Of a stretch of DNA of 64,000 bases, positions 1 through 64,000 are shown piece after piece. The number at the start of each line of letters is the position of its first letter. The stretch's first letter is position 1. The position numbers were made by a program, and so were the translations under genes. The notes under the pieces were generated by a model. That model was not told the origin of the DNA. It saw only the letters and a list, made by a program, of their open reading frames with translations, and searched no databases. The DNA is from an uncultured SAR86 cluster bacterium (GTDB lineage Bacteria > Pseudomonadota > Gammaproteobacteria > Magnimaribacterales > D2472): contig CACPCZ010000001.1 in NCBI GenBank assembly GCA_902632555.1, forward strand, positions 98,572-162,571. Reading direction: 5' to 3'.

Positions 1-77
1 AAAGCTTGAAATTTGTTTCTCTGAAGTTCTTCTACAATGGAAATTGCAAATTTACTTATTTTTTTATTATCTATCAA
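1..77 (-). CDS. pcnB: Poly(A) polymerase PcnB, N-terminal fragment (runs off window)
   Basis: TTG at 77 gives MIDNKKISKFAISIVEELQRNKFQA, resembling the PcnB N-terminus just before 'YLVGG'; dksA-pcnB order is typical of Gammaproteobacteria; only 25 codons visible. Confidence 0.6.
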   Translation of the reverse strand, partial: MIDNKKISKFAISIVEELQRNKFQA

Positions 78-99
78 ACTTGTTTGAGACTAATTTAAA

Positions 100-660
100 C
101 TATCCGTTTAATTGTTTCTCTTTAATTTCATCTAATGTTTTACAATGAATGCAATGTGTTGCAGTTGGACGTGCCTCAAGTCTTTTAATTCCAATCTCAT
201 CACCACATGATTCACACCAGCCATAATCGTCCTGTTTAATTTGTTCAATTGAAACGGCAATTTTATTTATTAGTTTTCTTTCTCTATCTCTAGTTCTGAG
301 CTCAAATGCAAATTCCTCTTCTTGTGATGCTCTATCAATTGGATCAGCATACGTTTCTCCTTTTGTTTTAAGATGATCAAAAGTTTTTTGCATTTCTTCT
401 TTCAAATGTTCTTTCCATAAAAGCAGAACTGCAACAAAATGTTTTTTCATGGCAGCGCTCATGTACTTTTCATTCTTTTTTGGTTTATATGGAGCGATTT
501 TAGATTTATTGTTAGCAACCGTAGTTGTTATCTTCTTTTTTGTGATCTTTTTAACATTAGAGACTTTTTTAACAACTCTTTTAGTTGAAGTCTTTTTGGC
601 AACTGCTTTCTTTGTTTTATTTATTGTAGTTGCTTTTTTAGTAGCTTTTTTTACTGGCAT
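100..660 (-). CDS. dksA: RNA polymerase-binding transcription factor DksA with Lys-rich N-terminal extension
   Basis: DPIDRA coiled-coil tip, RTRDRERKLI, C4 zinc finger CESC...CIHC. Confidence 0.95.
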   Translation of the reverse strand: MPVKKATKKATTINKTKKAVAKKTSTKRVVKKVSNVKKITKKKITTTVANNKSKIAPYKPKKNEKYMSAAMKKHFVAVLLLWKEHLKEEMQKTFDHLKTKGETYADPIDRASQEEEFAFELRTRDRERKLINKIAVSIEQIKQDDYGWCESCGDEIGIKRLEARPTATHCIHCKTLDEIKEKQLNG

Positions 661-714
661 TTTAATTTAGAAATTTTTTAGGGTGGAGAAAATATCAGAT
701 AGTTAAGAAATATG

Positions 715-1713
715 CTAGCTTTTTCTCAATTTATTTGAAACTTCAGCATAACCATCCGGTGTTAATCTTGGACCAAAAGTCTCAACCACTTTTGAAGAAG
801 CATAGTTACTAAATTCAGCACACTCTTCAAGAGTATGTCCTTTTAGAAATGCATGCATAAAAGATCCAGCGTACATATCACCAGCTCCATTGGTATCTAC
901 TGGACTGATTTGAACTGCAGGTGAAAAAATTACATCGCCATCTTTTATAATAATACTACCCTCAGCACCAACTGTAATTGCAATCATATAAGACTGACTT
1001 TTAAAAAATTCAATTGAATCATCTAAATTTTCCTTGCCAGCAAAAGCAATAGCTTCATCGTCATTACAAAATATCATATCAATACCAAAAGACTCTATTT
1101 TTTTAAACTTTTCCTTGAAGCCATTTACAATTCCAGCATCTGATAAAGATAGTGCCTTTAGTGTATCTCCACTAATGTTTTCTAGAACAGATGTAACTGC
1201 GCTAAAGTTTTCATCACTTGTAACCATGTATCCTTCAATATAGAAAATCTTTGAATTTTGCACGGCGTCATAATCAATATCCTTAGGTCCCAGAAAAGCA
1301 CTAATTCCCAACATACTGCTCATAGTTCTTTTTGCATCTGGAGTAACGAATATTAAACATTTCCCAGTTGGTAAATCTGAATCTTCTTTGCTAACACCAA
1401 TATGTTTAACGCCCGCTATTTGGAGACTTTCTAAATACTTTTTTCCATCAAGATCGTCAGCAACTCTGCATACATGATGACAACTAGAACCATAGTTAGA
1501 TGCAGCAACAAGTGAGTTTGTTGCAGATCCACCGCAGTCAGAGACCGATTCTGCACCCATTTCTTTAAGTTTTTTAATGATGGGAGCATGCTCTTCAGGA
1601 GTTGCTAGCGTCATTGAGTCAGCTTCTAGGCCAATTTCAGACAGAAATTCATGATCGACCATATACTGAGTATCCACTAATGCATTGCCTAAAGCGCTGA
1701 TATCGTATTTCAT
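715..1713 (-). CDS. PfkB-family carbohydrate/nucleoside kinase (adenosine kinase-like)
   Basis: GNALVD start, GGSATN, DTNGAGD anion-hole motif. Confidence 0.85.
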   Translation of the reverse strand: MKYDISALGNALVDTQYMVDHEFLSEIGLEADSMTLATPEEHAPIIKKLKEMGAESVSDCGGSATNSLVAASNYGSSCHHVCRVADDLDGKKYLESLQIAGVKHIGVSKEDSDLPTGKCLIFVTPDAKRTMSSMLGISAFLGPKDIDYDAVQNSKIFYIEGYMVTSDENFSAVTSVLENISGDTLKALSLSDAGIVNGFKEKFKKIESFGIDMIFCNDDEAIAFAGKENLDDSIEFFKSQSYMIAITVGAEGSIIIKDGDVIFSPAVQISPVDTNGAGDMYAGSFMHAFLKGHTLEECAEFSNYASSKVVETFGPRLTPDGYAEVSNKLRKS

Positions 1714-1715
1714 AT

Positions 1716-3005
1716 TTATAATCCTTTACTTAATATTTTCTTGACAACCTTTATTGTAGTATTTATTTCTTTATTAGTATGTTTTGTTGATATAAAACCC
1801 GCTTCAAATTTTGATGGAGCAAAATAAATACCATGATTAATGCAAGAATTTAAAAAATTCTTAAAGTGCATGTCATTCGTTGCAGCTACCTCATTAAAAT
1901 TTCTTGGTAGTTTTTTCGAAAAGAAGAAACCAAACATTCCACCAATTTGATTTGTTGAAAAGGGCACCCCTTTTTTATCAAAGATATTCTTCATTTCTGA
2001 AAGAAGAATACTGGCTTTATTTTCAAGTAAATCATATGGGTTATTTTTAATAAGCATTTTAATAAGCTCGTGTCCTGCTGCCATAGCTAACGGATTTCCA
2101 GAGAGAGTGCCAGCCTGATAAACTGGTCCATTAGGAGCAAGGCAGTTCATAATTTCTTCTTTTCCTCCAAAAGCACCAACAGGAAGCCCGCCTCCAATTA
2201 CCTTACCAAGAGCGGTTATATCTGGTTTGATTCCATAAATTTCTTGTGCTCCTCCAAGAGAAACTCTAAAGCCTGTCATGACCTCATCAAAAATCAATAT
2301 TGAATTACTCTCTTTCGTTTTTTTTCTTAGTAATTTTAAAAAAGTTTTTTTAGCCGGAATAAATCCCATATTCCCAGCAATTGGCTCAATAATTATGGCT
2401 GCTAGGTCATTTTTCACTTTTTTGTAGGCTTTTAAAAAATCTTTTTCGTTATTAAATTCACAACTTATTGTCTGTTTGGCTAACTGACTGGGTACACCGG
2501 GTGAGTCTGGTAGGCCAAATGTTGATACTCCAGATCCAGCTTTTACCAGCAGTGAGTCTACGTGTCCGTGATAACAACCATCAAATTTAATTATTTTATT
2601 TTTATTGGTGAATCCTCTTGCTAATCTTATAGCACTCATTGTTGCCTCAGTTCCAGAATTAACCATTCTTATTTTTTCTATTGAAGGCATGCATTTTTTT
2701 ATGAGTTGTGCTGTTTTTGATTCAAGGCTTGTAGGTGCGCCATAACTTGTTCCGAGCTCTAGCTGCTTTGAAATAGCTTTGACTATTTGCGGATTAGAAT
2801 GACCCATTATCATGGGACCCCAAGAGCCAATATAATCGATATATTTATTATCGTCTGCATCATAGACATATGCGCCTTTTGCTTTTTTAAAAAATATTGG
2901 ATTTCCGTCAATATTTTTGAAAGCTCTCACAGGTGAATTTACACCACCAGGCATATGAAGCTTAGCTTCTTCAAAAAGCTTTATAGATTTTTTTATATTG
3001 TTCAT
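1716..3005 (-). CDS. hemL: Glutamate-1-semialdehyde 2,1-aminomutase
   Basis: PGGVNSPVRAF, SGTEATM, FDEVMTGFR, LGKVIGGG (PLP Lys). Confidence 0.97.
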   Translation of the reverse strand: MNNIKKSIKLFEEAKLHMPGGVNSPVRAFKNIDGNPIFFKKAKGAYVYDADDNKYIDYIGSWGPMIMGHSNPQIVKAISKQLELGTSYGAPTSLESKTAQLIKKCMPSIEKIRMVNSGTEATMSAIRLARGFTNKNKIIKFDGCYHGHVDSLLVKAGSGVSTFGLPDSPGVPSQLAKQTISCEFNNEKDFLKAYKKVKNDLAAIIIEPIAGNMGFIPAKKTFLKLLRKKTKESNSILIFDEVMTGFRVSLGGAQEIYGIKPDITALGKVIGGGLPVGAFGGKEEIMNCLAPNGPVYQAGTLSGNPLAMAAGHELIKMLIKNNPYDLLENKASILLSEMKNIFDKKGVPFSTNQIGGMFGFFFSKKLPRNFNEVAATNDMHFKNFLNSCINHGIYFAPSKFEAGFISTKHTNKEINTTIKVVKKILSKGL

Positions 3006-3007
3006 AG

Positions 3008-3511
3008 TTAAATACTGTCTGCAAAATTCTTAACTCTTTCCCAATCCGTAAATTCGTATGTTTCAGATGTGTTTGTGGGACCTTTTGTGATCCACATGAT
3101 AAATTTTATTGAATATTTATCAAGAAATTTATATTTTGGATAATCAATTTTGCCTGCAAATACATCGATTTTTTTTGGAACCCAGCTCGTATTCTTTAAA
3201 AATTTTGATACATATGGATTTGATTTGGCTGTATTTTTTTCATTTTTCCTAGCGACAACATTAACTGAAAAAAATGCGTTTTCTTTATTTTCAATTATCT
3301 TCTGATTCTTTTTGATGAATTCAAATAAGTTTTTTCTATATTTGCCATATCTAATACTTGCTCCAATTATGATTTTATCGTATTCGATCAGTGAAGGTGA
3401 GGCGTCTAAAGAAACAACAACTACCTCTCCATTCAAGTTTTTTGCAATGTAGTCGCATATTTCTCTAGTATGTCCATCAACAGAGGAAAAGATGATAATA
3501 GATTTGCTCAT
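3008..3511 (-). CDS. hemG: Flavodoxin-type protoporphyrinogen IX dehydrogenase
   Basis: SSVDGHT, IGASIRYG, FFSVNVVARK, EFTDW motifs; adjacent to hemL. Confidence 0.9.
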   Translation of the reverse strand: MSKSIIIFSSVDGHTREICDYIAKNLNGEVVVVSLDASPSLIEYDKIIIGASIRYGKYRKNLFEFIKKNQKIIENKENAFFSVNVVARKNEKNTAKSNPYVSKFLKNTSWVPKKIDVFAGKIDYPKYKFLDKYSIKFIMWITKGPTNTSETYEFTDWERVKNFADSI

Positions 3512-3598
3512 TGGTAAGTCTTATTTATGATTGCTTGAAAAATTTTTATTTAGGCATAACTATATTTTATACTGATAATAAAATTATAATGTTTTGAT

Positions 3599-4096
3599 AT
3601 GAAAAAATTAGTATTCTTTGCAAGTATTTTTTTTATCTCTGTAATGTATTCTGAGGTAAAGATTGAAGATTGTGCATCAATTGAATCGGATGTGAAAAGA
3701 CTTGCATGCTATGACTATTTGGTTACAGGAGTTTCTAAAACCTCTGAGGAACTCTTAGAATCTTCGAAAAATGACCCTAAATCAGATTATGAGTCTACAA
3801 CAAATAACTCAACAAATTTTGGGCTTTCTAAAAAACAAATAGAAAGATCAGGTGCAAGAGTAGTAAAAAATTCTTTATCTTCATCAATATCTGCAATATC
3901 AAAAACATATGGGGGTAAGACCCGTTTTAAATTATCAAATGATCAACTTTGGGAATCTCAAGATGTTTTATCATCTATAAAATTAAATAATTTTAGAAAT
4001 AAGAATAAGATAACTATTGAAAAAACCAACATGGGTGGTTATTGGATGATTAATACAAGATCAAATGTGAAGATTAAGGTTAAGAGGATATCTTAA
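3599..4096 (+). CDS. Hypothetical exported protein (C..D..RLACYD motif)
   Basis: N-terminal signal-like segment, CASIESDVKRLACYD, C-terminal beta-rich domain with LSNDQLWE. Confidence 0.65.
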   Translation: MKKLVFFASIFFISVMYSEVKIEDCASIESDVKRLACYDYLVTGVSKTSEELLESSKNDPKSDYESTTNNSTNFGLSKKQIERSGARVVKNSLSSSISAISKTYGGKTRFKLSNDQLWESQDVLSSIKLNNFRNKNKITIEKTNMGGYWMINTRSNVKIKVKRIS

Positions 4097-4440
4097 TGTC
4101 AGAAAATATTTCTAAATCTCTGAACTTAACAGATAGTGCTCTATCAAGAATTTCAAGTGTTATGAATGCCAATAAAGATTTGGGAACTAAATTTAGAGTA
4201 TATGTCACAGGAGGAGGTTGCTCAGGTTTTCAATACGGCTTTAAATTTGATTCAGAAATAGCATTTGATGATGATGTAATAGATTTCGATAACTTTTCAG
4301 TCTTGCTTGATTCAATGTCTTATCCATATTTGTTTGGATCTACTCTTGATTTTATTGAGGATTTATCAGGATCTAAGTTCATAATTAAGAATCCAAATGC
4401 AAAAACTACATGTGGTTGCGGTGAGTCATTCACTATTTAG
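4096..4440 (+). CDS. erpA: Iron-sulfur cluster insertion protein ErpA
   Basis: RVYVTGGGCSGFQY and NPNAKTTCGCGESF. Confidence 0.93.
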   Translation: MSENISKSLNLTDSALSRISSVMNANKDLGTKFRVYVTGGGCSGFQYGFKFDSEIAFDDDVIDFDNFSVLLDSMSYPYLFGSTLDFIEDLSGSKFIIKNPNAKTTCGCGESFTI

Positions 4441-5452
4441 CTAAAAAAATTTCTCCTAAATTCTTGTAAGCAAGATATGCAAATGCAGCGGCTTCAACAT
4501 ATTTAGAGTCAATTTCATTATCAGTGGTTCTTAGATCACAATCCAATTTTTCTTTAATGACTTTCATCAAAAAGGAGTTTTTAACTCCACCTCCGTGAAA
4601 AATTACCTCAGAAGGTTGATCACAAAATTCATAGAACTCATAAATCTTTAAGGCTGTAAATTCAGTTAGAGTTCTTAAAATATCTTCATTACATAATTCA
4701 ATGAGAGGCTCATGCATTAATTTATAATAATCATTTTTGTCATCAGCCCTCGGATAGGCCATATTGATGGTTGCTGATAAAAGACTATTCAGCAAATTAT
4801 GATTTATTTCACCATTTGAGGAAATTTTACCCATATTATCAAAAGGGGTCCCAAGGTAATTTTCACAGTATGAATCTAATAGACAATTTCCTGGTCCAAC
4901 ATCAGATGCAATAGATATTTGACCATCTCTTAGATAAGTTCCATTAGCAATCCCCCCTATATTGAAGATTATTCTATTTACATCATTTTTTGCATATAGA
5001 TATTTATGGAATATTGGTATTAACGGCGCACCCATTCCACCTTTTTTAATATCATAATTTCGAAAATCGGAGCAAATATTTATACCAGTTGTATCAGCAA
5101 TACTTTGGGAGTTTCCAATTTGAAAACTTTTCTCATACGTATGGAACATTGTTTGGCCTGAAAGTGCCGCCATTTTTATTGAATCTTTTTTTATATTGGA
5201 TTTTGAGATTAGTCGATCTAATAATTGTATAGTTTTAGAGTTAAGGATATTTTCCAAATTAAGAACCCTTGCAGAATCTTCTGAGCTTTTATAACCTTCT
5301 TTTATACATTGCTCATATTCAGTCTTGTAACTTTTTCCTAGATCAACAGTTTCTTTTTCTAAAAGCTCAAATTTTCTGTCAAAGGAAACGATACATCCAT
5401 CTAAGGCATCTGCACTTGTTCCGGTCATTACTCCTATGAAAAGATTACTCAT
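4433..5452 (-). CDS. anmK: Anhydro-N-acetylmuramic acid kinase
   Basis: IGVMTGTSADALD, GQT..H, GGMGAPL, NIGGIAN, DVGPGN, EAAAFA; start moved to ATG 5452 overlapping the upstream stop. Confidence 0.9.
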   Translation of the reverse strand: MSNLFIGVMTGTSADALDGCIVSFDRKFELLEKETVDLGKSYKTEYEQCIKEGYKSSEDSARVLNLENILNSKTIQLLDRLISKSNIKKDSIKMAALSGQTMFHTYEKSFQIGNSQSIADTTGINICSDFRNYDIKKGGMGAPLIPIFHKYLYAKNDVNRIIFNIGGIANGTYLRDGQISIASDVGPGNCLLDSYCENYLGTPFDNMGKISSNGEINHNLLNSLLSATINMAYPRADDKNDYYKLMHEPLIELCNEDILRTLTEFTALKIYEFYEFCDQPSEVIFHGGGVKNSFLMKVIKEKLDCDLRTTDNEIDSKYVEAAAFAYLAYKNLGEIFLAK

Positions 5453-6689
5453 TATCAGAAGAATTATAATCTTTTTGTTTTTGATAGCTGTCACTCAATG
5501 CAGAAATAAATTCATCATATTCATCTGAACTTATTGGTTTTGCAGATGGAAGTTGAACTTTTACGGGATCAGTTCTTTTTGTTCCTTGCCAAAATTCAAA
5601 ATGTAAATGTGGACCAGTAGCTCTTCCTGAATCACCAACATATGCAATTATTTCACCTTGTTTTACTTTAGCACCCACCTGGGCTCTCTTATTAAATTTT
5701 TCAAGATGAGCATATAAAGTTTTTATATTGCCACCGTGTTTAATTTCAACAGTTCTTCCATAGCCACCCTTAAAGCCAACATACGAAATGACACCATCAC
5801 CTGAAGCTTGAACAGGAGTATTTCTTTTTGCAGCATAATCAACTCCATTGTGGGCTTTAATTTTATGAAGAATTGGATGCATTCTATTTGGATTAAAATG
5901 AGAACTGATATATGCAAAGTCTAAAGGAGCCCTAAGAAATGCCTTTTTTACATTTTCACCATTTTCATTAAAATATTGTTTGCCTTGCGCCTTGTCAAAA
6001 AATCTTTGCGCAACATATTTCTCGTTATTATTTATAAATTCTGCGTAAATAATGTCACCTGAATCAATTTTTTCACCTTCAGAATATTTAGTTTCATAAA
6101 TTACAGAGAATCTATCTCCTTTTCTTACATCAAAAATAAAATCGATATCCCAGCCAAAGATATAGGCAAAATCCATAATTATGCTATCTGGAATGCCTAG
6201 TTTTAGGGCATCTATATAAAATGATGATGATATGAATCCAGCACCAAATGATTCAATTATTTGAGTGTTTTTTTTTAATTTTGATATAGAAATATCATCA
6301 TTAATTTCAATTAGAATTGAATTTATTTTATCTTTTTTGATTTCAATACTATCAAGCTCTTCGCCGAAGTAATTAAATTCCATGATGTCTTCTGGATTAA
6401 TAGTTGAAAGAATATTTTTTTTGTCAGCATTGAAGATTTTATATGCAGTATTTAGTGGTACTTTCTTTTCTTCAAAGATTACCGATAGACTTTCGCCTTG
6501 CATAACTTTATGCATTGTCTTATTTTTAATAACTGGAAGTTTTTCATCAAAATTTTCTGAAATAGTAATATCTTCAATAGGCAGGGGTTTGTTGAGCTCC
6601 GAATCTGTATATATAAGCAAAATAAATATTATAGAAATAAAAAAACATGCAAGAACTAGTTTTATGGGAGGCTTTTTAAATCCAATCAT
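5445..6689 (-). CDS. M23 family peptidoglycan endopeptidase (MepM/OapA-like)
   Basis: N-terminal TM, HNGVDYAA and TGPHLHFE zinc motifs; usual anmK/tyrS neighbourhood. Confidence 0.88.
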   Translation of the reverse strand: MIGFKKPPIKLVLACFFISIIFILLIYTDSELNKPLPIEDITISENFDEKLPVIKNKTMHKVMQGESLSVIFEEKKVPLNTAYKIFNADKKNILSTINPEDIMEFNYFGEELDSIEIKKDKINSILIEINDDISISKLKKNTQIIESFGAGFISSSFYIDALKLGIPDSIIMDFAYIFGWDIDFIFDVRKGDRFSVIYETKYSEGEKIDSGDIIYAEFINNNEKYVAQRFFDKAQGKQYFNENGENVKKAFLRAPLDFAYISSHFNPNRMHPILHKIKAHNGVDYAAKRNTPVQASGDGVISYVGFKGGYGRTVEIKHGGNIKTLYAHLEKFNKRAQVGAKVKQGEIIAYVGDSGRATGPHLHFEFWQGTKRTDPVKVQLPSAKPISSDEYDEFISALSDSYQKQKDYNSSDNE

Positions 6690-9600
6690 ATATCCTCTTG
6701 CATATTTAGTAATTCAGTATTTCCTCCAAATGCAACTGAATTTTTTGAAACTACTTTTTCATTTAAAAATTGCAATAAATAGTTTGGTCCTCCGGCTTTA
6801 AATCCACTTCCCGAAAGGCCTAGTCCGCCAAAAGGTTGAGATCCAACAACAGCTCCAACCATATCTCTATTTATATAGATGTTTCCAACATTTGACTTCT
6901 CACCAATGAAATCAGCTCTTGATTCTATTCTTGAATGAATGCCCATTGTTAAACCGTATCCACTATCATTTATATGGCTAATTACTTTATCTATCTCATT
7001 AAATTTATATTTCAAAACATGAAGTATTGGTCCAAATTGCTCTTCTTTAATATCAGAAATTAAATTGATTTCTATTAATGTAGGCGGAATATATTTTTCT
7101 TCAAAATTTGATTCGCATTGAAATACATTCATATTTTTTTCTTTGCAGTTATGAATATATCGGTTTAATTTTTTGTGCGCCTTAGCATTTATTATTGGAC
7201 CAATGTCAGTAGAAAAATTATTTGGATCACCAATTTCTTGTGTAATCATATTGCCTTTTATCATCTCAATTAAGTCATCATAAATTTCTTCTTGTATACA
7301 CAAAATACGCAATGCAGAACATCTTTGACCTGAACTATCAAAAGCTGATCGAATAACGTCATCAGTGACCTGTTCTAATAGAGCGCTCGAATCAACAATC
7401 ATCACATTAATCCCTCCAGTCTCTGCAACTAGCGGCGTTATTTCATTTTGACTATTTATTAAGTTTTTTTGTATTTTTTTTGCTGTCGGCAGTGATCCTG
7501 TAAATGCGACACCATGAATATTAGGTATTTTTGTCAAAACATCTCCATACATTCCATCTCCAAGTATTAGTTGAAGAGCTGAAAGAGGCACGCCATTTTC
7601 ATGAAATTTCTTAATTATTAAGTATCCGAGTATTGATGTATTTTCCGAGGGTTTGACAATAACATTGTTGCCACATGCAAGTGCAGCAGAAATCTGTCCG
7701 GTCAGAATTGCTACAGGAAAATTCCAGGGACTTATGCATAAAAACCTTCCCTTTGGCGAATATGAAATATTATTCTTTTCTCCAGTTGGACCCTCTAGAA
7801 ATGCTTTAGAGTCAATTATTTTAATCTGCTCAGAATAGTACCTCAAAAAATCTATGGCTTCTCTGATTTCATCTATTGCATTCTGAAGAGTTTTTCCCGC
7901 CTCATTTATTAAAAAATAAATTAACTCATATGGTTCTTTATCAATATGATCAGCTATGTTTAATAAGATTCTTGATCTTTCTTCAACAGATTTTTTACTC
8001 CATGTCTTATCATTATCTTTTTCCAAAATATTTTTTATGCGCATTGGATCATCAAAAACAACTGAACCAATTTCTGAGCCATTAGATATGGAGAAAACTT
8101 TTTGAGATATCGATTTCTCATTATGTCTTCCGACGTATAAGGATTCTGCAGAAATCTTTTTAGAGGCAAAAGTATTCAGATTTTTTTCAATTTCTTGAAG
8201 ATTATAGTTTTCTGATATATCAAAACCTGAAGAGTTTTTTCGTTTTTCAAAAATTTCTTTTGGTAAGGGTATATCTTTCGTTTCTTTTTTGATTCTGAGC
8301 GCAGGATTTTCAGCTAACCATGTCGCATCTGTTTCCGGATCTAATAGCCTATTTATGAATGAGCTATTTGCTCCGTTTTCAAGCAGGCGTCGAACCAGAT
8401 ATGGTAATAGATCTTTATAACTGCCAATAGGAGCATAAATTGAAGGTTTCTTGTTTAAATTTATAACCTCAGCTGCACTTTTATATAGGAGCTCTCCCAT
8501 TCCATATAGTCTTTGGAATTCGTATTCCTTATCTTTTGCAAGATGGTAAATTGATGCAATAGTATGTGCGTTGTGAGTTGCAAACTTTGCATATATCTTC
8601 TCATTCTTAAGAATCTCTTGAGCACATGTAAGAAAGGAAATATCAGTTATTGATTTTTTTGAAAATACTGGATAACCATCATACCCTGAAACTTGAGCAT
8701 GTTTTATTTCATAATCCCAGTAAGCTCCTTTAACTAAACGCAAGTGCATTTTTTCTCTTTTCTTTAAAATTTGATTTAACCAGTGAATAACATCAATTGA
8801 CCGTTTTCCGTATGCCTGAAGAGCTATGCCGAAGCCAGGCCAATTATGCAACTTTTTGTTTAAAGCAAGATTTTCAATTATTTGAAGACTCAAAGAAAGT
8901 CTGTCTTGCTCCTCAGCATCAATTGTAATTTCAACATCCTTAGAATGAGCAAAGCTCACAAGGTCGATTAATTTTGGAATTAGGTCTTTTTCAAGATCAT
9001 TTATTTTTCTCATCTCGTAGCGAGGATGAAGTGCTGAAATTTTAATTGAGACGCCATTATTTAGATTTTTTATCAGATTTAACTTTCCAACCTGATCAAT
9101 AGCATCCATATAGGAATTGAAATAGTTTTCTGCTTGATCCATTGTTCTTGCTGCTTCACCAAGCATGTCAAAAGAAAAAGTATCCGTTTCAAGATTTGAA
9201 AGTTTTTCGATATCCTGAAAATCTCTTCCTATTACAAATTCCTGACTTAATATTTGCATGGCAGTTAAAACCGCCTGTCTTATTGGCAATTCGCCTGATT
9301 TAGATATTAATGTTGATAAAAAACTATTAGGATCGTTTGACCACTCAGGAGGAGTTGAAACAACTTTACCTGCTAAGAGAAGTCCCCATGTAGAAGCATT
9401 TACAAATATACTATCTGCTTTATTAAGATGATTGATCCAGCTTCCCTCAGATAATTTTTCAGAAATTATTAAATCTCTTGTTTTTTTATCAGGTATCCTT
9501 AGAACAGATTCTGCAAGACACATTAGAGCAACACCTTCTTGGTTATCTAATCCATATTCATTTAGAAATGCATCTAGCATTGTTCTATCACTTTTATTTT

Positions 9601-9733
9601 TTCGGCAAAGCTCAATTATTGAAGTAGCGTTGGCACTTATTGATTTTTCTTCTAAAAATTTTGATCTATTCAAAAGATCATCAAGCAATTCCTTCTCACA
9701 CTGGAATTTATTTTTTGTACTTAACATAACCAA
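6686..9733 (-). CDS. putA: Bifunctional proline dehydrogenase / P5C dehydrogenase PutA (no RHH domain)
   Basis: EGVALMCLAE, FDMLGE, RLVKGAYWD, YLVRRLLENGANSSF, ETGG, GQRCSAL, EQFGP; exact start uncertain. Confidence 0.95.
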   Translation of the reverse strand: MVMLSTKNKFQCEKELLDDLLNRSKFLEEKSISANATSIIELCRKNKSDRTMLDAFLNEYGLDNQEGVALMCLAESVLRIPDKKTRDLIISEKLSEGSWINHLNKADSIFVNASTWGLLLAGKVVSTPPEWSNDPNSFLSTLISKSGELPIRQAVLTAMQILSQEFVIGRDFQDIEKLSNLETDTFSFDMLGEAARTMDQAENYFNSYMDAIDQVGKLNLIKNLNNGVSIKISALHPRYEMRKINDLEKDLIPKLIDLVSFAHSKDVEITIDAEEQDRLSLSLQIIENLALNKKLHNWPGFGIALQAYGKRSIDVIHWLNQILKKREKMHLRLVKGAYWDYEIKHAQVSGYDGYPVFSKKSITDISFLTCAQEILKNEKIYAKFATHNAHTIASIYHLAKDKEYEFQRLYGMGELLYKSAAEVINLNKKPSIYAPIGSYKDLLPYLVRRLLENGANSSFINRLLDPETDATWLAENPALRIKKETKDIPLPKEIFEKRKNSSGFDISENYNLQEIEKNLNTFASKKISAESLYVGRHNEKSISQKVFSISNGSEIGSVVFDDPMRIKNILEKDNDKTWSKKSVEERSRILLNIADHIDKEPYELIYFLINEAGKTLQNAIDEIREAIDFLRYYSEQIKIIDSKAFLEGPTGEKNNISYSPKGRFLCISPWNFPVAILTGQISAALACGNNVIVKPSENTSILGYLIIKKFHENGVPLSALQLILGDGMYGDVLTKIPNIHGVAFTGSLPTAKKIQKNLINSQNEITPLVAETGGINVMIVDSSALLEQVTDDVIRSAFDSSGQRCSALRILCIQEEIYDDLIEMIKGNMITQEIGDPNNFSTDIGPIINAKAHKKLNRYIHNCKEKNMNVFQCESNFEEKYIPPTLIEINLISDIKEEQFGPILHVLKYKFNEIDKVISHINDSGYGLTMGIHSRIESRADFIGEKSNVGNIYINRDMVGAVVGSQPFGGLGLSGSGFKAGGPNYLLQFLNEKVVSKNSVAFGGNTELLNMQEDI

Positions 9734-9805
9734 TATTTTAATCGTTAGTAATTAACTAGCAACATTGTGATTCTATTAATCATTCAAAAATACTATGATA
9801 GTAAT

Positions 9806-10993
9806 ATGAAAGAGGCATTAAAGCTCATAAAAAGAGGAACTGATGAGGTTTTAACAGAATCGGATTTAAAAAAGAAACTTAAATCAGGAAGACAGCTTAT
9901 TGTAAAAGCTGGATTTGATCCAACGGCGCCAGATTTACATCTAGGCCACACTGTTTTATTAAATAAGATGAGACATTTTCAAGATTTAGGACATAAGGTA
10001 GTTTTTTTAATTGGAGATTTTACTGGTCGAATTGGTGACCCATCTGGTACAAATAAAACCAGACCAACGCTAGATGCAAAAGACTTAGAAAAAAATGCCA
10101 TAACATATGAAAAGCAAGTTTTTAAAATTCTCAAAAAAGATCTTACCGAAGTGCGTTTTAATTCTGAATGGTGCGAAAAATTAGGAGCCGACGGATTAAT
10201 TCGTCTTGCATCTAAATATAATGTTGCAAGAATGCTAGAACGGGATGATTTTAGTAAAAGATTTTCATCAAATAAAAGCATAGCAATTCATGAATTTTTA
10301 TATCCATTGGTTCAAGGATATGATTCTGTAGAGTTAAATGCAGACGTAGAGCTTGGCGGGACTGACCAAAAATTTAATTTACTAGTAGGAAGAGAGCTTC
10401 AAAGAGATTACGAGCAAGAGCCACAAGTGGTAATCACTGTTCCTATATTAGAGGGCCTAGATGGAGTTAAAAAGATGTCTAAATCTTTAGATAATTTTGT
10501 TGCCATTGATGAAGAGCCTCAGGAAATGTTTGGAAAGATAATGTCTATCTCAGATGACCTAATGTGGAGATGGTTTGAATTATTAAGTTTTATGCCTGAG
10601 GAAGGAATTGAAAAGTTGAAAAAAGAAATGCAAGATGGCAAAAATCCAAGAGATATAAAATTTTTATTAGCTGAGGAATTAGTTGATAGATTTCATAAAA
10701 ATGGTGATGGACAAAAATGTAAAGAATCTTTTCTGAAAAGATTTCAAAAAGGCCAAATACCAGATGATATAAAGTTAGTAGAAATAAAAATAAATGGAGA
10801 TTCAATTTTGCTAGTAAACCTTTTAAAAGAAGTTGATATGATTTCTAGTATTTCAGAGGGTAATAGGCTAATTAGCCAAGGTGGAATTAAAATAAATTCT
10901 GAGAAAGTAGAAGATCCAAAGTTAGAGATACCCAAAAATTCTGAAAATATTTATCAGGTAGGTAAGAGAAAATTTTTAAAAGTAAAAGTCTAA
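9806..10993 (+). CDS. tyrS: Tyrosine--tRNA ligase
   Basis: [27 protein letters not shown]-terminal S4 domain; ATG 9806 preferred. Confidence 0.97.
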
Positions 10994-10995
10994 CC

Positions 10996-11451
10996 ATGAA
11001 GTATTTATTTGTAGTTTTTTCTTTATTTATTATCAGCGCATGCGTTCAAGATAGCCCTAATATTAAACAAATAGAAAATTTACAGTACTTTATTGATAAT
11101 AAAAAAGATGACAGCATAATTGAAATAGAAAAAGGCCTTCAATATTCAGTTTTAGAGAGTGGTGACCCTTCAGGCCTAAGTCCATCTCCCAATCAGATAA
11201 TTACAGCACATTTTCATGGCACACTTACTAATGGAGAAGTATTTTGGACATCACTAGAGACTGAGCCTTTAGAGATAGAGTTATCAAAATTAATTGAAGG
11301 CTGCCAAAAAGTTATTTCCTTGATGAGAGAAGGTGATAAATGGCGAGTATTTATAGATCCAACAATGGCATACGGAGAAGAAGGTCGACCTGGCATTCCT
11401 TCAAATTCTATTCTAATTTTTGAGATTGAGCTTCTGGCAATAGACGCTTAA
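10996..11451 (+). CDS. FKBP-type peptidyl-prolyl isomerase-like lipoprotein
   Basis: Lipobox ISAC, GLQYSVL, AYG..G.PGIP.NS.LIFEIELL; several active-site residues substituted. Confidence 0.85.
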   Translation: MKYLFVVFSLFIISACVQDSPNIKQIENLQYFIDNKKDDSIIEIEKGLQYSVLESGDPSGLSPSPNQIITAHFHGTLTNGEVFWTSLETEPLEIELSKLIEGCQKVISLMREGDKWRVFIDPTMAYGEEGRPGIPSNSILIFEIELLAIDA

Positions 11452-11454
11452 GAA

Positions 11455-11533
11455 TGGTGGGCCTGGGAAGACTCGAACTTCCGACCTCTCGATTATCAGT
11501 CGAACGCTCTAACCAAAACTGAGCTACAGGCCC
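11455..11533 (-). tRNA. tRNA-Ile(GAT)
   Basis: Reverse complement folds as a cloverleaf: GGGCCTG/CAGGCCC acceptor, GCTC/GAGC D-stem, anticodon loop CTGATAA, TTCGA T-loop, encoded CCA. Confidence 0.95.
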
Positions 11534-11548
11534 TATAAACGAATGAGC

Positions 11549-11577
11549 ATTCTACCTTTGAATTAAAGTTTCGACAA
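11549..11577 (-). promoter_or_regulatory. Putative sigma70 promoter of tRNA-Ile
   Basis: TTGTCG-17 nt-TAGAAT on the minus strand, 15 nt upstream of the tRNA. Confidence 0.6.
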
Positions 11578-11582
11578 TTAAT

Positions 11583-12257
11583 CTAATTAACTTTTAAAGA
11601 TTTATAGAGGGTGTAATAAATATATCCCAAGGGAATAATTAATATATATTCTGTACAGGCTAGCATTACTGTTTGGATAATACCTTCAGGGACTATGCTC
11701 GAAAGAGTAAGTGCAGAAACTAACGTTAGTGAAATAAAGACTAAAGTAAACATAAAAAGTTTAGATCCGTACTCATCTGTGTTCTCCCATGATGAACTTA
11801 TGGACTGAAAGACTTTTTGATTTTCAAGCATTATATAAAAAGGAAATAAAGCAAGTCTTGCAGTAATATAAATACCAGGAAGAATTAATAGTAAATAACC
11901 AAAGGCTGAAACAATAGTAACTAGAACAAAGGTTCCAAATAATGGAAAGAATTTAGCTAATCCTGCTTGAAGTGCTCCAATTGGATTAATCTCTTTTTTA
12001 TTATCAATAGCCATATAACTTAGATAAAGACCTCCAAGAAAGGCCATTTGAAGAACTACGCCCGTAATTGATACTAATCCAATAACAGCAGAATTAGAGC
12101 TAAAAAATTCCATAAAATCTTCTGGCTGAGTCATGTCACCTAATGGTATTAATAAATAACCAACAGTTGATTCAATAGCTATTAGCGGGAGAGCTAGCAA
12201 AAGAAAATATTTCCAATTCTCAAATGAGAATTTCCAAGCATCTTTGAATTGATTCAT
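11583..12257 (-). CDS. Integral membrane protein (YciC/UPF0259-like)
   Basis: About 6 hydrophobic helices, 'LLLILPGIY..ARL.L.P' and 'SISSSW..T' pattern; ATG 12257 avoids head-to-head overlap. Confidence 0.65.
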   Translation of the reverse strand: MNQFKDAWKFSFENWKYFLLLALPLIAIESTVGYLLIPLGDMTQPEDFMEFFSSNSAVIGLVSITGVVLQMAFLGGLYLSYMAIDNKKEINPIGALQAGLAKFFPLFGTFVLVTIVSAFGYLLLILPGIYITARLALFPFYIMLENQKVFQSISSSWENTDEYGSKLFMFTLVFISLTLVSALTLSSIVPEGIIQTVMLACTEYILIIPLGYIYYTLYKSLKVN

Positions 12258-12276
12258 ATGTGAATTGTAAAGTAAT

Positions 12277-14388
12277 ATGCACTTTATGTATAAAAATAGC
12301 TTAAATTTAGTTCTTTTAATTTCCATAATCTCATGCAGCTCACCAGAGGGCGACTTAAATTACCCACAAACAAAAAAAGTTAGTTTTAAAGAAAACTTGC
12401 ACGGATATGAAGTTAGTGACGATTATAGATGGTTGGAGGATTTTACAAGTGATGAGTCAGTCGATTGGATAGAAAGACAAAATGCATTTACTAAAAAATT
12501 TATAAAAAAAAATAAATATAAAAGAAATCTTGAGAATTATTTAAATCAGATATGGGAGAGTGAATCGATTTCCACTCCCTATAAAGTAGAAGATAAAACT
12601 TTTTTTTATTTTAATGATGGTTCTTTTCAACAAAGTAAGTTGATGATTCAAGATTGTGATGAATGTGAGGCAAGAGTCCTTATTGATCCAAATCTTTTTT
12701 CAGAAGATGGAACAGTCTCTTTAGGCGGAACAAGCGTCAGTAATGATGCAACTCATATAGCTTTTTCAATTTCAGATGGAGGTTCTGATTGGAGAACTTG
12801 GAAAGTAATGAACATAGAAACTGGAGTGGTATTGGAGGACGAGCTGAAATGGGCTAAGTTTTCAGGCGCAACTTGGGAGAATGATAATAGTGGTTTTTAC
12901 TACAGAAGATATGAGGAACCAGATGGCGAACTCTTAAAAGAATTAAATGAGGCTCCAAAACTAATGTTTCATAAAATTGGAACAGATCAATCTGAGGATG
13001 AATTAATTTATGAAAATTTTGAAAATCCTAGATGGGGATTTGGAATAACTGTAATAAAAGACAGTGAAATGAAATTATTGTCTATTTCTGAGGGAACAGA
13101 TGATAGAAATAGAATTTATCTGAAAATGGACAAAAACAGCGAATTTATGCCTATTATCGACGATTTAATTGGCACATATAGCTTTATTGATAGTAAAGAT
13201 AATATTTTATGGTTCTACACTACTGAAGGCGCTCCAAATGGCAAAATTGTAAATTTAGAGGTAAAAAACGGTTCATTTATTTGGAATGAAGTCATTTCTG
13301 AGTCTGAAAATGCTATTAGATCTGTCAATATTATTAATAATTCATTTGTTATAAATTATTTAGAGGATACTTTTTCACAAATTAGTGTTTTCAATCTTTC
13401 GGGTGAATTCGTTTCTAAATTATCTCTTCCCAAACAAGGAACCATAAGTGGCTTCGGTGGCGGTATTGAAGACACCAGTTCGTACTTTGCAATTACGAAC
13501 TATGTTACTCCCAGAGAAATTTACGAAATAGATTTAACAGATTTATCTTTTAAATTATTTTGGAAAGAGGAACTAGCAGACTATAAGTCATCTGATTATG
13601 TTTCAAGACTAGAATTTTATTCATCAAAAGATGGAACACAAATCCCAATTCACATAAGTCATAAAAAAGATTTAAAGATTGATGAGAATACACCTTTACT
13701 AATTTATGGTTACGGCGGTTTCAATATTTCTATTCTTCCAAACTTTAGTAAAAGTCATACGGCATGGAAAAATCAAAATGGAGTTTATGCAGTTGCAAAC
13801 TTAAGAGGCGGAGCAGAATATGGAGATGCCTGGCACGAGGCCGGTATGTTATTAAATAAACAAAATGTGTTTGATGATTTTGCGTACGCAGCAAAATTTT
13901 TACATTCAAAAAATATAGGCTCACCAAAAACTACAGCTATTGATGGAAGATCAAATGGTGGGCTTTTGGTTGCAGCAACTATGTTGCAAAATCCTGATTT
14001 ATTTAGAGTTGCTATTCCACAGGTTGGAGTTTTAGATATGCTTAGATTTAATAAATTTACAATTGGTTGGGCATGGGAAAGTGATTATGGTTCATCAGAT
14101 AAAAAAGATGAGTTTGAAAATTTGTTAGCTTATTCACCGCTACACAATATTAAATCTGATGTTTGCTATCCAACTACTCTTATTACTACAGCTAGTCGAG
14201 ACGATAGAGTAGTGCCTTCTCATTCTTTTAAATTTGCAGCTAAGCTTCAGGAATATCAGTCTTGTAATAATCCAATTCTTATAAGAGTAGAGGACAGAGC
14301 CGGGCATGGAGCAGGTACGCCGAAAGATAAAAGAATAAATCAAATTTCAGAAATTTATGGATTTGCTTTAAACGTAATTAATAAATAG
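12277..14388 (+). CDS. Prolyl oligopeptidase (S9A), probable lipoprotein
   Basis: DDYRWLED, YGYGGF, GRSNGG nucleophile, DDRV, GHGAG triad; lipobox IISC. Confidence 0.93.
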   Translation: MHFMYKNSLNLVLLISIISCSSPEGDLNYPQTKKVSFKENLHGYEVSDDYRWLEDFTSDESVDWIERQNAFTKKFIKKNKYKRNLENYLNQIWESESISTPYKVEDKTFFYFNDGSFQQSKLMIQDCDECEARVLIDPNLFSEDGTVSLGGTSVSNDATHIAFSISDGGSDWRTWKVMNIETGVVLEDELKWAKFSGATWENDNSGFYYRRYEEPDGELLKELNEAPKLMFHKIGTDQSEDELIYENFENPRWGFGITVIKDSEMKLLSISEGTDDRNRIYLKMDKNSEFMPIIDDLIGTYSFIDSKDNILWFYTTEGAPNGKIVNLEVKNGSFIWNEVISESENAIRSVNIINNSFVINYLEDTFSQISVFNLSGEFVSKLSLPKQGTISGFGGGIEDTSSYFAITNYVTPREIYEIDLTDLSFKLFWKEELADYKSSDYVSRLEFYSSKDGTQIPIHISHKKDLKIDENTPLLIYGYGGFNISILPNFSKSHTAWKNQNGVYAVANLRGGAEYGDAWHEAGMLLNKQNVFDDFAYAAKFLHSKNIGSPKTTAIDGRSNGGLLVAATMLQNPDLFRVAIPQVGVLDMLRFNKFTIGWAWESDYGSSDKKDEFENLLAYSPLHNIKSDVCYPTTLITTASRDDRVVPSHSFKFAAKLQEYQSCNNPILIRVEDRAGHGAGTPKDKRINQISEIYGFALNVINK

Positions 14389-14393
14389 AAATA

Positions 14394-15311
14394 CTATTTT
14401 TTTGAACAATACATGCATTCTGGTAATTCACTAAATTTTTCTTTTTGATATAAACCAATCCTTCGACATTTTTTACATTCTGCTCTTATTTCTTTTTTAA
14501 TTATGTCCACGTATTTCATAGAAGAGAAATTGAAATTCTCTCCATGTTCGTCCGTAAGATTATTTTTTTCATAATCAAGTTTTTTTCTTCTATATTCTTT
14601 TGCTCTGCAAGTTTCTGAACAGAACTTTTGAATATTCCCTTTTGATGAGTCGACAAAGTTTGATGAGCAAAATTTACAAGATTTTAGTTCAGGATTATTT
14701 TTTGAATATTTATAAAGAGCAATTGCACCTCCAAGACATGTTGAGAAAATTCTTATTTCGTTTTTTTGAGTATCAATAAAATTAATATTTCTATTAAAGT
14801 GCTTATTAAGAAAGAATTCATTAACTGACCATTTCGCACCTACACTTCTTTTTGGATCTAACAATACTTTCCACTCAGCTAATAATTCAGAGTAAATGAG
14901 TTTTTCATATAATTTTTCTTCATTAAAATCACCTGAAAAATTTTCCGGAAAACTCTCAGCAAAATTTGCATATATGGATTCGGTAGTTGTATCTATAATC
15001 GGCAGTTCAGAAGCAAACTTGTGTGTGGCTGTTAGTAATCCATATTTATTAACAATATTTAAAAATTCTTTAGACTCGAAGAAGTCAATCTTATTAATTT
15101 CAACTTCTTTTTGCGCTTCACTAATTTCTATATAAAACTCTGCAATATTTAATTTTTTGAATATAAAACTATTTTTGTCGATAGCATCAATGGTTGAGTG
15201 TCTAAATTTGGATCCATTTCTAATAGTTACACTTGTATTTATTGTATAACCACTTTTATGCACAACATTATATATTGCGGGGTTGGTCTTTAAATTTATC
15301 TCTTTTTTCAT
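14394..15311 (-). CDS. Hypothetical protein with CGNR-like zinc finger and a second C-terminal Cys4 ribbon
   Basis: CKFC..F.D.S....KFCSETCR...YRRKK, then CKKC...CMYC. Confidence 0.65.
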   Translation of the reverse strand: MKKEINLKTNPAIYNVVHKSGYTINTSVTIRNGSKFRHSTIDAIDKNSFIFKKLNIAEFYIEISEAQKEVEINKIDFFESKEFLNIVNKYGLLTATHKFASELPIIDTTTESIYANFAESFPENFSGDFNEEKLYEKLIYSELLAEWKVLLDPKRSVGAKWSVNEFFLNKHFNRNINFIDTQKNEIRIFSTCLGGAIALYKYSKNNPELKSCKFCSSNFVDSSKGNIQKFCSETCRAKEYRRKKLDYEKNNLTDEHGENFNFSSMKYVDIIKKEIRAECKKCRRIGLYQKEKFSELPECMYCSKK

Positions 15312-15525
15312 AAATTTTTATTAAAAATATCCACTTGTGAATATTAATTACGCTTATTTTACTTTTAAGAATAGCATATTATAAATATTCGTGCATAATT
15401 AATCACGTATAAAACATTGCTTATTCATGCAAAGTACTCTATCATTGTCTTTTTATCATTATAAAAATTATTTATTTGTGATTAATAAATAAAATTATTA
15501 TAGCTTTTAAAGCAGGAGAACAAAA

Positions 15526-15684
15526 ATGAAAATCACAAGAGATATAACCACTCTATTAATAAACAATTGGTTTAAAAAATTTAATGAGGATTTTAACTAT
15601 GGAAAATATAGTTACCTTTCCTCCGTTAAGAGATTTAAAGTCTATGATTACTCTTCCAATAAAATGGTTGAGTGTAGATCTTGA
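15526..15684 (+). CDS. Possible unannotated 52-aa ORF
   Basis: AGGAG at 15514-15518 before ATG 15526; MKITRDITTLLINNWFKKF...VECRS; overlaps the next gene. Confidence 0.35.
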   Translation: MKITRDITTLLINNWFKKFNEDFNYGKYSYLSSVKRFKVYDYSSNKMVECRS

Positions 15685-16291
15685 ATATTGTCGAGATGAG
15701 CTTGATAGAAAATTTTGTGTTACAGAAATCGCATTTTATGACATTTATGCAAAGCATGAGGTTTTTAGAACTTATGTCAAGCCAAAAGATAATTTCTTAC
15801 TTTCAAGAAGAATGCAAGAGAAGGGAATCAGTATTAATGATATTAACTCTTCTCCAACTATGGAAGAGCTAGATCAGCTTTTAAGAACATTCTTACCAAG
15901 TTGTATATTAGTTTTTTGGAATGCTGAAAATGATCTTAGACATTACCCTAAATTAAAAACATATTCATATGGAACACGTTGTGCAATGAAAAGATACAGT
16001 GAACGGCATGGGCCATATAATTTTGATTGGGGAACTCATAAATTTCTTAAGCTTAAAGATGTAGCAATTGAAGAAGGATTCGTTCTTGAAGAAAACGAGA
16101 GGTTTCATCAGGCACTAACAGATGCAAGGGCAACCGGATATATATGGGATATTCTTGATAAAGAAACACTTCCATCTCCAATTCCCTTAGATCTTGTTTT
16201 GAGAGAAGATGTTGAAAAACTTCTGCTTGAATCACAAACTTTAATTGCCGACTTTAAAGAGGAAGAAAAAGAAGACCCCATTCCATTTTAG
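15599..16291 (+). CDS. DEDDh (DnaQ-like) 3'-5' exonuclease with acidic SSB-like C-terminus
   Basis: ExoI VDLEY, ExoII WNAEND, ExoIII HQALTD; ends EEEKEDPIPF; ATG 15599 follows GAGGA. Confidence 0.8.
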   Translation: MENIVTFPPLRDLKSMITLPIKWLSVDLEYCRDELDRKFCVTEIAFYDIYAKHEVFRTYVKPKDNFLLSRRMQEKGISINDINSSPTMEELDQLLRTFLPSCILVFWNAENDLRHYPKLKTYSYGTRCAMKRYSERHGPYNFDWGTHKFLKLKDVAIEEGFVLEENERFHQALTDARATGYIWDILDKETLPSPIPLDLVLREDVEKLLLESQTLIADFKEEEKEDPIPF

Positions 16292-16311
16292 GAATAGGGC
16301 CAACTAATAAA

Positions 16312-16356
16312 GTTGTGTGATAAAAACACTAACCAAGTTTAATTTTATCACACAAC
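16312..16356. repeat. Perfect 14-bp inverted repeat with 17-nt spacer
   Basis: GTTGTGTGATAAAA (16312-16325) / TTTTATCACACAAC (16343-16356), followed by ATTTTT. Confidence 0.85.
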
Positions 16357-16378
16357 ATTTTTACATAAGGAAATTAAA

Positions 16379-16702
16379 ATGCAGTTTGATAAAAAACAAC
16401 AAGTTTTCATATTATTAGAAGAAATTAGAAAAAAGGTTGGCTATTATGCAAACCATTCTTTAGAAGATTTCAGACGTGTTCCAGTTAAGACATTAGTTTG
16501 GTTGGCGCTTGATAATTCTTTTCTGGAATTACAAATAAAACAGTTAAAAGATAAGCTCGAAGAGAATAAAATTTTTTTTGATTTTGAAGTAAAAGCTCAG
16601 AATGACATTATCCCTGATGACGAAGATTATTTAGAAGCAGGGCTAAAAATTCTCGATGATCTTGAAGATATGGAAATATCAACTAGATATCCAAAGAATT
16701 AG
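16379..16702 (+). CDS. Hypothetical protein (coiled-coil-like, acidic C-terminus)
   Basis: 107-aa ORF preceded by TAAGGA RBS; no recognisable motif. Confidence 0.65.
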   Translation: MQFDKKQQVFILLEEIRKKVGYYANHSLEDFRRVPVKTLVWLALDNSFLELQIKQLKDKLEENKIFFDFEVKAQNDIIPDDEDYLEAGLKILDDLEDMEISTRYPKN

Positions 16703-16764
16703 TATTATATCATTGATATGCGGTGTTATTTTATTATATTTCGCTTAATACAAATTAATTATTA

Positions 16765-16793
16765 TGGACATTTTATTAATATAAATTTAACAT
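16765..16793 (+). promoter_or_regulatory. Putative sigma70 promoter of the thiamine uptake operon
   Basis: TGGACA-17 nt-TAACAT, placing the TSS near 16800 at the riboswitch 5' end. Confidence 0.55.
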
Positions 16794-16800
16794 AAGCTTA

Positions 16801-16883
16801 ATGCAAAGGGGTGGCTTAATTAGCCTGAGATCTTACGAAACTCTTTGAACCTGATCAACACAATAGTTGCGGAGGAATTGCAT
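16801..16883 (+). ncRNA. TPP riboswitch (THI element)
   Basis: GGGGTG...CTGAGA...ACTCTTTGAACCTGATC-AAC/GTT-GCGGAGGAA; P1 ATGCAA/TTGCAT; upstream of thiamine-type uptake genes. Confidence 0.92.
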
Positions 16884-18980
16884 ATGTATATCAGAAAAAG
16901 ATTTTTATTTTTATTACCTTTAATTTTTTCTTTATCAGTTTCATCTAATGATATTGAAGAGATAATTGTTCAGGGCGAATATAGAGAAAAATCTATTAGT
17001 GATGAAGATTCTAGTATTTCTATTATTCAATCAGAAAAAATAAAATCACAAGCCATAAAACATTTTCAACAACTTTCTTACCTTGTTCCAAATTTAAATT
17101 ATGCCGCCTCAGATTCTAGAGCTAGGTATTTTCAAATTAGAGGAATAGGGGAAAGATCTGGATATCAAGGCACGCCAAATTCTTCAGTAGGATTTTTGAT
17201 TGATGATATTGATTATTCTGGACAAGGTGGAATTGCAACTTTATTTGATGTGGATCAGGTTGAAGTCTTTCGTGGGCCACAAGGATCGAGAACAGGAGCA
17301 AATGCTTTAGCAGGATTAATTTATATAAAAACAAAAGATCCAACAAATCAATTTGAAGGAACTTCTGAAATTACTCTTGGAGATTATGGAACCCAAAATT
17401 TAGGTATTGCTTTTGGCGGCCCTATGAAAAATGAAAAACTTAAATATCGTCTCGTATTAAGAACAGATTATGCAGATGGCTTTAGAAAAAATATTTTTTT
17501 AAACAAGTCAGACACTTCTAAAAAAGACGAGCTGACATTACGATATAAATTAAATTGGGATCTTAATGAGACTACAGAAATTAATTTTCTTATTTCAAAA
17601 GTTGATATGGATGATCCAGCAGACATATGGACAATAGATGGCAGTTTAAACACTTTATCTGATCGTCCAGGAATGGATTCGCAAGAAACAGATTCTTATG
17701 GAATAAAAATTACAAAAAACTTTAACAATTTTGATCTACAAAGTTTTACAAGTGTGACCAACACAGATGTAAATTTTAGTTACGATGCTGATTGGGGTAA
17801 TTCCGAGTCACATTTTCCATATATTTACGATTATTTTTCTGAAACACTCAGAAAAAGGGATACTTTTAGCCAAGAAATACGTTTTCTGTCCAAAAATACA
17901 GATTTTTCACAAAAAAATCCGTTTGAGTGGGTTTTTGGTTTTGATTTTAGTGAATTAGAAGAAATGAATGTAACAAGAGATGATGGAATTTATGGTGATC
18001 CATCTGATCCATACGGCCCTTATGAAAGTGAATCAGTAGTTTCAAGGAATTATGAAGCTGAAAATTTATCATTGTTCGGAAACATTGATTACTTCCTTTC
18101 AGAAAATTATAAGTTAGCTTTTGGATTAAGATGGGAAAATTGGGACTCAAAATATAATGATTCAAATCAAGAATCATTCAATCCGTCTGACAACATGAAT
18201 GGAGGAAAAATTTCTCTGATTAAAAATAATGATAATTCAAATATTTATTTTTCAATTGCACGAGGATATAAACAGGGTGGGTTTAATCTTGGTTTAGATG
18301 CAACTGATAATTCAATAAAAGACTCTTTAATATATGATCCAGAATTTTTGACTAACTACGAAATCGGATTAAGCTCAAATAACAATAACTCAATCCTGAA
18401 TTATTCAGCAGTTTTTTTCTTTTCAAAAAGAGAAGATCAGCAAGTTTTAATTTCAAGGCAAGTAGATCCAACTGACCCAAATACTTTTTCATATTTGACC
18501 CAAAATGCAGCAGAGGGTGAAAATTATGGATTAGAAATTAGCTCAAATTATTTTGTTAGAGATAATCTAAATCTGTATGCTAATTTCGGCCTGCTTAAAA
18601 CAAAAATAAAAAATTGGGAATCTAGAAGTGACCTAGAAAATAGAGCACAAGCTCATGCACCAGAAAGAAACTTTTCATTAGGCGCAAACCTAGCATTTAA
18701 GAATAATTTTTATTTAAAGATGGATATTAATGGGAAGAGTAGCTTTTTTTACTCTGATTCACATAATAATAAATCTAAAAGTTATAAGCTTGTAAACCTT
18801 TCATTAGGCTATACAAAATCAAATTTTTCAACAGATATATGGGTAAGAAATCTATTTGATGAATATTACTCTACTAGAGGTTTTTTCTTCGGAAATGAGG
18901 CTCCAAATTTCGTTGATACTTTGTATAGAAGACAAGGTGATCCAAAAAATATTGGCATCTCTTTAAGATATGATTTTTAA
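16884..18980 (+). CDS. TonB-dependent receptor, probably for thiamine
   Basis: Signal peptide, EEIIV TonB box, plug VEVFRGPQG, C-terminal YDF; under TPP riboswitch; start ATG 16884. Confidence 0.9.
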   Translation: MYIRKRFLFLLPLIFSLSVSSNDIEEIIVQGEYREKSISDEDSSISIIQSEKIKSQAIKHFQQLSYLVPNLNYAASDSRARYFQIRGIGERSGYQGTPNSSVGFLIDDIDYSGQGGIATLFDVDQVEVFRGPQGSRTGANALAGLIYIKTKDPTNQFEGTSEITLGDYGTQNLGIAFGGPMKNEKLKYRLVLRTDYADGFRKNIFLNKSDTSKKDELTLRYKLNWDLNETTEINFLISKVDMDDPADIWTIDGSLNTLSDRPGMDSQETDSYGIKITKNFNNFDLQSFTSVTNTDVNFSYDADWGNSESHFPYIYDYFSETLRKRDTFSQEIRFLSKNTDFSQKNPFEWVFGFDFSELEEMNVTRDDGIYGDPSDPYGPYESESVVSRNYEAENLSLFGNIDYFLSENYKLAFGLRWENWDSKYNDSNQESFNPSDNMNGGKISLIKNNDNSNIYFSIARGYKQGGFNLGLDATDNSIKDSLIYDPEFLTNYEIGLSSNNNNSILNYSAVFFFSKREDQQVLISRQVDPTDPNTFSYLTQNAAEGENYGLEISSNYFVRDNLNLYANFGLLKTKIKNWESRSDLENRAQAHAPERNFSLGANLAFKNNFYLKMDINGKSSFFYSDSHNNKSKSYKLVNLSLGYTKSNFSTDIWVRNLFDEYYSTRGFFFGNEAPNFVDTLYRRQGDPKNIGISLRYDF

Positions 18981-18986
18981 AATTAC

Positions 18987-19559
18987 ATGACTCTATTTAT
19001 TCTAGAAAGTGTAGCAGTCATTTCTGCAATATTGTATCTGATTTTAGCAGGAAAAGAAGATGTAAAGTGCTGGTATGCGGCTATATTTAGCTCTTTGCTT
19101 TATATATATATTATGTATCAAGCTGGCTTGATAATGGAATCAATCTTACAAATATTTTATGTAGTAATGGCAATTTACGGATGGTTGCAGTGGAACAATC
19201 TTATAAATAAAAATTCAACACTGAGGATTAGAAGATGGAAAAAAATTAATCATTTATATTCTCTTTTTTCAGTAATAATTTTGGCGGTAATATCTGGAAT
19301 TTTATTAGAAAAATATACTAAAGCAGCATTACCCTTTTTGGATGCATTTACAACATGGGGAGCAATAATAACTACATACATGGTTGCAAAAAAAATAATA
19401 GAGAATTGGATTTATTGGTTTGTCATAGATTCGATCTCAATTTATTTATTTATTTCTAGAGAACTTTATTTAACTGCTTTTTTATTCTTAATATATTTAA
19501 TAATAATAATTTTTGGATATAAATCTTGGAGAAAAAAATTACTAGAATCAAATGGATAA
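18987..19559 (+). CDS. Pnu-family vitamin transporter (PnuT-like, thiamine)
   Basis: LQIFY...YGW.QW, PFLDAFTT, ENWIYWFVID motifs; specificity inferred from riboswitch. Confidence 0.88.
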   Translation: MTLFILESVAVISAILYLILAGKEDVKCWYAAIFSSLLYIYIMYQAGLIMESILQIFYVVMAIYGWLQWNNLINKNSTLRIRRWKKINHLYSLFSVIILAVISGILLEKYTKAALPFLDAFTTWGAIITTYMVAKKIIENWIYWFVIDSISIYLFISRELYLTAFLFLIYLIIIIFGYKSWRKKLLESNG

Positions 19560-20301
19560 AATTTTAAAGGAGCTTAAAAAACATAAAGTTTATGTTGAAG
19601 ATTTATTTATTTTAAGAAATGGTGAAACCTCAAATACGTACCTAGCCAAACAGAATGATAAAAAAATTGTTTTAAAAATTTTCAAAAAAAATTACCTAAA
19701 AATTAACATCAATTCGTATTTAGAAATTAATGTACTTGAACAGTTAATTCAGAATAAAATTTTTCCGAAGGTTATTACACACAACCAAGAATTGGGTATT
19801 CTAATTTATGAATATGTTGAACCTCTCTCATATAAAAAAAATAAGAAATTTATTTCAATGCTTGGCAATCAGATTAAAAAAATACATGGCGTAAAAGTAG
19901 AGAAAGATTTTTATTGTTTTGATGAACAAATAGAAAAGTACAAAAGTATTTTAGGTAAAAAGTTAGATAAAGATTTTCAAAGACTACATAAATTAATTAC
20001 TAGAGCAAAGCAATACAAATCTAAAATCTGTTTTTCACATAATGATCTAAACAGAGATAACATTATTCACAACAAAGAAATTTATTTCATTGATTATGAG
20101 TATGCATCTTTAAATAATATTTTTTGTGATTTAACCCGAGTAATCCAAGAGTACTCACTTAATAATGCAGAAATAAATACTCTTACAAATAGCTATGGTA
20201 TTCAAAATTCAAAAGATGTAATGGATCAAATAGAAATATGGACAAATATAAATACTCTTGTAGATAAAATTTGGAGTGAGATGATTTTAAAGTCACTCTA
20301 G
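19552..20301 (+). CDS. Choline kinase/APH-like phosphotransferase, probable thiamine kinase
   Basis: GETSNTY loop, VLK, HNDLNRDNI and IDYEYA motifs; operon context. Confidence 0.75.
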   Translation: MDKILKELKKHKVYVEDLFILRNGETSNTYLAKQNDKKIVLKIFKKNYLKININSYLEINVLEQLIQNKIFPKVITHNQELGILIYEYVEPLSYKKNKKFISMLGNQIKKIHGVKVEKDFYCFDEQIEKYKSILGKKLDKDFQRLHKLITRAKQYKSKICFSHNDLNRDNIIHNKEIYFIDYEYASLNNIFCDLTRVIQEYSLNNAEINTLTNSYGIQNSKDVMDQIEIWTNINTLVDKIWSEMILKSL

Positions 20302-20429
20302 TAATAAACTAAATTAAAAATTTAAATATTACTAATTACATCAATAGATAAATTTTTATAAAAAAAAGATTATAAATATAAGTCAAAAATGAACCTGAAT
20401 TAATTTTTTTGTGTAAGTAAATAAAGAAA

Positions 20430-20984
20430 TTAAGCAATAAAGGCAATAAATAAAGTAAAAATTACAATAACTATGGGTACAATTTTATCAATTTTTATAA
20501 CAATATCGTCTTTTTCAGGGAATTTTGGCAATTTTAATGAAAAAATAGTATATCGTTCATCTTCTTTGTACTCATAACTTGAAATGTTACGATCTGTACT
20601 CATGGGTACATTCACTTTAATCATATTATCTTTTTCATCTATACTTTCATCCAATTCTATATCATTATGCTCAGATATGTGCTCTCTTTCAGCAATTTCT
20701 TCACTATTTAGATTAGAATCTTCTTTAATTGGATTTTCAAAGACTTTCTCCTTTTCATCCTGAACACTTTCTGCTTCTGAACTATTTAATGTAATTTTAT
20801 TTAAATCAGATAGAATTTCGTCTCTTTTTATTATTGCTTCGGTTAGATTAGTAGTTTCAAGAGATTTCTTTATAAAATTTTTACCAATTATCTTAGATTG
20901 CTCTTTAGAAAGTCTTTTTTGAATGAAGTAAATATCCTTATTTTTACCCCTAAGTACTAAGTATTTTTCGTTTTTTGTACTCAT
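20430..20984 (-). CDS. Tail-anchored protein with integrase arm-binding-like (DUF6538-like) N-terminal domain
   Basis: YLVLRG...YFIQKR......IIGKNFIKKSLET.NL.EAI..RD pattern; acidic linker; C-terminal hydrophobic helix IVPIVIVIFTLFIAFIA. Confidence 0.65.
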   Translation of the reverse strand: MSTKNEKYLVLRGKNKDIYFIQKRLSKEQSKIIGKNFIKKSLETTNLTEAIIKRDEILSDLNKITLNSSEAESVQDEKEKVFENPIKEDSNLNSEEIAEREHISEHNDIELDESIDEKDNMIKVNVPMSTDRNISSYEYKEDERYTIFSLKLPKFPEKDDIVIKIDKIVPIVIVIFTLFIAFIA

Positions 20985-21081
20985 AATGTACTCACAATGT
21001 TAAACAATTAATTTTAAATTTGCAATCTTTTGTACCCATTTTTTTCTTTTCTACTATTTTTTTTCCAATTTGTACTCATAA
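20473..21081. repeat. Cluster of eight TGTACYCA motifs
   Basis: Forward copies at 20567, 20595, 20976, 20987, 21031, 21071; reverse copies (ATGGGTACA) at 20473-20481 and 20602-20610. Confidence 0.9.
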
Positions 21082-21222
21082 TATCTTGTATTTTCACTTA
21101 TATAAGTTTTTTTTTGAGTATATTTTATGTTTTAACTATTATTGCTATTAGTATATTTGTTGTTGTGTTTAATTTTTTTTGTTTTAACATTAGTATTCAC
21201 AAATTATTTGGGGAGTAACTAT

Positions 21223-22419
21223 ATGAAAATATTATGTGTTTTATACGATGATCCTATTTCTGGGATGCCAGAGAGTTATGCTAGAGATGATTTACCTAAG
21301 CTTGATAAGTATCCTGATGGAATGACTTTACCATCTCCTAGTTCTGTGGATTTCAATCCAGGTGAACTTTTAGGTTGCGTATCAGGTGAGCTAGGTCTAA
21401 GAAAGTTTTTAGAAGATGCTGGTCATACTTTGGTTGTAACTTCAGATAAAGACGGAGAAGGTTGTACAGCTGACAAAGAACTAGTTGATGCAGACATTGT
21501 TATTTCTCAACCTTTCTGGCCTTACTATTTAACTAGAGACAAGATGGAATCTGCTCCTAATTTGAAGATGGCCATTACTGCTGGTATTGGCTCTGATCAC
21601 GTAGATTTGCAAGCAGCAATGGACAATAATGTTGATGTTGTAGAAGTTACATATTGTAATTCGAGATCAGTTGCTGAACATATTGTCATGATGATTCTTT
21701 CTATGGTGAGGGACTATCATAATCAACACAGAATTGTTAAAGAAGGTGGATGGAATATTGCCGATGCTGTTCAACGCTCATACGATGTTGAGGGCATGCA
21801 CGTCGGAACAGTTGCTGCTGGCAGGATAGGTATTGATATGCTTAGAAAAATGAAACCTTTCGATGTGCATTTGCATTACTTTGATATTCATAAACTGCCA
21901 GACGAAGTCGAAGCGGAATTAAACCTTACCTATCATGATTCAGTAGAGTCCCTTGTTTCAGTATGTGATGTTGTGAATATTAGCTGTCCTCTGCATCCAA
22001 AAACTGAACATTTATTTAATGATGAATTAATTAGCAAGATGAAGCGAGGAGCTTACATAGTAAATACTGCAAGGGGTAAAATTTGTGACAAAGATGCTAT
22101 TGCAAGGGCGTTAGAATCTGGTCAGCTAAGTGGTTATGCCGGCGACGTATGGTTTCCACAACCAGCTCCTAATGATCATGTTTGGAGATCAATGCCCAAT
22201 CATGGAATGACTCCACATACATCAGGAACTTCATTATCTGCTCAAGCAAGATATGCTGCTGGGGTTAGAGAAATTTTAGAATGCTTCTTTGAAGGTAAAC
22301 CTATTAGAGAACCATACTTAATTGTTCAAAATGGTGATTTAGCAGGCATGGGAGCACATTCATATACCAAAGGCACTGCTACTGACGGCTCAGAAGAGGC
22401 AGCAAAGTATAAAAAATAA
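21223..22419 (+). CDS. fdh: NAD-dependent formate dehydrogenase (metal-independent)
   Basis: KILCVLYDDP, LLGCVSGELGLR, AGIGSDHVD, AAGRIG, NTARG, GDVWFPQPAP, TPHTSG; GGGGAG RBS before ATG 21223. Confidence 0.95.
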   Translation: MKILCVLYDDPISGMPESYARDDLPKLDKYPDGMTLPSPSSVDFNPGELLGCVSGELGLRKFLEDAGHTLVVTSDKDGEGCTADKELVDADIVISQPFWPYYLTRDKMESAPNLKMAITAGIGSDHVDLQAAMDNNVDVVEVTYCNSRSVAEHIVMMILSMVRDYHNQHRIVKEGGWNIADAVQRSYDVEGMHVGTVAAGRIGIDMLRKMKPFDVHLHYFDIHKLPDEVEAELNLTYHDSVESLVSVCDVVNISCPLHPKTEHLFNDELISKMKRGAYIVNTARGKICDKDAIARALESGQLSGYAGDVWFPQPAPNDHVWRSMPNHGMTPHTSGTSLSAQARYAAGVREILECFFEGKPIREPYLIVQNGDLAGMGAHSYTKGTATDGSEEAAKYKK

Positions 22420-22431
22420 ATCATTTTTATG

Positions 22432-22467
22432 ATCAGGATGGAATAAATTTTCATCCTGATTAGTTTT
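22432..22467 (+). terminator. Hairpin/possible intrinsic terminator after fdh
   Basis: ATCAGGATG/CATCCTGAT stem followed by TAGTTTT. Confidence 0.6.
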
Positions 22468-22478
22468 ATAATTAATAA

Positions 22479-22748
22479 ATGAAATCATCATATTGGAAAT
22501 CCAATTTAATTATTGTTACCTCACTTCTTTTTGTATGGTTCATTGTTTCTTATGGTTTTGGAATAATTTGGTCTGACGAATTAGATAACTTGAAAATTGG
22601 TGGATTCAAATTAGGTTTTTGGTTTTCACAACAGGGCAGCATCTATTTTTTTGTACTAATAATTTTTACGTATGTTTATCTTTTAAATAAACTGGACAAA
22701 AAATATTTTAACAGTTCAGAAAAATCTGAAATTAAAGAAAAAGATTGA
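22479..22748 (+). CDS. Small subunit of solute:sodium symporter (DUF4212-like)
   Basis: YWK.NL, GGFKLGFWFSQQGSI, LDKKY; two TM helices; overlaps the SSS gene. Confidence 0.85.
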   Translation: MKSSYWKSNLIIVTSLLFVWFIVSYGFGIIWSDELDNLKIGGFKLGFWFSQQGSIYFFVLIIFTYVYLLNKLDKKYFNSSEKSEIKEKD

Positions 22749-24496
22749 TGGAACTTCAAACCTTAACTTATTTATTTGTTGGTATTTCTTTTGCTCTTTA
22801 CATAGGAATTGCTATTTGGTCTAGAGCAAGATCAACCAATGATTTTTATATTGCAGGTAAAGGAGTTAGCCCAATTGCAAATGGAATGGCTACCGCTGCA
22901 GATTGGATGTCAGCAGCGTCGTTTATATCAATGGCGGGCTTAATTGCTTTTCTTGGGAAAGACGGCTCTGTTTATTTAATGGGTTGGACTGGTGGTTATG
23001 TTTTGTTAGCGCTTCTATTGGCTCCCTATTTGCGTAAATTTGGCCAATATACAGTTCCCGATTTTATTGGAACTAGGTATTACTCAAAGGCAGCAAGACT
23101 TGTAGCAATAATATGTTTGATATTTATTTCTTTTACATATGTAGCTGGTCAAATGCGAGGAGTTGGAATTGTTTTTTCAAGATTTCTTGAAGTAGACATT
23201 AACACTGGAGTAATAATTGGCATGTTAATTGTTTTTTTCTATGCCGTGTTGGGCGGCATGAAAGGAATTACATACACTCAAGTTGCTCAATATTGTGTTC
23301 TCATATTTGCCTATTTAGTTCCTGCTATTTTTATTTCTTTGTTAATTACAAATAATCCAATACCTCAACTTGGGTTTGGAGACAAAATTGCTGGGTCATC
23401 AGTTTATCTTTTAGACAAACTAGATCAGCTATCATTAGAACTTGGCTTTAATGCTTATACTGAAAATACAAAAAGCAACATAGATGTTTTTTTTATAACT
23501 GCAGCCTTAATGTTTGGTACCGCAGGACTACCGCATGTGATTGTAAGATTTTTTACTGTTCCAAAAGTTAGTGATGCTAGGAAGTCCGCAGGCTATGCTC
23601 TAGTTTTTATAGCTCTTTTATATACGACTGCTCCTGCAGTTGCAGCTTTTGCAAAAATTAACTTTATTGATTCAGTTCAAAAAGTGGAATATCAATCAGC
23701 ACCTAATTGGTTTAAGAACTGGGAAAGTATTGGATTAATAGCATGGAAGGATAAAAACGATGATGGAATAATAAATTATTCATCTGGAAATGCATTGGAG
23801 GGCGTAAAACCCATATATACAGATCAATTAGGAAAGCATGGTCAGAGAGTGGTTAAGAATGAACCAAATCAAAGCAATAAAAATGAAGTCTACATTGATA
23901 ATGACATTATGGTTCTTGCGAATCCAGAAATTGCACAACTACCTAACTGGGTAATTGCCTTAGTTGCTGCTGGAGCTCTTGCCGCAGCATTATCCACTGC
24001 AGCTGGTCTTTTGTTAGTAATCTCAGCATCAATTTCACATGACTTAATGAAGAAGATGCTCATGCCCAAAATAACTGAAAAACAAGAACTTATTTTTGCA
24101 AGATGTGCCGCTGCTGTAGCTATATTTATAGCAGGATTATTTGGGATTTATCCACCAGGGTTTGTAGCACAAGTAGTGGCTTTTGCATTTGGCTTAGCAG
24201 CATCTACAATTTTTCCTGCTTTATTTTTGGGCATTTTTTATAAAAGACTAAATAAGGAAGGAGCAATTGCAGGAATGATAACAGGTCTTTTAACTACTTC
24301 ATCTTACATAATTTACTTTAAGTTCCTAAATCCATCTTTTAATAATTCTGAATTTTGGATTTTTGGGATCTCTCCTGAAGGAATAGGATTTCTCGGAATG
24401 ATAATGAATTTTATAGTTGCATTAATTGTTTCAAATTTTTATAGTAGACCACCTAGCGAAATCTATCAGATGATAGATGAAATAAGAAAACCGTAA
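22748..24496 (+). CDS. Sodium:solute symporter (ActP/VC2705-like, probable monocarboxylate uptake)
   Basis: NGMATAADWMSAASF, GTAGLPHVIVRFFTV, AAALSTAAGLL. Confidence 0.9.
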   Translation: MELQTLTYLFVGISFALYIGIAIWSRARSTNDFYIAGKGVSPIANGMATAADWMSAASFISMAGLIAFLGKDGSVYLMGWTGGYVLLALLLAPYLRKFGQYTVPDFIGTRYYSKAARLVAIICLIFISFTYVAGQMRGVGIVFSRFLEVDINTGVIIGMLIVFFYAVLGGMKGITYTQVAQYCVLIFAYLVPAIFISLLITNNPIPQLGFGDKIAGSSVYLLDKLDQLSLELGFNAYTENTKSNIDVFFITAALMFGTAGLPHVIVRFFTVPKVSDARKSAGYALVFIALLYTTAPAVAAFAKINFIDSVQKVEYQSAPNWFKNWESIGLIAWKDKNDDGIINYSSGNALEGVKPIYTDQLGKHGQRVVKNEPNQSNKNEVYIDNDIMVLANPEIAQLPNWVIALVAAGALAAALSTAAGLLLVISASISHDLMKKMLMPKITEKQELIFARCAAAVAIFIAGLFGIYPPGFVAQVVAFAFGLAASTIFPALFLGIFYKRLNKEGAIAGMITGLLTTSSYIIYFKFLNPSFNNSEFWIFGISPEGIGFLGMIMNFIVALIVSNFYSRPPSEIYQMIDEIRKP

Positions 24497-24499
24497 ATT

Positions 24500-25222
24500 A
24501 TGAAAAAAACAGTTGCCATAATTGGCTCCAGTGGCGCTATTGGAAATGCAGTTGCAGAAATTCTTCTTGATGATGATGGGGTAGAAGCCATATATAGATT
24601 TTCAAGAAATGATTCTAATGAAAATTCTGATAGGGTAAAAAATTTATATATTGATATTGAAGACGAAGAATCAATAAAGGACTGTATTAAAAACTTATCC
24701 AAAGACATCAAATTTGATTTAGTGTTTGTAGCGACTGGCATACTTCATAATGATAATGATATTTTTCCTGAAAAAAGTATTAGAGACATTAGCCAATCAA
24801 AGTTAGAAAAGGTTTTATTAGTCAATACAATTGGCCCGGCCTTAGTTGGTAAATATTTTATTCCCTATCTTAGAAAGAATTCAAAAAGTATTTTTGCTTT
24901 CTTAAGTGCTAGAGTTGGAAGCATTTCAGACAACAAACTTGGTGGCTGGTATTCTTATCGCGCAAGTAAAACAGCCCTTAACCAAATAATTAAAAATTTT
25001 AGTATAGAAGTAAGGCGCTCAAACCCAAATGCAATCTTTATAGGTCTTCAGCCAGGAACGGTTAAAAGTTTCCTTAGCAAGCCATTTGAAAAAAATGTTA
25101 GACCTGGGAATTTATTTACTCCTGAATATAGTGCTACAAAGATGCTAGAAGTTATCGAAAATCTTAGCTTAGAGGATACTGGAAAAATATATGCATGGGA
25201 TGGTGAAGAAATTCAGCCATAA
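24500..25222 (+). CDS. Short-chain dehydrogenase, C-factor (CsgA)-like
   Basis: GSSGAIG, SARVGSISDN.LGGW, YRASK, PGTV. Confidence 0.88.
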   Translation: MKKTVAIIGSSGAIGNAVAEILLDDDGVEAIYRFSRNDSNENSDRVKNLYIDIEDEESIKDCIKNLSKDIKFDLVFVATGILHNDNDIFPEKSIRDISQSKLEKVLLVNTIGPALVGKYFIPYLRKNSKSIFAFLSARVGSISDNKLGGWYSYRASKTALNQIIKNFSIEVRRSNPNAIFIGLQPGTVKSFLSKPFEKNVRPGNLFTPEYSATKMLEVIENLSLEDTGKIYAWDGEEIQP

Positions 25223-25250
25223 AAAAACCCAGCGCTAGGCCGGGTTTTCT
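25221..25250 (-). terminator. Intrinsic terminator of proteorhodopsin (possibly bidirectional)
   Basis: Minus strand CCCGGC-CTAGC-GCTGGG followed by a T run, between convergent genes. Confidence 0.8.
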
Positions 25251-25263
25251 GAATAAAATTAAA

Positions 25264-25992
25264 TTATTCTGAGTCGCTTACAGCAGCCACATAAATAGCT
25301 AAACCAAATGCGATTTTGTTAATAAAATCAGCAAGGTTGTAGATAGTATTTGCACCGGCCATATCACCGCCACCCATAGCACCAAGCCAATATCCTATTG
25401 GATAAATAGCCCAACCAAAAGTAACAATCAATCTGATTGTTCCAAAGGCGCTTTGTGCAGCAGCATTACCACTAGAAGCATTTAATTGTCCAGCTTCGCC
25501 AGAGAATACTTCGTAGATAATGTATAACCATGCAGCGGTTGCTACGATTCCACAAACTAGTGCGTTAGAGCCAGTTTCACCCATGAAACCAACAACAAGC
25601 ATAACTAGTGAAGCTCCTAGAAGCTTCCAGAAAACGCTTGAGCTAACGTTAGTACATACTTTAAGAATTAAGTAGAACTCAATAATTTGAAGTGGTACTG
25701 TGATTAACCAGTCAATGTATCTGTATACCGTAGGTGATGATCCAGTTTCAACCCAAACACCTCTCATATAAAGATAGTGCCAAAACGCCACACCAGTAAC
25801 TAATCCAGCCACTGATAATGATGTTTTCCATTTGCCGTGAACTCTGTCTCTTTCAACAAAGAAGAATACAGTAGCAGCAAGCATAGCAGCTGTTACCAGC
25901 CAGAATGTTACTCCTGTTACGTCACTTGTCTGCAGATCAGCAGCAAATGCAGGTAGTGCAACTGCACCAACCATCATTAATAAAAATTTCAT
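25264..25992 (-). CDS. Proteorhodopsin, blue-absorbing DTE proton pump
   Basis: YRYIDWLITVPLQIIE (D97, T101, Q105, E108), H75 in FWHY, retinal Lys in DFINK; AGGAG RBS before ATG 25992. Confidence 0.97.
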   Translation of the reverse strand: MKFLLMMVGAVALPAFAADLQTSDVTGVTFWLVTAAMLAATVFFFVERDRVHGKWKTSLSVAGLVTGVAFWHYLYMRGVWVETGSSPTVYRYIDWLITVPLQIIEFYLILKVCTNVSSSVFWKLLGASLVMLVVGFMGETGSNALVCGIVATAAWLYIIYEVFSGEAGQLNASSGNAAAQSAFGTIRLIVTFGWAIYPIGYWLGAMGGGDMAGANTIYNLADFINKIAFGLAIYVAAVSDSE

Positions 25993-26054
25993 ATATAACT
26001 CCTTATAAGTAGTTAGGAGTAAAAAATACTCCCCCCCGTTAATATACAAGGTCT

Positions 26055-26082
26055 ATGATACCAAAATATAAAAAGGTAGCAA
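26055..26082 (-). promoter_or_regulatory. Putative sigma70 promoter of proteorhodopsin
   Basis: TTGCTA-16 nt-TATCAT with TGn extended -10 on the minus strand. Confidence 0.5.
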
Positions 26083-26231
26083 ATTTGAGGAATGTATTAT
26101 AAATAACTGTTATTTATGATTATTCAGATAGAAATATATTGTTTTTAGATGTAATTTGACTATTTTGATCTATTAATGGGTTCAAAATAAGATTAGATAG
26201 CTATGATAATATAATTAATTAAACAGTTATT

Positions 26232-27440
26232 ATGAAAAATATTTCATCTTCTCAACCTTTAAAGGGTATTAAAGTAATAGAGCTATCTAATATGATTACT
26301 TGCTCTTTAGCAGCAATGACCATGGCATCTCAGGGCGCAGATGTAATAAAGATAGAGCCACCGATCGGTGGCGACAAAATGAGACCATTGGGAACTCAGA
26401 AAAATGGTGTATCCGGATTTTTTCACAATTGTAATAGAGGTAAAAGATCTCTTGCTATTGATCTAAAATCTGAGGCAGGCGTAAATGCAGTAAAAGATTT
26501 GGTCTCAAGCGCTGATGTGCTAATGCACAACTATAGACCCGGCGTAATGGAAAAACTTAATTTGGGATCAGAAGATTTAAGAGCTTTGAATCCAAGTTTA
26601 ATATTTATAGCCGTAAGTGGATTTGGAACTGAAGGACCTATGGCTGATCTTCCAGCTTTTGATCATGTTATTCAAGGCTTTGCTGGATTTACTGATTTGC
26701 AGTCATCTGATGAAAACTCATTTGATTATATTAAGACATTTATATGTGACAAAGTAACAGCATATACAGTTTGCCAAGCAGCAACAGCTGCTCTTTTAGC
26801 CAGGACCAATACCAAGGTAGGACAGCATATTGATATCTCAATGCTTCACGCTTGTTTATCATTTATGTGGCCAGATGGCATGATGCACAGAACCTTGAAA
26901 GATCAAGATAAATTTGAAATGTCACCAGGATCAGATTATTTTCAAACTATTAATTATAGCGATGGGGGTGTCGCAGTTGCAGCTTTGACAGATGAGCACT
27001 ACGAAGTTGTTTTGCCCATGCTTGGATATCCTGAATTAGTTGGAACACCTTTATTTGCGTCTATTGCCTCAAGAATGACAAATATGAAGGAAGTCATGAA
27101 AACACACAAAGAGCCTCGGAAAGATATAGGTGTTGAAAAAGCAATCGAAATTTTAACTGCTGCTGACATACCTTGTTCGCCATGTACCAGGAGAGACGAA
27201 ATTGAAACAGTTGAACAGATTAAAGCCATTGGAGCGCTTGAAACATATGTTACTCAAACTATGGGCGAACTAACTGTCACTACACCACCAATTTTATTTG
27301 AAGGCAAATCAACATCTCACGCTGAGCCTAGTCCTTTGTTGGGCGAACATAGTGAAGAAATTTTACAAGAACTTGGATGGGACAACTCAAAAATTAGTAA
27401 ATTGATTGATTCTGGAGAAGTTTCAGTCTCAAGCATATAA
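26232..27440 (+). CDS. Family III CoA-transferase (CaiB/BaiF)
   Basis: PLKGIKVIEL, GADVIKIEP, NRGKRSLAIDLK, NYRPG, AFD..IQ, PLLGEH. Confidence 0.9.
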   Translation: MKNISSSQPLKGIKVIELSNMITCSLAAMTMASQGADVIKIEPPIGGDKMRPLGTQKNGVSGFFHNCNRGKRSLAIDLKSEAGVNAVKDLVSSADVLMHNYRPGVMEKLNLGSEDLRALNPSLIFIAVSGFGTEGPMADLPAFDHVIQGFAGFTDLQSSDENSFDYIKTFICDKVTAYTVCQAATAALLARTNTKVGQHIDISMLHACLSFMWPDGMMHRTLKDQDKFEMSPGSDYFQTINYSDGGVAVAALTDEHYEVVLPMLGYPELVGTPLFASIASRMTNMKEVMKTHKEPRKDIGVEKAIEILTAADIPCSPCTRRDEIETVEQIKAIGALETYVTQTMGELTVTTPPILFEGKSTSHAEPSPLLGEHSEEILQELGWDNSKISKLIDSGEVSVSSI

Positions 27441-27464
27441 CGGATATTTCCAATACCTTTCTAA

Positions 27465-28771
<1,307 letters not shown>

Positions 28772-28774
28772 TAA

Positions 28775-30109
28775 TTAATTCAGCAAATCATTAATTTCTA
28801 CGATATCACTTGGATCAATAGTTCCTGCTGCGAGAGCCAGTCTTAAATTTGCAAGAATGTAGTCATATTTTGCATTTGCTAGATTTTTTTCAGCGCTATA
28901 GAGATTTTTCTCAGCTTGAAGTAAGTCAACAACATTTCTTGTTCCAACTTTATATCCAACTTGTGTGGCCTCTAAAGCACTGGTTGCAGAAATCACAGCT
29001 TGTTTTTGCGCTGTAACATTTGCAACTAAAGTATTTACATTAGAAAACTGTGATCTAACTTCTTGGATTATTCTTCTTTCAGTAAATAGTGTATTTTCAT
29101 CCGCTTGATTATATTGAGAGTAAGCTTGTTTTCTTCTTGAGCTTACAGCACCACCCTGAAAAATTGGAACACTCAATTGTATTGCATAATTTCTTCTGCC
29201 CGTTACAGCCGGAACTGGAATTCCTTGACCATTAATACTGAAGCCTTCATAGTTAAATTGATTAGTTTCTGATTCTGAGCCAGAACCTACTATGTCAATT
29301 TTTGGTAAATGATTTGACGCAGCGCTTCTCGCATTACTTTTTGCAGCATCCTTTCTTAAATATGATGCTTTAAGTTGATAATTATTTTTTAGTGCAAGCT
29401 CAACCCAATCCTCTTTAGAATTAGGAAAAGGTGACGATATTTTAAGATTTTCGCCAAGCTCAGCAAGAGAAAATATTTCTCTTCCAATGAGAGCATTCAA
29501 AGCTTCTTTAGCAGAAAATAAATTTCCTTCATTATTTATCCTTGCAGCTTTACTTAAGTCATATGCCAGCTGAGCTTCTTGCACACCAGTTATAGCAGAC
29601 AAACCTACTTCATATCTTTGTTGTGCTTGATCTAATTGTTTTTTTATTGCTTTTTCTTCAGAAATTGATGCATTTAAATTATCTATAGCTCTTAAAACGC
29701 CAAAATATAGTTCTGCAGTTCTTACTAAAAGATTTTGTTGCTCATATGCAAATTCTGCTTCAGAGGCATCGGTAAGAGACTTTGACCTTTTAAAATTGAA
29801 CCAGCTATCAAGTCTAAATAAGGGTTGCGAAACTCTTGCAGATTTGGAGAATGAATTATAGTTTTGTTGAAGTTTGTCATTTTGATAATATTCATTCCAA
29901 TTCGTTGATCCACTCAAAGTTATGCTAGGTAACAAAGCAGCACGACCTTGAACAACTATTTCCTTATCAGCAAGATAGGAATATTCTGCTGCACGAAATG
30001 TTGGATCGTTTTTGAGAGCTTCATTGTAAATATCTAATAAGTTTTCTGATGAAAGATATCCACATGAAAAAATTACTAAAAGTAGTTTGCTGAATAAATT
30101 TATAGGCAT
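28775..30109 (-). CDS. tolC: TolC-family outer membrane channel
   Basis: LLDIY..AL.NDP, RYEVGL, GYKVGTRNVVDLL repeats. Confidence 0.9.
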   Translation of the reverse strand: MPINLFSKLLLVIFSCGYLSSENLLDIYNEALKNDPTFRAAEYSYLADKEIVVQGRAALLPSITLSGSTNWNEYYQNDKLQQNYNSFSKSARVSQPLFRLDSWFNFKRSKSLTDASEAEFAYEQQNLLVRTAELYFGVLRAIDNLNASISEEKAIKKQLDQAQQRYEVGLSAITGVQEAQLAYDLSKAARINNEGNLFSAKEALNALIGREIFSLAELGENLKISSPFPNSKEDWVELALKNNYQLKASYLRKDAAKSNARSAASNHLPKIDIVGSGSESETNQFNYEGFSINGQGIPVPAVTGRRNYAIQLSVPIFQGGAVSSRRKQAYSQYNQADENTLFTERRIIQEVRSQFSNVNTLVANVTAQKQAVISATSALEATQVGYKVGTRNVVDLLQAEKNLYSAEKNLANAKYDYILANLRLALAAGTIDPSDIVEINDLLN

Positions 30110-30319
30110 ATTATTATTTTAACTCATTTAATGTGTGCAGTGTAAACATTATAATAATTTATATTACATTTATCTTTTTATAGACAATTAATTGTCATGA
30201 AAAGTAAATTCTAACGTTTTTTTCTGCCGATTAGAGTAGAATATCGAATAATTCAAAAACTTTTATGAAATATAAAATTAAGAAAAGTTTTTTAAAAATA
30301 ATCTCACAGGCAAATTAAA

Positions 30320-32212
30320 TTGGCCAAGAATACCTACGACTCAAAAGCAATTGAAGTTTTATCAGGATTAGACCCTGTTAGAAAAAGGCCTGGTATGTAT
30401 ACAGACACATCATGTCCTAATCATCTAATTCAAGAGGTACTTGATAATTCAGTTGATGAAGCAATTGCAGGACATTGTTCTAACATTAAAGTAAAGATAC
30501 ACAAAGACGGAAAAATTCAGGTTGCTGATGATGGGAGAGGAATGCCAGTTGATATTCATCCAGAACATAAAGTTTCCGGGGTAGAACTTATTCTATGCAA
30601 GCTTCATGCAGGCGCAAAGTTTTCAGGCGAGGAATATAATTTCTCCGGTGGTCTTCATGGTGTGGGCGTTTCAGTCGTTAATGCTTTATCTGAGACTTTA
30701 AAGGTCAACATTAAAAGAGACTCTAAAGAGTATGAGATGCACTTTAATAACGGTGATAAGAAAAAGGAACTTAAAGAAATAGGAGATGTTGGTGCAAGAA
30801 ACAGTGGAACAACAATTACCTTCAAACCAAATCAAAAATATTTTGAATCAGAAGAAATTAAATTAAAAGAATTAAAACATGTTCTCAAGGCTAAAGCTGT
30901 TTTATGTCCAGGTCTTACCGTAGATTTTCATCATGAGAAAAAATCAGAAAAAATTAGATGGTTTTTCGAAGATGGTCTCAAAAGCTATCTTGAAGACTCT
31001 TCTGAGGACCTTGAATTAATTTTAGATGAATCAATTGTCTCCTCAAAAAATTCTGATACTCAGGAGGTTGATTTTGTAATAAATTGGCTAAATAAAAATA
31101 ACAAAAATAAACTGGATGAAACATATGTGAATCTTATACCTACAGCACAAGGAGGCTCACATTTAAATGGCTTTAAATCTGGATTACTGGAGGCGATGAA
31201 AGAATTTTGTGAAATTAGAAGTTTATTGCCAAAAGGTCTGAAAATTAATGCAGATGATGTAATAAATAATGCAACATTTGTAATTTCATCAAAACTACAA
31301 AATCCTCAATTTGCAGGACAGACTAAGGAAAGATTAGACTCAAAAGATCATATGTCTTTTGTTAGCAGCACAACAAAAGATATCTTAAGTATTTGGTTTA
31401 ATACACACACAGAAGAGGGGGAGAAAATTGCAGAGCTGGCAATTTTTTCGGCACAAAGTCGTGCCAAAGCTTCTAGCACTGTTGAAAGGAAAAAAACATT
31501 TAAAGGGCCTGCATTGCCTGGAAAGCTGTCTGACTGTAATAGCGAGGATTTAAATGAAACTGAGTTGTTCTTAGTTGAAGGTGACTCAGCTGGGGGTTCA
31601 GCAAAACAAGCTAGAGAGAGATCATTCCAAGCAATAATGCCACTTAGAGGAAAAATTTTAAACACCTGGGATTTAGAAAGTGCAGAAATAATTAAGTCTC
31701 AAGAAATTAAAAATCTTTCGACCGCAATTGGTGTTTTGCCTGGAAACTCTGATATTTCAGGATTGCGATATGGGAAAATTTGTATACTAGCTGATGCAGA
31801 CTCTGATGGACTTCACATTGCGACATTATTATGTGCATTATTTTTACGTCATTATAAAAATCTTGTTCAGGACGGTAGAATTTTTATAGCTATGCCTCCT
31901 TTATATAGGATTGATTGTGGAAAAGAAGTTCAGTATGCATTGGATGAAACTCAAAAAGATGAAGTCGTGAAATTATTTAAATCAAAAAAAGGTAAACCAA
32001 AAATTAATATTCAAAGATTCAAAGGATTAGGCGAGATGAATCCATCACAACTTAGAGAAACAGTAATGGATCCTAATACAAGACAACTCGTAAGGTTATC
32101 TATTTCAGCTACTGATAATGCAAACGCAATGATGGATTTACTGCTCTCTAAAAAAAATGCACCAGCTCGAAAAGAATGGCTTGAAAAAAAGGGATCATTG
32201 GTGAGGATATAA
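30320..32212 (+). CDS. parE: DNA topoisomerase IV subunit B
   Basis: [52 protein letters not shown]; adjacent to parC. Confidence 0.96.
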
Positions 32213-32213
32213 C

Positions 32214-34460
32214 ATGGCAAAAGATCAATTCGAATCAATAAGTCTTAAAAAGTATGCTGAGGAATCGTATTTAAATTACGCAATGTATGTGATTCTTGAT
32301 CGCGCTCTTCCAAATGTTGGCGATGGCTTAAAACCTGTTCAAAGAAGAATACTTTACGCAATGTCTGAGCTTGGACTTGATGCAACTGCAAAGTATAAAA
32401 AATCTGCAAGAACTGTTGGGGATGTGATTGGTAAATTCCATCCTCATGGCGACAGTGCAGCATATGAGGCTATGGTTTTGATGGCTCAAAACTTTTCTTT
32501 TAAATATCCTTTAGTAGATGGCCAGGGGAACTGGGGATCACAAGATGATCCAAAATCATTTGCTGCGATGCGGTATACCGAATCTAAGCTGACAGGATTT
32601 GCAAATTTGCTTATTTCAGAACTTAAATCAGGTACTGTAGATTGGCAGCCAAATTTTGACGGATCATTACTTGAGCCAATAATTTTTCCTTCAAAAATTC
32701 CAACGATTCTCTTAAATGGTACATCAGGAATTGCTGTTGGTATGGCTACGGATATACCATCTCATAATATCAATGAAGTCATAGATGCAACTATTAAATT
32801 GATAGACAAACCTAAGTCTGATTTGAAAGATATCTTAAAAATAATTCGTGGCCCAGATTTTTCTAATCATGCTTCGATCATTGCAAGTGCTGACGAACTT
32901 CAAGAAATGTATTCGACTGGAAGAGGTGGTTTTAAAATCCAGGCACATTGGGAACAAGAAAAAAATCAAATAATAATTAATGCTTTGCCATATCAGGCAT
33001 CTGGATCAAAAATACTTGAACAAATTGCCGATCAAATGGTGAATAAAAAATTACCGATGGTTGTTGATCTTGCTGACGAAGGAGATCATGTAGAACCTAT
33101 AAGACTGGTGCTAACTTTGAAATCTAATAGAGTAAATGCAACTGACCTGATGAATCATTTGTTTGCCTCAACTGATCTACAAAAGTCATATCGTATGAAT
33201 ATGAATTTAATATCATTGAAAGGTGGACCTAAAGTGTTCTCTTTAGTGGATCTTTTGAAAGAATGGCTTACTTTTAGAAAAGACACTGTAAGGCGAAAAT
33301 TAGAACATAGACTTGATCAAGTAAACGATAGACTTCACATTTTAGAAGGCCTTTTAACTATATTTATTGACATAGACAAAGTAATAAAGATTATAAGAAA
33401 TTCAGAAGAGCCAAAAAAGGATCTTATAAAGAAATTTAAATTATCCGAATTACAGGCTAACGCGATTTTAGAGATTAGGTTAAGGCAACTGGCTAAATTG
33501 GAGCAAATAAAACTAGAAAACGAAAGAAATGAGTTAGTTGCTGAGCAAGATGAGATTGAAAAAATTCTTAAGTCTAAATCAAGACTTAAGACACTTATTA
33601 AAAATGAACTTCTTGATATTAAAGAAAAATTTGGCGATGAGAGAAAATCACCAATTTTGGCAGAATCAGAAGCAAAAGTTTTTTCTGAGGAAGAAACTCT
33701 TATAACAGAACCTATAACAGTTGTTCTCTCAAAAGCAGGTTGGATAAGAAGCGCAAAAGGCCATGATATTGATCCTACTACGTTGTCATACAGAGGTGAT
33801 GATTCTATTCAAGATTTTTCAAGAGGCAAAAGTAATCAACTTGCGATATTTCTTGATTCAAACGGAAAAGCATACTCTATACCTAGTCACTCTTTGCCTT
33901 CTGCAAGAGGCATGGGTGAACCAATAACAGGAAGAATAAATGCAGATTCCGGCGTGAAATTTATATCGACTGTAATTGGAAAGGACAATGATAGATTCAT
34001 GATTATGAATACTGCTGGTTACGGATACATTGCTGAATATCAAAACATGATTTCCAATAAAAAATCAGGACGTGCGTTTATGAGACTCCCAGAGCACGCA
34101 GAAATGTTGAGAGCAATTCCTGTTAGAGAAGATCATTCGCATATCGCTGCTGTTTCAAATATTGGAAAGCTATTAATTTTTGAAATTGCTGAACTACCAA
34201 TACTTGGCAAAGGAAAAGGCAATAAAATCATAAATATTCCAAAAGATAAACTTGCATCTGGTGAAGAGTTTATGGCTCATGCTCAACTTTTAGCTCTAGA
34301 CAGCTCATTAAGAATAGAAGTTGGCAAAAGGTTCGTCAGTTTAAAACCTAAGGATTGGTCAGAATATATTCTCTCAAGAGCTAAACGTGGTAAAAAAGTA
34401 GGCAAATTAATAAATATCGAAAGATTGATAGAGGAAGTTAATCCTCAGCAAGATAATTAA
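32214..34460 (+). CDS. parC: DNA topoisomerase IV subunit A
   Basis: [24 protein letters not shown] (catalytic Tyr). Confidence 0.96.
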
Positions 34461-34481
34461 ACATTAGAGGATAATATTAAA

Positions 34482-34964
34482 TTGGTTTCAGTTGAGAAAA
34501 ATAAATCAAGTTATCTCATATCTTTAAGTCCAAATAGCTCTCTTGAAGGTTTTGCAAGAATAATTTTTTTAGCAAGCATAACTTTTGTTTGCGGCGGAAT
34601 AGCAATTATGTTTTATTTTTTTGGAGCCTTTATGATACTTCCTTTTGCAGGGATAGAATTAACAATTTTGTTTATAGCTTTCTACCTGAGTTTTAAATGG
34701 AGCAGTAAAAAAGAAAAAATCTATATTTCACAAGAAATGGTTAAGATTGAAAAAGGTGTCAACAAGGCAGAATATTTGTGGGAGGAATTTAGAACGTTTA
34801 CCTCTTTTCAAATTAAAAAGGATGCAAATGAAATTCTCAGATTAAGTTTTCGGTCTAAGGGTGAGGATGTATTTGTTGGAGATTTTTTAAATGAAGATGA
34901 TAAGCAAAAATTGAAAAACGAAGTTGGATTCATAATTCAAGAGCTTAACTCTCAATTGCCTTAA
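34482..34964 (+). CDS. DUF2244-like membrane protein
   Basis: L.PN.SL, GAFMILPFAGIE, VGDFLNE pattern. Confidence 0.75.
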   Translation: MVSVEKNKSSYLISLSPNSSLEGFARIIFLASITFVCGGIAIMFYFFGAFMILPFAGIELTILFIAFYLSFKWSSKKEKIYISQEMVKIEKGVNKAEYLWEEFRTFTSFQIKKDANEILRLSFRSKGEDVFVGDFLNEDDKQKLKNEVGFIIQELNSQLP

Positions 34965-36217
34965 ACCTTCCAATCAGGCAACTTTTTTTTAACCATTTCA
35001 AGTTTTAACTTTTTAATTGAAGGAATCCCATTTTTGAAATCAGGAAAAGCTTCTCCTGCAATTAAAGGCCTTAAGTAATTAACGGCTTTATTAGTGACAT
35101 TAAAACCGTCAATTGAAATATAAGATTTGGGAAGTTTTTTTTCAACATTAGCAATTTTTGACAAAGGTGCAGGTTCTATTTTCCAAGTGTAATTATTTCC
35201 TTTACCTCTTTTAATTATTGGCATAACACCATTCATACCTTTTACAGCATATCTCACTGCATGCACTCCAACTGCTTCAGCATGAAGCAAGTCTGTTTTC
35301 GAAGCAATATGTCTAGCACTTCTTTGAAGATAGTCAGATACAGCCCAATGATTTTTTAGGCTTAATTTTTTACTTATAAGGCTAGCTAGATATGGAGCAA
35401 CACCACCCAGTTGAGAGTGCCCAAAAGCATCTTTTAAATCTGATTCTGCTAAAAAATGCCCATCTTTATTTTTAACACCCTCTGAAGTAACAATTACACA
35501 ATATCCATATTTAAGAACTATTTGTTTAACTTTGGACAAAAATTTATCTTCATTAAAAACAATCTCAGGAAATAATATTATGTGTGGAGCATCACCCTTG
35601 CTGGATCTTGCTAAAGCTGAAGCTGCTGCCATCCATCCAGCATGTCTACCCATGACTTCAAGTATAAAAACTTTTGTAGAAGTCTCAGACATTGATGCAA
35701 CATCTAGTGATGCCTCAAGTGTAGATGTTGCAATATACTTTGCTGCAGAACCAAAACCAGGACAGCAATCGGTTACTGCAAGATCATTATCAACAGTTTT
35801 AGGAATTGCTATACAGTTGATCGGATATCCCATCTCATCACTTATCTGAGAAACTTTATATGCCGTATCTGCTGAGTCGTTTCCCCCGTTATAAAAAAAA
35901 TATCCAATATTATGAGCTTTAAATACTTCAATTAGTCTTTGATACTCTCTCTTATTATCCGCTAGACTTTTTAATTTAAATCTACATGAACCAAATACTC
36001 CACCTGGTGTATTTCTTAAGTTTTTAATTGAAGATAAACTTTCCTTAGACGTATCAATGAGATCTTCTCTTAATGCTCCAAGAATTCCATTTTTCCCAGC
36101 TAAAACTTTACCAATTTTTGATTTATATTTTTTGCTTTCTAAAATTAATGCACCAGCGGTTGCATTAATAACTGATGTTACTCCTCCTGATTGAGCGTAA
36201 AATGCATTTTTTTTCAT
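34961..36217 (-). CDS. pfp: 6-phosphofructokinase, pyrophosphate-dependent type
   Basis: QSGG, GGNDS (Asp of PPi type), PKTVDND, EVMGRHAGW. Confidence 0.85.
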   Translation of the reverse strand: MKKNAFYAQSGGVTSVINATAGALILESKKYKSKIGKVLAGKNGILGALREDLIDTSKESLSSIKNLRNTPGGVFGSCRFKLKSLADNKREYQRLIEVFKAHNIGYFFYNGGNDSADTAYKVSQISDEMGYPINCIAIPKTVDNDLAVTDCCPGFGSAAKYIATSTLEASLDVASMSETSTKVFILEVMGRHAGWMAAASALARSSKGDAPHIILFPEIVFNEDKFLSKVKQIVLKYGYCVIVTSEGVKNKDGHFLAESDLKDAFGHSQLGGVAPYLASLISKKLSLKNHWAVSDYLQRSARHIASKTDLLHAEAVGVHAVRYAVKGMNGVMPIIKRGKGNNYTWKIEPAPLSKIANVEKKLPKSYISIDGFNVTNKAVNYLRPLIAGEAFPDFKNGIPSIKKLKLEMVKKKLPDWKV

Positions 36218-36269
36218 TTTTTTACTTTACCCACTTTGAATAAGATCTAACTGTCGTATTATAACTAAT

Positions 36270-37565
36270 ATGAGAATACATATCCTAGGCGTCTGTGGTA
36301 CCTTTATGGCGGGACTTGCTCAAATTCTTAAAGAGTCAGGTCATGAAGTAAGCGGATCCGATGCTCAGTTTTACTCTCCAATGTCAGACTATTTAAAAGA
36401 AATTAACATTAATACTGTCTTGGGTTATGAAGCTGCACTACTTCCTGATGCTGAATTGTATGTCATAGGTAACGCACTATCGCGAGGAAATGAAAGTGTT
36501 GAACATATATTGAGCAACAATCTTCCATACAAATCTGGGCCTGAAATTTTGGGTCAAGAATTATTCAATAGAAATGTTTTTGCTATTTCAGGAACTCATG
36601 GAAAAACTTCTACTGCATACATGTTGACACATATTTTTAATGATCAGGGTAGGGATATAGGATATTTGGTTGGTGGGATAGCAAAAAATTTTGACAACCC
36701 TGCAAGATTAGGAACTCATAAGTCTTTTGTGATTGAAGCTGACGAGTATGATTCAGCTTTTTTTGATAAAAGGTCTAAATTTATTCACTATCATCCAAAG
36801 AATTTAATAATTAACAATATTGAGTTTGATCATGCCGATATCTTTAACGACTTGAATGATGTAAAAAAACAATTTCATCACTTGGTTAAAATAGTACCTG
36901 AATCAGGCAATATTGTTTTTTTTAAAGATGATAAAAATACTGACGAAGTTCTACAAAAAGGCTCGTATTGTAATTTAATTGGCATTAATTCAGAAAAAAT
37001 AAAGATAAATATCAGTGAAAGAGAATTAGTATATGAAGGGAACACATACTCTTTAAAGGAATTACCTTTAATAGGTGAGCATAATTTCAAAAATTATGTA
37101 TGTGCAATACTGGCTGCTCAAATTGATGGAATTGAAATTCAAGACTCAATTGATTCTCTTCATAGTTTCCATGGCGTTAAAAGAAGAATGGATAAAGTTG
37201 ATGAAATTAATGAAACTAAGATATTTGACGATTTTGCTCATCATCCAACTGCAATAGATCTATCAACGAAAGCAATAAGAAATCAAAATCAAAATTGTAA
37301 AATTTTAGGCATTATTGAACTTGGCTCAAACACTATGTCATCCGGATATCATAAAGAATCTTTGCTTAAATCTTTCGATAGTATTGATAATGCACTTATT
37401 CTAGATTTAAAAGAATCTTATGAGGGCTCAAATATTTTTAATTCAATGAATGATCTCTTAGGAGAACTTAAAAATGTAGCACAAGACTATGATATTATTT
37501 TGATAATGACTAATAAAGACAGTCAAAAATTTATACAACCTTTAAAAAACTATCTTGAAAAATAA
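36270..37565 (+). CDS. mpl: Murein peptide ligase
   Basis: IHILGVCGTFM, GTHGKTST, EADEYDSAFFDKRSKF, DDFAHHPTAI. Confidence 0.93.
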   Translation: MRIHILGVCGTFMAGLAQILKESGHEVSGSDAQFYSPMSDYLKEININTVLGYEAALLPDAELYVIGNALSRGNESVEHILSNNLPYKSGPEILGQELFNRNVFAISGTHGKTSTAYMLTHIFNDQGRDIGYLVGGIAKNFDNPARLGTHKSFVIEADEYDSAFFDKRSKFIHYHPKNLIINNIEFDHADIFNDLNDVKKQFHHLVKIVPESGNIVFFKDDKNTDEVLQKGSYCNLIGINSEKIKINISERELVYEGNTYSLKELPLIGEHNFKNYVCAILAAQIDGIEIQDSIDSLHSFHGVKRRMDKVDEINETKIFDDFAHHPTAIDLSTKAIRNQNQNCKILGIIELGSNTMSSGYHKESLLKSFDSIDNALILDLKESYEGSNIFNSMNDLLGELKNVAQDYDIILIMTNKDSQKFIQPLKNYLEK

Positions 37566-38145
37566 TAACTTACCAATTTTTCCATTAGGAATTGTTGCCT
37601 TGCCTGGCACCATACACTACCTGCAAATTTTTGAACCAAGGTACTTAAAAATGGTAAAAAATTGTATGAGTAATAACTCTGGTTTTGTAATTGTTTTCCA
37701 ATCAGAACATTCCAATGGTGTAGATTTTGAAATCTCTAAGAAAGGTTCTTATGTTGAAATTATTGACTTTAATAATCTTCCAAATGGATTACTTGGAATT
37801 ACTGTGAAGTCAATGGAAAAAGTTTTAATTAAGGATTTAACGCAATTAAAGGATGGCCTTCATGTGGCAAATGTTCAGCCTGTTGTAGATCCTGAAGTAG
37901 ATGATCAAGCACTTTTGGCAGAATTTCCAGAACTCCCAAACATATTGTCACAACTTGTGAAACATCCAAAAATTAGTGAAATGCCCCTAAATGTCGATTT
38001 TAATTCTGCGGATTCAATTGCATATCATTTGGCTGGCTTAATTCCTATTCCATCCTCCAATAAACAAAGTTTATTAGAAGCCATAGATGCAGCTCAAAGA
38101 TTTAAGATATTGTCAAAATACATTGATGAAATGTCTTCAACATAG
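37555..38145 (+). CDS. LON peptidase substrate-binding domain protein
   Basis: LPIFPL...PG, LQIFEPRY..MV; no protease domain. Confidence 0.85.
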   Translation: MKNNNLPIFPLGIVALPGTIHYLQIFEPRYLKMVKNCMSNNSGFVIVFQSEHSNGVDFEISKKGSYVEIIDFNNLPNGLLGITVKSMEKVLIKDLTQLKDGLHVANVQPVVDPEVDDQALLAEFPELPNILSQLVKHPKISEMPLNVDFNSADSIAYHLAGLIPIPSSNKQSLLEAIDAAQRFKILSKYIDEMSST

Positions 38146-38148
38146 AGT

Positions 38149-38574
38149 TTATATGTTTATTGGAGGCTGATTAGATTTTTTTCTAAGCCAATTTATACCT
38201 TTTAAAACGCTTGGAATTGCGATGAATTTTTTTTCAATTGCATACTTTCCAGGGTAATTTGATAACATCAAGCCAATCATAATTGTGAAAACTCCCTGTC
38301 CAGGCAAAATCAACATAAATATACCCCCAATTATTAATGAGTATCCAAATATATTTTTAATTATTAATGATAGAAACCATAAAAAAGGATATTTTTTTTT
38401 AAATTTTGAATCTTCTTTTTTTATAAAATAATCACTTGGAATTAATGCAACTAGCCATTTGATACTTAGAAGACTAAATACAAAAATAACTGCAGATATG
38501 GATCCTAACCAGAAAATAAATTTTTTATAATTTGTTATAAATTGATATAGAGTGTCTAAATAGCTTATTTCCAA
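38149..38574 (-). CDS. PGPGW-like membrane protein
   Basis: IPSDYF, GIFMLILPGQG motif, INWLRKK. Confidence 0.7.
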   Translation of the reverse strand: MEISYLDTLYQFITNYKKFIFWLGSISAVIFVFSLLSIKWLVALIPSDYFIKKEDSKFKKKYPFLWFLSLIIKNIFGYSLIIGGIFMLILPGQGVFTIMIGLMLSNYPGKYAIEKKFIAIPSVLKGINWLRKKSNQPPINI

Positions 38575-38654
38575 AAATACTTACCTTTTTATAAATATAT
38601 GATTTAGTATATCAATTACAAAATTTTTTTTTAAAAACATTTTAAATATCTATC

Positions 38655-38999
38655 TTGTCAAAAAAGAAACTCACTGAAATTTGCATCAACAGTCTTTCTG
38701 ATAGTAAAGCTGAAAATATATTAAATCTAAATGTTAAGAATATTGCATCATTTACAGATGAAATTATCATTGCTACAGCAAGTTCAAATAGGCATGCTAA
38801 ATCGGTTTCAGAGAAACTGGTTGATAAATTAAAAAAAGATGAGATTGACATTATAGGTATTGAAGGAGAAGCAGAATCAGGATGGGTTCTTGTTGATTGC
38901 GGAAACATTGTGATAAATATTATGAAAAAGGATGAAAGAGACTTTTATGATTTAGAAGGGCTATGGGGCAATCATGATATACCTGATATTTCTAGCTAA
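38655..38999 (+). CDS. rsfS: Ribosome silencing factor
   Basis: KAENI, IATASSNRH, WVLVDCG, RDFYDLEGLW. Confidence 0.93.
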   Translation: MSKKKLTEICINSLSDSKAENILNLNVKNIASFTDEIIIATASSNRHAKSVSEKLVDKLKKDEIDIIGIEGEAESGWVLVDCGNIVINIMKKDERDFYDLEGLWGNHDIPDISS

Positions 39000-39463
39000 T
39001 GCATATTAAGATTTTAACGATTGGGCACAAATCAAATAAGTATGAGTCCGATGAGATTGCCTACTATGAAAAGCAATTACCAAAGAACTTGAAGGTTAAT
39101 TTTGTAAATATTAAAAGTGAGCAAAACCATAAACTTCAAAAGAACGAGATCCTCTCAAAAGAATCTAAACTGATTCTTTCAAAAATATCAGCATCGGACT
39201 ATGTTGTTTCATGGGATTCTAAAGGCAAACAATATACATCGAATGAATTTAGTGAGCTTATAAAAGAATCACAAGAGATAAAAAAACAGCTTATTTTTAT
39301 AATTGGAGGATCATTTGGACTTTCAGATAATGTTTTAAAAAGATCTGATTTAATAATATCTGCATCCTTACTGACATTTCCACATAGATTATTTAGACTA
39401 ATTCTGATGGAACAAATCTATAGAGCTTATACAATAATTAGTAAGAAAACATACCATAAATGA
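38999..39463 (+). CDS. rlmH: 23S rRNA pseudouridine-1915 N3-methyltransferase
   Basis: FIIGGSFG, TFPH, EQIYRA, YHK; follows rsfS. Confidence 0.93.
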   Translation: MHIKILTIGHKSNKYESDEIAYYEKQLPKNLKVNFVNIKSEQNHKLQKNEILSKESKLILSKISASDYVVSWDSKGKQYTSNEFSELIKESQEIKKQLIFIIGGSFGLSDNVLKRSDLIISASLLTFPHRLFRLILMEQIYRAYTIISKKTYHK

Positions 39464-41298
39464 TAGATTTACAAGAGAGATTTTCTGAGAGAAAGAACTT
39501 CTTTAATAGACTTATTTTAATTTATGCAGTTTTTACAGCATTATTTATATTTATTCTTTATAAGACTTATTCGCTGCAGGTATCAAGTTTTTCAGATTAT
39601 GAAATTGCTGCTTTAAAAAATAAGACAAGAGAAATTTTAATTCAACCAAGAAGAGGCATTATTTATGATAGAAATGGTGAAATACTTGTAAATAATGTTC
39701 CTAGTTATAATTTAATATTAAAGCCTGCATTCATAAATGATTTAAAAAATTTGCTCAATGAAATAGAACAATTTATAGAATTATCAAATGAACAAGTCGA
39801 ATATGTTCAGAACAATTTTCAAAAAAAAGCTTCTCTCAACAGGGAATTAGTTCTTAAGAAAAATCTAACTAAAGAGGAAATTGCAAAATTTGAAGTAAGA
39901 AGTCATAACTTTGAGAATATCTTTATTGGAGAGAGATACTCCAGAAAGAATTTATATCCAGATCTTTTTTCACATTCTATTGGGTATATAGGAAATCTTG
40001 ATAGTGATGGCCTTGAAAAAGTTCTCTCAGATCAATCATTGTTAGCAAAAGAAACTATTTTTAGCTATGCAAACGGTTTTATTGAGGGAAAAACAGGAAT
40101 TGAAAATATATATGACGAAAAATTAAGGGGTGAATTTGGAAAGAAAATTTATGAAGTTGATGCTACTGGAAAATTATTAGACGAATTAAACGAAGTTCCT
40201 GCAATAAATGGCGATGATTTTAATTCATCTCTTGATTTAGAAGCTCAAAAAGTGGCCTTCAACGCTATGAATGGTCGCAGAGGAGCTGTTGTAGCAGTTA
40301 AGATATCAACAGGTGAAATTATTTCTTATGTCAGCTCACCCTCTTTTTCAGTAAATAAAATTGCAAATGGATTATCGGAAAAAGAATTTCAGGAGTTAAT
40401 AGAGGATAAAAATAAACCTTTCTTTGATAGAGCTGTTCAAGGAAGATACTCTCCAGCATCAACTATAAAACCCGCCATAGGTTTATTTGGCATCGAAAAA
40501 AATATTATTGACTGGGATTACACTATAAAAGATCCAGGATTTTTTATCTTGCCTGAGGATAATAGAATATATAGAGGCTGGAAAAAAGGCGGGCACGGAG
40601 ACATAAACTTAAGTAATGCAATAATAGAAAGCTCTAATACTTTTTTCTTTTCACTTGCTTACCAATCAGATATAGATGACTTAACTTCACATTTATCAAA
40701 ATTTGGTTTTGGAAGAAATATTTGCAATGATTGTTTTTTACCTGATACAGGGCTCCTGCCTAGCCCAGCTTGGAAAATGAATACGCATAATTTTGGTTGG
40801 TTCAAAGGAGATACGGTAAATCTCGGAGTTGGACAAGGATATTTAAGTGCTACCCCGATTCAATTGGCATATTACGCAGCCATTCTTGCAAATAAAGGCT
40901 CAATTAATAGATTCTCATTTATTAAAGATAATAGTCTCAGTGAAGAGGATAAGCTTGTAACAAATAATATAAATATTTCTGATTGGGACAAGATGCATAA
41001 AAGCATGATAGGTGTAATCGATAGCCCAAAAGGAACAGCTGGTCGTCTGAGAAGTTTAAAAGATTATGCAATAGCTGCAAAATCAGGAACAGTAGAGCTT
41101 GTTAGTACCGATACAAAAGAAGACTATAAGATTATCAGAGAGAATGAAGGAAACAGAGATCATGCAATCATAATTGCTTTTGGTCCTATGCCAAATCCTG
41201 AATATGCCGTGAGTGTTGTGATTGAAAACGGCGAAAGTGGTGGATCCGTTGCAGGTCCTGTCGCAATAGCAGTTATGAATAGCCTAGTTAATAGATGA
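39460..41298 (+). CDS. mrdA: Penicillin-binding protein 2
   Basis: PRRG.IYDRNG, STIK, SSN, KSGT motifs; precedes rodA. Confidence 0.93.
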   Translation: MIDLQERFSERKNFFNRLILIYAVFTALFIFILYKTYSLQVSSFSDYEIAALKNKTREILIQPRRGIIYDRNGEILVNNVPSYNLILKPAFINDLKNLLNEIEQFIELSNEQVEYVQNNFQKKASLNRELVLKKNLTKEEIAKFEVRSHNFENIFIGERYSRKNLYPDLFSHSIGYIGNLDSDGLEKVLSDQSLLAKETIFSYANGFIEGKTGIENIYDEKLRGEFGKKIYEVDATGKLLDELNEVPAINGDDFNSSLDLEAQKVAFNAMNGRRGAVVAVKISTGEIISYVSSPSFSVNKIANGLSEKEFQELIEDKNKPFFDRAVQGRYSPASTIKPAIGLFGIEKNIIDWDYTIKDPGFFILPEDNRIYRGWKKGGHGDINLSNAIIESSNTFFFSLAYQSDIDDLTSHLSKFGFGRNICNDCFLPDTGLLPSPAWKMNTHNFGWFKGDTVNLGVGQGYLSATPIQLAYYAAILANKGSINRFSFIKDNSLSEEDKLVTNNINISDWDKMHKSMIGVIDSPKGTAGRLRSLKDYAIAAKSGTVELVSTDTKEDYKIIRENEGNRDHAIIIAFGPMPNPEYAVSVVIENGESGGSVAGPVAIAVMNSLVNR

Positions 41299-42398
41299 TA
41301 AAGAGAATAACTAATTTTTTTAGAGATGGTATTTATTTTGATCACTACTTGTTTATATCCATAACACTTCTTTCAATAATGGGACTAGTATTTTTATTTA
41401 GTGCGTCCCAAGGAAACATTGAAACTACGATAAAACAATCTTTTTTTGTATTTTTTGGATTAATTTTGATGTTTCTAGTAAGTCAGCTAGATCCTGATTT
41501 TTATAAAAGTAATGCTTTAATTTTTCTATTGCTTTCAGTCTTCTTATTGCTTTTGACATCGCTAACAGGAAAAGAAATTAATGGTGCAAAAAGATGGCTC
41601 GACCTCGGATTCTTTACATTACAGACATCAGAAATAATTAAAATCACATTACCTTTATTTTTGGCAGCATATTTGTTTGATAAATCTTTGCCAATAAGTT
41701 TAAAAAATACATTTATCTCAATTATATTAATACTTGTAATAGTTAACTTAGTCAGGATACAGCCTGATTTGGGAACAAGCTTAGTTATTTTAATTGCAGG
41801 ATTTTACGTATTATTTTTAGCAGGTTTAAGCTGGAGATTTATCGGTGCTTCAACAGGACTTTTTGTTTTATCACTACCTTATCTTTGGAATAATTTTTTA
41901 GAGCCATTTCAGAGACAAAGAATTTTAACTTTATTTGATCCTGATGCAGATCCATATGGTTCCGGTTGGAATATTACTCAATCAAAAATAGCTATTGGTT
42001 CTGGAGGTTTTCAAGGTAAAGGTTATCAACAAGGATCACAAGCTCACTTAGATTTTTTACCAGAAACTGAAACAGATTTCATTTTTTCTGTCATAGCAGA
42101 AGAGTTTGGATTTTTTGGTGTTTGCATTTTGTTATCAGTTTTTTTCTTTATATTTTTTAGATGCTTATATCTTGCTCTTAATGCAAGAGATAGGTTTTGT
42201 AGATTAACAATTGGAGGAATAAGTTTATTATTCTTATCTACAATTTTTATTAATCTTGCTATGGTAATAGGCATAATACCCGTTGTAGGGATGCCACTTC
42301 CTTTTATAAGCAAAGGTGGCTCATCTTTGTTATCATTTTATATAGCATTTGGAATTATTATTTCGATGGCAACACATAAAAAATTAATCAGACAATGA
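41295..42398 (+). CDS. mrdB: Rod shape-determining protein RodA
   Basis: GAKRWL, QPDLGT, IAIGSGG, TDFIF..IAEE, LPFIS.GGSS. Confidence 0.95.
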   Translation: MIKRITNFFRDGIYFDHYLFISITLLSIMGLVFLFSASQGNIETTIKQSFFVFFGLILMFLVSQLDPDFYKSNALIFLLLSVFLLLLTSLTGKEINGAKRWLDLGFFTLQTSEIIKITLPLFLAAYLFDKSLPISLKNTFISIILILVIVNLVRIQPDLGTSLVILIAGFYVLFLAGLSWRFIGASTGLFVLSLPYLWNNFLEPFQRQRILTLFDPDADPYGSGWNITQSKIAIGSGGFQGKGYQQGSQAHLDFLPETETDFIFSVIAEEFGFFGVCILLSVFFFIFFRCLYLALNARDRFCRLTIGGISLLFLSTIFINLAMVIGIIPVVGMPLPFISKGGSSLLSFYIAFGIIISMATHKKLIRQ

Positions 42399-43282
42399 AA
42401 TATTTATTGCAAACAGTTCTTTTTTTTACTTTAAGCTTATATGGTGATTATTTTAATCATCCTAACTCCCAGGAAACTATAAATACCCTTATTGATAAAC
42501 ATGGGTTTGAACCAAGTTATGTTGAAGAAGTTTTCAAAAATGCAAAAAAACAACAAAAAATAATCGATTCTATTTCATCGCCTGCTGAATTTACATGGAC
42601 TTGGGAGAGATATAAGAATCTATTTATTGAAGAGAAAAGAATAAGAAATGGAAAAAAATTTATTGAAGACAACATCAATACTCTAAATAAAGCTGAAGAA
42701 GAGTATGGTGTCCCTAAAGAAGTAATAGTTGCCATCTTAGGTATCGAAACTAGATATGGAAAAATATTAGGAAATTATAGAGTTCTTGATAGTTTAATGA
42801 CGTTAGGCTTTGATTATCCAAGAAGATCGAAATTTTTTAAGGATGAATTAGTAAAGTATTTTCTCCTAACTAGAGAAAATAATTTAGACATTTATGAGAT
42901 TAAAGGATCTTATGCCGGTGCAATGGGATATGGACAATTTATTTCATCAAGCTACAGAGCATACGCGGTAGACTTTGATGGTGATGAAACAGCAGATTTA
43001 TTTAATTCCGTTGAAGATGCTATAGGAAGTGTTGCTAATTATTTAGCAGTTCATGGTTGGAAGCGTGAAGGTAATATAGTTACAAAGTTATCGGTTAATG
43101 ATATAAGAAATTTGTATAAACCTCATGAATCTCTTTCAAATTTTATCTCATTGAGTTTTAATGAAGATGGTGAGGATATAAATTTTATTGGTGACGATAA
43201 TTTTATAGCTATTACCAAATATAATAGAAGTCACTTTTACGCTATGGCAGTTTATTATTTATCACAAGAGTTTATAAAATGA
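42395..43282 (+). CDS. mltB: Lytic murein transglycosylase B
   Basis: GIETRYG, GSYAGAMG..QF..SSY, DFDGD, ITKYNRS. Confidence 0.9.
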   Translation: MKYLLQTVLFFTLSLYGDYFNHPNSQETINTLIDKHGFEPSYVEEVFKNAKKQQKIIDSISSPAEFTWTWERYKNLFIEEKRIRNGKKFIEDNINTLNKAEEEYGVPKEVIVAILGIETRYGKILGNYRVLDSLMTLGFDYPRRSKFFKDELVKYFLLTRENNLDIYEIKGSYAGAMGYGQFISSSYRAYAVDFDGDETADLFNSVEDAIGSVANYLAVHGWKREGNIVTKLSVNDIRNLYKPHESLSNFISLSFNEDGEDINFIGDDNFIAITKYNRSHFYAMAVYYLSQEFIK

Positions 43283-44421
43283 AGAAATATTTATTATTAA
43301 CGCTATTATCTCCTTTATTAATATTTAGTCAGAGTTTTGTTCCTAATGCTCCTGAGTTAGACCTCAAAAGCTATATTTTGGTTGAGCCCAACACAAATAC
43401 CGTGATTGCTGAATTCAATTCATCAGATCTCATTGAGCCAGCAAGTATGACTAAGATTATGACGGGTTACGTGGTCTCTGATCAAATAAAAAATGAATTA
43501 ATTAGTCTTGAAGATCAGGTTTTGGTTAGTGAAAAGGCATGGAAAATGGAAGGCTCAAAGATGTTTATTGAGGCTGGAAAAAAAGTTAGCATTCTTGATT
43601 TATTAAAAGGAATTATTATTCAATCAGGCAATGATGCGTCTGTTGCTATTGCAGAATATGTTGGCGGAACCGAAGATGGGTTTGTTGACCTAATGAATTC
43701 TTATGCAGGTGCAATTGGGATGAATGATACATATTTTGTAAATTCAACCGGTCTCCCAGCAGAAGGTCACTATACCTCAGCAAGAGACTTAGCAAAATTG
43801 ACTGCAAAATTTATAGATAATTTTCCCGATGAATATGCTCTATATAAAGAGAAACAATATACTTTTAATAATATTAAGCAACTAAATAGAAATAAACTTT
43901 TGTGGAGAGATGAGTCTTCAGATGGCGTTAAAACAGGTCATACATCTACAGCTGGATATTGTTTAGTCGGATCTGCTCAGAGGGGTAAAATGAGACTCAT
44001 TACAGTAATTGCTGGAAGTGACTCAGACAATGATAGATTTTTATCTACGCAAAGATTACTTGAATATGGTTTCAGATTTTATGCAACTCAAAAATACTTT
44101 GATTCAAATACAGAATACACATCGGCAAAAGTATGGGGTGGTAAGACAGATGAGGTAAAGTTAGGTGTTGCTCAAGACATTTCAATTACACTACCTAGAA
44201 CTAGCTTTAAGGATGTGAAGGTAGATTACAATTTTAAAAATAATGTACAAGCGCCCATCAGCAAAGGACAGGAAATGGGTACACTAAATATTATAAGTAA
44301 TGGAGAGGTTGTTCATACATCCAAGCTCATCGCTTTGGAGGAAATTGAGGCTAAAGGATTCTTTGGAAGACTTTGGTCAAAGCTTGTTCTTTGGATAATG
44401 AGTTTATTTGGAATTTCCTAA
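43279..44421 (+). CDS. dacA: D-alanyl-D-alanine carboxypeptidase (PBP5/6)
   Basis: PASMTK, SGNDA, KTGHT motifs. Confidence 0.9.
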   Translation: MKKYLLLTLLSPLLIFSQSFVPNAPELDLKSYILVEPNTNTVIAEFNSSDLIEPASMTKIMTGYVVSDQIKNELISLEDQVLVSEKAWKMEGSKMFIEAGKKVSILDLLKGIIIQSGNDASVAIAEYVGGTEDGFVDLMNSYAGAIGMNDTYFVNSTGLPAEGHYTSARDLAKLTAKFIDNFPDEYALYKEKQYTFNNIKQLNRNKLLWRDESSDGVKTGHTSTAGYCLVGSAQRGKMRLITVIAGSDSDNDRFLSTQRLLEYGFRFYATQKYFDSNTEYTSAKVWGGKTDEVKLGVAQDISITLPRTSFKDVKVDYNFKNNVQAPISKGQEMGTLNIISNGEVVHTSKLIALEEIEAKGFFGRLWSKLVLWIMSLFGIS

Positions 44422-45255
44422 ATGGAAAATATTTGTGCCGTTTTTAATGGCGAATTTAAAGACATAAGTGAAATCAAAATTTCTCCACTTAGCAGGGCAT
44501 ACACCTTTTCAGATAGTGTTTATGAAGTCATACCTTTTTATAACGAAAGTATTATTGCTTTCGATAAACATATAAAGAGACTAAAAAGAAGTTGTAGTTC
44601 CCTTAATATTGAGGCAGATATTGAAAAGTCCTCAAAAGAAATTCTAGACTTAATTTCATCAAGCAATTTACAAAATGGGTATGTTTATTATCAAATATCA
44701 AGGGGTGTTGATAATCTTAGATCTCATATGTATAGCGATGACCTTGAAGTAGAAAGTTTTGGTTATGTAGTTGAACATTCTTTCGAATCTAAGAATCTTA
44801 AGGTTTTAATTTGTGATGACATTCGATGGAAAAGGTGCGATATAAAATCTACATCTTTACTTGGCAATGTCATGAATATGAACAATGCAAAAAATAAAAA
44901 ATGTGACGAAATTATAATGCACAAAAATAATGAAATTACTGAGGGTGGAGCATCCAATGTTTTTTTTGTTATGAATAAAAAAATATGTACTCCATCGCTA
45001 TCTTCAAACATTCTTCCAGGAATAACCAGAGAATTATTAATAAAAGAAATAAAAAAGAATGGAATGTTGTTTGAGGAGGGTAGATATCCAGTTGAGAATC
45101 TTCTGGGAGCTGAGTCAATTTGGCTTACAAGTTCAACAAAAGGCCTAGCACAAGTAAATGAAATAATAGATCAAGAAAATAAGATAGAGCTTGACAACGA
45201 AATCTTTAAAAAATGTGAGAGAATTTTTAAAGATGCTTTTTTAGGCGGCGGTTAA
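44422..45255 (+). CDS. Class IV aminotransferase, D-amino-acid aminotransferase-like
   Basis: DSVYEV, RW.RCDIKSTSLL, EGGASN, ILPGITR. Confidence 0.82.
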   Translation: MENICAVFNGEFKDISEIKISPLSRAYTFSDSVYEVIPFYNESIIAFDKHIKRLKRSCSSLNIEADIEKSSKEILDLISSSNLQNGYVYYQISRGVDNLRSHMYSDDLEVESFGYVVEHSFESKNLKVLICDDIRWKRCDIKSTSLLGNVMNMNNAKNKKCDEIIMHKNNEITEGGASNVFFVMNKKICTPSLSSNILPGITRELLIKEIKKNGMLFEEGRYPVENLLGAESIWLTSSTKGLAQVNEIIDQENKIELDNEIFKKCERIFKDAFLGGG

Positions 45256-46221
45256 TTTAATAACAATATTATCTAATTCCTGCCAAAACTGATCTTTTGT
45301 TTTTCCAGCTAACCCTTTAGATGACAAGTCTAATTCGTAAACTTTTTTTTGAAGAGGGATAATTTTTTTTAAGGAATTTGATCTGACAAAAGTTGTATAA
45401 GATGAGATTTTATTGCTCCAAATCCCAGCATTTTCAAGGCCTTTTCTTAGGTCTGAATTTTGCATCGCTACTACAGTTGTATTAACTATCTTGCCTATTA
45501 TCCAGACTAGCAGCTGGGCATAATGATCATCATTTTTATGAATTGATTTTACAATTCGTAATGCACCAGATGTATCTAATTCAATTATTTTATCTTCAAG
45601 TTCATACGGAGAAAATTCTCCACCATCAAATATAAGATTTGTATTTATTTGCTCATTTTCTTTATAAACAAGTTTTAAAAGATTTACTTCATTTTGTTGA
45701 GCAACAAGATTACCTGGAAAAAGATTAGATATTATTTCTACATATTTTCTGACATTATTTTCAGATATAAAATCTAATTGACTCTTTAACCATATTTTTT
45801 CTTCAAATGACTTTAACTTATTGCATTCAATTATTAATGCTGATTCATTCATTTTTTTTACCCATGCAGTACTTTGAGAAATTTTCTTAATAGGCGATTT
45901 AATTAAAATGATGAAATTTTTTGATTCTTTAAACTTAAAGATATCAACAATTTCTTTTGGAATTTTTCCTCCATCATGGATAATTTCAATAATAATCTTG
46001 CTTCCAAAAAGTGATCCACCGGTGTTCTCGATTAAAATTTTTTCTATGTTGTGGAAATCTTTTTTTGTAATAATTTTTTTTTCAACAAAACCTTCTTTTT
46101 TAAAAAAATCATTTATAAAATCTTTAGCATAATTTTGAAGAACTATTTCTTCGCCATAGATAAAAAATATTCCAGGTGACTTATCTATATATTTTGCCAA
46201 AGCAAGGGATTCACATTTCAA
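45241..46221 (-). CDS. holA: DNA polymerase III delta subunit
   Basis: IYGEE, SLFG, GNL....E...L; leuS-lptE-holA synteny. Confidence 0.85.
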   Translation of the reverse strand: MKCESLALAKYIDKSPGIFFIYGEEIVLQNYAKDFINDFFKKEGFVEKKIITKKDFHNIEKILIENTGGSLFGSKIIIEIIHDGGKIPKEIVDIFKFKESKNFIILIKSPIKKISQSTAWVKKMNESALIIECNKLKSFEEKIWLKSQLDFISENNVRKYVEIISNLFPGNLVAQQNEVNLLKLVYKENEQINTNLIFDGGEFSPYELEDKIIELDTSGALRIVKSIHKNDDHYAQLLVWIIGKIVNTTVVAMQNSDLRKGLENAGIWSNKISSYTTFVRSNSLKKIIPLQKKVYELDLSSKGLAGKTKDQFWQELDNIVIKLTAA

Positions 46222-46696
46222 TTAGACCAACCTCAAATATTAACTGATTAACAAATTCATCATATATTTCATTTCTTATGAAATCTAACATCTCGTCTTC
46301 GGCAAGAATATTCAACTCACTTGAACTATATCTTTTCATTGTATTTAATTTTTTATTAATAGTTTTTTTATTTATTGAAATAGAAATCATAACTGAAGAT
46401 TTAACTTCTACTTCTAGCGACCTTAGAGCCTTACCTGCAAAAACATCATAGGTGCTCATCATAAATTCTGAAACTTTTATTGTATTTGATTCTGAAGTCT
46501 TTTTTGAATTATCACTTGATATAGTTGCTCGAATTTTATTTTGAAATTTATTTGGAATGTTTTCAGAAAATACTAGTTGAAAATTTTTGTTACTTAAATT
46601 TTCATAATTAACTAAATCAAAGCTACAACCTGATAATAAAAATAAAAATATTGAAGATGTATAGATATTAATAAATATTTTGTTTGTCTTGCTCAT
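46211..46696 (-). CDS. lptE: LPS assembly lipoprotein LptE (divergent)
   Basis: Lipobox LSGC; position between leuS and holA. Confidence 0.6.
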
Positions 46697-49104
46697 ATGA
46701 CAAAGTTTATAAGTTTATCTTTTACATATATAGATTTTTTTATATTTGAACCACCAATATGAGTACTAACGTTTTCAATTTGTGACGCAATTTTTTCTAT
46801 TTCATTTTGAGACACACCTTTTTCTAGTATTATTTTTCCTCTTACTTTTCCGTTTACCTGAACTATGAGTTCAAATTCCTCAAGATCAAGCAGATCTTCA
46901 TTATATTCAGGCCACCATGAATCAACATTTTGACTATCATATTGATATTCTCTCCATAGATACTCACAAATATGAGGAGCTATAGGAGATAGCATTTTCA
47001 AAATAAAGATTATTGCTTCATTAAGACAAAATTTATGAGAATCACTTGTGTCTTCCTCTTTGAAACTTTCTGGTATTGAGTTTAAAAGTTCCATTATCGC
47101 TGCAATAGCGGTATTGAATGCAAACCTTATTTCATAGTCATTTTGGACTTTTTTAAGCGTTGCATGTGACTTTCTTCTTAGCTCAATATCTTTTTTATCA
47201 AGTTGTAAATCATTAATATCGAATAACTCAAATTTTCTATTCGAAACTAGAGCCCATACTTTTTTTAGAAACCTTGAAGCTCCTTCAACCGAAGATTCAC
47301 TCCATTCTAAGCTTTGCTCAGGAGGAGATGTGAACATCATATAAAGCCTGACTGTATCAGCCCCATATTTCTCAATGTAAGCTTGCGGATCAACTGTATT
47401 GCCCTTTGATTTTGACATTTTTGCACCATCCTTGAGCACCATACCTTGAGTAAGTAGTCTTTTGAATGGCTCATCTCCATCAACCATACCAATATCACGC
47501 AATGCTTTATGAAAAAATCTTGAGTACAGAAGATGTAGTATTGCATGCTCAATTCCTCCTATATACAAATCGACTGGCAACCAGTATTTAGTATTTTTAT
47601 CAAAGATCTCTTTTTCGTTATCTGATGAAGTAAATCTTGCGTGATACCACGATGAATCCATAAAAGTGTCAAATGTATCGCTCTCCCTTTGAATATTGTC
47701 GCCAAGGTTAACAAAATCTGGAATTTGGCTTAGAGGTCTCGGTGATGAGTCCTCTGTTAATTCGGGAAGTACAACCGGAAGATCTTTTTCATGAACCATT
47801 TCTGGCTCACCATTTTTATAAATTACTGGAATTGGACAACCCCAATACCTCTGTCTACTTACGCCCCAATCTCTTAATCTAAATTGGGTAAGTGCTGAGC
47901 CTTTGTTGACCTTAATTAAGTATTCAATGATTTCAGCAGAAGCTTTTTCTGAATCCATACCATCAAACTCATTAGAGTTTACGAGTTTCCCTTTTTCGAG
48001 TATAGGCAATTCACCCTTATTTTCTGACTCAATTACCTGTTCAATATTTAAATCATATTTTTTTGCAAATTCATAATCTCTAGCATCATGGCCTGGCACT
48101 CCCATGACAACTCCTGTTCCGTATTCAAGCAACACAAAGTTTCCAATCCAAACAGGAAGCTTTTTTTCGGTTATTGGATGTATTACTTTAATACCAGTAT
48201 CTATACCAAGCTTTTCTGCTTTGGCCATGTCTGCCTCAGCTGCTTTAGATTCTTTACATAAATTAAGAAAATTTTTAACTTTTTCATTATTTTCAGCAAT
48301 TTCAATAGATAACGGATGGTTTGGTGATAAGGCTAGAAAAGAAACACCAAATATCGTATCTGGCCTTGTTGAAAAAGTTGTGAGGATTTTTTCAGAGTTT
48401 TCTAATTGATACTTTATTTCAGCTCCATTTGATTTTCCAATCCAATTTTTTTGCATGAGCTTTACGTTTTCTGGCCAATCTAGAGCGTCCAGAGATTCAA
48501 GTAATTCATCTGCATAATTAGTTATTTTTATGAACCATTGATCAATTTCTTTTAACTCAACTTGAGCACCAGACCTCCATCCTTTCCCATCAATTACTTG
48601 CTCATTAGCAAGTACAGTTTTATCAACAGGATCCCAATTTACTAGAGATTTTTTTCTGTATACCAAGCCTGCCTCATGAAATTTCTTAAAAATTAGTTGT
48701 TCCCATTTATAGTAACTTGGATCACATGTTCTCAGCTCTTTAGACCAGTCGTAACTTAAACCCAATGATTGAAGCTGATTTTTCATATTTTCAATATTTT
48801 GGTTAGTCCAATTTTTAGGATTTACCTTATTTTGAATTGCTGCATTTTCAGCAGGAAGACCAAAAGCATCCCAACCCATTGGCTGAAATACATTGAAGTT
48901 CTGCATTCTTTTGTAACGGGAAATAACATCACCAATTGTATAATTTCTGACATGTCCCATATGCAGTTTTCCGGATGGATATGGAAACATAGACAAACAA
49001 TAAAATTTTTCTCTTTCATCGATCTTGGATTCAAAAACTTTACTTGAATCCCATTTTTCTTGGATATTTCTTTCTATAAATTTTGGATCGTATAGTTTGG
49101 TCAT
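46693..49104 (-). CDS. leuS: Leucine--tRNA ligase
   Basis: [29 protein letters not shown]. Confidence 0.97.
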
Positions 49105-49105
49105 T

Positions 49106-50446
49106 TTATTTTAAGAATTCATTTTCAAGATAATTAATTGTATGTTTATTTTCATTAAATATCTCATCATCAAGAATATTCTGATGGAGCTCCTGATTTG
49201 TTTTTATACCTTCAACAAAAAATTCGTCTAAAGCACTTTTCATTCTCTTAATTGCAGATTTTCTTGTATTAGCTTGAGTAATAATTTTTGCAAGAAGTGA
49301 ATCATAAAATGGTGGAACTTTGTATCCACTATAAATGTGAGAATCATATCTAATACCAAATCCACCGGCAGTATGCATTTTAGTTATCTCACCTGGACAT
49401 GGCTGAAAAGTAACAGGATCTTCAGCATTTATTCTGCACTCTATCGCATGTCCATTAAAATTAACTTCATTTTGTTTTAAATTTATATTAAGTCCAAGAG
49501 CAATTCTCAACTGTGCTTTGACGATATCAAAACCAGTTATCATTTCAGTAACAGGATGTTCAACTTGTATTCTTGTATTCATTTCTATGAAGTAGAAATT
49601 ACTTTTTTCATACAAAAATTCAAGAGTTCCCACTCCCTCATAATTTATCTCCTTACAAAGATTAACCGAAGCATCTAAAATATATTGAAGACTTTCTTGG
49701 TCAACATTTGATGCAGGGGCTTCTTCTATAATTTTTTGATGTCTTCTTTGCATGCTGCAGTCTCTTGTTCCCAAATGGATGGCATTTCCTTTTCCGTCTC
49801 CGACTACTTGTATCTCTATATGTCTAGGATTTTCAATAAATTTTTCTATGTATATTTGATCATTTCCAAATGCATTTGAAGCCTCCTGCATTGTAATTTC
49901 AACCATAGATTCAAGGCTCTCAACTGAATGAACTATTCTCATACCTCTGCCACCACCACCAGCCGTAGCTTTTAGAATTACTGGATAGCCAATATTCTGA
50001 ACTAGATCTTTTAGCTCCTGACCATTTTTAGGTAATTCACCTGAATAACCAGGTACTGTAGGAATATCAAAGGTTTCTACAAAATTTTTAGCTGTAATTT
50101 TATCTCCCATTTTTCTTATTGTTTCTGACTTAGGTCCTATAAATTTAAAACCACTTTCACTGCATTGGTGCGCAAAATCTGGATTCTCAGCTAAAAAACC
50201 ATATCCAGGATAAATTGCATCTACTTCAGTAAGCTCTGCCGCTGAGAGTATTGAGGGGATATTCAAATAGCTATCAATCGGTAATGCTGATCCTATACAA
50301 ACTGTCTCATCAGAAAATTTTAAATGCTTTAGATCTTTGTCAACCTCAGAATAAACACTTACTGTTTTAATACCTAGCTCTCTACATGCCCTTAAAGCGC
50401 GAAGAGCAATCTCTCCTCTATTGGCAATTAAAACTTTATGAGACAT
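49106..50446 (-). CDS. accC: Acetyl-CoA carboxylase biotin carboxylase
   Basis: [31 protein letters not shown]. Confidence 0.96.
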
Positions 50447-50887
50447 TTATTCAATAATGATAATAGTTTGCCCGAACTCCACGGGTTGACCATCTTCAAC
50501 CTCAATTGCTGAAACCTTTCCATCATAATCTGATTTAATTTCATTCATCATTTTCATCGCTTCAATAATACAAAGAACGTCACCTTTATTAACAATATCT
50601 CCAACTTTTACAAACGGCTCTTTTTCAGGACTAGGCTTCCTATAAAATGTCCCAACAATTGGCGAAGTTACAAGATTTCCCTTAACTTCAGATGGATTTT
50701 GATTTTGGTCTGTTGGAGTAATTTCTTTGTGGATATTTTGAGATTGAATGCTTGTATCATTTAACATATTTGTATCTTTGCTAGATTTTGAAATTCTTAC
50801 TGACTCCTCACCTTGACTAACTTCAATTTCATTTAAGTTCGATTCTTCTAACATTTCAATTAGTGTTTTTATTTTTCTTATGTCCAT
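50447..50887 (-). CDS. accB: Biotin carboxyl carrier protein
   Basis: MDIRKIK, EAMKM biotinylation motif. Confidence 0.96.
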   Translation of the reverse strand: MDIRKIKTLIEMLEESNLNEIEVSQGEESVRISKSSKDTNMLNDTSIQSQNIHKEITPTDQNQNPSEVKGNLVTSPIVGTFYRKPSPEKEPFVKVGDIVNKGDVLCIIEAMKMMNEIKSDYDGKVSAIEVEDGQPVEFGQTIIIIE

Positions 50888-50895
50888 AACATTAC

Positions 50896-51327
50896 CTATT
50901 TATTTTTAATTGCATCTTCAAGAGCCATAACATAACCTTCCGTACCATAGCCGCTAATTACTTTTCTTGAAATATCTGAAAAAAAAGATTTTCTTCTAAA
51001 ATCTTCTCTGGAGTCTATATCTGATATGTGAACCTCATAAAATGGTATTTTAACTGCTAATAACGCATCTCTTAATGCGACACTTGTATGAGTATATCCA
51101 GCTGGATTGAAAATTATTACATCTACAACATCGGTATAGGCATCATGAATACAATTTATTAGCTCGTGCTCTGCATTACTTTGAAAGAAATTTATATCAA
51201 TATTTGATTTATTTGCAATATTTTTTAAATTATTTTCTATATCTTTAAGTGATTTCGATCCATAAACATCCTCTTCCCTAATACCAAGAAGATTTAGGTT
51301 TGGACCATTAATTACTAATACTTTCAT
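50896..51327 (-). CDS. aroQ: Type II 3-dehydroquinate dehydratase
   Basis: [25 protein letters not shown]. Confidence 0.96.
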
Positions 51328-51367
51328 TTAACAGATTTTAACAGAAAATAGCATAATTTAAGCGATT

Positions 51368-51781
51368 TTATATAACATATTTTTGGACAGGGTAACAAAG
51401 ACCTTGCTCAGCACAGCCCTGATATGAAATTTCGTATCCTTTACTAACTCCATCTTTATCTAAAGAAATTTTAAGTTTGTTCTTATAAATTTCAGTTTTT
51501 CCAAAAAACTCGTCTTCGAATTGATTTTTTAAACCATCAATAATTTTATGCTTAACAAGTTTTTTATTTAGACTAATTTTTATTGAGTCAGCATATAAAT
51601 AATATTTTTCCTCAATTTTCCATTCTATGAATATTTCATTATCATTATTTACTACATTAATTATAAAAGCTTCATCAGCCGCCAATATTTTTTCTTCGTA
51701 TATAAATTTATTATTAGCAAAAATATCTAGCGAAGAGATTAAAACTAAAACATAAAGATATAATGACCATTTCATATGCAA
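51368..51781 (-). CDS. Stand-alone DsbD N-terminal domain protein
   Basis: Signal peptide, W.I...YYLY, DEFFG, YQGCAEQGLCYP. Confidence 0.8.
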   Translation of the reverse strand: MHMKWSLYLYVLVLISSLDIFANNKFIYEEKILAADEAFIINVVNNDNEIFIEWKIEEKYYLYADSIKISLNKKLVKHKIIDGLKNQFEDEFFGKTEIYKNKLKISLDKDGVSKGYEISYQGCAEQGLCYPVQKYVI

Positions 51782-51837
51782 CTAGGATAAACTTCAGAAA
51801 ATATAAAGTGAAGTGTTTGTTCAATTATAATTAAAAA

Positions 51838-52845
51838 ATGATTTCAAACTTATTAATTAATTTATTCTTTTATATTCCTATTTGGTTAATAAAAATTTTT
51901 TTATTTTTTAAGCGTGATGTCAAAAGAAAATATTCTTTGGATCCACAAGCTCAACTTTTACTCTCTCTTTTTCCGAAATATGACATTGAACAAATTAAAA
52001 ATGATGAGCTCTCAGTTTTTAGAGAATCAATTGAGAAAGACAGAAGACAACTTAAAGTTTCAAAAAAAACACAAAGAGCTGTTAAAAAGGTAGATCATTT
52101 TATTGGCGATAATAAATCTTTGTTGATAAGAGAATATGAACCATATAAAACTGATAACCAAAATATAATTTTATATTTCCATGGCGGCGGCTACGTTTTA
52201 AATTCAGTAGAAACTCATGATGACACTGTTTCATATTTTTCGGAAAAGCTAAGAACAAGAATTTTTTCACTTGACTATAGATTGGCACCAGAAAATAAAT
52301 TTCCAATTGCATTGGAAGATTCTTTAATAGCAATTAGCTGGTTAGAATCTAGAGGGATATTGCTTGATAATATTAGTCTTTGTGGCGACAGCGCAGGTGG
52401 GCATTTAGCAGCATCACTTTCACATTATTTTTCAGAAAAAGAAACTAAGATTCATAGTCAATTTTTAATTTATCCAATGTGTGATCCAGCATGTGAAAGC
52501 GAATCTCAAAATTTGTTCAGCGAGGGCTATTTCTTAACACAAGAGGCAATGAGATGGTTCTGGGAATGTCTAATTTCAAATGAAGATGATAATAATAAAG
52601 ATACATTTAATTTGTTAAAAATTAATAAAAAAATCACCGCAGATCATACATTTATAGTAACAGCTGGATTTGATCCCTTGCATGATGAAGCTGAAGATTA
52701 TGCTTCATTGCTTCATAATCTAGGCAATAATGTGAAACAATTGCATTATCCATCTTTGTTTCACGGATTTGCATCAATAACTAAATTAAAAAAAGCGAAT
52801 GATGCTGTCAATGATATGCTTATAGAGTACAAGAAAATATTATGA
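51838..52845 (+). CDS. HSL-family alpha/beta hydrolase (esterase)
   Basis: HGGG, GDSAG, DPLHDE, HGF. Confidence 0.9.
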   Translation: MISNLLINLFFYIPIWLIKIFLFFKRDVKRKYSLDPQAQLLLSLFPKYDIEQIKNDELSVFRESIEKDRRQLKVSKKTQRAVKKVDHFIGDNKSLLIREYEPYKTDNQNIILYFHGGGYVLNSVETHDDTVSYFSEKLRTRIFSLDYRLAPENKFPIALEDSLIAISWLESRGILLDNISLCGDSAGGHLAASLSHYFSEKETKIHSQFLIYPMCDPACESESQNLFSEGYFLTQEAMRWFWECLISNEDDNNKDTFNLLKINKKITADHTFIVTAGFDPLHDEAEDYASLLHNLGNNVKQLHYPSLFHGFASITKLKKANDAVNDMLIEYKKIL

Positions 52846-54428
52846 AAAATATAGTTGAAGTAAAAAATCTTACAATTGATTTTAAAGTAAGAGATGGAGT
52901 TTTTAGAGCTGTAGACAATATAAGCTTTGACATACAAAACAACAAGACACTGGCACTTGTCGGTGAATCAGGGTCTGGAAAATCTGTTACAGCAATGTCA
53001 ATTATGCAACTTTTGCCTACACCTCAAGCATCTTATCAAAGACCATCCTCAATAACCTTCAATGAAAAACAAATTATTGGAGCAACGAAAAAAGAATTAT
53101 TATCAATTCGAGGTAATATCATTTCAATGGTTTTTCAAGAGCCAATGACATCTCTTAACCCATACCATAGAGTTGGTGACCAAATTACAGAATCAGTATT
53201 GCTTCATTCAAGTAAATCAAAAAAAGAGGCATATGATGAAGCGATTGAATTGATGAAACTTGTTGAAATTGATGATGCTGAAAGAAGATTTAAATCTTAC
53301 CCTCATGAATTATCTGGTGGCCAAAGACAAAGAATAATGATTGCAATGGCTCTAGTAAATAAACCTCAACTTTTAATAGCTGATGAGCCAACTACTGCGC
53401 TCGATGTAACCATACAAGCTCAAATTCTAGATCTAATGTCAAAACTAAAAAAAGAATTAGGAATGTCAATATTATTTATTACTCATGATCTTGGATTGGT
53501 AAGAGAATTTTCTGACCAAGTATGTGTGATGCAAGATGGAAAAATCGTGGAAAAAGGAGATACTCATAATGTATTTGATAATCCAAATCATCCATACACA
53601 CAAAAACTTTTAAACGCAGAGCCCCAACCAAAAGAGGAAATCAACAAAGAACAAAGTCCGCTTATAGAAATTCAAAAACTCGATGTTTTTTACGATATGC
53701 CATCAATTAATTTTTTTAATAAAAAAAGATTTCATGCAGTCAAAGATATTTCACTTGATGTATATAAAAATACTACCATTGGTCTTGTAGGTGAATCTGG
53801 ATCTGGGAAATCTACTTTGGGCAAAGCAATAGCAAATTTGCTTAAATTTGAGGGAAAAGTTTTATTTAAAGGAAAAGATATATCAAAATCTACTAAAGAG
53901 ATAAAAAAGCATATTCAAATAGTATTTCAAGATCCATATGGATCTTTATCTCCCAGAATGACTGTTGGTGAGATTGTTGGAGAGGGATTGAGTGTTCATT
54001 TTAAACTCACGAAAAAAGAAGCAGAAATAAAAATAGACAGAGTACTTAATGATGTTGGGATAGACTTGAGCTCTAAGAATAAATATCCTCACGAATTCTC
54101 AGGTGGTCAGAGACAAAGAATAGCTATAGCTAGATCATTAATTATGAATCCAGCTTTTATGATTTTAGATGAGCCAACATCCGCATTAGATAGATCAATT
54201 CAAATACAAGTAATTAATTTATTAAAAGACATTCAAAATGAATATGAGCTGACATATCTTTTTATAAGCCATGATTTAAAAGTTATTAGGTCAATGTCAG
54301 ACTATATTTTTGTAATGAAAGACGGAAAAATAGTAGAATCTGGCAAATCTAGCAGTGTTTTTGAGTATCCAAAAGAAAAATATACTAAAAAATTGCTTGC
54401 AGCTGCGTTAAGATACGCATCCAATTAA
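52842..54428 (+). CDS. Fused double-domain peptide ABC transporter ATPase (YejF-like)
   Basis: Two GESGSGKS Walker A, two SGGQ signatures, DEPT Walker B. Confidence 0.9.
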   Translation: MKNIVEVKNLTIDFKVRDGVFRAVDNISFDIQNNKTLALVGESGSGKSVTAMSIMQLLPTPQASYQRPSSITFNEKQIIGATKKELLSIRGNIISMVFQEPMTSLNPYHRVGDQITESVLLHSSKSKKEAYDEAIELMKLVEIDDAERRFKSYPHELSGGQRQRIMIAMALVNKPQLLIADEPTTALDVTIQAQILDLMSKLKKELGMSILFITHDLGLVREFSDQVCVMQDGKIVEKGDTHNVFDNPNHPYTQKLLNAEPQPKEEINKEQSPLIEIQKLDVFYDMPSINFFNKKRFHAVKDISLDVYKNTTIGLVGESGSGKSTLGKAIANLLKFEGKVLFKGKDISKSTKEIKKHIQIVFQDPYGSLSPRMTVGEIVGEGLSVHFKLTKKEAEIKIDRVLNDVGIDLSSKNKYPHEFSGGQRQRIAIARSLIMNPAFMILDEPTSALDRSIQIQVINLLKDIQNEYELTYLFISHDLKVIRSMSDYIFVMKDGKIVESGKSSSVFEYPKEKYTKKLLAAALRYASN

Positions 54429-54443
54429 AAGTATATATATAAA

Positions 54444-56102
54444 ATGAGTTCGAGAAAATATTCAAAAGAACTAGTTGATGGGCCTAATCAAGCTGCTTCT
54501 AGGTCTATGCTAAGAGGTGTTGGCTTCACTACTGAAGATTTTTCAAAACCTTTTGTAGGCATAGCTTCTACTGGAGCGAAAGTTACACCATGCAATATGC
54601 ATTTAAATCAGCTGTCAGAGATTGTAGAAGAGTCTGTAAACAATTCTGGTGGCAAGGGGGTGCTTTTTAACACTATTACAGTTTCAGATGGTATTTCAAT
54701 GGGAACGCAAGGAATGAAATACTCTCTTGTTTCAAGAGAAGTAATTGCGGATTCTATTGAGACCGTTGTCGGATGTCTTGGATATGATGGTTTGATTACA
54801 GTAGGTGGATGCGACAAGAATATGCCAGGTTGTCTCATTGGCATAGCAAGGTTAAATAGACCAGCAATTTTTATATATGGTGGTTCAATTAAGCCTAGCA
54901 GCGAAAATACTGATTATGTAACTGTATCTGAAAAAGTTGGAGAATTTTCTAAAGGAAAAATTGACGAAGATGAGCTAATTCATTATGAAAAAATTTCTGT
55001 TGAAGGACCGGGATCATGCGGTGGCATGTATACCGCAAATACAATGGCATCAGCAATTGAAGCACTTGGAATGAGTCTTCCAGGAAGCAGTAGCCAAGAT
55101 GCAGTCTCCGATGCAAAGAAGGGAGATTGTATTTCATCTGGAGAAGCAATTATGAGTCTTCTAGAAAAAGATATAAAGCCTTCTGATATTATGACCAGAC
55201 AAGCTTTTGAAAATGCTATTACTGTCGTTATTGCATTAGGAGGATCCACAAATGCTGTATTGCACTTACTAGCAATTGCACATTCTATAGGCGTCAACTT
55301 AGAATTAGATGATTTTACAAGAATTGGAAAGATGACACCTGTATTGGCTGATTTAAAACCCTTTGGAAAACACTATACCTCAGAATTAAATGCAAATGGC
55401 GGAATTCAACCTTTAATGAAAGCACTTTTAGATAAAGGCATGCTTCATGGAGACTGTTTAACTGTTACAGGTAAGACCATGACAGAAAACCTGAAAAACG
55501 TTCAGCCTTACAAAAATGACAACATTATTAGAAGTTTTAACAATCCAATAAAAAAAGATAGCCATTTAAGAATATTGTATGGAAATCTTGCCGAAGATGG
55601 AGCAGTAGCGAAAATAACAGGCAAAGAAGGGACATCATTTCAAGGAAAGGCAAGAGTATTTAATTCAGAAGAAGAGGGTGTGAATGCAATTTTATCGAAT
55701 TTAATTAATGATGGAGACGTTATTGTTATCAGATATGAAGGACCCAAAGGAGGGCCTGGAATGCGTGAAATGCTCAAACCAACCTCAGCAATAATGGGAC
55801 TTGGGCTTGGTGATAAAGTTGGATTTATAACTGATGGTAGATTTTCAGGGGGAACTCATGGATTTGTCGTAGGACATATTTCTCCAGAAGCTGCTGAGGG
55901 TGGAAATATAGCCTTAATTGAGGAGGGCGATATTATTTTGATAGATGCTGAAAACGATCAATTAACATTAAAAGTAGAAGATCATGAGCTTGCTAAAAGA
56001 AAAGCTAATTGGAAAAACCCTATCAAAACTCCAAATAAAGGAGTTCTTTCAAAGTATGCTCATAGTGTAAAATCTGCAAGCCTAGGAGCAATAACAGATT
56101 AA
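54444..56102 (+). CDS. ilvD: Dihydroxy-acid dehydratase
   Basis: TPCN.H, GCDKN, GSCGGMYTANTM, GGSTN, TDGRFSG. Confidence 0.96.
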   Translation: MSSRKYSKELVDGPNQAASRSMLRGVGFTTEDFSKPFVGIASTGAKVTPCNMHLNQLSEIVEESVNNSGGKGVLFNTITVSDGISMGTQGMKYSLVSREVIADSIETVVGCLGYDGLITVGGCDKNMPGCLIGIARLNRPAIFIYGGSIKPSSENTDYVTVSEKVGEFSKGKIDEDELIHYEKISVEGPGSCGGMYTANTMASAIEALGMSLPGSSSQDAVSDAKKGDCISSGEAIMSLLEKDIKPSDIMTRQAFENAITVVIALGGSTNAVLHLLAIAHSIGVNLELDDFTRIGKMTPVLADLKPFGKHYTSELNANGGIQPLMKALLDKGMLHGDCLTVTGKTMTENLKNVQPYKNDNIIRSFNNPIKKDSHLRILYGNLAEDGAVAKITGKEGTSFQGKARVFNSEEEGVNAILSNLINDGDVIVIRYEGPKGGPGMREMLKPTSAIMGLGLGDKVGFITDGRFSGGTHGFVVGHISPEAAEGGNIALIEEGDIILIDAENDQLTLKVEDHELAKRKANWKNPIKTPNKGVLSKYAHSVKSASLGAITD

Positions 56103-56103
56103 T

Positions 56104-57099
56104 ATGATTGATAGAAAATATCCTAATACCCGATTAAGAAGGCTAAGAAGAAACTCTAACTTAATTAAGCTTGTTTCAGAAAATACAATCAATTCATCTG
56201 ATTTAATTCAACCAATCTTTATTAAAGAAAATTTAAATGGCACCGAATCAATCGAATCTATGCCAGATATCAAAAGGTTTGATATTGATTCTGCACTTAA
56301 AGAAATTGAAGAGATCGTTGAAAGTGGAATAAATACGATCGCGATATTTCCAGTAATTGATCCAGAAAAAAAAGATATCAAAGGAAGTGAAGCAGTCAAA
56401 AATGATAATTTTATTTCAACTGCAATCTCTAAAATTAAGGATGAGTTTCCTGAAATTATCCTTATAGCCGATGTCGCATTAGATCCATACACAACCCATG
56501 GACATGACGGCATTATCTTAAATGATAACGTTGATAATGACTTAACAATAGAAATTTTAGTTGAACAGGCATTGGTTTTAGCAAATAGTGGAGCAGATAT
56601 AATTGCTCCATCAGATATGATGGATGGGAGAATAAAATCAATAAGATCAGCTTTGGAAAATGCCAATTTTAAAGATACGATTTTGCTATCGTATGCTGCT
56701 AAATATAATTCAAAATTTTATGGCCCATTCAGAGATGCGGTTGAATCAGCTTCAAGCCTTGGTAAATCTTCAAAAGAAACTTATCAGATGAATACAGCTA
56801 ATATAAATGAAGCAATGCATGAAGTTGCTTTAGATATAAAAGAAGGTGCTGATATTGTGATGGTTAAACCAGCAATGCCTTATTTAGATGTTATTCAGTC
56901 GATTAAAAAAAATTTTATGATTCCAACTTTTGCATATCAAGTAAGTGGAGAATATTGCATGCTCAAGCTTGCTATTAATAATGGATGGCTTGATAGTGAT
57001 GTTATGCTAGAATCTTTAATTAGCATCAAAAGATCCGGTGCCGATGCTATTCTTACATATGCAGCTAAAGAAATTTCAAAGGAGATAATTAAAAGATGA
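56104..57099 (+). CDS. hemB: Porphobilinogen synthase
   Basis: R.RRLR, SDMMDG, FYGPFR, MVKP, YQVSGEY. Confidence 0.96.
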   Translation: MIDRKYPNTRLRRLRRNSNLIKLVSENTINSSDLIQPIFIKENLNGTESIESMPDIKRFDIDSALKEIEEIVESGINTIAIFPVIDPEKKDIKGSEAVKNDNFISTAISKIKDEFPEIILIADVALDPYTTHGHDGIILNDNVDNDLTIEILVEQALVLANSGADIIAPSDMMDGRIKSIRSALENANFKDTILLSYAAKYNSKFYGPFRDAVESASSLGKSSKETYQMNTANINEAMHEVALDIKEGADIVMVKPAMPYLDVIQSIKKNFMIPTFAYQVSGEYCMLKLAINNGWLDSDVMLESLISIKRSGADAILTYAAKEISKEIIKR

Positions 57100-57422
57100 G
57101 TAATGTTGTTGAGGTCAAAAATAACGAAGATTTTGAAAACAAAGTACTTGGTTCAGATAAGCCAGTATTAGTAGATTTTTGGGCTGAATGGTGTGGCCCT
57201 TGCAAACAATTAGCACCATTGGTTGAAGAGCTAGCTGAAGAATTAAAAGATAATATTTCTGTATGTAAAATGGATGTTGACAGCAACAGAGATATTGCAG
57301 CCAAATTTGGAATTAGGTCTATACCTACATTAATGATATTTAAAGATGGAGAATCTGTGGGTACTGAAATAGGGGCCTTAACTAAACAACAACTTGATGA
57401 ATTTGTAAGATCAAAGATATAA
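57096..57422 (+). CDS. trxA: Thioredoxin
   Basis: WCGPC; upstream of rho. Confidence 0.96.
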   Translation: MSNVVEVKNNEDFENKVLGSDKPVLVDFWAEWCGPCKQLAPLVEELAEELKDNISVCKMDVDSNRDIAAKFGIRSIPTLMIFKDGESVGTEIGALTKQQLDEFVRSKI

Positions 57423-57538
57423 GATATTTTTATAATTGACTTTGAATCTTAATTAAAAAGAGTTATTATTTTTAGTTCCAGATTTTAAAAAACCTTCCAG
57501 TTTCAAAAATTCAATAAAAAAACATTGGGGAAAATTAC

Positions 57539-58816
57539 ATGAATCTTAGTGAAGTAAAAGATAAACCTATAAGCGAACTTGTAGAAATCGCTACTGAATT
57601 AGGTCTTGAAGATTTAGGCCGTTTAAAAAAACAAGAAATAATTTTTCGAATTTTTAAAAACAAAGCTTCTGAAGGCATCGATATATTTGGCGGTGGCGTA
57701 TTAGAAATTTTAAATGACGGATTTGGTTTTTTAAGATCACCCCAAGGATCATATTGTGCTGGTGAGGACGATATTTATGTTTCACCAAGTCAAATAAGAA
57801 AATTCGGACTTCGCAAAGGTGACTCAGTTTCAGGAAAAATAAGAACTCCTAAAGACAAAGAAAGATATTTTGCACTAATACAGGTAGATACCATTAATGG
57901 AGAGGAGCCTGCTAAAACAAAAAATAAGATCCTATTTGAGAATTTGACCCCCTTATTTCCAACTGAAAGGCTAATGCTTGAACAGGGAAGTGGTTCAAAC
58001 GAAGATCTATCTTCAAGAATTATTGATCTTATTGCTCCGGTCGGTAAAGGTCAAAGAGGATTAATTGTGTCTCCACCTAAAGCAGGTAAGACATTAATGT
58101 TGCAAAGTATTGCACATTCTATTAAAAGCAATAATCCTGAAGTGGAGCTCATTGTACTTTTGATTGACGAAAGGCCTGAAGAAGTTACAGATATGTCAAG
58201 AACTGTAAAGGGCGAAGTTGTAGCTAGCACATTTGATGAACCGCCAACAAGACATGTTCAAGTTGCAAATATGGTGATTGAAAAGGCAAAAAGATTAGTT
58301 GAACACAAGAAAGATGTTGTTATTTTGCTGGACTCAATAACTAGATTAGGCAGGGCATATAATTCAGTTCAACCTGCTTCAGGGAAAATTCTTAGTGGTG
58401 GAGTTGACTCAAATGCACTTGAACGACCAAAAAGGTTTTTTGGTGCTGCAAGAAATTTAGAGGAGGGTGGAAGCCTTACTATCATTGCTACTGCTCTTGT
58501 AGAAACTGGTTCAAAAATGGATGAAGTGATTTTCGAAGAATTTAAAGGAACTGGAAACATGGAAATTCATTTAGAGAGAAAGATTGCTGAGAAAAGGATT
58601 TATCCTGCTATTAATGTAAGAAGATCAGGAACAAGAAGAGAAGATCTTCTGACTTCCGATGAAGAGCTGCAAAGAATGTGGATTCTTAGAAAAATTCTCG
58701 ATGAAATGGAAGACGCTCAAGCAATTCAGTTTTTAATTGATAGAATTAAATCTCATAAAACTAATGATGAATTCTTTAGTTCTATGAAAAATGGAAATGG
58801 TAAAAAAACTAAATAG
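57539..58816 (+). CDS. rho: Transcription termination factor Rho
   Basis: [31 protein letters not shown]. Confidence 0.98.
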
Positions 58817-59459
58817 TTTTCTTTATTTCATTGAATAAATCTTCTGAAAAATAATTAATCGTTTTAGCTTCATGACCTAGCTTATTAATATATTCTTTTA
58901 TTCTCTCAGAAATGCACATAAAAGATATCGTATTATTAGTAATATAAATATTCTCAAAGAATATTTCTGCAGCAAAAGTACTTGAAAAAACAACAACATC
59001 AGCCTTGGCAAACTTTTCACGAATTTCCATGTAGTTCAAAAATTTTTTTCTTTTGTAACAAACTATATTTTCAGCATTAGCACCATATTTGATGATGTGA
59101 TTATGTACTTCTTCTAAACCATCTAAACCTTTTATGATAAGAAATTTCCTTTTAACTAATTTTTTGCCAAGCAACTTTATAAGACCTGATGAACCAGGTA
59201 CTTCTGGAGTAGTTGAGTTTATTCCAATTTTACCAAGAGCCCTTTTAGTTGATTTACCCATAGCGAAGACATTAATTCTTTTGCATATTTCGAAATTTTT
59301 AAAATTCTTAACTGAAGCTACGCTTTGAAAAATAATATCTGTAATTAAAGTATTTAAAAGCTTATATTCGACTGGCTCTATTTCAAATAGAGGTATATTT
59401 ACTATTGAGTTATCAAGGCTTGAATTTTTGATATTTGTGCTCGTATCAATTATGTTCAT
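58809..59459 (-). CDS. hemD: Uroporphyrinogen-III synthase (divergent)
   Basis: PLFEI, IFQS..SV, AMG..T, CYKR, FSS; directly downstream of hemC. Confidence 0.75.
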
Positions 59460-60312
59460 GTAATAACTTAATGCCACTGTTTTTATGAATATCTTCTAAA
59501 ATTTCATTAATATTATTTCCTGAAAACGAAATAAAATTCTCAATTCCATATATTTCACCACTTAGATAATTTCCTGATGCAAACAGCGAAATAGCAGAAT
59601 TACAATCTGCATTTAGTTTCACTAATAGCTCTCTCTCCATATTTATTTCCCTATTGAGGTTTGCCATATCTTTGTATATTTGAGATGACTTAATGATACT
59701 TTCTGCTGAATTACCTTCTTTCCATTGGGCTGCAAGAACACCTTGCCCAGAACATGTTATGTGATTTAATCTTTTGTAATTCTGATTTTGTATCAAAAAG
59801 TCTAACCTTGAAAGACCTGCTTCAGCCAGTATGATGCAATCGTATTGACCATCATTTAGTTTTTTTAGTCTTGTATCTATGTTGCCATTCAAAGGCTTAA
59901 TATTTGTAGCACTCATGTGAAATTTTGCTTGCATCTTTCTTCTAAGGCTTGAAGTTCCCAGTTTCATTTCACTTTTAAAATTAGGTTCAGTATCTTTTCT
60001 AAATATTAATAAGTCATTTACTATTCTTTCTGAATTTTCTATAAAGTAGAAATGTTTTAGCCCTTTGGTTTTTTTTGCTGGCATGTCTTTAGCTGAGTGA
60101 ATAGCAACATCCACTGAATCATTTAAAATAAGCTTTTCAATATCTGAAACAAAGTTACCCTTATCAAATAAAGTTTCGCCTTTAGCACTTAATTCGTCAC
60201 CTCTAGTTGAAGTTTCGATAAGATCATATTCTTTTATTAAAAAAGTTTTATTGAATTCTTCAACTTGTTTTAAGGCTAGCTTGGAAGATCTGGATGCTAT
60301 TTTAATTTTCAT
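59446..60312 (-). CDS. hemC: Hydroxymethylbilane synthase
   Basis: IASRSSKLA, HSAKDMP, GTSSLRR, GNIDTRL, LA.AGL.RL, cofactor Cys in ADC. Confidence 0.92.
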   Translation of the reverse strand: MKIKIASRSSKLALKQVEEFNKTFLIKEYDLIETSTRGDELSAKGETLFDKGNFVSDIEKLILNDSVDVAIHSAKDMPAKKTKGLKHFYFIENSERIVNDLLIFRKDTEPNFKSEMKLGTSSLRRKMQAKFHMSATNIKPLNGNIDTRLKKLNDGQYDCIILAEAGLSRLDFLIQNQNYKRLNHITCSGQGVLAAQWKEGNSAESIIKSSQIYKDMANLNREINMERELLVKLNADCNSAISLFASGNYLSGEIYGIENFISFSGNNINEILEDIHKNSGIKLLHEHN

Positions 60313-60859
60313 ATCTAATTAGGAGGGCTTTAACATCTCCCACATTTTTTTCTTTTAGTATTGTAAATGAACTTGGTATTTCTATGGATGAGAATTTGCT
60401 GTGCTCCAAGTATATTTTACAATTTGGACTTAGCGTTTTATTACTGGCTAAAACTTTTAGCACTTTTTCTTCAATATCTTTATTAAAAGGAGGATCTACA
60501 AAGATTAGATTAAACTTTGATAAATCATTTATTGATGCCCAATTAAGTGCATCTTTAAATAATATAGTTGACTTTGATTCCAATTCAAGCGCCTGCAAAG
60601 CGGATTTGATAAATAGATAATTTTTTTTATTTAATTCTATAAAAAAAGAATTTTTTGCTCCTCTTGATATGGCTTCAATCCCAAGAGCACCTGTTCCTGC
60701 AAAAAGGTCCAAACATTCAAAGTCTTTGATTTCAAAATGCAACCAATCAAATAATATTTCTCTTAGCTTATTTGATGTTGGTCTTAATGAGCTCTTATGA
60801 TTAAAGGGAATGGTTTTTCCTTTTAAATCACCGCCACTTATCCTTATGCTATTTTTCAT
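60302..60859 (-). CDS. rsmD: 16S rRNA m2G966 methyltransferase
   Basis: LRPT, LDLFAGTGALG.EA.SRGA, DPPF. Confidence 0.93.
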   Translation of the reverse strand: MKNSIRISGGDLKGKTIPFNHKSSLRPTSNKLREILFDWLHFEIKDFECLDLFAGTGALGIEAISRGAKNSFFIELNKKNYLFIKSALQALELESKSTILFKDALNWASINDLSKFNLIFVDPPFNKDIEEKVLKVLASNKTLSPNCKIYLEHSKFSSIEIPSSFTILKEKNVGDVKALLIRYEN

Positions 60860-60892
60860 CTAAATTAATTTTCTTTAAGTATAATTCATACT

Positions 60893-61357
60893 ATGAGCAT
60901 TCAAGATAATTTTAGATTAGCAATGAGGAGATATATTTATTCTGTGAGTATTATGTCCAATAAGGACAATGCCGATATTCCAAATGCTATAACTGTCTCA
61001 TCTGTAACATCAATTTCTATGGATCCGCCTAGTTTGTTAATTTGTATTAATAAGTCTTCGAGGATACATAATAGTATTGAACTTGAATCTAAATTTTGCA
61101 TAAATCTTTTAAACAACAAACAAGAGGATCTCTCAAATATATGCTCTGACGAAGATATGTATGATCAAAGATTTAAAGACAAAAACTGGAATCTAGATGG
61201 TATACCTTTTCTTAAAAACGCCCAGGCAAACATATTTTGTAAAGTAGATAAATTAACTTCATATCATACTCATACAATTGTTATTGGACTTGTTGAAGAT
61301 GCAAAATACGCAGATGAAATATCTACACTAACTTATGTCGATGGTGTGTATAAGTAA
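60893..61357 (+). CDS. Flavin reductase family protein
   Basis: FR.AMR, SISMDPPSLL, THTIVIG. Confidence 0.85.
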   Translation: MSIQDNFRLAMRRYIYSVSIMSNKDNADIPNAITVSSVTSISMDPPSLLICINKSSRIHNSIELESKFCINLLNNKQEDLSNICSDEDMYDQRFKDKNWNLDGIPFLKNAQANIFCKVDKLTSYHTHTIVIGLVEDAKYADEISTLTYVDGVYK

Positions 61358-61978
61358 CTAATTTTTGATTATTCCAGAAACAACTTTATCTAAATGATCT
61401 TCCAGGTTGCCTGCTATAAAAAGAGCAGATGGCATAGGGCCATCGTCAGAATTCATCAAAGGCTCATTCGCAATCACCTGAACCTTTCTTAATATTCCTA
61501 CAAGACCATGGACCATGGACCATAGAGTAATACATTTAAAAGCAATAACCTCATCACTATCATTTGCTAATTTAGAAAAATTTGATCTGAAATTATCATA
61601 GACTGAATTCGCTGATTTTAGTAATTCAGGATAATTATTAAAGTTGCCAACAGCTGTACCCAACATAAGGTCATAGGTATTTGCATTTTTAAGACCAAAT
61701 TCAATATATTTAATTGCCATATCAACGATTTGTTTTTTAGTAACTTTTTTATCAATATCAACATGGATGGCCTTTGATAATTTATTAAAACCTCGTCTTG
61801 AAACAGCAGCATATAAATCTTCTTTTGTTTTAAAGTGTCTATAGGGCGCCGTTTGAGATACATTACTTTCCTTGGCCAAGGATCTAATGCTTAACTTTGT
61901 GTAGCCATCTCTTTCACACATAGCACAAGCACAACTTATAAGTTCTTCTTTAAGGTTGCCGTGATGGTAACTTTTCAT
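61358..61978 (-). CDS. TetR/AcrR regulator with WHG-type C-terminal domain
   Basis: YHHGNL, SIRSLA...VSQTAPYRHF, WSMVHG. Confidence 0.9.
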   Translation of the reverse strand: MKSYHHGNLKEELISCACAMCERDGYTKLSIRSLAKESNVSQTAPYRHFKTKEDLYAAVSRRGFNKLSKAIHVDIDKKVTKKQIVDMAIKYIEFGLKNANTYDLMLGTAVGNFNNYPELLKSANSVYDNFRSNFSKLANDSDEVIAFKCITLWSMVHGLVGILRKVQVIANEPLMNSDDGPMPSALFIAGNLEDHLDKVVSGIIKN

Positions 61979-61990
61979 AGGCCTAATTTA

Positions 61991-62037
61991 ATGTTGACAC
62001 TGCTAACATAATCAATTAATGTTTACACTGCATACAT
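61991..62037. promoter_or_regulatory. Tandem palindromic operators, probably for the adjacent TetR
   Basis: ATGTTGACACTGCTAACAT (61991-62009) and ATGTTTACACTGCATACAT (62019-62037) between divergent tetR and RND genes. Confidence 0.75.
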
Positions 62038-62055
62038 TAGGTTTTTTAAATAACA

Positions 62056-63030
62056 ATGTCAAATTTTAGATTTAACAAAATTTTTTTATCTGTTGGATTA
62101 GTTTTTAGTTCCTACACTTCGTCTTTGGAAGTGCTGGAAGTCAAAATATTAGACTCTTATTCGATTACCAAGAAATTTCCAGGAAAACTATTACCAATAG
62201 AGCAATCTAAATTAGCATTCGAGATACCAGGAAAAATAAATAATATATATGTTGATGTTGGTGACTCAGTAAAAAAAGGTGATGTATTGGCAAAACTTGA
62301 TAATAGAGAAGCTTCAGCTCAACTCAATCAAGCAAAAGCAGCTTACGAATTATCAAAACAGATTCTTGAGAGATTTGAAAATTTAAGACAACAAGGACAT
62401 ATATCTGTCCAGGATTTAGATAAAGCAAAATCAGATTACATTATTGCAAAATCTCAATTTGAATTTTTTGAAGTCAAATTGCAGCAAACAAACCTTATAG
62501 CTCCGTTCAATGGAATCATACAAAGTAGATTTTTAGATACAGGTACAGTAATTAACTCAGGGATCCCTATACTTGAGATTATTGATTCTAATTATGTCGA
62601 AGCTCATATCTCTGTACCTGTTATCTACTTAAAGGATATGGAAATTGGAAAAGAATATAACTTTGAATTCGATGGAGAAATGACAAAAGCAGTTTTTTCA
62701 AAACTTGCACCAATGTCTCCAGGTGGATCTGATAGCAGGCTTGCAATTTTTAAGTTTAACGAGTTTTTTAATCCTGGATCAATAGCAAACCTTGAGATTA
62801 AAATTACTGAAAATTTAAAAGGGACCTGGGTGCCTCTTAAATCTTTGTCTCAGTCAGATCAGGGTCTATGGTCTGTTTACACCATTGAAAATAATATTGT
62901 TGTAAAGGATTTGATTGAAATTATCTATTTTGAAGATGATTATGCATATGTAAGAGGAACCTTAAAAAATAATGACTTAATTGTTTTAGGTGGAGCGTCA
63001 AAAATTATTGAAGGTAAAAGAATTAATTAA
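62056..63030 (+). CDS. RND efflux periplasmic adaptor subunit
   Basis: LAFEIPG, VDVGD.VKKG..LA.LD, L.APF.G lipoyl-like motifs. Confidence 0.9.
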   Translation: MSNFRFNKIFLSVGLVFSSYTSSLEVLEVKILDSYSITKKFPGKLLPIEQSKLAFEIPGKINNIYVDVGDSVKKGDVLAKLDNREASAQLNQAKAAYELSKQILERFENLRQQGHISVQDLDKAKSDYIIAKSQFEFFEVKLQQTNLIAPFNGIIQSRFLDTGTVINSGIPILEIIDSNYVEAHISVPVIYLKDMEIGKEYNFEFDGEMTKAVFSKLAPMSPGGSDSRLAIFKFNEFFNPGSIANLEIKITENLKGTWVPLKSLSQSDQGLWSVYTIENNIVVKDLIEIIYFEDDYAYVRGTLKNNDLIVLGGASKIIEGKRIN

Positions 63031-63035
63031 TACAA

Positions 63036-64000
63036 ATGAAATTTATTAGTATATTTCTTGATAGACCTAGAATTCTTTTTTTAACTTTAGCTTTTATTCT
63101 GTTGTCAGGAATATCTTCAATATTCACTCTTCCAATTCAAGAAAATCCTGAGTTAGCTCAAAGATGGGCATCAGTTACAATCGAATACCCAGGAGCCACA
63201 CCAGAAAGAATAGAGACGCAAGTTATAAATGATCTTGAAGCTAAGTTGCGTGAAATTGTAGAAATTGATGTGCTTGAATCAACAATTACTCAGGGATTTT
63301 CAAATACGCTAGTCGAGTTAGAACAAAGTGTCCCCCCAAAACTTATAGAAGAAACATGGTCAAGGATTCAAGGAAAAATTGATCAAGTAATAATTCCTGA
63401 AGAATCAAATATTTTACTTAGAAGGTCTTCTGGACCGCCAATAACTGTTGAGTACGTAATAGATTGGAAGGGCGAGGGCGAACAACCCATCATAATGATG
63501 TCACGATTGGCCCAGCAACTTGAAAGGAAGTTAAGCTCAATACCCGCAACTGAAAAAACAGCTATCTATGGAGAAGCAGAAGAAGAGATAGTTGTTGAGG
63601 TCGATTCAGCAAAGATGTCTTCTTTAGGACTTTCATATAAAGATATAAGTTTTGCAATTAGCTCATATGATAATAAGAAGCCTGCTGGTATTGTTTCTGA
63701 TCAATATTCTGAATTTCTTATAAGGCTTACAGATAATATTATCAGCCCAAAACAAATTGGTGAGATCCCAATTAAAGTTATTAATCAATCAGAAATAATT
63801 AGACTTGAAGATATAGCAAAGATATCCAAGCAACCCGCTAGTCCAGTAGAGGATATATTTTTATTTAATGGTAGAAGAGTAATATCAGTATCTGCAACTG
63901 GCTCTATGTCCCAAAGAGTTTTTAGTTATGTAGATAATGCTGAAAAAACTGTTGCCGACATGCGAAAAAACTTACCTGAAGAATTTTCAATAGAAAGAAT
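63036..64000 (+). CDS. RND efflux permease (AcrB/D/F family), 5' part, runs off window
   Basis: ATG 63036: MKFISIFLDRPR...LPIQENPE...YPGATPERIE. Confidence 0.9.
   Translation, partial: MKFISIFLDRPRILFLTLAFILLSGISSIFTLPIQENPELAQRWASVTIEYPGATPERIETQVINDLEAKLREIVEIDVLESTITQGFSNTLVELEQSVPPKLIEETWSRIQGKIDQVIIPEESNILLRRSSGPPITVEYVIDWKGEGEQPIIMMSRLAQQLERKLSSIPATEKTAIYGEAEEEIVVEVDSAKMSSLGLSYKDISFAISSYDNKKPAGIVSDQYSEFLIRLTDNIISPKQIGEIPIKVINQSEIIRLEDIAKISKQPASPVEDIFLFNGRRVISVSATGSMSQRVFSYVDNAEKTVADMRKNLPEEFSIER

Follow-up and report, generated by a model that had tools for sequence, protein, structure and literature searches.

The window, by which we mean the whole 64,000-nt stretch of DNA analysed here, encodes on its minus strand a 184-aa protein that is a real, conserved and domesticated integrase module. 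Its N-terminal domain is homologous to that of integrases found at tRNA-Glu, the repeats at its gene are identical to repeats in the attL regions of those integrases, and domain and sites are conserved together and lost together. Furthermore, a second group of the same sites is placed by dnaA and a parS-like site, and those within glyS are under selection at the level of codons. Sequence comparison leads us to an overall prediction whose chances we judge to be even: the protein would be a captured integrase arm module that represses its own gene, is anchored in the membrane and tethers the origin region in three genera. In this model, the host kept the promoter, the arm-site array and the first domain of a tRNA-Glu integrase and joined them to a predicted membrane anchor. 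The cytoplasmic domain would bind phased TGRGTACA arrays and block its own promoter, so that the dose, and with it the number of anchors, would stay low. The tail would retain the protein in the membrane, and the sites adjacent to parS would draw the origin/parS region there, alongside ParABS. Since ParABS is still present, such a tether would be accessory.

The original prediction had described a basic head, an acidic linker, a hydrophobic C-terminal helix and the absence of a tyrosine-recombinase catalytic domain, and each of these traits is borne out. Residues 1-62 hold 14 K+R against 8 D+E and residues 63-125 hold 20 D+E against 7 K+R. The last 17 residues have a mean Kyte-Doolittle value of 3.12, whereas the other 17-residue stretches before the last 45 residues all score 0.2 or less. 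This tail is present in 43 of the 44 loci that we inspected among 53 of the tail type, the single exception being a gene cut by the end of its contig, and anchoring by the tail with the N-terminus in the cytoplasm is very probable. Pfam detects neither Phage_integrase nor SAM matches in the protein; the R-H-R-Y catalytic and core-binding domains are missing, and sensor domains, periplasmic or other, are absent as well. Contigs from RNA libraries of one study cover 20504-20989 in three runs and leave the gene uncovered in one of four runs, a weak form of evidence in that contigs give no strand, start or level. The features of the locus are collected in the table.

Table. Features of the arm-domain locus in the window (strand given relative to the window; -, minus; +, plus).
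Feature	Position	Strand	Basis or remark
Gene of the predicted tail-anchored arm-domain protein, 184 aa	20430..20984	-	ORF call, homologs, weak cover by RNA contigs
DUF6538 domain of integrase arm type at the N-terminus, ~aa 1-66, with three strands, one short and one long helix	20787..20984	-	Pfam, model, homology to integrase N-terminus
Acidic variable linker, ~aa 67-166; low model confidence, three internal sites	20487..20786	-	
Hydrophobic helix at the C-terminus, aa 167-184, the predicted membrane anchor	20433..20486	-	Kyte-Doolittle 3.12
TGRGTACA over start codon	20976..20983	-	Likewise in 42/44 loci
TGRGTACA 11 bp upstream, directly beyond candidate -10 box	20987..20994	-	Spacing 10-11 bp in 39/44 loci
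Candidate sigma-70 promoter, TTGCAA-17 bp-TAACAT, 8/12 matches	20997..21025	-	By eye
TGRGTACA immediately upstream of candidate -35 box	21031..21038	-	
TGRGTACA at -94, sharing helical phase with the other sites	21071..21078	-	
Inverted, abutting site pair in linker-coding region	20595..20610	.	
Internal site in linker-coding region	20567..20574	-	
Internal site, reverse orientation, start of tail-coding region	20474..20481	+	
NAD-dependent formate dehydrogenase, divergent neighbour that the system does not always include	21223..22419	+	

The only Pfam family matched by the window protein is DUF6538 (PF20172), at 17.7 bits (E 0.003) and thus under the cut-off of 27 bits, and scores for the protein range from 17.7 to 20.3 bits. 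Relatives pass the cut-off, a Rieske fusion (P0122) with 28 bits and an integrase (P0123) with 37.5 bits, and DUF6538 is matched at E<=0.05 by 30 of 30 aligned domain pieces from host proteins, fusions and integrases. These matches and the integrase homology support the arm-type N-terminus that had been recognised by eye. The domain model (pLDDT 82.5) shows three strands and a long helix, the topology of arm-type domains. In a ranking of 48,161 chains, the lambda and HPI arm domains took ranks 1, 2 and 4 (lambda Int 1z1b, Z 4.8, rmsd 4.1, 53 residues aligned; 2wcc, Z 4.8, rmsd 4.8, 56 aligned; HPI 3jtz, Z 4.6, rmsd 2.5, 53 aligned), although Z scores of 4.6-4.8 are weak and were equalled by unrelated folds. 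Foldseek returned no match to the domain model at E<=0.001, and fold searches with the full-length model (pLDDT 57.6) were uninformative. It is the sequence link to integrases that carries the arm-domain assignment, the fold evidence being weak. A search for longer proteins with residues 1-70 gave 78 candidates, none of them significant; this search is insensitive, since known integrases escaped it. DUF6538 was not mentioned in the literature searched, and none of the matches listed described an arm-domain/anchor system, subscription papers lying outside the reach of these searches.

The parent integrases account for both the domain and the sites. Integrases with the domain in two genomes (G001 and G232) adjoin the 3' end of tRNA-Glu at an att remnant and have two T(A/G)GGTACA copies directly upstream. 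A metagenome scan provided 43 integrase loci, 31 with the gene start and 26 of them distinct; in these 26 upstream regions a tRNA-Glu-like core is found in 21, TGRGTACA in 12 and TRRGTACA in 15, with a coding background of 9 in 37 kb. The copies follow the two promoter boxes, -35 and -10. In other subclades the repeats at equivalent places are TGGACACA, TGGCTACA or TGGACTCA, and hence site and domain vary together: short direct repeats flank the att core of the parent integrases and change with the domain across the 26 regions. Two integrases (L150 and L151) even possess the tandem of the host gene, 11 bp apart and over the start codon. Because the integrase loci share the site, the layout and the start-codon tandem, the host gene resembles an attL promoter that was captured together with the operator array and the first domain. 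At the host locus itself we found no att core or integrase, and viral contigs contained no relative of integrase P0123. The suggestion that the repeats are cognate sites is supported by their identity with the attL repeats, and from these sequences we predict with high confidence that the protein binds TGRGTACA directly. The arm repeats of the tRNA-Glu integrases L150-L189 and L082-L085 (downstream of tRNA-Glu) differ by subclade as TGGGTACA, TGGACACA, TGGCTACA, TGGACTCA, TGACTACA and TGGATACA, a natural recognition-code series.

In the window, TGTACYCA occurs 12 times against 1.93 expected and a highest shuffled count of 5, and the genome of 1.04 Mb holds 32 copies overall. On the strand of the gene the site reads TGRGTACA, usually with A before and A or T after it. 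Eight copies lie at 20474-21078, one of them over the start codon, exactly as had been noted. The motif was picked after inspection of the sequence, yet it recurs at 44 of 44 homologous loci, where 232 sites fall within 27 kb (-150 to stop) versus 5 in 118 kb of flanks. Upstream sites are co-oriented without exception (167/167) and their spacing is periodic at 10.2-10.5 bp (R ~0.7); the start codon carries a site in 42 of the loci, and the internal sites number 65 in linker or tail and 0 in the domain. The candidate sigma-70 promoter between these sites was not listed by the promoter scan, which has a threshold of 9/12. Based on this arrangement, the protein probably represses its own promoter. 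A membrane-bound, autoregulated regulator of the divergent formate dehydrogenase had been one of the original options; the self-regulatory half fits the site layout, and control of fdh is not supported as a general role.

To assess conservation, a domain profile was run over 266 genomes of the order (genera are coded g1-g22 and genomes G plus a number); gene content and genome sizes of 1.0-1.4 Mb suit the SAR86 label. It gave strong single matches in 53 tail-type genes, carried by 36/41 genomes of g1, 4/32 of g5, 7/9 of g6, 3/9 of g7 and 3/25 of g9, as well as matches in 10/11 g3 genomes and two full integrases. These counts are not independent events, as the carriers are related. Homologs of similar length number 1163, the gene is intact and single-copy in the 53 genomes, and the domain has a median dN/dS of 0.15 with a maximum of 0.41 (159 usable, unsaturated pairs of 903). 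A functionless integrase/att remnant in decay, which had also been considered, would suit a Pfam score under the cut-off, the frameshifted copy in G056 and the tail-only copy in G070. The number of homologs, the 53 intact single copies, the low dN/dS, the conserved tail and a locus without att core or integrase refute this idea, to which we give practically no credence. The persistence of the tail in all but one truncated locus and the dN/dS of the domain instead support a domesticated arm domain with a C-terminal anchor. The frameshifted gene in G056 (L054) retains four upstream sites, and its frameshift may be a sequencing artefact because glyS of that assembly also has stops.

Co-conservation of the tail, the TGTACYCA cluster and the linkage to fdh had been proposed as a check. 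Tail and site cluster persist together (43/44 and 44/44 loci), and the linkage is partial, with fdh upstream in 27/44 loci, proteorhodopsin in 3/44 and other genes in 14/44; fdh linkage was rejected as a defining trait. A thiamine-kinase-like gene lies downstream in 34/44 loci. A protein dedicated to regulating the divergent formate dehydrogenase would explain the 27 loci but not the 17/44 with other upstream genes; moreover, the sites crowd around the start of the arm-domain gene, at most ~135 bp from it, and not around fdh, and fdh persists in G070 (g1), where a 56-aa tail-only ORF occupies the place of the gene, the domain is lost and no sites are present. We consider such a role very improbable. 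Elsewhere in the window, a TonB-dependent receptor, a PnuC-like transporter and the thiamine-kinase-like gene (16845-20301) likely form a vitamin uptake operon convergent with the gene. Between the peptidase and TonB receptor genes (14394-16702, GC 0.28) lie three poorly annotated ORFs of 305 aa (weak zf-CGNR), 235 aa (exonuclease) and 107 aa (without match).

A search for tandem sites matched 72/266 genomes, 68 of them in the family of the window genome, and revealed a second cluster of sites near the origin that is newly found here. In the window genome it lies at C1:17918-19184, with dnaA at ~C1:12470. Near the recF/gyrB junction is a 16-mer palindrome (C1:15812-15827 in G000, L070) that is parS-like by comparison with the parS consensus; a parS-like site was found in 50/51 origin regions, and the second cluster is 1-3.4 kb from the one near dnaA. 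The suggestion that the protein tethers its locus to the membrane gains support, but the telling sites are ~100 kb away and outside the window, beside the parS-like site and dnaA, rather than at the gene.

In g1, glyS contains an inverted pair in 36/41 genomes, which are all 36 with glyS assembled; the five genomes without the pair are exactly the five without an assembled glyS. Among 12 g1 glyS genes, 74 fourfold codons specify an invariant residue and only 4 are codon-invariant, all of them inside the two sites and including the rare CCC. The codon comparison rejects the possibility that the amino acids force the glyS sites. Similarly, three g9 non-carriers have the same W-V-Q residues written in other codons; the g9 carriers (3/3) have 4-5 origin sites (glyS, dnaN-recF) and the g9 non-carriers (0/7) none. 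The g3 genomes, whose domain is fused to a Rieske protein, have a pair at the convergent plsC/gyrB ends in 10/11 cases (3 seen directly, 7 placed by coordinates). Overall, 29 carriers have 55 sites in 220 kb of origin regions, whereas the 170 kb of origin region from 22 non-carriers contain none. G070, the g1 genome that lost the domain, is nested in g1 on the GlyRS tree, has no glyS sites and lacks both clusters.

Whole-genome lists place the sites further. Leaving aside the gene itself, pairs within 100 bp occur only at the origin region in G000, G071, G078, G080 and G006; G132 has two origin clusters and one other, G058 has one pair near tRNA-Glu, and G068 and G070 have no such pair. Each genome has only 2-5 sites at the origin and 4-8 at the gene, few in comparison with the nine peaks of RicO, which speaks against tethering. 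The distance from gene to origin is ~100 kb in g1, g6 and g9, ~280 kb in G068 and 350 kb in G006. Since sites are retained both at the gene itself and next to the origin/centromere, self-repression and origin tethering are the likely functions, and we rate the chance that the distant sites serve tethering as evenly balanced. The further genera g5, g6 and g7 speak against a universal tether role, as the origin pair is found in only 1/10 carriers examined there (G054; one region, G069, is partial). Only 14-28 kb separate the gene from parB in three g5 genomes, and the gene's own nearness may, as a guess, substitute for origin sites. Replacement of ParB/parS was rejected, ParB being present in 218/266 genomes, carriers included, and the parS-like site in nearly all origin regions. 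In G058, a carrier of g6 that lacks a tight cluster at the origin, 7/29 single sites fall in the 61 kb around parB and the origin (C3:224187-285468), an observation made post hoc.

The main rival to tethering is a membrane-bound transcription regulator only, which would repress itself and tune the dnaA-gyrB/glyS-plsC block by promoter occlusion or roadblock, with tethering as a by-product. The ancestral integrase sites abut -35/-10 boxes, as in the self-repressing IntS (PMC2951348). Some distant clusters precede genes in an operator-like manner, at the recF start in g9 and before small genes in G008, G036 and G047; in G008 (g3) there is no pair in the origin region and the four sites are ~45 kb away. 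Furthermore, a soluble GltD-like fusion has upstream repeats of its own. However, the distant sites occupy four different positions within 4.5 kb, among them the middle of glyS and the convergent ends of plsC and gyrB, which are not promoter positions; no single target gene is common to them, and the protein lacks a sensor domain. We regard regulation alone as unlikely, though a good deal less so than the other rivals. Clusters of 2-4 sites also lie near the starts of small or unrelated genes at L078:5647-5755, L080:5321-5352, L081:3006-3037, L075:4731-4798, L088:4767-4812 and L041:6053-6092; no copy of the domain was detected in the genome of L088.

A lesser rival is a defence decoy that binds the arm sites of incoming tRNA-Glu elements and either silences the integrase of these elements or keeps attP at the membrane. 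The TRRGTACA repeats of 15/26 integrase attL regions would provide targets, and the patchy spread in g5, g7 and g9 with changing neighbours would be in keeping with defence. Such a role leaves the codon-level selection inside glyS unexplained; in addition, arm sites of this kind persist next to tRNA-Glu in carriers G054 and G058, the sites of other integrase subclades differ, and the gene is near-core in g1. We find a decoy improbable.

The domain also occurs in other fusions. In g3 it precedes, in one fused protein, the Rieske subunit of petABC, which is Tat-anchored, and sites lie upstream. PetA in L032:5030-5899, L033, L034, L035 and L038 has an extra N-terminus of ~100 aa with the arm domain before the twin-arginine motif. 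A tree of only 69 columns groups the Rieske form with the tail form (92/96); an independent capture of the two is not supported, and from this grouping the tail was probably exchanged for another membrane anchor. In contrast, the GltD-like fusion, first seen as weak profile matches in 670-700-aa frames, is a separate capture (99/94). Here the domain forms the N-terminus of a soluble GltD-like Fe-S flavoprotein, whose gene opens a 2-oxoacid oxidoreductase operon ahead of the alpha gene and in many cases diverges from iscS. The fused ORF was resolved in 19/20 loci, and at least two AAGGTACA copies lie near its start in 15/19; the product is possibly a redox-linked, self-regulating enzyme. In closed genome G145, sites cluster only at the fusion's own gene, a thin control with n=1. 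The fusion loci (L130-L149, for example L130:2484-4550 and L135:2382-4388) span three families of the order, and G211 has three close AAGGTACA pairs away from the fusion gene.

Somewhat more tentatively than the overall prediction, we propose that this streamlined marine lineage turned parts of a mobile element into a second centromere-like system, with the integrase arm domain as a membrane-anchored origin tether, arm sites written into essential genes near parS by codon choice and a move to the Rieske protein in one genus. In that reading the tether went onto the Rieske subunit, and the cytochrome bc1 complex itself would hold the origin region. If true, a bacterium took both halves of integrase recognition, the domain and its DNA sites, for chromosome organisation, and the donor elements still exist for comparison. 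One self-regulating cassette would have been reused repeatedly, with the tail anchor, the Rieske subunit and the GltD-like protein, a binding site would be predicted for DUF6538, and a small-genome lineage abundant in the sea would gain a candidate origin anchor. The claim is directly testable because a 66-aa domain, an 8-bp site and one helix are easily rebuilt in E. coli.

The nearest known relatives are the tRNA-Glu DUF6538 integrases P0123 and P0165, with a homologous N-terminus (37-47% identity), the same repeat and the same start-codon tandem. The host protein differs from these in having no SAM-like or catalytic domain and no att core and in possessing a membrane tail, and its gene is single-copy, chromosomal and under purifying selection. 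The AP2/ERF and ApiAP2 domains are related to integrase arm domains and are likewise mobile-element-type domains in host use with the same three-strand-plus-helix arrangement (2gcc, Z 4.0; 6sy0, Z 3.9), but they are eukaryotic and soluble and are not known to be retained together with the att arm sites of the element. RacA with ram in Bacillus and RocS in Streptococcus are DNA-to-membrane anchors that aid segregation, and RacA needs DivIVA; their domains differ from those of the window protein, and we know of no mobile-element origin for either.

A survey of transmembrane transcription regulators describes the ToxR/CadC type as one DNA-binding domain, mostly helix-turn-helix, with a single TM helix (PMC10269533). 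The window protein shares this architecture and an operator-like site layout, with promoter repression predicted, but has no extracytoplasmic sensor; the word 'integrase' is absent from the main text of that survey. IntS of prophage KplE1 represses itself via arm-type sites that overlap the integrase promoter (PMC2951348); IntS is a full recombinase with TorI co-repression, whereas here the arm domain stands alone on a membrane anchor.

The closest functional precedent is RicO/ricS of Staphylococcus aureus, for which the preprint describes an N-terminal site-specific DNA-binding domain, a C-terminal membrane attachment and origin-proximal sites (bioRxiv 10.64898/2026.03.06.710092). The window protein unites a DNA-binding domain with a predicted membrane attachment in the same way, with sites near the origin throughout g1 (where glyS is assembled) and the g9 carriers, in nearly all of g3 and in one in ten g5-g7 carriers. 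Pfam and NCBIfam name no RicO, RacA or RocS family for it, and we liken it to RicO and RacA in function only; going by their descriptions, homology would not be expected. In RicO there are a coiled coil and an amphipathic helix, and its nine 18-bp sites/peaks span ~700 kb (bioRxiv 10.64898/2026.03.06.710092). The window protein would instead combine an integrase-derived domain and a predicted TM tail with 8-bp sites in two clusters, one of them autoregulatory.

Follow-up and report, generated by a model that had tools for sequence, protein, structure and literature searches.

A tRNA-Glu integrase head in a host gene, its clustered 8-bp sites and a possible membrane anchor for the origin region

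The lac operator set O1/O2/O3 combines a promoter operator with auxiliary sites. Among tyrosine integrases, the placement of arm sites over the integrase promoter was demonstrated to cause autorepression for IntS of prophage KplE1 (PMC2951348), and arm-binding domains are described as composed of three strands and a helix (PMC8138268). Two membrane-anchored DNA-binding proteins are also relevant here. The Staphylococcus aureus protein RicO is reported to contain an N-terminal sequence-specific DNA-binding domain and a C-terminal membrane anchor and to coexist with ParB, and the RicO-ricS system is characterised by a few origin-proximal 18-bp sites over about 700 kb and by a coiled coil and an amphipathic helix (bioRxiv 10.64898/2026.03.06.710092). 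Streptococcus pneumoniae RocS comprises a DNA-binding domain, a spacer and a C-terminal membrane anchor, and its abstract specifies no binding motif (PMC11500499).

The stretch analysed here, referred to as the window, is 64 kb long (G000:C1:98572-162571) and belongs to a genome (G000) with a GC content of 33%, which contains a proteorhodopsin gene, matches marine metagenomes and may be that of an SAR86-type gammaproteobacterium. The gene considered encodes a protein of 184 aa and is located between a thiamine-kinase-like gene on one side and, on the other, a gene for an NAD-dependent dehydrogenase, which we take to be a formate dehydrogenase. Window positions 16797-20301 carry an ordinary thiamine-uptake operon, composed of a TPP riboswitch followed by genes for a TonB-dependent receptor, a PnuC-type transporter and a kinase; three poorly characterised ORFs, encoding a protein of 305 aa that weakly matches the CGNR zinc finger, a 235-aa exonuclease-like protein and a 107-aa orphan, are found at 14394-16702, near tRNA-Ile. 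The features of the gene, its promoter and the repeated 8-bp word TGTACYCA (TGRGTACA on the opposite strand) are the following:

20430..20984, minus strand: 184-aa gene with an integrase-derived head, an acidic variable linker and a C-terminal hydrophobic tail (ORF, orthologs, RNA contigs)
20787..20984, minus strand: DUF6538 head, residues 1-66 (Pfam match below cut-off, integrase query match, AlphaFold model)
20433..20483, minus strand: predicted transmembrane tail, residues 168-184, at the extreme C-terminus (hydropathy)
20474..20481, plus strand: intragenic site (IVPI), opposite to the gene in orientation, where the hydrophobic tail begins (exact match, codon test)
20567..20574, minus strand: intragenic site (YEYK) (exact match, codon test)
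20595..20610, both strands: two abutting intragenic sites of opposite orientation (VPMST), forming a 16-bp quasi-palindrome, present in only 2 of 36 orthologs
20976..20983, minus strand: start-codon site (ATG AGT ACA), in 34 of 36 orthologs
20987..20994, minus strand: site at -10, covering the predicted start of transcription and spaced 11 bp from the start-codon site
20997..21002, minus strand: predicted sigma-70 -10 box TAACAT (promoter pattern in orthologs)
21020..21025, minus strand: predicted sigma-70 -35 box TTGCAA, 17 bp from the -10 box (sequence, upstream-region alignment)
21031..21038, minus strand: upstream site at -54 (16 of 36 orthologs have a site between -51 and -54)
21071..21078, minus strand: upstream site at -94 (19 of 36 orthologs have a site between -91 and -94)

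Orthologs are present in 36 of the 41 genomes of the genus, one locus in each, including all seven genomes that are at least 90% complete, and the synteny with the thiamine-kinase-like gene is retained in 19 of 20 loci, the remaining locus stopping at a contig edge. The product consists of a basic head, an acidic linker predicted to be disordered and a 17-residue hydrophobic tail reaching the C-terminus; the mean Kyte-Doolittle value of the tail is 3.1 over these 17 residues and is at least 2.4 in all 34 complete orthologs. The mean identity among orthologs is 77% in the head and 63% in the tail, and the linker is 50 to 93 residues long. The stretch 20504-20989 is covered by RNA contigs of a single study (two runs), which show neither the level nor the strand of transcription; a contig end at 20989, near the predicted transcription start, gives a weak hint only. 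Two alleles of the linker stretch 20636-20714, with about 10 differing positions, occur in all four DNA runs, and none of the differences listed falls within a site. The gene of G162 (L086:4220-4760) is apparently broken by stops, its four upstream sites being still present, and genes of the genus g16 (L076, L077) contain, within the variable linker, four intragenic sites of alternating orientation, 30 to 39 bp apart.

A Pfam search matched the window protein to DUF6538 (PF20172) with E-values of 0.003 to 0.0004 and 17.7 to 20.4 bits, which is under the gathering cut-off of 27 bits, and revealed no further domain, neither core-binding nor catalytic, in its 184 aa. The parent integrases score above the cut-off, all 22 heads match DUF6538 at E up to 0.05, the DUF6538 label is precomputed on the relatives P0008, P0009, P0011 and P0063, and DUF6538 accounts for 23 of the 30 atlas hits. 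A search with the integrase query matched the window head at E 6e-10, the match being confined to residues 3-81 of the 440 residues of the integrase. These results support the homology of the head to the N-terminus of tRNA-Glu tyrosine integrases, despite the sub-threshold Pfam score. AlphaFold modelling of the head (pLDDT 82) predicted three strands and two helices, and the predicted elements would fit the description of arm-binding domains; the Foldseek search with this model placed the arm-domain structures 3RMP first (TM 0.52, E 0.94) and 3JTZ eighth, neither hit being significant. A sequence search for solved arm domains found no match to the head, the fold search with the full-length model gave no useful match, and none of the longer proteins sharing words with the head scored; the fusions described below came from the genome search.

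Eight exact copies of TGTACYCA, at 20474(-), 20567, 20595, 20603(-), 20976, 20987, 21031 and 21071, lie within 610 bp, in agreement with the local enrichment claimed in the original prediction; the whole window contains 12 copies where shuffling predicts 1.93, a count of 12 not being attained in any of 100 shuffles, and 32 copies are present genome-wide in 1,042,017 bp. The four scattered copies seen earlier by eye are located exactly at 2489, 44276, 47521 and 61655. A genome-wide scan of about 98,000 one-wildcard 8-mers, proposed earlier together with the motif count, made the cluster stand out in G000 as the sole top-40 entry outside two repeat-rich stretches of C2 and C3, the words of which look like peptide repeats. 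Four copies had been placed in the coding sequence, and these indeed lie there, using two frames and both orientations; the count was short by one, a fifth copy (20976) being situated on the start codon. As for the degenerate copies suggested upstream, that at 21115 is a one-mismatch match, whereas nothing within one mismatch exists at 21192. Rfam and tRNA scans revealed no match at the cluster.

The 36 orthologous loci contain 179 copies in the gene or within 200 bp upstream of it, and their 77.9 kb of flanking DNA is free of them. All 137 copies between -200 and +1 are on the coding strand, and the recurrent positions are +1, -10, about -53, -62, -73, -81, -91 and -104, a site at -9 or -10 being found in 34 of 36 orthologs. 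Counted once each, these positions number 19 and follow a period of 10.4-10.5 bp (R 0.7), with p 5e-5 versus random positions, a value overstated by kinship. Directly before the -10 site, the pattern TTG-N-TAnnnT was found in 15 of 36 orthologs versus 5 of 3240 background positions; the promoter form in the orthologs is TTG-17-TAnnnT, ending just before that site. Intragenic copies number 42 in 26 of the 36 loci, with zero to four per ortholog (absent from 10 of 36) and in mixed orientation. In the codon test, the motif occupied 42 of 98 peptide-compatible positions in the orthologs versus 20 of 1723 in 904 other ORFs; xVP[IM] peptides were encoded by motif codons in 28 of 28 intragenic cases versus 2 of 208 in the background, and a compatible class of the LVLR type in the head had motif codons in 0 of 41. 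The genomes compared are kin, and such counts overstate independence. The synonymous-position check in orthologs, suggested with the original prediction, bears out its supposition that selection acts on DNA and not on protein, and the codon data indicate that the cluster is under selection as DNA.

The head profile was searched over 266 genomes of the order; it revealed two full-length proteins of 440 aa, which combine DUF6538, SAM-like and Phage_integrase domains, and, in five genera of the family, the tail-anchored gene. The integrase family comprises 72 matches in the protein collection and 63 metagenome loci; among viral contigs, neither a relative of the integrase nor a phage link was found. 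The 47 integrase loci with an N-terminal match that were analysed represent 42 distinct ones, and in 40 of these 42 a copy of the tRNA-Glu 3'-end lies 120-163 bp upstream of the integrase gene. All 40 core-bearing loci have at least two direct-repeat arms between the tRNA-Glu core and the start, and co-oriented arms continue past the core in 16 of 20 loci with enough far-side DNA, with almost no reverse arms there. The integrase arms overlap the integrase's own TTGACT-17-TATAAT promoter, and the last arm contains the ATG in two integrase clades, likewise in the window gene; the layout common to the parent and the host gene is a -10 box, a site, 11 bp and a site holding the ATG. The arm word is clade-dependent, with at least eight forms in the family, and elements with T[AG]GGTACA arms exist in the same order (G107, G240) and in metagenomes. 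A different arm word is present across the core in 5 of 16 integrase loci (among L109-L165), suggesting tandem elements.

The integrase head nearest to the window head (46%) comes from two loci, the arms of which read exactly TGGGTACA, and the word and layout of the window gene match those of the integrase loci L136, L138, L070 and L071. The host heads all fall into a single clade (100/97), in a tree of 70 columns with a weak deeper order. At the level of sequence, these comparisons show that the head of the window gene descends from a tRNA-Glu-targeting tyrosine integrase family, with the catalytic domain lost and the arm layout kept.

The head was also captured by other proteins. In 10 of 11 genomes of g12, it precedes the Tat signal in a fusion with the Rieske protein of cytochrome bc1; the fusion loci (L072:2805-3668, L073-L075) have two or three sites upstream. 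In the family f3, a DUF6538 head is carried by a flavin/Fe-S oxidoreductase without an evident anchor, with promoter arms in five of five cases and no dnaN-proximal cluster in the same five. One example is the 688-aa oxidoreductase of G083 (f3, genus g9; L088:1560-3626), with an N-terminal DUF6538 match above the cut-off and five AGGTACA words upstream; weak head matches occur in 12 of 16 g9 genomes. This fusion is a capture separate from the tail-anchored gene. The presence of arms and the absence of an origin cluster in this anchorless protein fit an autorepression that moves with the head, and fit equally the idea that origin sites accompany membrane anchoring.

A putative second target is located near the replication origin, the position of which was taken from gene context and a parS consensus, GC skew on C1 being too noisy to place oriC. 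A parS-like palindrome, resembling the parS consensus, is present at recF/gyrB in 79 of 80 regions. Close direct pairs of sites occur in 62 of 64 head-bearing genomes versus 10 of 202 other genomes of the order, and two of these ten head-less carriers, G017 (70% complete) and G113 (79%), belong to head-bearing genera. Many genomes have a pair away from the gene, and the pairs of the origin region lie 1.1 to 3.4 kb from the parS-like palindrome: in the middle of glyS, at the coding end of plsC, between the convergent gyrB and plsC, and between dnaN and recF. G160, G000 and G001 have pairs in plsC. In G000, outside the window, a tandem pair in plsC (C1:17918-17934) and an inverted pair in glyS (C1:19139-19184) are found 2.1 and 3.3 kb, respectively, from the parS-like site at C1:15812.

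The inverted glyS pair was found in 36 of 41 genus genomes in a family-wide search and in 20 of 20 among 81 dnaA-glyS regions, with exact motif codons at both sites in 20 of 20 genus genomes. Head-less genomes with the same glyS WVQ use GTT in 3 of 3 cases (motif in 0 of 3), and those with a compatible glyS GVP[KR] have the motif in 0 of 8. The codon comparison indicates that the glyS pair is under selection at synonymous positions; a chance origin of the glyS copies is overturned by codon use and by recurrence across genomes. In g18, the three head-bearing genomes all have four to five sites from dnaN to glyS (dnaN-recF and in glyS), and 0 of 15 head-less genomes have sites in this interval, 10 single copies being found in lpxL. 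On the gyrB tree, head-less genomes stand among the three head-bearing ones, which do not form one clade. In g12, a pair is present at the gyrB/plsC junction in six of six genomes.

Thus far, origin-near sites were found in g1, g12, head-bearing g18 and G160, and they are missing from 10 of 11 head-bearing genomes of g14 (3 of 3), g16 (2 of 2) and g15 (5 of 6); the parB side was also without pairs in the three of these genomes that were checked. The gene is patchy among near-identical genomes in g14 and g16, so it perhaps arrived there recently, which leaves g15 unexplained. No fixed distance between the gene and dnaN was seen (about 100-110 kb in g1, g15 and g18, 23-37 kb in two g14 genomes and about 270 kb in G174). 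Other secondary clusters are far from the origin, and some are promoter-like; the lineage-specific ones (L177:2647-2755 in G114, L178:2507-2538 in G142, L179:2821-2852 in G153, L180:2731-2798 in G017 and L183-L186 in g15) precede an 81-aa gene, form triplets spaced by 12 bp, surround the lnt 3' end or follow a BamB-like gene. ParB is encoded by 117 of the 139 genomes of the family, both head-bearing and head-less, and the head protein as a replacement for ParB is ruled out, ParB being kept regardless of it.

These observations can be combined in a model in which the repeats bind the gene's own membrane-anchored product, which represses its own promoter and tethers the near-origin chromosome to the membrane; we give the complete model about an even chance. 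Self-binding and autorepression are its probable part. Co-occurrence and ancestry predict that the head still recognises TGRGTACA, and the inherited, phased promoter array would block the promoter as IntS arms do, keeping the protein's own synthesis low. The chances of origin tethering seem to fall just short of even. Through the predicted tail or, in g12, through the Rieske anchor, the heads would stay at the membrane; there they would grip the clustered sites in the gene and near the parS-like site, creating attachment points, and the origin region would be held at the membrane alongside the ParB system. The sites recur beside the parS-like site, in coding sequence or between convergent genes, where no promoter is expected, which argues for positioning and not for gene control. 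TGRGTACA itself is not enriched genome-wide (149 copies versus 180 for the reversed control in four genomes), so tether points would be few. More tentatively still, with the balance leaning somewhat against it, the arm-binding domain of a genomic-island integrase may have become, in a family of streamlined marine bacteria, a sequence-specific link from chromosome to membrane with two kinds of anchor (either a tail helix or the Rieske subunit of cytochrome bc1), its 8-bp site having been written beside parS at five spots, partly by recoding essential genes such as glyS.

The protein might instead be a membrane-bound transcription regulator only, that is, a portable autorepression module with intragenic copies looping to the promoter and distant pairs regulating or roadblocking nearby genes. 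The head-plus-arms module stands separately ahead of an anchorless oxidoreductase and of a Rieske operon, the intragenic sites lie 250-500 bp downstream, resembling lac O2, and some secondary clusters precede genes, such as the four sites before the 81-aa gene in G114. However, the origin-region pairs share a location and not a target, and pure self-repression gives no reason for the 77% identity of the head. We consider this account less likely than the model above, DNA looping between the site groups being plausible in itself. A host defence function, where a catalytically empty membrane head competes for the arms of tRNA-Glu elements and blocks integration, excision or the integrase promoter, would accord with the existence of T[AG]GGTACA-arm elements in the order and in metagenomes, with the eight or more arm-word forms, as escape predicts, and with the empty tRNA-Glu site of G000. 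It appears quite improbable: control of mobile elements leaves the selected sites in glyS and beside parS unexplained, arm diversity equally fits tandem elements avoiding cross-talk, as the differing words across the core indicate, and intact elements in only 2 of 266 genomes are too few to test exclusion.

The original prediction had likened the two groups to the P and P' arms of an attachment site or to a looping operator set. Its integrase-arm ancestry and operator-like role are retained, the upstream group descending from att arms, but the supposed spacer between the arms is the gene's own coding sequence. The region 19501-21300 contains neither a tRNA core nor an IHF consensus; the family attB (tRNA-Glu) is on another contig (C6), empty, with a terminator directly after it; G000 has no cognate 440-aa integrase, its two Phage_integrase matches of about 300 aa being too short; and the intragenic group is mixed in orientation, unlike the co-oriented integrase arms. 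Of the four DNA runs, one contains a single assembled contig in which 20891 is followed directly by 20974, with 20892-20973 skipped; the shorter side of the joint spans 32 letters with a likeness of 90%, such joints often come from other organisms, and this weakly supported joint is not read as recombination. With the synteny to the thiamine-kinase-like gene also stable, it is very improbable that the locus is an attachment site, functional or recently decayed, whose two arms enclose a core. The probability of a chance or protein-driven codon pattern is negligible: the motif was picked after viewing the data, and its words spell common peptides, but the synonymous test refutes this explanation, as do the 8-mer scan, the flank counts and the glyS codons.

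Under the preferred model of a self-binding, membrane-anchored protein, a recombination module of a mobile element, consisting of a DNA-binding head and its sites, was adopted by the host and retained under strong selection in genomes of only about 1.2 Mb; the analysis identifies the putative binding word, the parent element and a second target. If tethering is true, the system would be the Gram-negative equivalent of RicO, with an ancestry that can be traced, and it might connect a respiratory complex directly to the origin region. For DUF6538, heads can now be paired with their arm words, which should help to decipher its specificity. The searched literature, with subscription journals mostly outside its coverage, contained no mention of DUF6538 and no description matching this head/site system.

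Compared with the known systems, the protein would resemble the heterobivalent tyrosine integrases, including IntS, in its predicted N-terminal head of three strands and a helix. The direct-repeat arms of integrases lie over the promoter and beside a tRNA 3' core, and the host gene is alike in its promoter arms and predicted self-repression; unlike IntS, it lacks the core-binding and catalytic domains and the core site, having a predicted membrane tail instead, and, unlike integrases, it is a vertically kept host gene in this genus with extra sites within coding sequences. The lac operators O1/O2/O3 are similar in combining a promoter operator with auxiliary sites about 400 bp inside the gene; the present sites differ in being direct-repeat 8-mers with a self-encoded, predicted membrane-anchored binder and no known inducer domain. 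RocS shares the predicted arrangement of a DNA-binding domain, a spacer and a C-terminal membrane anchor, and it differs in its coiled coil and amphipathic helix (PMC11500499) and in the origin of its head. RicO is the nearest working model for the 184-aa protein by analogy, since both would combine an N-terminal DNA-binding head, a C-terminal anchor, a few origin-near sites and the presence of ParB; in the protein described here, the head derives from an integrase, the linker is acidic and predicted to be disordered, the tail is predicted to be transmembrane, and the corresponding word has 8 bp and occurs in tight clusters.
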